Assembly (NCBI RefSeq): GCF_000406145.1
Contig: NZ_CM001976.1
Span: 687,260 to 719,259, forward strand
Length of the DNA stretch: 32,000 nt
Source of the DNA: Dickeya dadantii NCPPB 898
GTDB lineage: Bacteria > Pseudomonadota > Gammaproteobacteria > Enterobacterales > Enterobacteriaceae
Reading direction: 5' to 3'
Shown: positions 1-32,000 of the stretch, one piece after another
How positions within the stretch are numbered: the first letter of the stretch is position 1
How the letters are laid out: each line of letters begins with the position of its first letter
Program-made: the position numbers and the translations under genes
Notes under the pieces: generated by a model
Seen by the model: the letters and a program-made list of their open reading frames with translations, nothing else
What the model was told of the DNA's origin: nothing
Databases searched by the model: none

Positions 1-230
1 CCGTATTCGCCTGTGACGAATATTTCATCGTAAACGCCGTATGGCGAATGTTGAATGTTTCGTCACAGGCGCTGGTTGCTCCACGCGTCCTGAAGCCCCC
101 GATAGTAATAAGGGGCTTGACCGGCCTGTCGCGGCGTTTGACGCGGCAGGTTCCGGTTCGTTATTGGCAGGACGCGCGTTTTTTGTCACTTCCCGCCACG
201 TATCGACAAATCGCACAATCGGCGATTTGT

Positions 231-290
231 TTATCAGTAGATAGATGATCAGTAGATCGATTATCAGTAAATCGATTATCAGTAGATCGA
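231..290 (-). repeat. Four tandem copies of a 15-bp unit (coding-strand consensus TCGATCTACTGATAA) overlapping the 3' end and stop codon of the alcohol dehydrogenase gene
   Basis: Plus-strand units are 231-245 ttatcagtagataga, 246-260 tgatcagtagatcga, 261-275 ttatcagtaaatcga and 276-290 ttatcagtagatcga. On the minus strand each unit reads S-I-Y-stop-stop. Unit 276-290 supplies the real C-terminal SIY plus TGA TAA of the CDS. Confidence 0.9.
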
Positions 291-1430
291 CTGATACAAC
301 GCCTCAATCTCCTTCACGCTGGCCGGGCGCGGATTGCCGCCGGTGCAGACATCGTCGAATGCCGCCTGCGCCAGTGCCGGAATATCCTGTTCTTTCACGC
401 CGACCTGACGCAATTGCGCCGGGATATCCACATCCTGCGCCAGTTGCCGCACCGCCTGAATCGCCGCGTTTCGCGCCTGCGCCAGCGGCATGACGTCCGC
501 GCCTTGTACACCCATCGCCACGGCGATGGCGCGGAATTTCTCACCGGTGTATTCCGCGTTCCAGGCCATCACATGGGGCAACAGAATCGCGTTGGCGACG
601 CCGTGCGGGGTGTTATAGAAAGCGCCCAGCGGATGCGCCATACCGTGCACCAGCCCCAGACCGACGTTGGAAAAACCCATGCCGGCGATATATTGCCCCA
701 GCGCCATCGCTTCCACGCCATGCGGTTTACCCGCTACCGAATCACGCAGCGAACGGCTGATGATTTCGATGGCTTTGAGGTGCAGCATGTCGGTTAATTC
801 CCAGGCACCCTGAGTGGTAAAGCCTTCGATGGCGTGGGTCAGGGCGTCGATACCGGTGGCGGCTTTGAGTGAGGCGGGCATGCTGCTCATCATGTTCGCG
901 TCGATAAACGACACGATAGGGATATCGTGTGGGTCGACGCAGACGAATTTGCGCCGTCTCTCTTCATCGGTGATGACGTAGTTGATGGTGACTTCCGCCG
1001 CGGTGCCGGAGGTGGTGGGAATGGCAAGAATCGGCACGCTGGGTTTGCGGGTGGCCGCGACCCCTTCCAGGCTGCGCACATCGGCGAATTCCGGGTTAGT
1101 GATGATGATGCCGATGGCTTTGCAGGTGTCCTGCGGTGAACCACCGCCAATAGCGATCAGGTAGTCGGCGCCGGAGGCCTGAAAACGTTCGACCCCCTGC
1201 TGGACAACGGCGATGGTCGGATTGGGAATCACGCCGTCATAGATGTCATAAGGCAGGCCCGCCTTGTCCATCAGCGCGGTGACTTTACCCGCTACGCCGT
1301 ACTTCATCAGTTCCTTGTCCGTCACCACCAGCGCTTTGCGAAAGCCGCGTCGCTGCACTTCTTCAGTCAGGTGAGCGATGGCGCCGCTGCCAAAATAGGA
1401 CGTTTCATTCAATATCATTCTGTGTGCCAT
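279..1430 (-). CDS. fucO: Iron-containing (group III) alcohol dehydrogenase, lactaldehyde reductase / 1,2-propanediol oxidoreductase
   Basis: The 383-aa ORF is near-colinear with E. coli FucO as I remember it: MA.RMILNET start, GADYLIAIGGGSPQDTCKAIG, PILAIPTT.GTAAEVT, and the GLGLVHGMAHPLGAFYNTPHGVANAILLPHVM metal-site block. No other fuc genes are visible, so the physiological role is less certain than the family. Confidence 0.85.
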   Translation of the reverse strand: MAHRMILNETSYFGSGAIAHLTEEVQRRGFRKALVVTDKELMKYGVAGKVTALMDKAGLPYDIYDGVIPNPTIAVVQQGVERFQASGADYLIAIGGGSPQDTCKAIGIIITNPEFADVRSLEGVAATRKPSVPILAIPTTSGTAAEVTINYVITDEERRRKFVCVDPHDIPIVSFIDANMMSSMPASLKAATGIDALTHAIEGFTTQGAWELTDMLHLKAIEIISRSLRDSVAGKPHGVEAMALGQYIAGMGFSNVGLGLVHGMAHPLGAFYNTPHGVANAILLPHVMAWNAEYTGEKFRAIAVAMGVQGADVMPLAQARNAAIQAVRQLAQDVDIPAQLRQVGVKEQDIPALAQAAFDDVCTGGNPRPASVKEIEALYQSIY

Positions 1431-1769
1431 GATTTCTCCTTAACACATTGATTTTTAATCATTGAGGCGAATCGGTTATCCATTTGCGCCAGTAGCCGGT
1501 GTGGTTACAGTAGCCGATAGGGTTAATCGTTAATCTAGTCGTGTGCCGTGCAGGGAGAGGAAAAAGCTCGCTTCTGGTTGATAAAAGTCAACCCTTTGTC
1601 AGATGGATCACTCGCCGATGAATCCAGTGTGAAACCAGCCGGGACTCACCGCCTTCTCACGGCTGCCATCCGCCGCGTCGTACTGTCGCTGGCGGGAAGA
1701 TGTCCACGACGGCGATCACAGAATCAGTAGGTGAGGGGAGCGGAAGGCAGTCGTCGCTTTACCTGAAAT

Positions 1770-1810
1770 AATCTAATTTTAGGGTTTTTTCGCATTACTT
1801 AATCTAATTT
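1770..1810 (+). promoter_or_regulatory. Two copies of AATCTAATTT spaced 31 bp apart in the AT-rich region upstream of gcvT; candidate GcvA-type (CTAAT core) sites
   Basis: aatctaattt occurs at 1770-1779 and 1801-1810 inside an AT-rich tract (about 1760-1990) about 300 bp upstream of the gcvT ATG. As I recall, E. coli GcvA sites upstream of gcvT share a CTAAT core. Assignment is by motif and position only. Confidence 0.35.
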
Positions 1811-2100
1811 AACTTGTGATTGTCTCTTCTGACATCAAACCAAAAAATCAAGTTTTAATAATTCGTGGTGTTGGTTTTATTTTTTAATTTGGCGCTAAGT
1901 TTTAATTATGTATATTTTTTCAGATTTATATCCTGATTGGGTGATTGGGTAATTCAAGGCTGTTCTGGCTTTTTATATAGATAAACTTATGGTTGAAGGA
2001 GTGGTGGAACGCGTGCTTCGGTGGTAAGTTCTGGGGCAGGATAAACGTTTGCGTCGTGGGGCCTGGCGTCACAACGCGCGGCTAACGTAGAGAGAAAAGA

Positions 2101-3201
2101 ATGGCAAACCACACTCCGTTGTATCAACAGCATCTGGCCGATGGTGCCAAAATGGTGGACTTTCATGGCTGGATGATGCCGCTGCACTACGGCTCTCAGC
2201 TCGACGAACATCACATCGTACGCAATAGCGCCGGCATGTTTGATGTGTCGCACATGACCATCGTGGATCTGCGCGGCGTTCGCGTGCGTGAATTTTTACG
2301 TTATCTGCTGGCGAATGACGTTGCCAAACTCACCCAGCCCGGCAAAGCGCTCTATACCGCCATGCTGACGCCGTCCGCCGGCGTGATCGACGATCTGATC
2401 GTCTATTTCCAGACCGAGGACTATTTCCGGTTGGTGGTGAACTCCGCCACCCGCGAGAAGGATCTGGCCTGGATCGTCGAGCATGCCAAACCGTTTATGG
2501 TGGAGATTACCGAGCGTGAGGATTTGTCGCTGATTGCGGTGCAGGGGCCGCAGGCGCAGGAAAAAGTACGCCGCCTGCTGACCGATGCCCAGCGCGAACA
2601 GGTGGCCGGCATGAAACCTTTCTTTGGCGTGCAGGCGGGCGACCTGTTTATCGCCACCACTGGCTATACTGGCGAAGCAGGCTATGAAATCGCACTACCG
2701 CAGGAACAGGCGGTCGGCTTCTGGCAACAGTTGCTGGCGGCCGGCGTCAAACCCTGCGGGCTGGGCGCGCGCGACACGCTGCGCCTGGAAGCGGGCATGA
2801 ATCTGTACGGTCAGGACATGGATGAATCCGTCTCTCCGCTGGCGGCCAACATGGGCTGGACCATCGTCTGGCAGCCGGAAGACCGTCAGTTCATCGGCCG
2901 CGAAGCGCTGGAGCGCCAGCAGGCGGAAGGCACTGAACAACTGGTCGGCCTGGTGATGACCGAAAAAGGCGTGCTGCGTCACGGTCAGCCGGTCCGCTTT
3001 ACCGATAATCATGGCGTTATGCAGGAAGGGGTGATCACCAGCGGGTCGTTTTCGCCCACGCTGGGCGTCAGTATCGCCCTGGCCCGTGTTCCCGCCGGTA
3101 TCGGCGAACAGGCTATCGTGCAGATTCGCAATCGCGAGATGCCGGTGCATGTGACCAAACCCAATTTCGTCCGCGCCGGCAAGGCGTTGGTTCAGTTTTA
3201 A
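2101..3201 (+). CDS. gcvT: Glycine cleavage system aminomethyltransferase (T protein)
   Basis: The 366-aa ORF starts [47 protein letters not shown], typical of GcvT, and is followed by gcvH and gcvP. Confidence 0.97.
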
Positions 3202-3232
3202 TTTTTGGCGTTAATGGAAGGAGAAGGTGGCA

Positions 3233-3640
3233 ATGAGCAATGTTCCGGCAGAATTGAAATATACCTCGTCCCATGAATGGGTGATGGCGGAAGGCAACGG
3301 CGTTTACAGCGTGGGCATCACCGAGCACGCGCAGGAATTGCTGGGCGATATGGTGTTTATCGACCTGCCGGAAGTGGGCAGCACGGTCAACGCCGGTGAC
3401 GACTGCGCGGTGGCGGAATCCGTCAAGGCCGCGTCCGACATCTACGCGCCGATCAGCGGCGAAGTAGTGGAAGTCAACGAAGAGCTGGAAGGCGCGCCGG
3501 AGCTGGTGAACAGCGCGCCGTATGCCGAAGGCTGGCTGTTCCGCATCAAGGCGTCTGACGAAGACGAACTGAACGAATTGCTTGATGCCGCCGGCTATCA
3601 GGCGCTGCTGGAAGAAGAAGACAGCGACGAAGAAGAATAA
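3233..3640 (+). CDS. gcvH: Glycine cleavage system H protein (lipoyl carrier)
   Basis: [10 protein letters not shown]...[21 protein letters not shown]...[18 protein letters not shown] contains the lipoyl-lysine motif ESVKA. I chose the ATG at 3233, 9 nt after AGGAG; the track ORF starts 2 codons earlier at GTG 3227. The C-terminus has an acidic EEEDSDEEE tail. Confidence 0.95.
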
Positions 3641-3644
3641 GCCT

Positions 3645-3680
3645 GACGCCCCGTTCGCTCCCCGCAACGGGGCGTTTTTA
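3645..3680 (+). terminator. Intrinsic-terminator-like hairpin between gcvH and gcvP
   Basis: A 9-bp perfect stem pairs cgccccgtt (3647-3655) with aacggggcg (3666-3674) around a 10-nt loop, followed directly by ttttta (3675-3680). Confidence 0.6.
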
Positions 3681-3752
3681 TGGTCCGCTTGTTTTTATGA
3701 TTGGTTTGAATGTGCTGCACATCACTGTGCCAAATGCAGGAAATTCCCCCAC

Positions 3753-6626
3753 ATGACCCAGACTCTCAGTCAACTCGAACACGGCAGTGCCTTCACGGAG
3801 CGCCATATTGGCCCGTCAGCCGCTCAGCAACAGCAGATGCTGGCCGCCATCGGCGCGGATTCGCTGGACGGGCTTACCTGCCAAATCGTCCCCGCCGATA
3901 TCCAGTTGCCCCATCCGCCGGCGGTAGGCGACGCCGCCACCGAGTATCAGGCGCTGGCCGAACTGAAGGCGATCGCCGGCCGCAACCTGCGTTACAAAAG
4001 CTACATCGGCATGGGCTACCACGCGGTGCTGACGCCGCCGGTGATTCTGCGCAACGTGCTGGAGAATCCGGGCTGGTATACCGCGTATACGCCGTATCAG
4101 CCGGAGGTGTCGCAGGGTCGTCTGGAAGCGCTGCTGAATTTCCAGCAGGTGACGCAGGATCTGACCGGTCTGGAGCTGGCTTCCGCCTCGTTGCTGGATG
4201 AAGCGACCGCCGCCGCGGAAGCGATGGCGATGGCCAAACGCGTCAGCAAACTCAAGCAGGCCAACCGTTTCTTCGTTGCCGACGACGTGCATCCGCAGAC
4301 GCTGGATGTGGTGCGTACCCGCGCGCAGACCTTCGGCTTTGACATCGTCACCGGCAACGCCGCCGACGCCGTGAAGTATGACGACGTCTTCGGCGTATTG
4401 CTGCAACAGGTCGGCACCACCGGCGAGTTGCACGACTATCGCGCGCTGATGTCCGAGCTGAAAAACCGCAAAGTGATCGTCAGCGTGGTGTCGGACATCA
4501 TGGCGCTGGTGCTGCTGGACGCACCGGGCAAACAGGGCGCCGACATTGTGCTGGGATCGGCCCAGCGTTTCGGCGTACCGATGGGCTACGGCGGCCCGCA
4601 CGCGGCGTTTTTCGCCTGCCGCGACGAATACAAACGCGCCATGCCGGGCCGGATTATCGGCGTTTCGCGCGATGCCGCCGGCAACACCGCGTTGCGCATG
4701 GCGATGCAGACCCGCGAGCAGCATATCCGCCGCGAAAAAGCCAATTCCAACATTTGTACCTCGCAGGTGCTGCTGGCCAACATTGCCGGCATGTACGCGG
4801 TGTACCACGGGCCGCAGGGGCTGAAGCGCATTGCCGGGCGTATCCACCGTCTGGCCGACATTCTGGCCGCCGGGCTGACCCAACGCGGTCTGACGCTGCG
4901 TCATCAGTACTGGTTCGATACCCTGACCGTTGAGGTCGCCGATAAGGCGGCGGTGCTGGGTCGCGCGCTGAGCGCCGGTATCAATCTGCGCGCCGATCTG
5001 GATGGCGCGGTCGGCATCGCGCTGGATGAAACCACCAGCCGCTACGACGTGCTGGCGCTGTTCGCCGTATTGCTGGGCGACGAGCACGGGCTGGATATCG
5101 ACACGTTGGATACGGCGGTCAGCAGCCAGTCGGCGTCGATCCCGGCGGCGTTGCTGCGCAGTGACGACGTTCTGACGCACCCGGTATTCAACCAGTACCA
5201 CAGCGAAACCGAGATGATGCGCTATCTGCACCGTCTGGAAAGCAAGGATCTGGCGCTGAATCAGGCGATGATCCCGCTCGGTTCCTGCACCATGAAACTC
5301 AATGCGGTGGCGGAAATGCTGCCGATCACCTGGCCGGAATTCGCCGAGCTACACCCGTTCTGCCCGACCGAGCAGGCGCTGGGTTACCGTCAACTGATCA
5401 CGCAACTGTCCGACTGGCTGGTGCAACTGACCGGCTATGACGCGGTGTGTATGCAGCCGAACTCCGGCGCGCAGGGTGAATACGCCGGTCTGCTGGCGAT
5501 CCGCCGTTATCACGAGAGCCGCAATGAAGGCGAGCGCAACCTCTGTCTGATCCCGAGCTCCGCCCACGGCACCAACCCGGCCTCCGCCCAGATGGCGGGG
5601 ATGCAGGTGGTGGTGGTGGCCTGCGACAAGCAGGGCAACATCGACCTGCACGACCTGCGGGAGAAAGCGCAGCAGGCGGGCGATAAACTTTCCTGCATCA
5701 TGGTGACTTACCCGTCCACCCACGGTGTGTACGAAGAAACCATCCGCGAAGTGTGCCAGATCGTCCATCAGTACGGCGGTCAGGTGTATCTGGACGGCGC
5801 CAACATGAACGCGCAGGTGGGCATTACCTCGCCGGGTTACATCGGCGCGGACGTGTCGCACCTCAACCTGCACAAAACGTTCTGCATTCCGCACGGCGGC
5901 GGCGGCCCGGGCATGGGGCCGATCGGCGTGAAAGCGCATCTGGCGCCGTTCGTGCCGGGTCATCAGGTCGTGGCAATGGATGGCGTGCTGACGCGTCAGG
6001 GCGCGGTTTCCGCCGCGCCGTTCGGCAGCGCTTCTATCCTGCCGATCAGCTGGATGTACATCCGCATGATGGGCGCGCAGGGGCTGAAACAGGCCAGCCA
6101 GCTGGCGATCCTGAACGCCAACTACGTGGCGACGCGCCTGAAAGACGCTTATCCGGTGCTGTATACCGGCCGTGACGATCGCGTGGCACACGAGTGCATT
6201 CTGGACATTCGTCCGCTGAAAGAGAGCACCGGCATCAGCGAAATGGATATCGCCAAGCGCCTGATCGACTACGGTTTCCATGCGCCGACCATGTCGTTCC
6301 CGGTGGCGGGTACGTTGATGATCGAGCCGACAGAGTCGGAAAGCAAAGTGGAGCTGGACCGCTTTATCGACGCGATGCTGGCGATCCGTACCGAGATCGA
6401 CCGCGTGGCGGCGGGCGAATGGCCGCACGAAGACAATCCGCTGGTAAACGCGCCGCACACTCAGACCGAGTTGGCGGCCGACTGGTCGCACCCGTACAGC
6501 CGCGAGCTGGCGGTATTCCCGGCCGGACAGACCCACAAATACTGGCCGGCGGTGAAACGCCTGGATGACGTGTACGGCGATCGTAATTTGTTCTGTTCCT
6601 GCGTGCCGATGAGCGAGTACCAGTAA
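3753..6626 (+). CDS. gcvP: Glycine dehydrogenase (decarboxylating), P protein
   Basis: The ORF starts [10 protein letters not shown]...F..RHIGPS and gives 957 aa from the ATG at 3753, which matches the E. coli GcvP length I remember. It contains the PLP region [18 protein letters not shown]. The track ORF begins at 3582, inside gcvH, and that extension is not credible. Confidence 0.96.
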
Positions 6627-6682
6627 ACGCGGTTTTTACAGTGAGAATAATCGGGAGGCGGTTCGAGTGCTTCCTGGGACAA

Positions 6683-6715
6683 GCGGGTGCGGCGTAAGCC
6701 GCACCCGTTTTTTTG
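6683..6715 (+). terminator. Rho-independent terminator after gcvP
   Basis: gcgggtgcggc-gtaa-gccgcacccg forms a hairpin (6683-6707) followed by a run of seven T. Confidence 0.85.
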
Positions 6716-6815
6716 TCCGGCATGTTTTGGGGGCTGACATGGTAGAGTGGTCGCTTCTCCCCCCCGAAAAAATAAAGAGGGAGGTGAGGCAGAATTAACA
6801 GATGGCGGGAAAATC

Positions 6816-7466
6816 ATGTTAGGCATTCACGATATTTCACTGTTTATCCTGTCCGGCATTTTGCTCAACATCATGCCGGGGCCGGATTCGTTGCTGATTA
6901 TGACGAAGAGTTCGTCACAGGGATGGCGCGCGGGTTCTGCTGCGGCGCTGGGCATCGGTTCCGGCACGCTGGTGCATGTTCTGGCCGCGGCGTTGGGGTT
7001 GTCCGCCATTCTGGCTACCTCGGCCACCGCGTTTACGGTGGTGAAAGTGCTGGGGGCGGTCTATCTGGTTTATATCGGCGTGCAGGCGTTACTGGATAAA
7101 TCCGCCCACCGCGCCAAGGCCGACAGCGGCGCGCTGCCGGCCAACCGGCCTGTGCTTTCCATGCGGAAAATCTACTGGCAGGGGTTTCTCACCAACGTGC
7201 TAAATCCGAAAGTGGCGCTGTTCTTTCTGGCGTTCGTGCCTCAGTTCATTGACCCGCAGGCACCGCAGAAAGCGCTGGCGTTTATCGTTTTAGGATTGAT
7301 CTTCAATTTCAACGGCATGCTGTGGTGTCACTTTTTGGCCGCGTCTACCGCATTGGCCAGCAGCAAGCTGAAAGTCAGCAAGGCGGTGCGTTTCTGGCTG
7401 AATAAGACCATTGGTGTGCTGTTTATTTCACTGGGCGTGAAGCTGGTGATGACGGCAAAAAACTGA
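6816..7466 (+). CDS. LysE/RhtB-family amino-acid or homoserine-lactone exporter
   Basis: The 216-aa membrane protein from the ATG at 6816 has the family N-terminal signature (LNIMPGPDSLLI) and NPK..LFFLAF.PQF. The track ORF starts at 6747, but the extra 23 residues are hydrophilic and atypical for the family. Confidence 0.85.
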   Translation: MLGIHDISLFILSGILLNIMPGPDSLLIMTKSSSQGWRAGSAAALGIGSGTLVHVLAAALGLSAILATSATAFTVVKVLGAVYLVYIGVQALLDKSAHRAKADSGALPANRPVLSMRKIYWQGFLTNVLNPKVALFFLAFVPQFIDPQAPQKALAFIVLGLIFNFNGMLWCHFLAASTALASSKLKVSKAVRFWLNKTIGVLFISLGVKLVMTAKN

Positions 7467-7535
7467 TCGGTACAGACATGTTCGTTCACCGAGATGAGCG
7501 GCCGCTGGCGCCGCTCATGCGGTGGTGAGCGCCGG

Positions 7536-8144
7536 TTATTTCAACCAGCCTTTTGCCTGCGCGTCTTCCAGATGCTGCTTCAGATAGCCCCACAGCGCCG
7601 GATTAATATCGTGGATAAAATCGTTGCGACTCAGCACCTGCTCCAGCCGAATACCGTGCTCCACCCAGCTCTGGCCGCCGTTGTGCAGGTTCATCAGCAC
7701 CGGCATCACGCGGTCTATCATTAGCGCAAAGCGCGCTTCAGCGGTGTCGCCGGCTTCGTACTCGTGCCACAGCGCCAGAAACTGGTCGCGTTGTGGTGGC
7801 GGCAGCAGGCCGAAAATACGTGCAGCGGCGGCTTGCTCCTGCTCCTGAATGGCTGCGCGGGCTTTCAGGTCATACACCAGCACGTCGCCGGCATCGATCT
7901 CCACGATGTCGTGAATCAGCGCCATTTTCAGCACGTGGGTGATGTCGATGCCGTCATCGGCATAAGGCGCCAGACTCATCACCGCAACCGCAAAATGCCA
8001 GCTGTGCTCTGCGGAGTCTTCCTGACGATCGGTGCCAATCACCTTGGAGCGGCGCTGAACACTCTTGAGTTTGTCGATTTCCATCAGAAACCGGACGACA
8101 TCGGTCATGGGGCCGAAATCCAGTACGGGTAAAGCGAGCGACAT
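7536..8144 (-). CDS. HD-domain metal-dependent phosphohydrolase (YfbR-like 5'-nucleotidase family)
   Basis: The 202-aa ORF has EDSAEHSWH...ALIHDIVEIDAGD, the H..HD..D pattern of HD hydrolases. Confidence 0.75.
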   Translation of the reverse strand: MSLALPVLDFGPMTDVVRFLMEIDKLKSVQRRSKVIGTDRQEDSAEHSWHFAVAVMSLAPYADDGIDITHVLKMALIHDIVEIDAGDVLVYDLKARAAIQEQEQAAAARIFGLLPPPQRDQFLALWHEYEAGDTAEARFALMIDRVMPVLMNLHNGGQSWVEHGIRLEQVLSRNDFIHDINPALWGYLKQHLEDAQAKGWLK

Positions 8145-8352
8145 CCGTTAATCTCCTGCAATAAAGAGGCTCCATTGTAGGGGATGCACCATAGGATGAA
8201 CATGCACGATTACCGTCTGAAAGCCGATGATTTTTATTTTAGCGTACAGGTGTACACTGGAATTGTTCTCAGTTAATCTGCTCAAAGCTTGCTCAGCGTG
8301 GCAGGGAAGGCCGCAGGCGCAGGCGTATGGGTAAGTGTGACAAGAGGTTGGC

Positions 8353-9003
8353 ATGAAGAAAAAAACGGGGGAGTCGGGGTATACGCTGGCGGAAGAAATC
8401 GCCAACAGTATCAGCCATGGAATCGGTTTTGTCTTTGGGATTGTCGGGCTGGTGTTATTACTGGTGCAGGCGGTGGACAACGGCGCCACTTCTCTCGCTA
8501 TCACCAGTTATAGTTTATATGGCGGTAGCCTGATTTTACTGTTTCTCGCATCGACGTTGTATCACGCCATTCCTCATCAGCGCGCAAAACGCTGGCTGAA
8601 GAAATTTGATCACTGCGCCATCTATCTGCTGATTGCCGGGACCTATACGCCTTTTCTGCTGGTGGGGCTTAATTCGCCGCTGGCGCGCGGACTGATGATC
8701 GCTATCTGGAGCCTGGCGCTGCTGGGCGTCATATTCAAGCTGGCGTTTGCACACCGGTTTAAGGTGCTGTCGCTGATTACCTATCTGCTGATGGGCTGGC
8801 TGTCGCTGATTGTGGTCTATCAGCTGGCGATGAAACTGTCCATCGGCGGCGTGACGCTGCTGGCGATAGGCGGCGCGGTGTATACGCTGGGCGTGGTGTT
8901 TTACGTCTGCAAGCGTATTCCGTTCAATCACGCCATCTGGCATGGATTTGTGCTGGGGGGCAGCGTGTGCCACTTTCTGGCGATTTACCTGTACGTGGAA
9001 TAA
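8353..9003 (+). CDS. yqfA: Hemolysin-III / PAQR-family inner membrane protein
   Basis: [30 protein letters not shown]...[32 protein letters not shown]...[22 protein letters not shown] is nearly colinear with E. coli YqfA. It sits next to ygfZ, as in E. coli. Confidence 0.92.
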
Positions 9004-9032
9004 CCCGTGCGGATATTGCTGTTGGTCGGATG

Positions 9033-9066
9033 AGCATCAGAGAACCGCGGCTCCCTGATGCTTTTG
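9033..9066 (+). terminator. Hairpin plus short T-run between the convergent yqfA and ygfZ genes
   Basis: agcatcag (9033-9040) pairs with ctgatgct (9055-9062), followed by tttg. The 14-nt loop contains ccgcgg. Confidence 0.5.
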
Positions 9067-9075
9067 AAGGCCCGG

Positions 9076-10056
9076 TTACTCTTCCAGCGAGTAAGGCAGC
9101 GGCTGAATAGCGAGCTGGCTGCCGCTGTCGTCGCGTACCCGCAGCACGCTGTCAGCTTCCAGATCGTTGTTCAGCACCGCCTGAACCCACAATGTACCGT
9201 CATGCAACTGGCTGGCCGCCAGCACGGTGCCGGTACGGCGCCAGTTATCGCCGAGTTTCAGGTCCAGCTCATCGCCCGCTGCGGGCGCCTGCGCGCCAGT
9301 GCCCGCCAGCCAGTACAGCGCACGTTTGTTGGCGCCGCGGTATTTGGCGCGCGCGACCATTTCCTGACCGGCGTAGCATCCTTTAGTGAAGCTAATGCCT
9401 TGCAGCGCCTGTAAGTTGGTGGCTTGTGGAATGAACTGTGCGCTGTTGACGCTGTCAATAATGGGCTGCCCGGCGGCGATATCCAGCGCCTGCCATTGGC
9501 GGCTGTCGTTGAGTTTGACGCTGGATGACAGCGTTTCGATGAGCGCGGCGGCGCGTTGTGCATCCAGCACCAGCAGGAAACGTTCGGCGGGGTGAGCCAG
9601 ATGCAGCAGCGTCGCTCCCGGTTGCTGTACCACGGCGTTATCGGCGTCGGGCAGGGCATAGAACAGGGGCGCCAGATGCGCGCGGATGTCGAGACCCACA
9701 GCCCCCAGAAGCACGACGTTGTCATCGGCCGCGATGGTGGTTTTGGAGAAGACAGCGTATTTTTTCAGCTCCGCCAGTTGGGTATCTCTAATGCTGCGGC
9801 GCTCCAGATAAGCCAGCCCGTCGCCATAATGGAACAGGCGCAGGTTGCTCCACATTTTACCTTTGGCGTCGCAGTGGGCGCACAACACGTGCTGACCGGC
9901 CTGTAGGGTATCAACGTCGGCCGTAAGCTGGCCCTGAAGGTATTTGACCGTGTCCGGCCCGGCCAGGGTGACCAGCGCCCAATCATCCAGCGATATCAGG
10001 GTAGCGGGCAGTTGAGCGGAAGAAAACAGCGGTTGTGCGGTAAACGGATGAGCCAT
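9076..10056 (-). CDS. ygfZ: tRNA-modifying folate-binding protein YgfZ
   Basis: The 326-aa ORF contains the [12 protein letters not shown] motif (the conserved K.GCY.GQE of YgfZ/GcvT-like folate binders) and is divergent from sdhE, as in E. coli. Confidence 0.93.
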
Positions 10057-10367
10057 ATGACAGTCCTGCGATGCGTAATGTCAGTGAATGACCCAATGGT
10101 AAAAGAGCGACAACGCTTTGCAAGCAGTTTAGGCTGTGTTCTGTCATAAGGCGGTGAACGACGGAACAGAAGGCGGAGGCGAGAAGGCGAAGTGAATTGG
10201 TCTAATTGTGCGATATGCTGCGCATCCGTGAAATAGTACACGCGATAGTACGCGAAAATATGTCAAAGTGTTACTATTAGTCGAAGGCCATCAGGTAGAA
10301 TAGGGTTACACCGACATTCATCATCAACCTGCGCGGATAACCATACAGAGAAGTGGGCGAAATGAAC

Positions 10368-10634
10368 ATGGACATCAATAACAAATCACGTATTCACTGG
10401 GCGTGCAGACGCGGAATGCGTGAACTGGATATCTCCATCATGCCGTTTTTCGAGCATGAGTACGACACGCTGAGCGACGACGACAAGCAGCAGTTCATCC
10501 GTCTGTTGCAGTGCGACGATCCCGACTTGTTCAACTGGTTGATGAACCATGGCGAGCCGGTGGATCCGGCGCTGAAACGCATGGTTTCCCTTATTCAGAC
10601 GCGAAATAAAGACCGTGGCCCAGTGGCAATGTGA
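10368..10634 (+). CDS. sdhE: FAD assembly factor SdhE (YgfY/CptB)
   Basis: [36 protein letters not shown]...[19 protein letters not shown], 88 aa from the ATG at 10368, the same length and N-terminus as E. coli SdhE. The track ORF starts 5 codons earlier at a GTG. Confidence 0.95.
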
Positions 10635-11046
10635 TTTACGCGTATCCTGGCGCATGCAGCTGTTTTCGCTGCTGACGCACGGGTTTCTGGTGCTGATGAT
10701 CCTGCTGGCCCCCTGGCCGGACGGCTATGCGCCGCTGTGGCTGGGGCTGGTGACGCTGGTGGTGTTCGGTTTTGTGTTCAGCCAGCGCATCATCAAGACG
10801 CGTCAGGGGGAGATTTCCCTGCATGGGGAAAACCAACTGCACTGGCAGAAGCGTGACTGGCAGATAGTCCGGCGGCCGTGGCTGATGCGCAACGGCGTGT
10901 TGCTGTCATTGCGGGCGGTGGATGGCAAAGGGCATCAACGCCTGTGGCTGGCGTCTGACAGTATGGGAAACGAAGAGTGGCGGCTGTTGCGCCAACTGCT
11001 GCAGCAGCATTCGCTGCAGGGAACGGAATCCTCCCACCATCATTAA
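10615..11046 (+). CDS. ygfX: Inner membrane protein YgfX (CptA)
   Basis: A GTG start gives (M)[12 protein letters not shown]...; E. coli YgfX starts MVLWQSDLRVSWR. It has two predicted N-terminal TM segments and overlaps the sdhE 3' end by 20 nt. Confidence 0.88.
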
Positions 11047-11142
11047 TGGCGGGAGCCGCATCAAACCGGCATCAGGCGTTGCATCCATGCTGCACACGCA
11101 ACGCCTGAACGCCAGCCCTGACGTCGCGCGTCAGGCTGTGCG

Positions 11143-11661
11143 TCAAAGTAACTCCGCCATTTCGTGCAGAATCTGCTCGCACCACTGTTGAATCCGCTCG
11201 TCGCTCATGTCGTACTGATTCACGTCATCCAGCGCCAGACCAACAAAGTGCTTACCGTCTTCCGTAACCGGTTTCGGGCTGGTGAAGTCGTAGCCCTCTG
11301 TCGGCCAGTAGCCGATAAAACGCACCCCCAGCGGCTTGAGCTGGTCGTGCAGCATGCCAAGCGCGTCCAGAAACCATTCGCCGTACCCTAACTGGTCGCC
11401 CATGCCGTAGAGCGCGACAATTTTGTCTTTCAGATTCAGCGCCGACAGCTGCGCCCAGATGGCTTCCCAGTCTTCCTGAATTTCACCGAAGTCCCAGGTG
11501 GGGATACCAAGGATCAGCATCTCGTAGTTTTCCATTTCCTGGGGCGCGACGTCTTTCACGTTGTGCAGGTCTACCAGCTCCTCGCCCAGAATGTCGCGGA
11601 TTTTCTCCGCCGCCATCTCGGTGTAACAGGTGCTGGTGCCGTAAAAAAGTCCTATATTCAT
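11143..11661 (-). CDS. fldB: Flavodoxin 2
   Basis: [24 protein letters not shown]...[19 protein letters not shown]...[23 protein letters not shown], 172 aa, is colinear with E. coli FldB. Confidence 0.95.
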
Positions 11662-11756
11662 AAGTGTCTGATCGTGATTGCATCAATAAAGGCGGTATCG
11701 CAGAGCGTTTAGCCTAACGGAATATCACAGGGGCGTACAGGGCGGGAGCGGAAGAA

Positions 11757-11781
11757 GGGATGAAGACGGCGTCTTCATCCC
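11757..11781 (-). terminator. Perfect hairpin just downstream of the MFS transporter stop codon
   Basis: gggatgaagac-ggc-gtcttcatccc is an 11-bp perfect stem with a 3-nt loop, located 9 nt after the stop at 11790. The minus-strand tail is TTCTTCC, a weak U-tract. Confidence 0.55.
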
Positions 11782-11789
11782 TAACTGAC

Positions 11790-13115
11790 TTAACTGAGAG
11801 ACTGGTGACGGGTTTCCTTCGTCAGCAGCAAGGCGATCAGCGTCAGCGATGCCATCGCGGCGAGGTAAACGCCCACATAGAACAACCCGTAATGGCTGGT
11901 CAGCCAGGCGGCGATGTACGGCGCTACGGACGCCCCCAGAATAGAGGAGACGTTATAGGAGAACGACGCGCCGGTATAACGCACTTCGGTCGGAAACAGT
12001 TCCGGCAGCAGCGCGCCCATTGGGCCGAAGGTCAGCCCCATCAGGCTCAGGCCGCATACCAGAAACGCCATAATCAACGCCTGATTGCCGGAGCCCAGCA
12101 AAGACGGGAACGCCATGGCGAACACCAGCATGATGCAGGTCACGGTGATCATGGTTTTGCGGCGGCCGACCGCGTCAGCCAGATAGCCCGCCACCGGGAT
12201 CATCAAACCGAAACCGATCACCGCCATCATCAGCATCCACAGGAAGCTGTTGCGCGGAATGCCAAGCCCGGCCGGCGCCGGTGTGGTGCCGTAGGTCATG
12301 GAGTAGACGGTCATGATGTAAAACAGGGTGTAGGTCGCCAGCATGATGAACGTGCCCAGAACGGTGGCTTTCACATGTTTGCTCAGCAGGGTGCCCAGCG
12401 GCACGCGCACCTGTTTCCCTTCTTTGGCGACCTTGGCGAATACCGGGGTTTCATGCAGCGATACGCGCACGTACAGGCCAATGATCACCAGCACGGCAGA
12501 GGCGATGAACGGCACGCGCCATCCCCAGGCCATGAACTGTTCATTGGTCAGCACCCAGGACAGCAGCAGGAAGGTGCCGTTGGCGAAGAAGAAGCCGATC
12601 GGCGCGCCCAGCTGCGGGAAGGAGCCGTACAGCGCGCGCTTGTGGGCCGGGGCGTTTTCCGTCGCCAGCAGCGCCGCGCCGCCCCATTCGCCGCCGAGGC
12701 CAAGCCCCTGGCCGAAACGGGCCAGCGCCAGCAGCAGCGGAGCCAGGACGCCGATGGTTTCATAGCTCGGCAGCAGACCGATCAATACGGTGGAGATCCC
12801 CATGGTCAGCAGCGACGCAACCAGCGTCACTTTGCGGCCGACGCGGTCGCCGAAGTGGCCGAATAGCGCGGAGCCGATCGGGCGTGCCACAAACGCGATG
12901 GCGAAGGTGGCCAGCGATTGCAGCGTGGCGGCGGTAGCGTCACCCTGCGGGAAGAAAATGTGCGGAAATATCAGCACGGCGGCGGTAGCATAAATGTAAA
13001 AATCGAAGAATTCGATGGCGGTGCCGATCAGCGAGGCGACCACCACTTTGTTGCGCGAGTTTACCGGCGCGTCTGGTGTTTGATTATCAATAGTGGATGA
13101 AATGGAGGCTTGCAT
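11790..13115 (-). CDS. MFS transporter, metabolite:H+ symporter (MHS; ShiA/KgtP/ProP-like) family
   Basis: The 441-aa ORF has the family blocks FFDFYIY, FGHFGDRVGRK, GGEWGGAALL and WGWRVPF. The substrate cannot be inferred. Confidence 0.85.
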   Translation of the reverse strand: MQASISSTIDNQTPDAPVNSRNKVVVASLIGTAIEFFDFYIYATAAVLIFPHIFFPQGDATAATLQSLATFAIAFVARPIGSALFGHFGDRVGRKVTLVASLLTMGISTVLIGLLPSYETIGVLAPLLLALARFGQGLGLGGEWGGAALLATENAPAHKRALYGSFPQLGAPIGFFFANGTFLLLSWVLTNEQFMAWGWRVPFIASAVLVIIGLYVRVSLHETPVFAKVAKEGKQVRVPLGTLLSKHVKATVLGTFIMLATYTLFYIMTVYSMTYGTTPAPAGLGIPRNSFLWMLMMAVIGFGLMIPVAGYLADAVGRRKTMITVTCIMLVFAMAFPSLLGSGNQALIMAFLVCGLSLMGLTFGPMGALLPELFPTEVRYTGASFSYNVSSILGASVAPYIAAWLTSHYGLFYVGVYLAAMASLTLIALLLTKETRHQSLS

Positions 13116-13149
13116 AGTTTTTTGCTTTTTTGTAACACACGGACCCGCA

Positions 13150-13163
13150 TTCTATGCATAGAA
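13150..13163. promoter_or_regulatory. Perfect 14-bp palindrome TTCTATGCATAGAA upstream of the MFS transporter gene (candidate operator)
   Basis: Self-complementarity was checked base by base. It lies 35-48 bp upstream of the transporter ATG (13115) in the divergent MFS/xerD spacer. Confidence 0.35.
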
Positions 13164-13377
13164 AAAAGTTCTTTTCAAACCAGCGCCGCGTCTGATGCCG
13201 GCCCTTGTGGCAACGGCATTCCGGGATACGCTGGAATAAGAAAATATAATCCCTTTCGCGCTTCGTTTTGCCACAGGATGTGATGAAGTTGAGAATGATT
13301 ACCGAATTGTACCCCGAACATACTCGGTGAGGCATAATGGTTGAATGGAGCCGTTGGCGGCATGACGGGAGAGAGTG

Positions 13378-14277
13378 ATGCCAAAACAGGATCAGACGTT
13401 AATCGAGCAGTTTCTGGATGCTCTGTGGCTGGAGCGCAATCTGGCGGAAAATACGCTGTCGTCCTATCGCAATGACCTGCGCTCGCTGGCGGACTGGCTG
13501 GCTCATCATGACAGTAGCCTGTTGCAGGCGCAGCCGTCGGATTTGCAGGACTTTCTGGCTGAACGCCTGGAAGGCGGCTACAAGGCGACCAGTTCGGCCC
13601 GTCTGCTGAGCGCGATGCGACGCTTGTTCCAGTACCTGTACCGGGAAAAACAGCGCCCCGACGACCCGAGCGCGCCGCTGTCTTCGCCCAAACTGCCGCA
13701 GCGGCTGCCGAAGGATCTGACGGAGGCGCAGGTAGAAGCGCTGCTGGCGGCGCCGGTTACCGATCAACCGATCGAACTGCGGGACAAAGCGATGCTGGAG
13801 CTGCTGTACGCCACCGGCCTGCGCGTATCGGAACTGGTGGGGCTGACCATCAGCGACGTCAGCCTGCGACAGGGCGTGGTGCGCGTGATAGGGAAGGGCA
13901 ACAAAGAACGGCTGGTACCGCTGGGAGAAGAGGCGGTGTACTGGCTGGAACAGTATCTGGAGTACAGCCGCCCCTGGCTACTGAACGGCCAGACGCTGGA
14001 TGTGCTGTTCCCAAGCAACCGCGCCCAGCAAATGACGCGCCAGACGTTCTGGCACCGCATCAAGCACTATGCGACACTGGCGTCTATTGACAGCAATAAA
14101 CTTTCTCCGCATGTTTTGCGTCATGCCTTTGCAACCCACCTGCTGAATCACGGTGCGGATCTGCGAGTGGTACAGATGTTACTGGGCCACAGCGATCTTT
14201 CCACCACGCAGATTTATACCCACGTTGCGACGGAGCGGCTGAGACAGCTGCATCAACAGCACCATCCCCGGGCATGA
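13378..14277 (+). CDS. xerD: Site-specific tyrosine recombinase XerD
   Basis: IEQFLDALWLE.NLAENTL..YR.DL...GGYKATSSARLLSA.RRLFQYLYREK...GADLRVVQMLLGHSDLSTTQIYTHVATERLRQLHQQHHPRA. The C-terminus is identical to E. coli XerD as recalled. ATG is at 13378; the track uses GTG 13375. Confidence 0.96.
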   Translation: MPKQDQTLIEQFLDALWLERNLAENTLSSYRNDLRSLADWLAHHDSSLLQAQPSDLQDFLAERLEGGYKATSSARLLSAMRRLFQYLYREKQRPDDPSAPLSSPKLPQRLPKDLTEAQVEALLAAPVTDQPIELRDKAMLELLYATGLRVSELVGLTISDVSLRQGVVRVIGKGNKERLVPLGEEAVYWLEQYLEYSRPWLLNGQTLDVLFPSNRAQQMTRQTFWHRIKHYATLASIDSNKLSPHVLRHAFATHLLNHGADLRVVQMLLGHSDLSTTQIYTHVATERLRQLHQQHHPRA

Positions 14278-14365
14278 GGTCCGGTGGGCTGACAGGATGT
14301 CATGGCGGGTTCCCCGCCAATGATGGATAAGCACGGCGCTTGCGCCCTGATAACAGGATAATTCC

Positions 14366-15082
14366 ATGAAAAAACGTGTAGTACTCTTTTCATTGCTGAC
14401 TCTGGCCCTGAGCGGCGTGGCGCGCGCCGATGACGCCGCAATCAAGCAGACGCTAAACCGTCTGGGTTTGCAGAGCGCGGAAGTGAAGGATTCCCCCATC
14501 GGCGGGATGAAAACCGTGCTGACCGAGAACGGCGTGCTCTATATCACCGAGGACGGCAAACACCTGCTGCAGGGGCCGCTGTATGACGTCAGCGGCAAGA
14601 CCCCGGTGAACGTTACCAACCATATTCTGAACGAGCGTCTGGATGCGCTGAAAGACCAGATGATCGTCTATAAGGCGCCGCAGGAAAAACATGTCATTAC
14701 CGTGTTTACCGACATCACCTGCGGTTACTGCCACAAGCTGCACGAGCAGATGAAAGACTACAACGCGCTTGGCATTACCGTGCGTTATCTGGCGTATCCC
14801 CGTCAGGGCATGAATTCTCAGGCGGCAAAAGACATGCAGTCGATCTGGTGCGTGGCGGATCGCAACAAGGCGTTTGACGCCGCCATGAAAGGCGATGACG
14901 TGTCGCCTGCCACCTGTAAAACCGATATCGGCGCCCATTATCAGCTGGGCGTGCTGTTCGGCGTGCAGGGGACGCCGGCGATCGTGCTGGACGATGGCAC
15001 GGTGGTGCCGGGATATCAGCCGCCCAAAGAGATGATGGCGATGCTGGATGCGCACAAAGCCTCGCTGAAATCAGGCGGTTAA
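14366..15082 (+). CDS. dsbC: Periplasmic thiol:disulfide interchange protein (disulfide isomerase) DsbC
   Basis: Signal peptide MKKRVVLFSLLTLALSGVARA, active site FTDITCGYCHKLH, and a position between xerD and recJ. Confidence 0.95.
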   Translation: MKKRVVLFSLLTLALSGVARADDAAIKQTLNRLGLQSAEVKDSPIGGMKTVLTENGVLYITEDGKHLLQGPLYDVSGKTPVNVTNHILNERLDALKDQMIVYKAPQEKHVITVFTDITCGYCHKLHEQMKDYNALGITVRYLAYPRQGMNSQAAKDMQSIWCVADRNKAFDAAMKGDDVSPATCKTDIGAHYQLGVLFGVQGTPAIVLDDGTVVPGYQPPKEMMAMLDAHKASLKSGG

Positions 15083-15120
15083 TTGAATCGAGTGGTTAAT
15101 TGAATCGAGTGGTTAATCAA
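15077..15120 (+). repeat. Tandem duplication of a 17-bp unit GGTTAATTGAATCGAGT (2 full copies plus a 7-bp partial copy) spanning the dsbC stop codon
   Basis: Units 15077-15093 and 15094-15110 are identical, and 15111-15117 (ggttaat) repeats the unit start. The dsbC TAA (15080-15082) lies in copy 1. The recJ GTG is at 15123. Confidence 0.9.
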
Positions 15121-15122
15121 GC

Positions 15123-16853
15123 GTGAATGTTGTTACCCAACTCCGTCGTCGCCCGACGGCGGAGACAGAGTTACCCGACTCCCTCCCCGCATTGTTGCGT
15201 CGTTTATACGCCCAGCGCGGCGTACGACAGATGCAGGAACTGGAACGCAGTCTGCGCGGCCTGCTGGATTACCGTCTGCTTGGCGGCATTACGCAGGCGG
15301 TCGAGGTGTTGCGTCAGGCGCTGGCGGATAACCGCCGCATCGTGATCGTCGGCGATTTCGACGCCGACGGCGCCACCAGCACCGCGCTGACGGTGCTGGC
15401 GTTGCGTAGCATGGGCGGCCGTGAAGTTCAGTATCTGGTGCCCAACCGGTTTGAAGATGGCTACGGGCTCAGTCCGGAAGTGGTGGCGCAAGCCGCCGCT
15501 AAAGGCGCGGAGCTGATCGTGACCGTCGATAACGGTATTTCGTCCCACGCCGGGGTGGACGATGCACACCGGCGCGGCATCGCGGTGGTGGTGACCGACC
15601 ACCATCTGCCGGGGGAAACCCTGCCGGCGGCGGAGGCGATGATCAACCCCAACCTGTCGGATTGCACGTTTCCGTCGAAAGCGCTGGCCGGGGTGGGCGT
15701 CGCGTTTTACCTGATGATGGCGCTGCGGGCTAACCTGCGGGAGTGTGGCTGGTTTGTCGAACGCGGGCTGGCCGAGCCGAATCTGGCGGAACTGCTGGAT
15801 CTGGTGGCGCTGGGCACGGTGGCGGACGTGGTGCCGCTGGATGCCAACAACCGTATTCTGATCTCGCAGGGATTAAGCCGGATCCGCGCCGGCAAATGCC
15901 GACCGGGGATTCGCGCGTTGCTGGAAGTGTCCAACCGCGACGCCGTCCAACTGGTGGCAAGCGATCTGGGGTTTGCGCTCGGGCCGCGTCTTAATGCCGC
16001 CGGCCGGCTGGACGATATGTCCGTCGGCGTGGAACTGCTGCTGTGTAACGACATCGTGCAGGCGCGGATGCTGGCCAGCGATCTGGATGCGCTGAACCAG
16101 AGTCGCCGTGAAATCGAAGCCGGGATGCAGGTGGAAGCGTTGCACTTGTGCGAACAGCTGGAGCGCAGCCGCGACACGCTGCCGCTGGGGCTGGCGATGT
16201 ACCATCCGGAGTGGCATCAGGGAGTGGTGGGGATTCTGGCGTCGCGCATCAAGGAGCGCTTTCACCGCCCGGTTATCGCGTTTGCGCCCGCGGGCGACGG
16301 CATTCTGAAAGGTTCCGGGCGGTCTATCGCCGGGTTGCATCTGCGCGACGCGCTGGAACGCCTTGATACCTGTCACCCCGGCCTGATGCTGAAATTCGGC
16401 GGCCACGCCATGGCGGCGGGATTGTCGCTGGTGGAAGATCGCTTTGACGAGTTTCGCCAGCGTTTTGCCGACCTGGTGGGCGAGTGGCTGGATGCCTCGC
16501 AACTGGAAGGCGTCGTCTGGTCCGACGGCGAGCTGGCGATCCCTGAGCTGACGCTGGGCACTGCCGAGATGCTGCGTGAAGCGGGGCCGTGGGGGCAGGC
16601 GTTTCCGGAGCCGACTTTCGACGGGCGCTTTCGCCTGTTGCAGCAACGGCTGGTCGGCGAGCGCCACCTCAAAGTGATGGTGGAGCCGCTGGGCGGCGGC
16701 CCGCTGCTGGACGGCATCGCGTTCAACGTCGACACCCTGTTGTGGCCCGATAGCAGCGTGCGCGAAGTCGAGCTGGCTTACAAACTGGACGTCAACGAAT
16801 TCCGCGGCAAACGTTCGGTACAACTGCTGATCGAGCACCTGTGGCCGCTGTAG
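15123..16853 (+). CDS. recJ: Single-stranded-DNA-specific 5'-3' exonuclease RecJ
   Basis: The 576-aa ORF has DHH motifs (VGDFDADGATSTA, TVDNGISS, VVTDHH) and GGHAMAAG, and is colinear with E. coli RecJ. GTG at 15123 is the first possible in-frame start after the stop at 15114-15116. Confidence 0.95.
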   Translation: MNVVTQLRRRPTAETELPDSLPALLRRLYAQRGVRQMQELERSLRGLLDYRLLGGITQAVEVLRQALADNRRIVIVGDFDADGATSTALTVLALRSMGGREVQYLVPNRFEDGYGLSPEVVAQAAAKGAELIVTVDNGISSHAGVDDAHRRGIAVVVTDHHLPGETLPAAEAMINPNLSDCTFPSKALAGVGVAFYLMMALRANLRECGWFVERGLAEPNLAELLDLVALGTVADVVPLDANNRILISQGLSRIRAGKCRPGIRALLEVSNRDAVQLVASDLGFALGPRLNAAGRLDDMSVGVELLLCNDIVQARMLASDLDALNQSRREIEAGMQVEALHLCEQLERSRDTLPLGLAMYHPEWHQGVVGILASRIKERFHRPVIAFAPAGDGILKGSGRSIAGLHLRDALERLDTCHPGLMLKFGGHAMAAGLSLVEDRFDEFRQRFADLVGEWLDASQLEGVVWSDGELAIPELTLGTAEMLREAGPWGQAFPEPTFDGRFRLLQQRLVGERHLKVMVEPLGGGPLLDGIAFNVDTLLWPDSSVREVELAYKLDVNEFRGKRSVQLLIEHLWPL

Positions 16854-16872
16854 CGCACAGGCGCTGAAACCT

Positions 16873-16902
16873 ACGCCGGGGTTCCCCCCGGCGTTTTCTT
16901 TT
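16873..16902 (+). terminator. Rho-independent terminator after recJ
   Basis: acgccgggg-ttcc-ccccggcgt is a 9-bp stem followed by tttctttt. Confidence 0.8.
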
Positions 16903-17021
16903 CGCCATGCGGCGTATCCCGCTAAAATAGGTAAAAAGCTATAAACCACGGCGCGGATCCGCTACAATTTGCCGTTTACATGCATTATCTCATCGACAAA
17001 CAACATTAAGATCCTAACACC

Positions 17022-18120
17022 ATGTTTGAAATCAATCCGGTAAAAAACCGCATTCAGGACCTGTCTGAACGGACAGCTGTTCTGAGGGGGTATCTTTGAC
17101 TATGACGCCAAGAAAGAGCGTCTGGAAGAGGTAAACGCCGAGCTGGAACAGCCCGACGTATGGAACGAACCTGAACGCGCGCAGGCGCTGGGGAAAGAGC
17201 GTTCCTCCCTGGAAATGATTGTCGACACCATTGATCAGATGGTTCAGGGGCTGGACGATGTTTCCGGTCTGCTGGAACTGGCGGTGGAAGAAGACGACGA
17301 AGACACCTTCAACGACACCGTTGCCGAGCTGGATCAGCTGGAAAGCAAGCTGGGTCAGCTGGAATTCCGCCGTATGTTCTCCGGCGAGTACGACAGCGCC
17401 GACTGCTACCTCGACCTGCAGGCCGGTTCCGGCGGCACCGAGGCGCAGGACTGGGCCAGCATGCTGCTGCGCATGTATCTGCGCTGGGCGGAAAGCAAAG
17501 GCTTCAAGACCGAAATCATTGAAGAGTCCGAAGGTGAAGTGGCCGGTATCAAGTCCGCCACCATCAAAATCATGGGCGAATATGCGTTTGGCTGGCTGCG
17601 TACCGAAACTGGCGTACACCGTCTGGTGCGTAAGAGCCCGTTCGATTCCGGTGGTCGCCGTCACACCTCGTTCAGCTCTGCCTTCGTCTACCCGGAAGTG
17701 GATGACGACATTGATATCGAGATTAATCCCGCGGACCTGCGTATCGACGTATACCGCGCGTCCGGCGCCGGCGGCCAGCACGTTAACCGTACTGAATCCG
17801 CGGTGCGTATCACCCACATTCCCACCAATATCGTTACTCAGTGCCAGAACGATCGATCCCAGCACAAGAACAAAGATCAGGCCATGAAGCAGCTGAAAGC
17901 CAAGCTGTATGAGTTTGAAATGCAGAAGAAGAACGCGGAGAAACAGGCGCTGGAAGACAACAAGTCCGACATCGGCTGGGGCAGCCAGATTCGTTCTTAT
18001 GTGCTGGATGACTCCCGTATTAAAGACCTGCGCACCGGGGTGGAAACACGCAATACCCAGTCGGTGCTGGACGGTGATCTGGACAAGTTTATCGAAGCAA
18101 GTTTAAAAGCGGGGTTATAA
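17022..18120 (+). CDS. prfB: Peptide chain release factor 2, made by a programmed +1 frameshift: join(17022..17096,17098..18120)
   Basis: Frame 0 reads [25 protein letters not shown] and then TGA at 17097-17099. The +1 frame from GAC (17098) continues in the frame of the 17215..18120 ORF to the stop. The total is 365 aa, the length I remember for E. coli RF2. SPF and GGQ motifs are present ([24 protein letters not shown]). Confidence 0.96.
17085..17100 (+). promoter_or_regulatory. prfB autoregulatory +1 frameshift site (internal SD-like AGGGGG, 3-nt spacer, CTT TGA C slippery/stop context)
   Basis: The sequence agggggtatctttgac matches the classical E. coli prfB recoding cassette. Confidence 0.95.
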
Positions 18121-18129
18121 GGAATTCTC

Positions 18130-19647
18130 ATGTCTGAACCACAAAATCAGGGTGCCGAACAGGCGCTGGATCTTAATAACGAACTCAGAACGCGCCGCGA
18201 GAAACTGGCGTCGTTGCGTGAAACCGGCGTGGCTTTCCCGAATGATTTCCGCCGTGACAGCATTTCTGATCGACTGCACGCCAGCTACGACGAAAAAGAC
18301 AACGAAGAGCTGGAAGCGCTGGGTCTGGAAGTGAACGTGGCCGGCCGCATGATGACCCGTCGTATCATGGGCAAGGCGTCGTTCGTGACGCTGCAGGACG
18401 TGGGCGGCCGCATTCAGCTGTATGTGTCGCGCGACGATCTGCCGGAAGGCGTCTACAACGAACAGTTCAAAAAATGGGACCTCGGCGACATCGTCGGCGC
18501 GCGCGGCAAGTTGTTCAAAACCAAAACCGGCGAGTTGTCGATCCACTGTACCGAACTGCGTCTGCTGACCAAGGCGCTGCGCCCGTTGCCGGACAAGTTC
18601 CACGGCCTGGCGGATCAGGAAACCCGTTACCGTCAGCGCTATCTGGACCTGATCGCTAACGAAGAGTCTCGCCATACTTTCCGCGTACGCTCGCAGATTA
18701 TGGCCGGCATCCGCCAGTTCATGGTCGGCCGCGACTTCATGGAAGTGGAAACGCCGATGATGCAGGTGATCCCCGGCGGTGCGGCGGCGCGTCCGTTCAT
18801 CACCCATCACAACGCGCTGGATATCGACATGTACCTGCGTATCGCGCCGGAACTGTACCTGAAGCGTCTGGTGGTGGGCGGTTTTGAACGCGTGTTCGAA
18901 ATCAACCGCAACTTCCGTAACGAAGGCGTGTCGCCGCGTCACAACCCTGAGTTCACCATGATGGAACTCTACATGGCGTACGCGGACTACAAAGACCTGA
19001 TCGAACTGACCGAGTCGCTGTTCCGCACGCTGGCGCAGGACGTGCTGGGCGCGACCGAAGTGCAGTACGGCGACCAGGTGTTCGACTTCGGCAAGCCGTT
19101 CGAGAAGCTGACCATGCGTGAGGCGATCAAGAAATATCGCCCGGAAACCAACATGGCGGATCTGGACAGCTTCGACGCGGCGAAAGCCATCGCGGAATCT
19201 ATCGGCATCAAGGTGGAGAAGAGCTGGGGTCTGGGCCGCATCGTCACCGAGATCTTCGAAGAAACCGCCGAAGCACATCTGATTCAGCCGACCTTCATCA
19301 CTGAGTACCCGGCGGAAGTCTCTCCGCTGGCGCGTCGTAACGACCAGAATCCGGAAATTACCGACCGCTTTGAATTCTTCATCGGCGGACGTGAAATCGG
19401 CAACGGTTTCTCCGAGCTGAACGACGCTGAAGATCAGGCGCAACGCTTTCAGGATCAGGTTGCTGCGAAAGACGCCGGCGATGACGAAGCCATGTTCTAC
19501 GACGAAGACTACGTTACCGCGCTGGAACACGGCCTGCCGCCGACCGCCGGCCTGGGCATCGGTATCGATCGTCTGGTGATGCTGTTCACCAACAGCCACA
19601 CCATCCGCGACGTGATCCTGTTCCCGGCGATGCGTCCGCAGAAGTAA
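18130..19647 (+). CDS. lysS: Lysine--tRNA ligase (class II)
   Basis: The 505-aa ORF lies 9 nt after prfB and carries class II motifs ([19 protein letters not shown]), colinear with E. coli LysS. Confidence 0.96.
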
Positions 19648-19673
19648 TTCTGTCGGGTGACGATTGCACGATG

Positions 19674-19705
19674 AAAAACCGGTGCCTGCTGGCACCGGTT
19701 TTTTT
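19674..19705. terminator. Bidirectional Rho-independent terminator between lysS (+) and the ferritin-like gene (-)
   Basis: aaaaaccggtgcc-tgct-ggcaccggttttttt is a symmetric hairpin with an A-run on one side and a T-run on the other, so it reads as a terminator on both strands. Confidence 0.9.
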
Positions 19706-19730
19706 ACGGCTGCAATTTGCGCCGGGCGCG

Positions 19731-20792
19731 CTAAGGCGTAAACCAGCTGAATGTCGGCGTGCCATGACGCTGTTCGGCATCGCCGGGTATCGGCTGGCTG
19801 GCCATATTGACGGCGATGGGCACCATGCCGTGCATGCCGTTCATGATCGCGGTATACAGGGCTCTCGGTTGGCCGCTAAAGGCTTGCTGCAATTGCAACA
19901 GCATCAGCGTGTATTGCCGGTTGAATTGCTCATTGAGCGCCGCCAGCGGTGTGTCCGGCGCGTAATCGCCGGCAACCGGGTTGGTCTTGATCGGGTACAC
20001 GGCCTGATAGTCGACCGGAAAGGCCTCGCCGCTGGGCGGTTGGTGCGGCTTATCGCCGGGCTGGTAATAGCGGGCGAAATAGATCTCCCTGAACCGATAG
20101 AAATGCGCCAGTTCCATCGGCTGCCCGAAGGTCCGGTGGTCATCGTCGTAGATGCTGGTGGATGATCCTTCACCCTGTTCGATAATGGTATTAATCGCTT
20201 CCCGGGCGCTGGACAGATTGGTGATCACGATAGGTTTGCCGCCGCTGGACCAGTAATAATCCTGACTGATCTGCAAGGCGAGGTCGCCGCAAAAAACGGC
20301 GCTTTCGCCATACTTACCGCACAGTTCTTCCAGTTGATGCAGAATGTTGAGGTAAAAGTCGCCGATCGTCAGGCCGTCGATATCCAGTTCGTCGGCGGCC
20401 ATCAGCATCAACGGCTCCCGTTCCGCCCAGTCGGAAGGCAGTTCAATCATCATAAAAATTTCGATCGCCTGCGGGCTGAACGCCTGCAGGTTGACGTCAA
20501 ACTTCCGGTCTTTGAAGCGCTTTCCTCTGAACTCCATCGCCAGCGGATAGCTCGGCAGCGAGTCCGGCCCGAGGTCGACCCGGCCGCCCAGGCTGTTGAT
20601 CAGGTTACCGACCAGCGTCATGTGCAGCATCTCTTCAATCATCACCGCCCTGATGAGGTTGGCGGGCACCCGGTTTTTATCCGGATGCAGGCTGACGAGT
20701 GCCATCATGTAAGGCGGAATGGTGCCAAACTCCAGCGTCATGGCGGTTTTCAGCCAGTCGAGCAATTCGGTTTTTTGGGTTTCAAGGCTCAT
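19731..20792 (-). CDS. Ferritin-like (four-helix-bundle, possibly di-metal) domain protein of unknown function
   Basis: The N-terminal LEFGTIPPYMMALVSL...MIEEMLHMTLVGNLINSLGG resembles the Pfam Ferritin-like family also seen in VioB-type proteins (LE..tIP.Y..A.yS.....EE..H). The ATG at 20792 lies 6 nt after AAGGAG and 10 nt after the GMC stop codon. The track start at 20813 overlaps the upstream gene. Confidence 0.65.
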   Translation of the reverse strand: MSLETQKTELLDWLKTAMTLEFGTIPPYMMALVSLHPDKNRVPANLIRAVMIEEMLHMTLVGNLINSLGGRVDLGPDSLPSYPLAMEFRGKRFKDRKFDVNLQAFSPQAIEIFMMIELPSDWAEREPLMLMAADELDIDGLTIGDFYLNILHQLEELCGKYGESAVFCGDLALQISQDYYWSSGGKPIVITNLSSAREAINTIIEQGEGSSTSIYDDDHRTFGQPMELAHFYRFREIYFARYYQPGDKPHQPPSGEAFPVDYQAVYPIKTNPVAGDYAPDTPLAALNEQFNRQYTLMLLQLQQAFSGQPRALYTAIMNGMHGMVPIAVNMASQPIPGDAEQRHGTPTFSWFTP

Positions 20793-20802
20793 GTTCGGCT
20801 CC

Positions 20803-22398
20803 TTACAGGCCACGATGGTGGAGGTGATCCGCCAGACGCAGAGACAGGGCCGCCAACGTCAGGGTTGGGTTGATGGCGCCGGTGGAAGGGAACACCGCAT
20901 TCGAGCAGATGTAGACATTGTCGGTACCGTGAATGCACAGATGCGGATCGACCACCCCTTGTCTGGCATCGTGGCTCATCCGGGTCACGCAGGCGGCGTG
21001 GTCGGCGCGCCAGGAAACGCTGGGTTTGCCTGACAGCGTGGCGCCAATTTGCCCGAACAGTTGGCTGACATGGGACTGAATTTCCATCATCCGTTGGTCG
21101 AAAGTGGTGTCTTTGGTGTAGTCGACAAGGGTTTCTTCCATTCCCAGATGATTGATCTTGTTAAAGTTAAGGATGCGGTTGTCATAGCGTGAAAACACTT
21201 CGAGCATGCCGTGCAACTGGATTTGCGTCGGACCGGAGACATAGGCATCCATCTTTTCGCGCGTCAGGCCGTTTTGCATCTGCTGCGCCAGATTGAGCAG
21301 CGGGCTGCCGGGCGGGTTAATCAGTATGAATTTCCCTTTGGCCTGTTGTTCCGGGCTGTCGAAATGGCGGGAGCACAGGGTGGGAAAATTCATCTCCGGT
21401 TGCAGCGCCTGCGGGTTATCCGGCAGGTTGGCGGTGAAGATGAAATAAGGGTGAGTAATAAAATTTCTGCCGACCAGGTCATGCTGGTTGCCAAGCCCAC
21501 CGGGCCAGTTTGTCGACGCTGAACGCAGCAGCAGTTTGGCGGATTCGATAGTGCCTGCCGCCACGATGATGCGTTTGGCATGGATAACTTCCGTTTGTCC
21601 ACTCTCTTTATCCACGCATTCCACGCCGGTTGCCGACTGCTTGTCGTCCATCAGGATTTTCCCCACGACGACGTTGGTGCGGATATGGAAGTTTTCGTGG
21701 TTTTCCCATTCCTGCATATCGTTGAGGAAGTTGGTGGCGGCGTAACGGGCGCCGAACGGGCAGTACTTGCAGGTTCCGGTCGTCTGGCACGGCGCGTGGC
21801 GCGACACGGTATCCGTTATGCCGTGTCGCGCGATTGGGACATGACTATAACCGATGCCGAGCGACTCCATCGCCGTCGCCATCGGTTGGTCTTCCAGCGA
21901 ATAGGGGAAAGCAGGGAACGGGTAGCCCGCGCTGCGCGGTACGGTGGGGTCGTGGGAATCGCCGGAGACGCCGATGTAATGCTCCGCGGCGCAGTAATAG
22001 GGTTCCAGTTCGTGGTAATCGAATGGCCAGTCGATCGACTCGCCGGTATTGCTGTGCAGGTAAAAATCTTCCGGTTTAAGACGGAAGGACCAGCCGCCCC
22101 AGTGGATGGTCGAACCGCCGTAGGTGAGCGCACGCGCACCGGCCAGTGGGATTTCCGTACCGCCCGCGTTCAGGTTTTCTCCCGGATGATCCCGGTCCGG
22201 GTAGGGGAGATCGTAATACCGTTCATAAGGCAGCTTGCCGTTGACCAGATAGGTCGTCCAGGTGTTGTAATCCTGCATTTTCACCCTGCCGCCGGCTTCC
22301 AGCAGCAGGATGGAAGCGTTGGGATCGTAATCCAGCAGACGCTGCGACAGGGCGGCGGCGGCGATGCCAGAACCAATAATTAACGTATCGACACGCAT
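20803..22398 (-). CDS. GMC-family FAD-dependent oxidoreductase
   Basis: N-terminal Rossmann motif DTLIIGSGIAAAAL...LLLEAGG and a C-terminal GMC block (H...C.TRM......GVVD..L.IHGTDNVYICSNAVFPSTGAINPTLTLAALSLRLADHL). The ATG at 22398 is preceded by GAGGG and follows the upstream stop (22409-22411) by 10 nt. No signal peptide is visible. Confidence 0.88.
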   Translation of the reverse strand: MRVDTLIIGSGIAAAALSQRLLDYDPNASILLLEAGGRVKMQDYNTWTTYLVNGKLPYERYYDLPYPDRDHPGENLNAGGTEIPLAGARALTYGGSTIHWGGWSFRLKPEDFYLHSNTGESIDWPFDYHELEPYYCAAEHYIGVSGDSHDPTVPRSAGYPFPAFPYSLEDQPMATAMESLGIGYSHVPIARHGITDTVSRHAPCQTTGTCKYCPFGARYAATNFLNDMQEWENHENFHIRTNVVVGKILMDDKQSATGVECVDKESGQTEVIHAKRIIVAAGTIESAKLLLRSASTNWPGGLGNQHDLVGRNFITHPYFIFTANLPDNPQALQPEMNFPTLCSRHFDSPEQQAKGKFILINPPGSPLLNLAQQMQNGLTREKMDAYVSGPTQIQLHGMLEVFSRYDNRILNFNKINHLGMEETLVDYTKDTTFDQRMMEIQSHVSQLFGQIGATLSGKPSVSWRADHAACVTRMSHDARQGVVDPHLCIHGTDNVYICSNAVFPSTGAINPTLTLAALSLRLADHLHHRGL

Positions 22399-22408
22399 GA
22401 TGAAGCCC

Positions 22409-22873
22409 TCAGAATGAACGATAGGGTACTGGAGCGCCGGGAACGTTGGCGCCGCCAAAGTACCCCGGATAGTTCAGCGCGCCGCCGAAGGATTTGAAGC
22501 CGCCCAGCGATAACTGTAGGGCGATGAATTCATTGGAAACTTTCTGCCGGGTAATGGTCATCGGCGTCAGGGCCGGGGGCTGGTTGGCGCTGGCGTCGGT
22601 AAACAGAACGGTATAGGCGTCTTCCGGGCCATGCTCCTGTATCAACTGCGCGATCACCGTTTGAGCGGTGGCGTAATATTGTTGGTACAGCGGGTCGGTA
22701 TTAATGCGGTTCGCCATAAAGGAATACAGCAGCGGCTGATAGCTGGGCGAGTCGTCCAGATTGCGCCAGAATTTGCCGATGTGCACAAACAGCTGCCACA
22801 TGGCGTCCAGCGTAGTTGTACCCAGCGGCGCCAGTTGGGCGCTAAGGTAATGCTGTGTGTTGATGTCAGACAT
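22409..22873 (-). CDS. 154-aa protein of unknown function; first gene of the GMC operon, possibly a small subunit
   Basis: The ORF has host-like codon usage and is translationally coupled to the GMC gene. I recognise no motif, twin-arginine signal or TM segment. The small-subunit idea rests only on analogy with multi-subunit GMC dehydrogenases. Confidence 0.55.
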   Translation of the reverse strand: MSDINTQHYLSAQLAPLGTTTLDAMWQLFVHIGKFWRNLDDSPSYQPLLYSFMANRINTDPLYQQYYATAQTVIAQLIQEHGPEDAYTVLFTDASANQPPALTPMTITRQKVSNEFIALQLSLGGFKSFGGALNYPGYFGGANVPGAPVPYRSF

Positions 22874-22896
22874 AGGTCCTCACAGAAATGCGCAGG

Positions 22897-22943
22897 AGAA
22901 AGAAAACGGCAAGGTTCTAAGCATTGCGGGTGAAAACCTTGCC
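22897..22943 (-). terminator. Hairpin plus U-tract between the phosphoesterase gene and the three-gene operon (terminator or attenuator)
   Basis: On the minus strand, GGCAAGGTT-(18-nt loop)-AACCTTGCC is followed by GTTTTCTTTCT. It ends about 25 nt before the ATG of the 154-aa gene. Confidence 0.45.
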
Positions 22944-23023
22944 AAAACACAGCGGGGACGCGGGCCGAGCGGTCGCTCCCCACTGATACTGTCGTCCTGA
23001 TCCCGGTCTTGGCCGGGAAACGG

Positions 23024-24451
23024 TTAACGGGAATTCAGCCAGTCTTGTGTGCGCTGGCTGATGTAGTCGGCGTACTCGGCCGCAGTGGTCATGTCGGGCA
23101 TTTGATGGTGCATTCCGCCTTGCGCATCCGATACCGGCAGCTCGCTGACCAGCTCGGCATGGACCTGTTGCAGGTGGGATGGCATGCCCTGCGCCGGATT
23201 TTTTCCGGTCGAGGAGGGAACGGTCACCCCAGTCAGCGGATCGTCGGTGCGCGGCGTGGCGAGCGTCAGTACGTCCCCCACGCCGGGGGCGGCGGCATCG
23301 CGGTTTGTCAGAGGCGACAGCGCCCAGCGTTGTTGCACGGTTTTGAGGATCGAGGTGTGGTCCAGCGGTGTCGCCTGATCCGCAACCCGGAATACGGTGC
23401 CCGCTTCAATCCAGGGTGAAACCAGCACGGTGGGCACGCGCGGCCCGAAACGGGTAAAGTCGAAACCGTACTCGCCGGTACTGGCATCCGGCGGCGTGGC
23501 GTTCCACGGCGGAGGCAGATGATCGTAACAGCCGCCGTGCTCATCGTAGGTAATGATCAGCAACGTCTTGTTCCAGAGCGGGCTGGTGCGCAGGGCATAG
23601 TAAACATCGTGAATCAGCTGTTCTCCCAATGCGACGTCGGCGACCGGGTGCTGGCTATTGCCGTCCTCACCCCAACTGGGTTCCAGAAAGACATACGACG
23701 CCAGCGTGCCGTTGCGGGCCGCCTGCTGAAAATCGCTGAACAAACCGAAGTGACTATCATCAGCCTGTTGGGTATCGGGAAAATTGTGGCGGGTCAGCGG
23801 CGGCTGGTCATAACCGTAGATGGACCAGGTGACTGCGGACTGGCTGAGCCGACCAAAAATGGACGGACAAGTGTAGCTCTTGGTCTTGTCATTCATGTGT
23901 CCTTGCGAGGTGGCAGCCGAAACGAACGCCCGGTTGGGCAGCGTCTCGGTGGGGGCGGAGCCGTACCAATGATCACAGACGGCGTAACCTGTTGCCAGCG
24001 CGGATAACACCGGAAGCGTCTGTGGCGTAAAGCACCCCATGATATTGCCGGCCTGGGTGCCCGGCAGGATTTTCCAGCCGCTTTCCTGCGACTGCCAGCC
24101 CAATGTGTAGGCGTAGTCAGTGACAAATCCCTGATTGCTGTTGGCGGGTGGGGCGCCTGGCGCATGAATATCGCCAAACAGTTGCGAATTCGTCGCGTAA
24201 TACCCTTCTCCGGGGTCGGAACCCGGCATGAAATACGCATTGGGCGTATCCGGCGTAATTTTAAATACCTGAACCGGATTGCCGTTACTGTCTGGATTGG
24301 TTTCATTGCCGGTTAAACCGGCAAAGGGATGCCCGAGCGGAGAAAGGTTATTCCGGTCAGCGTAAAGAAATCCCAGCATATGATCAAAAGAGCGGTTTTC
24401 CAGCATTAATACGACAATATGCTCAATATTCGATAACCCAGAATTAGCCAT
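23024..24451 (-). CDS. Phosphoesterase-family protein (phospholipase C / acid phosphatase AcpA-like) without a recognisable export signal
   Basis: [19 protein letters not shown] is the hallmark N-terminal motif of the PLC/AcpA phosphoesterase family. The protein is 475 aa with SD GAGAGG. The N-terminus MANSGLSN has no hydrophobic core or RR motif. Confidence 0.8.
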
Positions 24452-24490
24452 AGCAACCTCTCAGCGGCTTTTGATGTAAAGTCTTTTTAT

Positions 24491-24504
24491 ATCAATATAT
24501 TGAT
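24491..24504. promoter_or_regulatory. Perfect 14-bp palindrome ATCAATATATTGAT about 40 bp upstream of the phosphoesterase ATG (candidate operator)
   Basis: Self-complementarity was checked by hand. It lies in the AT-rich divergent spacer between the phosphoesterase and AraC genes. Confidence 0.3.
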
Positions 24505-24843
24505 GTTTTTTGCTTGGATTCCTGGCCTGGTGGGGTGTACGTGATGGAACCAATTAATACAAGGGCGGGAATAAAGAATTTTATTCGCGTTATGTATCGA
24601 TAATTTAGTCCGGCGGCCTGAACTGTCAAATTAAAAATAAATGACATGCCGAAGTGTCTATTTTTAATATAAATATTTTTTTGTCAGGAATAGATATGGC
24701 GTAAATAATTAATCCGCTTACTTTACCTGGGGAAATTAACGCGGAATAATTATTACCGGAGAATGTCGTTGGTGGAAAAACGGGCATCGCTTCTTGTTGC
24801 GATAGCCGCCATGTTATCGTCAGTGTGTTGTTTTTCACCGGGG

Positions 24844-25605
24844 ATGATGATGATCACGTACCGTAATGATGCGTTTGAGCTGGCGTTGTTAACCAACGGC
24901 AAGCGTTTCCCCCGTCACAGTCATGACGAGTTCGTCATCAGCGCCAATCTGGGCGGGCTAGAGCAGGTCTGGCTGGACGGCGACACCTTTGTTGCCGATA
25001 CCTCAATGGTCACGACCTATAATCCCGGCCAGTTGCAGGGCAGCGAACACAGCCACGACCGCTGGCAATGCGCCTCGCTGTACGTGCAGCCTCAGGCGTT
25101 CGACGACTATTTCCAGCAATCGTTGCGGTTTTCACGCCCGGCCTGCGTGTCTCCCCGGCTGGCCCGCCAATTGACCCAACTGGTGACGGCGGTGATGACC
25201 CCCGCGCAGCGTGAAGAGCAGATCGTGATGTGGTTGTCTGAACTGATGACGCAGACCTGCGGCGCTTCTGTTCCCCATCCCATACGCGAGCCGGCCCGTA
25301 TCCGCCGTATCAAAGCGCAACTGGCGAGCGATCTGGCCGAGATTCCAACGCTGTCTGAACTGGCGCGACAGGAAGGCATTTCCGCCGCGCATCTGGTGCG
25401 CGGTTTTACGCATTCGGAAGGTATCTCGCCGCTGGCGTGGCTGATGCAGGTGCGTATGCGCCGAGCGCGTATCTGGCTGCGTCAGGGGATGCCTATCAGC
25501 CAGGTGGCGCTGGAGTTGGGGTTTGCCGATCAGGCGCACTTCACCAAGACGTTCGGCCGTTATAACGCCATGACGCCGGGGCAATTTCGCGATATCAAAT
25601 TTTGA
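24844..25605 (+). CDS. AraC/XylS-family transcriptional regulator with an N-terminal cupin-like sensor domain
   Basis: The C-terminal double HTH (LSELARQEGISAAHLVRGF......SPLAWLMQVRMRRARIWLRQG.PISQVALELGFADQAHFTKTFGRYNAMTPGQFR) is typical. The start is uncertain: ATGs at 24844/24847/24850 are preferred, and the track start at 24763 adds a hydrophobic leader atypical for the family. Confidence 0.85.
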   Translation: MMMITYRNDAFELALLTNGKRFPRHSHDEFVISANLGGLEQVWLDGDTFVADTSMVTTYNPGQLQGSEHSHDRWQCASLYVQPQAFDDYFQQSLRFSRPACVSPRLARQLTQLVTAVMTPAQREEQIVMWLSELMTQTCGASVPHPIREPARIRRIKAQLASDLAEIPTLSELARQEGISAAHLVRGFTHSEGISPLAWLMQVRMRRARIWLRQGMPISQVALELGFADQAHFTKTFGRYNAMTPGQFRDIKF

Positions 25606-25693
25606 CAATACAGACGGCGAATATCACCGTAAGCTCGTCGCACATTAATTACCGGAAACACGTTACCGGAAAAAAGAATAACTGAGGGAAGCT

Positions 25694-26365
25694 ATGCTAC
25701 TGGTGATGTTGAGCGGCGTGCTGCTGTCGTTGTCGCTGTGTCTGGATTTGGGGATCGTCAATACCGCCATTATTAATCGCGGTATTCGGGACGGCGTCGG
25801 GGCGGCGTTTTTTATCGGCCTGGGGTCCTGCTTCGGCGATCTGATTTACGCCACGCTGTCGGTACTGGGGATGGCGGTGATTTTCAACTATACGCCGGTA
25901 CGCTGGCTGCTGTGGATTGGCGGCGGCGGCGTGCTGCTGTGGCTGTCGTTCAACATGGCACGTAGCGCCTGGCGCGACTACCGCCAGCATCGCGGTTTGC
26001 CGATCGACACCGTTACCGTATTTTCACCACGCGCGTCGTCACCGGCTCACCGCGATTTTATCAGCGGAATGGGCATGGCGCTGGCATCGCCCAGCGCGTT
26101 GCTGTGGTTTGCGGCGGTCGGCGGGACGTTGATTGCCCAGGCGACCGACGGCTCCGCCAGACAGGTAGCGCTGTTTCTGGGCGGATTCTTTATCGGCGGC
26201 GTGATCTGGACACTATTCATGGCGCTGCTAATCCAGTTCGGGCGCGGCGCGTTGAAAGGCCGACTGTCGTTTTATTGCAGCGCGTTATCCGCCGTGCTGT
26301 TCGCCGTGTTCGCCGCACAGGTGATTGTGAACGGATACCAAACGCTGTGGACGCAGCCCGGCTGA
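25694..26365 (+). CDS. LysE/ArgO-type basic amino-acid exporter family protein
   Basis: The 223-aa polytopic membrane protein has LDLGIVNTAIINRGIRDG, resembling the ArgO/LysE N-terminal LGPQN....QGIR block. It lies directly downstream of the AraC gene. Confidence 0.8.
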   Translation: MLLVMLSGVLLSLSLCLDLGIVNTAIINRGIRDGVGAAFFIGLGSCFGDLIYATLSVLGMAVIFNYTPVRWLLWIGGGGVLLWLSFNMARSAWRDYRQHRGLPIDTVTVFSPRASSPAHRDFISGMGMALASPSALLWFAAVGGTLIAQATDGSARQVALFLGGFFIGGVIWTLFMALLIQFGRGALKGRLSFYCSALSAVLFAVFAAQVIVNGYQTLWTQPG

Positions 26366-26406
26366 ATCGACTGCTTAAAACGCGCGCAATCAGCCGGTGT
26401 TTTGTC

Positions 26407-26434
26407 TTGCCCGCCAGACAGATGACGCTATAAT
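26407..26434 (+). promoter_or_regulatory. Putative sigma-70 promoter of the tRNA-Gly gene
   Basis: TTGCCC (26407-26412), a 16-bp spacer, then a perfect TATAAT (26429-26434), which ends 16 nt before the mature tRNA 5' end. Confidence 0.55.
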
Positions 26435-26450
26435 GCCAGTCACTTTCGAC

Positions 26451-26524
26451 GCGGGCGTAGTTCAATGGTAGAACGAGAGCTTCCCAAGCTCTATACGAGG
26501 GTTCGATTCCCTTCGCCCGCTCCA
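26451..26524 (+). tRNA. glyU: tRNA-Gly, anticodon CCC
   Basis: The 74 nt fold by hand into a cloverleaf: acceptor GCGGGCG/CGCCCGC, D stem GTTC/GAAC, anticodon stem AGAGC/GCTCT with loop TTCCCAA, T arm GAGGG-TTCGATT-CCCTT, and an encoded CCA. It matches E. coli glyU as remembered. Confidence 0.95.
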
Positions 26525-26654
26525 AGTTCCCTTTTATCAACGTCTCCTCAAGTCCACCAGCCATCAGTCATTGATGGAAATCTAACCAGAACCGAAAAAA
26601 CTGCCTCTACCCCGTTTCGTGTATACGACAAGGCACACCTGACGTACTGTTGCT

Positions 26655-26873
26655 ACCTCCCGTAACAGCCTGACCCAGCGGGGCATTGTTGAGAGGCCTA
26701 CATCCATAGCTTTGGCCGCTTCGGCGATGGTTTAGTTTTGATCAACAACCAACTGAGCTGATTCGCGTTTGAACTCTGCACTGAAATTTCTTCTTTTCAT
26801 TGGGATACCTGTATTGTTCTGAGGTGAGCATATCACCTCTGTTCAGGTGGCCAAATTCAGTGTGGCCACTACA
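26655..26873 (-). mobile_element. Truncated left end of an IS3-family (IS911-like) insertion sequence: terminal IR plus a decayed orfA fragment
   Basis: The minus strand begins TGTAGTGGCCACACTGAATTTGGCCACC (TG... terminus typical of IS3 IRs) at 26873. From the ATG at 26800 it reads [47 protein letters not shown], close to IS911 OrfA/InsN ([49 protein letters not shown]) but with an in-frame TAA. Similarity is lost near 26655, and no orfB or right IR is present. Confidence 0.8.
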
Positions 26874-26918
26874 CGCTTTCTGCTCTGATGTGTAGTGAAT
26901 GCGTTTTCTTTTTTTCAT
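26874..26918 (-). pseudogene. 15-codon 5' stub of an ORF (MKKRKRIHYTSEQKA) cut off by the IS3-family end; possibly a transposase or HTH gene start
   Basis: A strong SD (AAGGAGGG) precedes the ATG at 26918, and the reading frame runs straight into the IS terminal TG at 26873. The basic N-terminus followed by YTxEQK resembles N-termini of IS transposases, but 15 residues are too few for a family call. Confidence 0.35.
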
Positions 26919-27036
26919 GGTAGCGCCCTCCTTGTTTAAGGATAGCGTTGCATCGATCAGTTGAACTCGCAGCGAAAAGCGGACGTTATGCCGTGAGTAG
27001 AGATGGTATGGAAGTGTCTAGATTAGTCATGATGAT

Positions 27037-28011
27037 TCAGTGTGGGCTGCTAAGCGGCTCCTCTTGCTTAAAATTCTCACTCGGCCATACGGTTTTTTTC
27101 TGCATTGCATTGTCGAGGCTATCGTACAATTTTTTGCCAAGCGACATTGCTTGATCCAACAACTGTTCTAAATCTTGCTCTGTAATCACCACTGGATTGC
27201 CGTCTTTATCCTTACCGCCACGATGCACTAAGTGGTTGCGCTTTAGCGTTGCGATTTCAATCGCGTCTATCGGCCAGTCTTTTTGTACGTTAATGTCATA
27301 CGTAGCCTTGTAACGCTTCACAACTTGGTTTGTGTTATGCCAGCTGGCACTAATCAAATGCTCCTTGATTGCTTTGATTAGTTCCTCCCTTATTTTTTCA
27401 ATGGGTTCACCTTTGAACGGCAAAGCTACAATTTCTTTGCTTACTTTGAACTCCGTCTTACCCTTTTCTATGAAGTCGGCAATATAGGACTCATCTTTAT
27501 CTATAGAATTAATGAATAACTCGACATAAAGCGTTTCCAAGGCTGTAATAACGTTGGTGTACAAGATACTAAGCAGACGATCTTCTTGCTCATTTGTATA
27601 TTCACCTTTTGCCAGTGATTTTATTCCGTCAATATTTTCAACGAACTTAAAAAAAGGTTTTTCGGAAGATGTTACTGCATCGTACAAGTCTTCATCATAC
27701 CAATCATCAATATTATTGGAATTGCCTGACCATTCGTAACACTGCTCTTGCAACTCGTTTACTAACTCTTGGATATAACCAAACTTTACGTACCCTTCAA
27801 ACATTGCTTGCAGCTCTTCACTTGCCTCGTATGGGCCGCCATATATGTAAGCATATCCACCTTCACGGGTTTCATAAGGGCAGGAATTTGCGGGGTCTTC
27901 GAAGTTCTCAAAAAACCAATTGCGCATTACTTCGAGCTGGTTTGCTTTACTTATGTATTGCAAAGATTTGAGCGGGACTTTCTTCCCATTGACATTAAAA
28001 ACTACTTTCAC
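27037..28011 (-). CDS. Orphan AT-rich ORF (324 aa from GTG 28011; 355 aa if TTG 28104) with a C-terminal HEPN-like RNxxxH motif; candidate RNase or abortive-infection effector
   Basis: This is the only long ORF in a visibly AT-rich segment. GTG 28011 is preceded by AAGGAGA. The TTG at 28104 coincides with the -35 hexamer of a plausible promoter, so the longer form is unlikely. The C-terminal LKRNHLVHRGG fits the HEPN R-x4-6-H (RN...H) signature within predicted helical sequence. The N-terminal roughly 200 aa (..MRNWFFENFEDPANSCPYETREGGYAYIYGGPY..) match no family I recognise. Confidence 0.6.
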   Translation of the reverse strand: MKVVFNVNGKKVPLKSLQYISKANQLEVMRNWFFENFEDPANSCPYETREGGYAYIYGGPYEASEELQAMFEGYVKFGYIQELVNELQEQCYEWSGNSNNIDDWYDEDLYDAVTSSEKPFFKFVENIDGIKSLAKGEYTNEQEDRLLSILYTNVITALETLYVELFINSIDKDESYIADFIEKGKTEFKVSKEIVALPFKGEPIEKIREELIKAIKEHLISASWHNTNQVVKRYKATYDINVQKDWPIDAIEIATLKRNHLVHRGGKDKDGNPVVITEQDLEQLLDQAMSLGKKLYDSLDNAMQKKTVWPSENFKQEEPLSSPH

Positions 28012-28076
28012 GATGCAACGTCTCCTTGAAGAACTTGGGACACCTTGACCTACTCCCCATAGATTAACATAGCACG

Positions 28077-28104
28077 ATATTAGCAACGTCCGCTCCTGGC
28101 ACAA
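28077..28104 (-). promoter_or_regulatory. Putative sigma-70 promoter of the HEPN-like ORF
   Basis: Minus strand TTGTGC (28104-28099), a 16-bp spacer, then TAATAT (28082-28077). Upstream, a small hairpin AGCTCA-GATT-TGAGCT plus TTTT follows the antitoxin stop. Confidence 0.4.
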
Positions 28105-28172
28105 AGTTGCCTGTCAGATTAGGTATGGCCCTGAGCCACAAAAGTGTCAGCTCAAATCTGAGCTAACACATG

Positions 28173-28547
28173 TTATTCAAGGATCAACTGTTCGGGTTTG
28201 CAGTTATACAGTTCGGCCAGCCGCTCAATATTTTCTTTACGTGGCCGTTCTGATTTCTCGAATTCGGAAACCGTGGATTGTTTTATGCCTAACTTTTCTG
28301 CGACCTGCTTTTGCGTCATTCCTCGATAGATGCGCCAGGCGGCTTGCATCGTGCAATTTTTGGATGACAGGATATTGATCACTTCATTGGGATAGTGCAC
28401 ATCATCGCTGGGGCCGATATCGTTTTGCACCAGTTCATACAGTTCGTCGAGCTCACAGTTATGAATAAGCTTTTCAAACAATGCCATCGGAATGACGGCG
28501 GAAATCTTCTGCCCACGATCATCGGTAATGTATTGAATGTTTGACAT
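28173..28547 (-). CDS. XRE-family helix-turn-helix antitoxin (HigA/RelB-type partner of a RelE/ParE toxin)
   Basis: The 124-aa ORF has a C-terminal HTH_XRE (MTQKQVAEKLGIKQSTVSEFEKSERPRKENIERLAELYNCKPEQL). It sits 63 nt downstream of, and co-directional with, a RelE/ParE-like reading frame (toxin-first order). Confidence 0.75.
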   Translation of the reverse strand: MSNIQYITDDRGQKISAVIPMALFEKLIHNCELDELYELVQNDIGPSDDVHYPNEVINILSSKNCTMQAAWRIYRGMTQKQVAEKLGIKQSTVSEFEKSERPRKENIERLAELYNCKPEQLILE

Positions 28548-28610
28548 GATAGATTTTCCTAATCTTTAACGCTTCGTTTCGACTCATGTTGGCTCGATTT
28601 TCGGGCCTGT

Positions 28611-28878
28611 TTAGTACGTGGTGCTGGTGCGGCGTAATATACGCTGAATTTCAATAATGACGGGTTCCCCTTTTTGTAACTCAAACAGTACGCGATAATT
28701 TCCCACCCTCAAGCGATACGCGCTGCCGCGATCCGTCAACTTGGTAACATCGAGCGGCTTACTCTTTGTCGCGGGGTAGTCCTGGTGAATTAACGCTTGT
28801 CCGTATCGTTTTCTGATCGTTGGCTGGGAGTTTACGAAGGTCTTTAACCGCCTTACCCGCCCAGACTACTTGGGCCAT
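28611..28878 (-). pseudogene. Frameshifted RelE/ParE-family type II toxin gene
   Basis: From the ATG at 28878 the minus strand reads MAQVVWAGKAVKDLRKLPANDQKTIRTSVNSPGLPRDKE*. The +1 frame continues ..RYGQALIHQDYPATKSKPLDVTKLTDRGSAYRLRVGNYRVLFELQKGEPVIIEIQRILRRTSTTY* with the typical YR.RVG.YR core. The span is 268 nt (3n+1), consistent with a single-base indel near the A-run at 28806-28815. Confidence 0.8.
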
Positions 28879-28933
28879 CCTGTTTCCCCTGAGTGTTTAA
28901 AGCTTGTCTACCACTCAATACACCATATAGGAT

Positions 28934-28985
28934 TTAATCCCTATATTGTCAATTTAAAGCCCTATTTTAAGGTCTTAATCCCTAT
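28934..28985. repeat. Three phased direct repeats TTAA(TC/AG)CCTAT at roughly 20-21 bp spacing upstream of the toxin pseudogene
   Basis: ttaatccctat at 28934-28944, ttaaagccctat at 28954-28965, and ttaatccctat at 28975-28985. They lie 56-107 bp upstream of the toxin ATG (28878). Confidence 0.7.
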
Positions 28986-29161
28986 TTTTACACCTGCTAT
29001 TCCTGTATTACGCTGTAAAACAGCACTATGTGATAGGCGTAAGAACGCCTGATAAAATCACTGCGCAGAATCGCACGACCATCCGTAATTCTTCTGATGT
29101 GACTTACCCCACTCCGTGCTCGTTCCAGTGCGGTAAGCAGCGCACAGGTATTTCTTTATTG

Positions 29162-29181
29162 AGATGACAAAATTGTCATCT
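29162..29181. promoter_or_regulatory. Perfect 9-2-9 inverted repeat AGATGACAA-AA-TTGTCATCT upstream of the RND efflux operon (candidate operator)
   Basis: The arms are exact reverse complements. The site lies 68-87 bp upstream of the adaptor gene ATG (29249). Confidence 0.4.
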
Positions 29182-29248
29182 GGGCAGCGCATTTCTGTCT
29201 GTTAGCGGTGGGTAGACTTGAGCAATTTCTTTCCGGGTGTTCATTGCG

Positions 29249-30376
29249 ATGAAATTATTACGCTCAAGGCCGTTTATCGTCGTCAGCCTAATGTTCGGCG
29301 CCGTCATGCTCTATTTTCTGTATTCCCGCCAAAGCACCGTTTCCGCTACGCCGCGCAGCGCGCCCGTTCCGCTGGTGAGCCTGGTGCCGGCGCAGGTCAA
29401 ATCGCTGCCGCTGACGCTCGCCACGCAGGGGCACGTGGTTTCGTTAAATCAGGTTGATATCCAGTCGCAGATTACCGGAACCGTTAAATCGGTGGAGTTT
29501 AAAGAAGGGGATGTGGTGCATCAGGGGCAGCTGCTGTTCACGCTGGATGACAACACACAGCAGACGACCCTGCACCGGGCGGTGGCGTCGCAGGCGGAAT
29601 CACGCTCGCTGCTGGATAAAGCGCAGCGGGATCTCAACCGCGGGCGCGCGCTGAAAGCGCAGAATTATATCTCGGCGTCCGACTGGGACGCGTTGCAAAG
29701 CGCGCGGCAGCAGTATGACGCGCAGTTTAACGCGGCGCGGGACGATATTCGCAGCGCGCAGGCGCAGCTTGGCTATACGCGCATTTACGCGCCGGTTAAC
29801 GGCAAAACCGGCGCGTTGAACGTCCATCCGGGCAGTCTGGTGCAACCCGGCAGTTCGCTGCCGCTTGTCACCGTCAGCCAGTTCGACCCGATCGGCGTCT
29901 CGTTTACGCTGCCGGAAAAAGATCTCAACCCGGTGCTGGCCGCACAGGCGCAGGGGCCGGTGCGGGTGTGGGTGAATAACGCTAAAGGGCAGGCGGTGGA
30001 GGGGGTATTGGATTTTATTAATAACACCGTCAGCACCGAGTCCGGCACCATCGCGCTGAAGGCGCGCTTTAGCAACGCCGGTAATCTGCTGTGGCCGGGC
30101 GCGTATCAGGCGGTCAACGTTGATGCTGGCACGGAAAACGTCGTCGTGCTGCCGCCGCAGGCGATTCAGAACGGCCCGGACGGGCATTTCGTCTATATCG
30201 TCGATAAGCATAATCAGGCGGTGATGCAGCCGGTGAACCTGTTGCGTATCCAGCAGCAGATGGCCGTTGTGGACGGCATATCGCAGGGGACCAATGTGGT
30301 GATAGAGGGCGCGAATAATCTGCGCCCCGGTATGAACGTCGCCGTGGCGAAAACCGATGCGGCAGGGCTGAACTGA
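29249..30376 (+). CDS. RND efflux pump periplasmic adaptor (membrane fusion protein, HlyD/AcrA/MdtA family)
   Basis: N-terminal membrane anchor, coiled-coil hairpin region, and a typical ..LGYTRIYAPVNGKTG.. lipoyl/beta-barrel motif. The stop overlaps the start of the RND permease (ATGA). The ATG at 29249 is preferred over the track GTG at 29237. Confidence 0.88.
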   Translation: MKLLRSRPFIVVSLMFGAVMLYFLYSRQSTVSATPRSAPVPLVSLVPAQVKSLPLTLATQGHVVSLNQVDIQSQITGTVKSVEFKEGDVVHQGQLLFTLDDNTQQTTLHRAVASQAESRSLLDKAQRDLNRGRALKAQNYISASDWDALQSARQQYDAQFNAARDDIRSAQAQLGYTRIYAPVNGKTGALNVHPGSLVQPGSSLPLVTVSQFDPIGVSFTLPEKDLNPVLAAQAQGPVRVWVNNAKGQAVEGVLDFINNTVSTESGTIALKARFSNAGNLLWPGAYQAVNVDAGTENVVVLPPQAIQNGPDGHFVYIVDKHNQAVMQPVNLLRIQQQMAVVDGISQGTNVVIEGANNLRPGMNVAVAKTDAAGLN

Positions 30377-32000
30377 TGAAGCTCGCCGAACTTTGCCTGT
30401 CTCGCCCGATTGCCGTGATGCTGCTATGGCTGTCGGTGATTGTCACCGGGGTCATCTGCTGGACGAAACTGCCCGTTGCGGCGTTGCCGTCGTTTGATAT
30501 GCCCACCATCAGGGTGAGTGCGTCGCTGTCCGGCGCCAGCCCGGAAACCATGGCGTCGTCGGTCGCTACGCCGCTGGAGAAGAACCTGTCCACGATCCCC
30601 GGTTTATCGATGTTGACCTCGACCAGCTTGCAGGGGGCGACCACTATCGTGCTGGAGTTCGACCCGTCGGTGAACATCGACGCGGCCGCCGTAGACGTGC
30701 AGTCGGCGCTCTACCAGACGATGAAAAAGCTGCCGTCGCAGATGACGACGCCGCCCTCGTTTCGCAAGGTGAACCCTGCGGACGCGCCCATCGTGGCGAT
30801 TGGCATCGACTCGCCATCGATGACGCTTTCCGATCTCAACCGTTTCACGGATAACCTGATTTCCCCCGCGCTATCGACCATTAAAGGCGTGGCGGAGGTG
30901 AATGTGATCGGCCAGAAACGCTATGCGGTGCGGGTGGAAATCGACCCCGACAGGCTGGCGGCGACGGATATGACGCTGTCCGAAGTGCAGACGGCGCTGA
31001 AGGCCGCCAATGCGAATTCGCCCATCGGCGAGCTGGACGGCAAGCGTCAGATGATGGTGCTGCAAACCAGCGGCAATCTGATGAAGGCGGCGGACTTCGC
31101 CAATGTGATTATCGCCACGCGCAACGGGCAGCCGGTACGGCTTTCAGATGTCGCCAGCGTGCAGGACAGCATCGAAAACGCCCTAAGCTACAGCGCGGTC
31201 AACGGACATACCGCGATTGTACTGAGCATCAACCGCCAGCCGGGGGCGAATATCGTGGCGACGCTCGACGCCATCAACCGGCTGTTGCCCACATTGCAGG
31301 CGCAGATGCCGCCGTCGGTACAAGTGAAGCTGCTGAACGATCGTTCGCTCTCAATTCGTCAGGCGATCCATGATGTGAATATCACCCTGATGCTGACCAT
31401 CGCGCTGGTGGTGCTGGTGATTCTGCTGTTCCTGCGCCATTTTCGCGCTACGCTGATCCCGGCGCTCAGTGTGCCGGTGTCCCTGCTGGGCGCTTTTGCG
31501 CTGATGTATCTGCTCGGGATGAGCCTCGACAATATCTCGCTGATGGGGCTGACGATTGCCGTGGGGCTGGTGGTGGACGACGCCATTGTGGTGCTGGAAA
31601 ACATCATGCGTTACATGGAAGAGGGCGAGTCGCCCTGGCGGGCGGCGCTGCTGGGGGTAAGGGAAGTGGCGTTCACCGTGGTGTCGATTTCGCTGTCGCT
31701 GGTGGCGGTGTTTATCCCCATTTTCTTTATGCCCGGCACGTTGGGGCTGCTGTTTCATGAATTCGCCTGGGTGGTGTCGCTGGCGATACTGGTGTCGGCG
31801 GCGGCGTCGCTGACGGTGATTCCGCTGCTGGTGCCGATGTTGATCAAGCATCAGGCGCATCCGGCGCCGGAACCGGCCTGGAGCCAGCTATTTGAGCGCG
31901 GGTTTGAGTCCCTGCGCCGCGGGTATGGCCACGCGCTCGACTGGGCCATCGGGCATCGCTGGGTGATGGTGTCCACCGCGCTGGCGACGGTATTACTCAG
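30376..32000 (+). CDS. RND efflux transporter permease (AcrB/MdtB/MdtC family), 5' part; truncated by the window end
   Basis: Hand translation from the ATG at 30376 gives MKLAELCLSRPIAVMLLWLSVIVTG...LPSFDMPTIRVSASLSGASPETMASSVATPLE...GLTIAVGLVVDDAIVVLENIMRY..., typical of RND TM1, the porter domain and the TM4 DD motif. The frame stays open to position 32000, so it is absent from the ORF track. Confidence 0.9.
   Translation, partial: MKLAELCLSRPIAVMLLWLSVIVTGVICWTKLPVAALPSFDMPTIRVSASLSGASPETMASSVATPLEKNLSTIPGLSMLTSTSLQGATTIVLEFDPSVNIDAAAVDVQSALYQTMKKLPSQMTTPPSFRKVNPADAPIVAIGIDSPSMTLSDLNRFTDNLISPALSTIKGVAEVNVIGQKRYAVRVEIDPDRLAATDMTLSEVQTALKAANANSPIGELDGKRQMMVLQTSGNLMKAADFANVIIATRNGQPVRLSDVASVQDSIENALSYSAVNGHTAIVLSINRQPGANIVATLDAINRLLPTLQAQMPPSVQVKLLNDRSLSIRQAIHDVNITLMLTIALVVLVILLFLRHFRATLIPALSVPVSLLGAFALMYLLGMSLDNISLMGLTIAVGLVVDDAIVVLENIMRYMEEGESPWRAALLGVREVAFTVVSISLSLVAVFIPIFFMPGTLGLLFHEFAWVVSLAILVSAAASLTVIPLLVPMLIKHQAHPAPEPAWSQLFERGFESLRRGYGHALDWAIGHRWVMVSTALATVLL

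Follow-up and report, generated by a model that had tools for sequence, protein, structure and literature searches.

The 32,000-nt window of Dickeya dadantii NCPPB 898 analysed here carries three tightly coupled genes, predicted to encode a 154-aa protein, a GMC flavoprotein and a ferritin-like protein of Pfam family PF12902. The same arrangement is common to many phyla, apparently without prior study, and the enzyme set is uncharacterised. Sequence and gene context give about an even chance that it is a cytoplasmic FAD/Fe-S dehydrogenase in which the ferritin-like subunit stands in place of a cytochrome c subunit. A cytoplasmic oxidation system combining flavin with a (di)metal centre had been proposed in the original prediction, which is supported, and none of the checks made speaks against it.

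Arrangement of the gene block

The features of the three-gene block are as follows, in window coordinates.

19674..19706, no strand assigned, hairpin rich in GC with an A-run on one side and a T-run on the other (aaaaaCCGGTGCCtgctGGCACCGGttttttt), read from the sequence
19731..20792, minus strand, ferritin-like gene, 353 aa
20803..22398, minus strand, GMC flavoprotein gene, 531 aa
22409..22873, minus strand, small-subunit gene, 154 aa, ATG start at 22873

With internal ATG starts, exactly 10 nt separate each stop codon from the next start; longer alternatives from upstream TTG/GTG codons (22458, 20813) are present in the ORF listing. An SD-like sequence, read from the sequence, precedes each start (GAGGA, GAGGG and AGGAG for the small, GMC and ferritin-like genes, respectively). 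The ORFs and the sequence thus confirm the tight coupling that had been described, with 10-nt spacers and a separate SD for each gene. On one side of the block is the lysS terminator hairpin (about 19674-19706), and on the other, at 26451, tRNA-Gly(CCC). As had been stated, this position is outside the E. coli gene order, and no match to the block was found among 5,426 complete E. coli genomes. The hairpin separates the convergent lysS and ferritin-like genes and is a probable bidirectional terminator; the automatic scan did not list it. A PADLOC search for defence systems gave no matches, and Rfam returned nothing credible.

Conservation of the three genes

Every complete orthologous locus examined has the order small protein, GMC protein, ferritin-like protein, and these loci come from at least 7 phyla, bearing out the expectation that the triad would co-occur outside close relatives. 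It is present in Roseateles, Cupriavidus, Zobellella, Chitinimonas, Pseudomonas amygdali, Paraburkholderia, Bradyrhizobium and Colwellia, and also in cyanobacteria, Acidobacteriota, Bacteroidota, Verrucomicrobiota and Gemmatimonadota (Longimicrobium). Because the genes overlap or lie a few nt apart in 20 orthologous loci of distant taxa (median distance from small gene to GMC gene, -4 nt), the arrangement is far beyond chance. Pairwise identities of the three proteins co-vary (r = 0.72-0.86), and the neighbours of the cassette vary widely between loci. Neither a cytochrome c gene nor a signal peptide was seen in any annotated context examined. Literature searches found no study of this pairing of a GMC protein with a PF12902 ferritin-like protein.

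The GMC flavoprotein

Profile assignments, which had been suggested as a check, gave GMC_oxred_N/C (Pfam) for the middle gene and PF12902 for the last, with no Pfam match for the first. The closest solved relatives of the GMC protein over its full length are the large subunit of fructose dehydrogenase (FDH; PDB 7w2j, 1.5e-46) and the alpha subunit of the Burkholderia cepacia FAD-GDH (BcGDH; 6a2u, 5.6e-45). By sequence it is a member of the FAD-GDH/FDH clade, and the comparison originally drawn with multi-subunit GMC dehydrogenases was correct. A GxGxxG motif begins at residue 9, with G9-S10-G11 conserved, and the N-terminus shows no signal. Across 121 homologues H467 and N510 do not vary, and BcGDH has a His/Asn catalytic pair (PMC6719666). 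H99, which aligns with the region of the covalent-FAD His, is 93% conserved in the same set. The following feature, which the original prediction had not pointed out, was also identified.

21760..21789, minus strand, codons of the Cys triad C204-x5-C210-x2-C213 (PCQTTGTCKYCPFGARY), candidate 3Fe-4S loop

The three cysteines are 100% conserved in the 121 homologues, and in fructose dehydrogenase their loop corresponds by alignment to CCGNNNCMPICPIGAMY. In the homologous loop of BcGDH, Cys212/218/222 bind a 3Fe-4S cluster (PMC6719666). The C-x5-C-x2-C spacing is one residue shorter than the C-x5-C-x3-C of the solved enzymes, which counts against a cluster. Cys204/210/213 are a candidate site, probably for an Fe-S cluster of the 3Fe-4S type.

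In a second, larger clade the GMC protein has the canonical C-x5-C-x3-C spacing (motif RCQGNNNCVPICP, read from the sequences) and is accompanied by a PF12902 gene and a different small protein of ~170 aa. The two small-protein families are not detectably related (hhalign probability 1.3%). Operons of the second clade resemble those for sugar catabolism, with GH15, IolE-like and TIM-barrel genes.

The small protein

The small protein has no Pfam, NCBIfam or PDB match. It is predicted to be a helical bundle (AF2 pLDDT 81) with a disordered tail (residues 129-154), and the family has a highly conserved C-terminal Gly/Pro/aromatic tail, GGFxxFGAxNYPGYFGGANVPGxPxPYR. Assignment to a known PF13618 or PF12318 small subunit was considered and rejected. 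Pfam scans of 23 family members and 7 Tat-bearing relatives gave no match, including to PF13618 (Gluconate_2-dh3) and PF12318 (FAD-SLDH). A profile search of the PDB gave only spurious repeat-protein matches and none to gamma chains, and the model had no Foldseek match at E < 1. The lack of any detectable resemblance, in sequence or fold, to the gamma subunit of known structure or to PF13618 and PF12318 counts against equivalence with those small subunits.

The family comprises 262 representative clusters in a profile search. Its longer members carry a twin-arginine extension of 50-70 aa and sit upstream of GMC genes, whereas the Dickeya protein is without the extension. The Tat-bearing relatives precede GMC genes that have the same Cys motif and are not accompanied by a ferritin-like gene. 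In contrast, where the family member is Tat-less, the ferritin-like gene is always present. By these sequence criteria, the small protein, which had been left as unknown in the original prediction, is a Tat-less member of a GMC-associated small-subunit family that is itself unannotated.

The ferritin-like protein

The third gene product matches PF12902 at 5e-54 (183.9 bits, where the gathering cut-off is 22.3; positions 1-220 of the 221 in the profile), in agreement with its earlier placement in a ferritin-like family whose domain also occurs in VioB-type enzymes. The best match in both sequence (6.8e-8, about 20% identity) and fold (E 1.5e-8) is 3hl1 (Caulobacter CC_0557), the only solved PF12902 member, which is a structural-genomics entry named 'ferritin like protein' with no function given. 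Matches of the predicted fold (AF2 pLDDT 89) to bacterioferritin and Dps are weak (E about 0.2-1). Helix 1 begins at residue 3. Together with the position of GxGxxG in the GMC protein and the missing Tat extension of the small protein, this upholds the claim that none of the three proteins has a signal.

In an alignment of 27 sequences, with 58% to 23% identity to the window protein, E21, E53, E54, H57, E117, E208 and H230 are invariant. Candidate metal ligands are therefore retained, as E21, E53/E54-x-x-H57, E117, E208 and H230, where their loss would have told against the prediction. E227 of the second ExxH is not conserved although H230 is, which counts against a classical di-iron motif. 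Tyr28, Tyr147 and other non-ligand residues are also invariant. No Pfam or NCBIfam match to the Mn_catalase family was found at E <= 0.1. In loci without a GMC gene, PF12902 is fused to two CDGSH 2Fe-2S domains and Fer4_19 (6 of the 6 tested). PF12902 thus always adjoins what would be an Fe-S electron conduit, since either the GMC Cys motif lies beside it or the CDGSH/Fer4_19 domains are fused in cis. The protein is a candidate di-metal redox subunit.

Proposed function

The three proteins are proposed to assemble into a heterotrimeric dehydrogenase located in the cytoplasm. An alcohol would be oxidised at the FAD of the GMC subunit, with His467 and Asn510 as the catalytic pair, and electrons would then move to an Fe-S cluster, probably 3Fe-4S, at Cys204/210/213. 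The 154-aa protein would act like the 'hitch-hiker' small subunit of periplasmic relatives, with its conserved C-terminal tail packed on the flavoprotein near the cluster. Loss of the Tat signal from this protein would keep the enzyme in the cytoplasm. The ferritin-like subunit would take up the electrons at a carboxylate/histidine-bridged di-metal site and, in the simplest role, would be an electron sink that reduces O2 or H2O2 to water.

BcGDH (6a2u, 8grj; gamma-alpha-beta) and Gluconobacter FDH (7w2j) resemble this set in having a catalytic subunit that is a full-length homologue (about 1e-45), the His/Asn pair, a Cys-rich loop at the 3Fe-4S position, and a gene for a small helical partner immediately upstream, in a family here that includes Tat-bearing relatives. 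Unlike them, the Dickeya set lacks a tri-haem cytochrome c subunit and a Tat signal, and it is probably located neither at the membrane nor in the periplasm. Its third gene is PF12902, its Cys spacing is C-x5-C-x2-C and its small subunit comes from the separate unannotated family. The mechanism proposed here has parallels in rubrerythrin, alternative oxidase and flavodiiron proteins, where di-iron centres take electrons from Fe-S or flavin and reduce H2O2 or O2 to water, but the folds and families differ, none is coupled to a GMC protein and none is PF12902.

The electron-sink, oxygenase and peroxidase roles of the ferritin-like subunit would all be compatible with the sequence and context data. 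As a di-iron oxygenase, desaturase or coupling enzyme, it would make the set a self-sufficient oxygenase that performs a two-step transformation, using either the GMC electrons or the carbonyl/imine product; we consider this unlikely. PF12902 is the domain family of VioB and RebD, which couple the products of a partner flavin oxidase. The pairs VioA/VioB and RebO/RebD are similar in that a flavoprotein oxidoreductase is genetically paired with a PF12902-type protein. However, VioB and RebD are haem enzymes of about 1000 aa that dimerise indole-3-pyruvate imine, their partner flavoprotein is an amino-acid oxidase instead of an Fe-S GMC dehydrogenase, and they lack a small subunit. The best modelling template for VioB is 3hl1 (PMC9705886). 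The Fe-S fusions would fit O2-activating di-iron enzymes, which need electron input, and the invariance of Tyr28, Tyr147 and other non-ligand residues also favours an oxygenase. The sugar-catabolic appearance of the second-clade operons argues the other way, and we know of no need for an extra oxygenase in 3-keto-sugar routes. The widely varying neighbours likewise fit a generic redox module rather than substrate-specific tailoring.

In another reading, which is improbable, the GMC protein would use O2 as an ordinary oxidase, and the ferritin-like protein would be a Mn/Fe catalase or peroxidase clearing the H2O2 formed in the cytoplasm. RebD/VioB-type proteins have catalase-like activity, and the pattern of 3-4 Glu and 2 His also resembles the ligands of Mn catalase, both of which favour this role. 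There is also a direct precedent in Nesocodon nectar, where the GMC alcohol oxidase NmNec3 works with the ferritin-like catalase NmNec2 (PMC8812537), a ferritin-superfamily protein that handles an oxygen-derived by-product. The nectar proteins are, however, secreted plant proteins with no Fe-S cluster and no evident complex, and NmNec2 is of a different, desiccation-related ferritin-like type. Moreover, a catalase needs no electron donor, yet PF12902 always adjoins Fe-S in the GMC protein or in a fusion; the Pfam Mn_catalase match is lacking, and the GMC protein falls in a dehydrogenase clade that passes electrons to a partner and not to O2. A non-catalytic ferritin-like protein, serving in iron storage or donation or in protection or assembly of the cluster, or no complex at all, the products being merely co-regulated pathway enzymes, is very improbable. 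In its favour, the fold is weakly like those of Dps and bacterioferritin, and in BcGDH the small subunit stabilises a cluster that is exposed at the surface (PMC6719666). Against this, the protein has 353 aa with large non-ferritin insertions, its catalytic-type residues are strictly invariant down to 23% identity, and the CDGSH/Fer4 fusions and universal translational coupling are atypical of storage proteins.

Probable extension of the unit upstream

Further features lie upstream of the triad.

22874..23023, minus strand, intergenic region between the phosphoesterase and small-subunit genes, 150 nt
23024..24451, minus strand, PF04185 phosphoesterase gene, 475 aa, no signal peptide
24452..24762, no strand assigned, AT-rich control region separating the divergent phosphoesterase and AraC-family genes
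24763..25605, plus strand, AraC-family regulator gene (HTH_18, AraC_binding, HTH_AraC), product with a ligand-binding domain, divergent

The block had been described as a three-gene operon. The triad stands, but in Dickeya the unit very likely reaches the fourth, upstream gene. Its product, of the phospholipase C/acid phosphatase family (Pfam PF04185, 1.2e-68), is closest to plant non-specific phospholipase C4 (Arabidopsis NPC4, PDB 8hav, 9.3e-59 over residues 4-416). Loci L096-L098 have this four-gene block too, with different flanks; in P0287/L090 the small subunit is fused to a phosphoesterase homologue, and another homologue adjoins the cassette in L061. Phosphoesterase neighbours are found in a minority of loci only, and no subfamily assignment was obtained for the EEP-family phosphoesterases of Roseateles and Cupriavidus. 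Within the Dickeya lineage, the unit probably begins with the phosphoesterase gene.

The 150-nt intergenic region contains three hairpins (RNA fold -60.8 kcal/mol, z = -2.8), with no promoter-like site and no Rfam match. The last hairpin is terminator-like, with an 11-bp stem followed by GUUUUCUUUCU. Its position, after the phosphoesterase gene and before the triad, makes it uncertain whether the four genes are transcribed together. All strong sigma-70-like sites in a 5.5-kb scan fall in the divergent region, on both strands, where GC drops to 0.43-0.49. Judging from its position, the AraC-type regulator is likely to control the block. The co-located NPC-type phospholipase C homologue would probably release the dehydrogenase substrate in the Dickeya lineage.

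Distribution and significance

Matches were obtained in at least 581 species-level genomes in one scan, and a homologue is encoded on 174 plasmids. The PF12902 domain, which is found also in VioB and RebD, defines a large family with no assigned function, and the cassette could provide one. A wider proposal, which we put forward tentatively and doubt more than we believe, is that PF12902 proteins may be previously unrecognised soluble di-metal terminal oxidases or oxygenases, wired via Fe-S to a GMC protein or to fused CDGSH/4Fe-4S domains. The Dickeya cassette would then oxidise an alcohol released by the NPC homologue, for which diacylglycerol-like, ceramide-like or head-group alcohols are candidates, and pass electrons directly to oxygen without a respiratory chain. 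Two observations hint at a role in the use of plant-derived compounds: a soft-rot pathogen has the cassette linked to a homologue of plant-type phospholipase C, and the cassette is abundant on rhizobial plasmids.

If the dehydrogenase reading is correct, the 3Fe-4S GMC dehydrogenases, a group employed in direct-electron-transfer biosensors, include a cytoplasmic form in which another kind of subunit accepts the electrons. The Tat-bearing two-gene and Tat-less three-gene forms offer a natural comparison for roles of the 'hitch-hiker' subunit other than export.

A 622-aa ORF in Calothrix PCC 6303 was considered as a fusion of GMC and ferritin-like proteins that would point to their interaction, and was rejected. 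It has lost the GMC C-terminus, including the catalytic Asn, and the first ~240 ferritin-like residues, an in-frame deletion that represents decay. P0316 also appears chimeric.

Organization of the three-gene cassette

The triad, between lysS and a tRNA-Gly gene, is made up of three genes, all on the minus strand:

22873..22409, minus: small protein, 154 aa; ORF with ATG start
22398..20803, minus: GMC flavoprotein, 531 aa; ORF with ATG start; Pfam GMC_oxred_N/C
20792..19731, minus: ferritin-like protein, 353 aa; ORF with ATG start; Pfam PF12902 'Ferritin-like' (5e-54)

The original prediction described three ORFs set 10 nt apart, each with its own ribosome-binding site, the last two encoding a GMC flavoprotein and a ferritin-like protein, and this arrangement was recovered in full. 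If the ATG codons are taken as starts, exactly 10 nt separate each stop from the next start, the SD-like sequences GAGGA, GAGGG and AGGAG precede the three starts, and the Pfam matches assign the middle and last genes as proposed. The proteins were also said to lack Sec and Tat signals, and there is no room for a signal peptide in any of them: the GMC protein has its GxGxxG motif from residue 9 and the ferritin-like protein its helix 1 from residue 3, and the small protein is without the N-terminal extension present in longer relatives. The ferritin-like protein is 99% identical to a D. dadantii protein, and the block, placed from the start outside the E. coli gene order, had 0 matches in 5,426 complete E. 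coli genomes.

The best-supported reading of these sequences is a cytoplasmic FAD/Fe-S dehydrogenase in which a di-metal ferritin-like subunit would replace the cytochrome c subunit of periplasmic relatives. The catalytic subunit type is common to the triad and the FAD-glucose dehydrogenase (FAD-GDH) and fructose dehydrogenase (FDH) complexes, but two defining features of those complexes, the cytochrome c subunit and a small subunit with a Tat signal, are absent, and the triad is therefore a variant of them rather than a member. The hypothesis is a concrete one for a widespread family; a literature search found no paper on the GMC/PF12902 pairing, and none giving stand-alone PF12902 proteins a function.

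The flavoprotein and its putative small subunit

The best solved relatives of the GMC protein, over its full length, are the FDH large subunit (7w2j, 1.5e-46) and the alpha subunit of the Burkholderia cepacia FAD-glucose dehydrogenase, BcGDH (6a2u, 5.6e-45), with ordinary GMC oxidases matching far more weakly. In BcGDH, the catalytic pair is His/Asn, and a 3Fe-4S cluster on Cys212/218/222 takes electrons from FAD and passes them to a tri-haem cytochrome c subunit (PMC6719666). The homologous loop here reads P-C204-QTTGT-C210-KY-C213-PFGARY. C204, C210, C213, H467 and N510 are invariant in 121 homologues, and H99, in the region of the covalent-FAD histidine, is 93% conserved. These Cys are spaced more tightly, by one residue, than those of the solved enzymes, and we can therefore only infer that the Cys204/210/213 loop carries a cluster.

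The small protein has no match in Pfam, NCBIfam or PDB sequences, even with its family profile, and Foldseek found no similar solved fold for its AlphaFold model, a helical bundle (pLDDT 81). An exhaustive profile search gave 262 representative clusters for the family. Many distant members are 190-230 aa long, with an N-terminal extension bearing a twin-arginine signal, e.g. MKRRDFICASAAMAL; a crude motif count found Tat-like sequences in 22 of 54 long members vs 1 of 76 short ones, and Pfam TAT_signal gave weak, sub-threshold matches in two long members. Context was looked up for three Tat-bearing members, one of them on a contig that ends just past the small-protein gene. In both readable contexts the gene is directly upstream of a GMC gene with the same C-x5-C-x2-C-P motif, and neither pair is followed by a ferritin-like gene. 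In the loci examined, a ferritin-like gene and a small subunit without Tat signal are found together. The 154-aa protein thus belongs to a third family of GMC small subunits, one that is unannotated, and is among its signal-less members. The most conserved segment is the C-terminal tail, GGFxxFGAxNYPGYFGGANVPGxPxPYR, predicted to be disordered when modelled alone. The BcGDH gamma subunit has a hydrophobic C-terminal loop that packs beside the 3Fe-4S cluster (PMC6719666), and by analogy the conserved tail may pack next to the putative cluster in the same way.

Distribution of the triad

A word-indexed search found homologues of the small protein to be rare and patchy (39 clusters). The triad extends beyond close relatives, with the gene order kept in six of the seven distant loci looked up (Roseateles, Cupriavidus, Zobellella and three metagenomic contigs) between otherwise unrelated flanks. 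In the seventh, the cassette of Calothrix sp. PCC 6303 (L001, 8469-10340), the genes have decayed: a single 622-aa ORF joins in frame a GMC part without its last ~30 residues, the catalytic Asn included, to only the last ~110 residues of the ferritin-like part, and the upstream small-subunit gene is intact.

A scan of one genome per species gave 80 loci, which were analysed with HMMs built from the three triad families. Ferritin-like identity to the query is 39% or more in 16 loci; all of these have an orthologous GMC gene directly upstream, and the small protein is also present in 15, the exception being a truncated contig. These loci are from Chitinimonas, Longimicrobium, Pseudomonas amygdali, Paraburkholderia, cyanobacteria, Acidobacteriota, Cyclobacteriaceae, Colwellia, Bradyrhizobium, Chthoniobacteraceae, Thermoanaerobaculia and Alteromonadaceae. 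The triad genes overlap or are a few nt apart (20 loci), and pairwise identities of the three proteins co-vary (r = 0.72-0.86). No neighbour common to most loci was found beyond the triad, whose behaviour is thus that of a self-contained module with horizontal mobility. On plasmids, 174 of them and for the most part rhizobial, ferritin-like homologues were also found.

Other genes adjoin individual copies. A DUF952 (PF06108) gene is directly beside the cassette in four loci of clade 1, the loci with the GMC and small protein of the window type (L007 11218-11850, L021 5178-5807, L023 9082-9696 and L024 3796-4536), and two DUF952 genes follow a Tat-bearing small protein and GMC pair at the usual place of the ferritin-like gene (L089, 8285-9224). 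A second, distantly related small-ORF and GMC pair (E about 1e-45 to the clade-1 GMC HMM) accompanies the triad in three Acidobacteriota loci and a Thermoanaerobaculia locus (L015 5823-8272, L017 3159-5494, L019 1775-4110 and L022 8978-11334). On Bradyrhizobium elkanii plasmid pS15H (L091, 6320-8029), the cassette lies amid IS elements, a HipA toxin gene and a NEL-type E3 ligase effector gene; the incomplete PLSDB gene table has a single GMC CDS there, a fragment of 240 nt that points to a further decayed copy.

The ferritin-like protein and its proposed role

The proposed metal site was examined in an alignment of 27 sequences, whose identity to the window protein runs from 58% to 23%. E21, E53, E54, H57, E117, E208 and H230 are invariant in all of them, and the candidate metal ligands are therefore conserved; T24, P26, Y28, N63 and Y147 are also invariant. 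E227 varies, which leaves the second ExxH of the classical pattern incomplete. The AF2 model (pLDDT 89) matches 3hl1, the sole solved PF12902 member (E 1.5e-8), whereas matches to bacterioferritin and Dps are weak (E about 0.2-1).

The remaining 64 of the 80 loci (ferritin-like identity 35-42%) split into two groups. In about 47, the ferritin-like gene directly follows the gene for a ~630-aa GMC. This GMC, too, lies closest to BcGDH (3e-69), and it has the canonical RCQGNNNCVPICP motif. The ~170-aa small protein of this group was rejected as a relative of the window family (hhalign probability 1.3%). Two xylose-isomerase-like TIM-barrel genes are usually present; in Rhizobium phaseoli they share an operon with the genes for a GH15 glycosidase and an IolE-like protein. 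This second cassette type (L025-L088; annotated example on a R. phaseoli plasmid, L092 4520-14364) has the order GMC with canonical 3Fe-4S motif, ferritin-like, ~170-aa hypothetical protein, IolE-like TIM barrel and second TIM barrel, with the GH15 gene before and MBL-fold and TPP enzymes after it in Rhizobium, and looks like a sugar or glycoside oxidation pathway.

The other group, about 17 loci, is without a GMC gene. In 6 of 6 tested, a single fusion protein combines the ferritin-like domain with two CDGSH 2Fe-2S domains and one Fer4_19 (4Fe-4S) domain (L043, L047, L056, L063, L070 and L082, at about 7400-9700 of each); these loci come from Actinomycetota, Rhodobacterales and Thermoanaerobaculia. 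This architecture appears undescribed, since the literature search found no paper on stand-alone PF12902 proteins. Judging from the domains and motifs, a predicted Fe-S centre thus always adjoins the ferritin-like domain, either on the partner flavoprotein or fused in cis.

This constant neighbour is the strongest comparative argument for an electron-fed, redox-active module. Most economically, the ferritin-like subunit would be an electron acceptor that makes water from O2 or H2O2; parallels for a di-metal acceptor of this kind are rubrerythrin, alternative oxidase and flavodiiron proteins. The Fe-S neighbour is obligatory and the cassette generic and context-independent, both of which favour an electron sink. 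An oxygenase or coupling enzyme, suggested by analogy with VioA/VioB, is less probable but compatible with everything computed. The same neighbour argues against a simple catalase or a storage protein. Other rivals are a peroxide scavenger, for which the nectar GMC oxidase and ferritin-like catalase pair provides experimental precedent (PMC8812537), and a non-catalytic subunit.

Flanking genes

A probable fourth gene is located upstream, beyond a 150-nt spacer, with other genes past it:

24451..23024: PF04185 phosphoesterase (Pfam), 475 aa, without signal peptide
25694-26365, plus: LysE-type exporter gene, after a gene for an AraC-family regulator divergent from the phosphoesterase gene
26451-26524, plus: tRNA-Gly(CCC), next after the exporter gene

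The best solved match of the phosphoesterase is plant non-specific phospholipase C4 (8hav, 9.3e-59). Its contexts elsewhere link it to the triad. The four genes recur together, between other flanks, in the closest non-Dickeya relative (GMC 80% identical). A 671-aa metagenomic protein (P0287; L090, 91-2106) joins a phosphoesterase homologue to the small subunit, and its ORF is followed after 2 nt by another gene; the contig is from a single sequencing run and a sequencing frameshift is possible. In an Anaerolineae genome, another homologue is found ~1 kb downstream of a cassette resembling that of clade 2, the larger set with a different GMC and an unrelated small protein. The triads of Roseateles and Cupriavidus are flanked by a phosphoesterase of the EEP superfamily, which is non-homologous. 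Sigma-70-like sites were found only in the AT-rich 24600-24780 region common to the phosphoesterase and divergent regulator genes. The spacer contains three hairpins, the last terminator-like, and co-transcription of all four genes is therefore plausible, not proven.

On the other side are two further genes:

17215-18120, plus: ORF with PCRF and RF-1 domains; Pfam match from profile position 37
18130-19647: lysS, after the prfB-like ORF

The first is consistent with prfB, which is known for a programmed +1 frameshift, here upstream of the ORF. Matches to Rfam ar35, an alphaproteobacterial sRNA, at 19668-19783 (minus) and 19603-19709 (plus) scored 28 and 24 bits, below the gathering score of 45, and are almost certainly an artefact of the lysS terminator hairpin. 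Past tRNA-Gly(CCC), the GC content drops to 0.39-0.45 (26800-27800) in a stretch that includes a 355-aa ORF with no Pfam match, and an island may have integrated at this tRNA gene.
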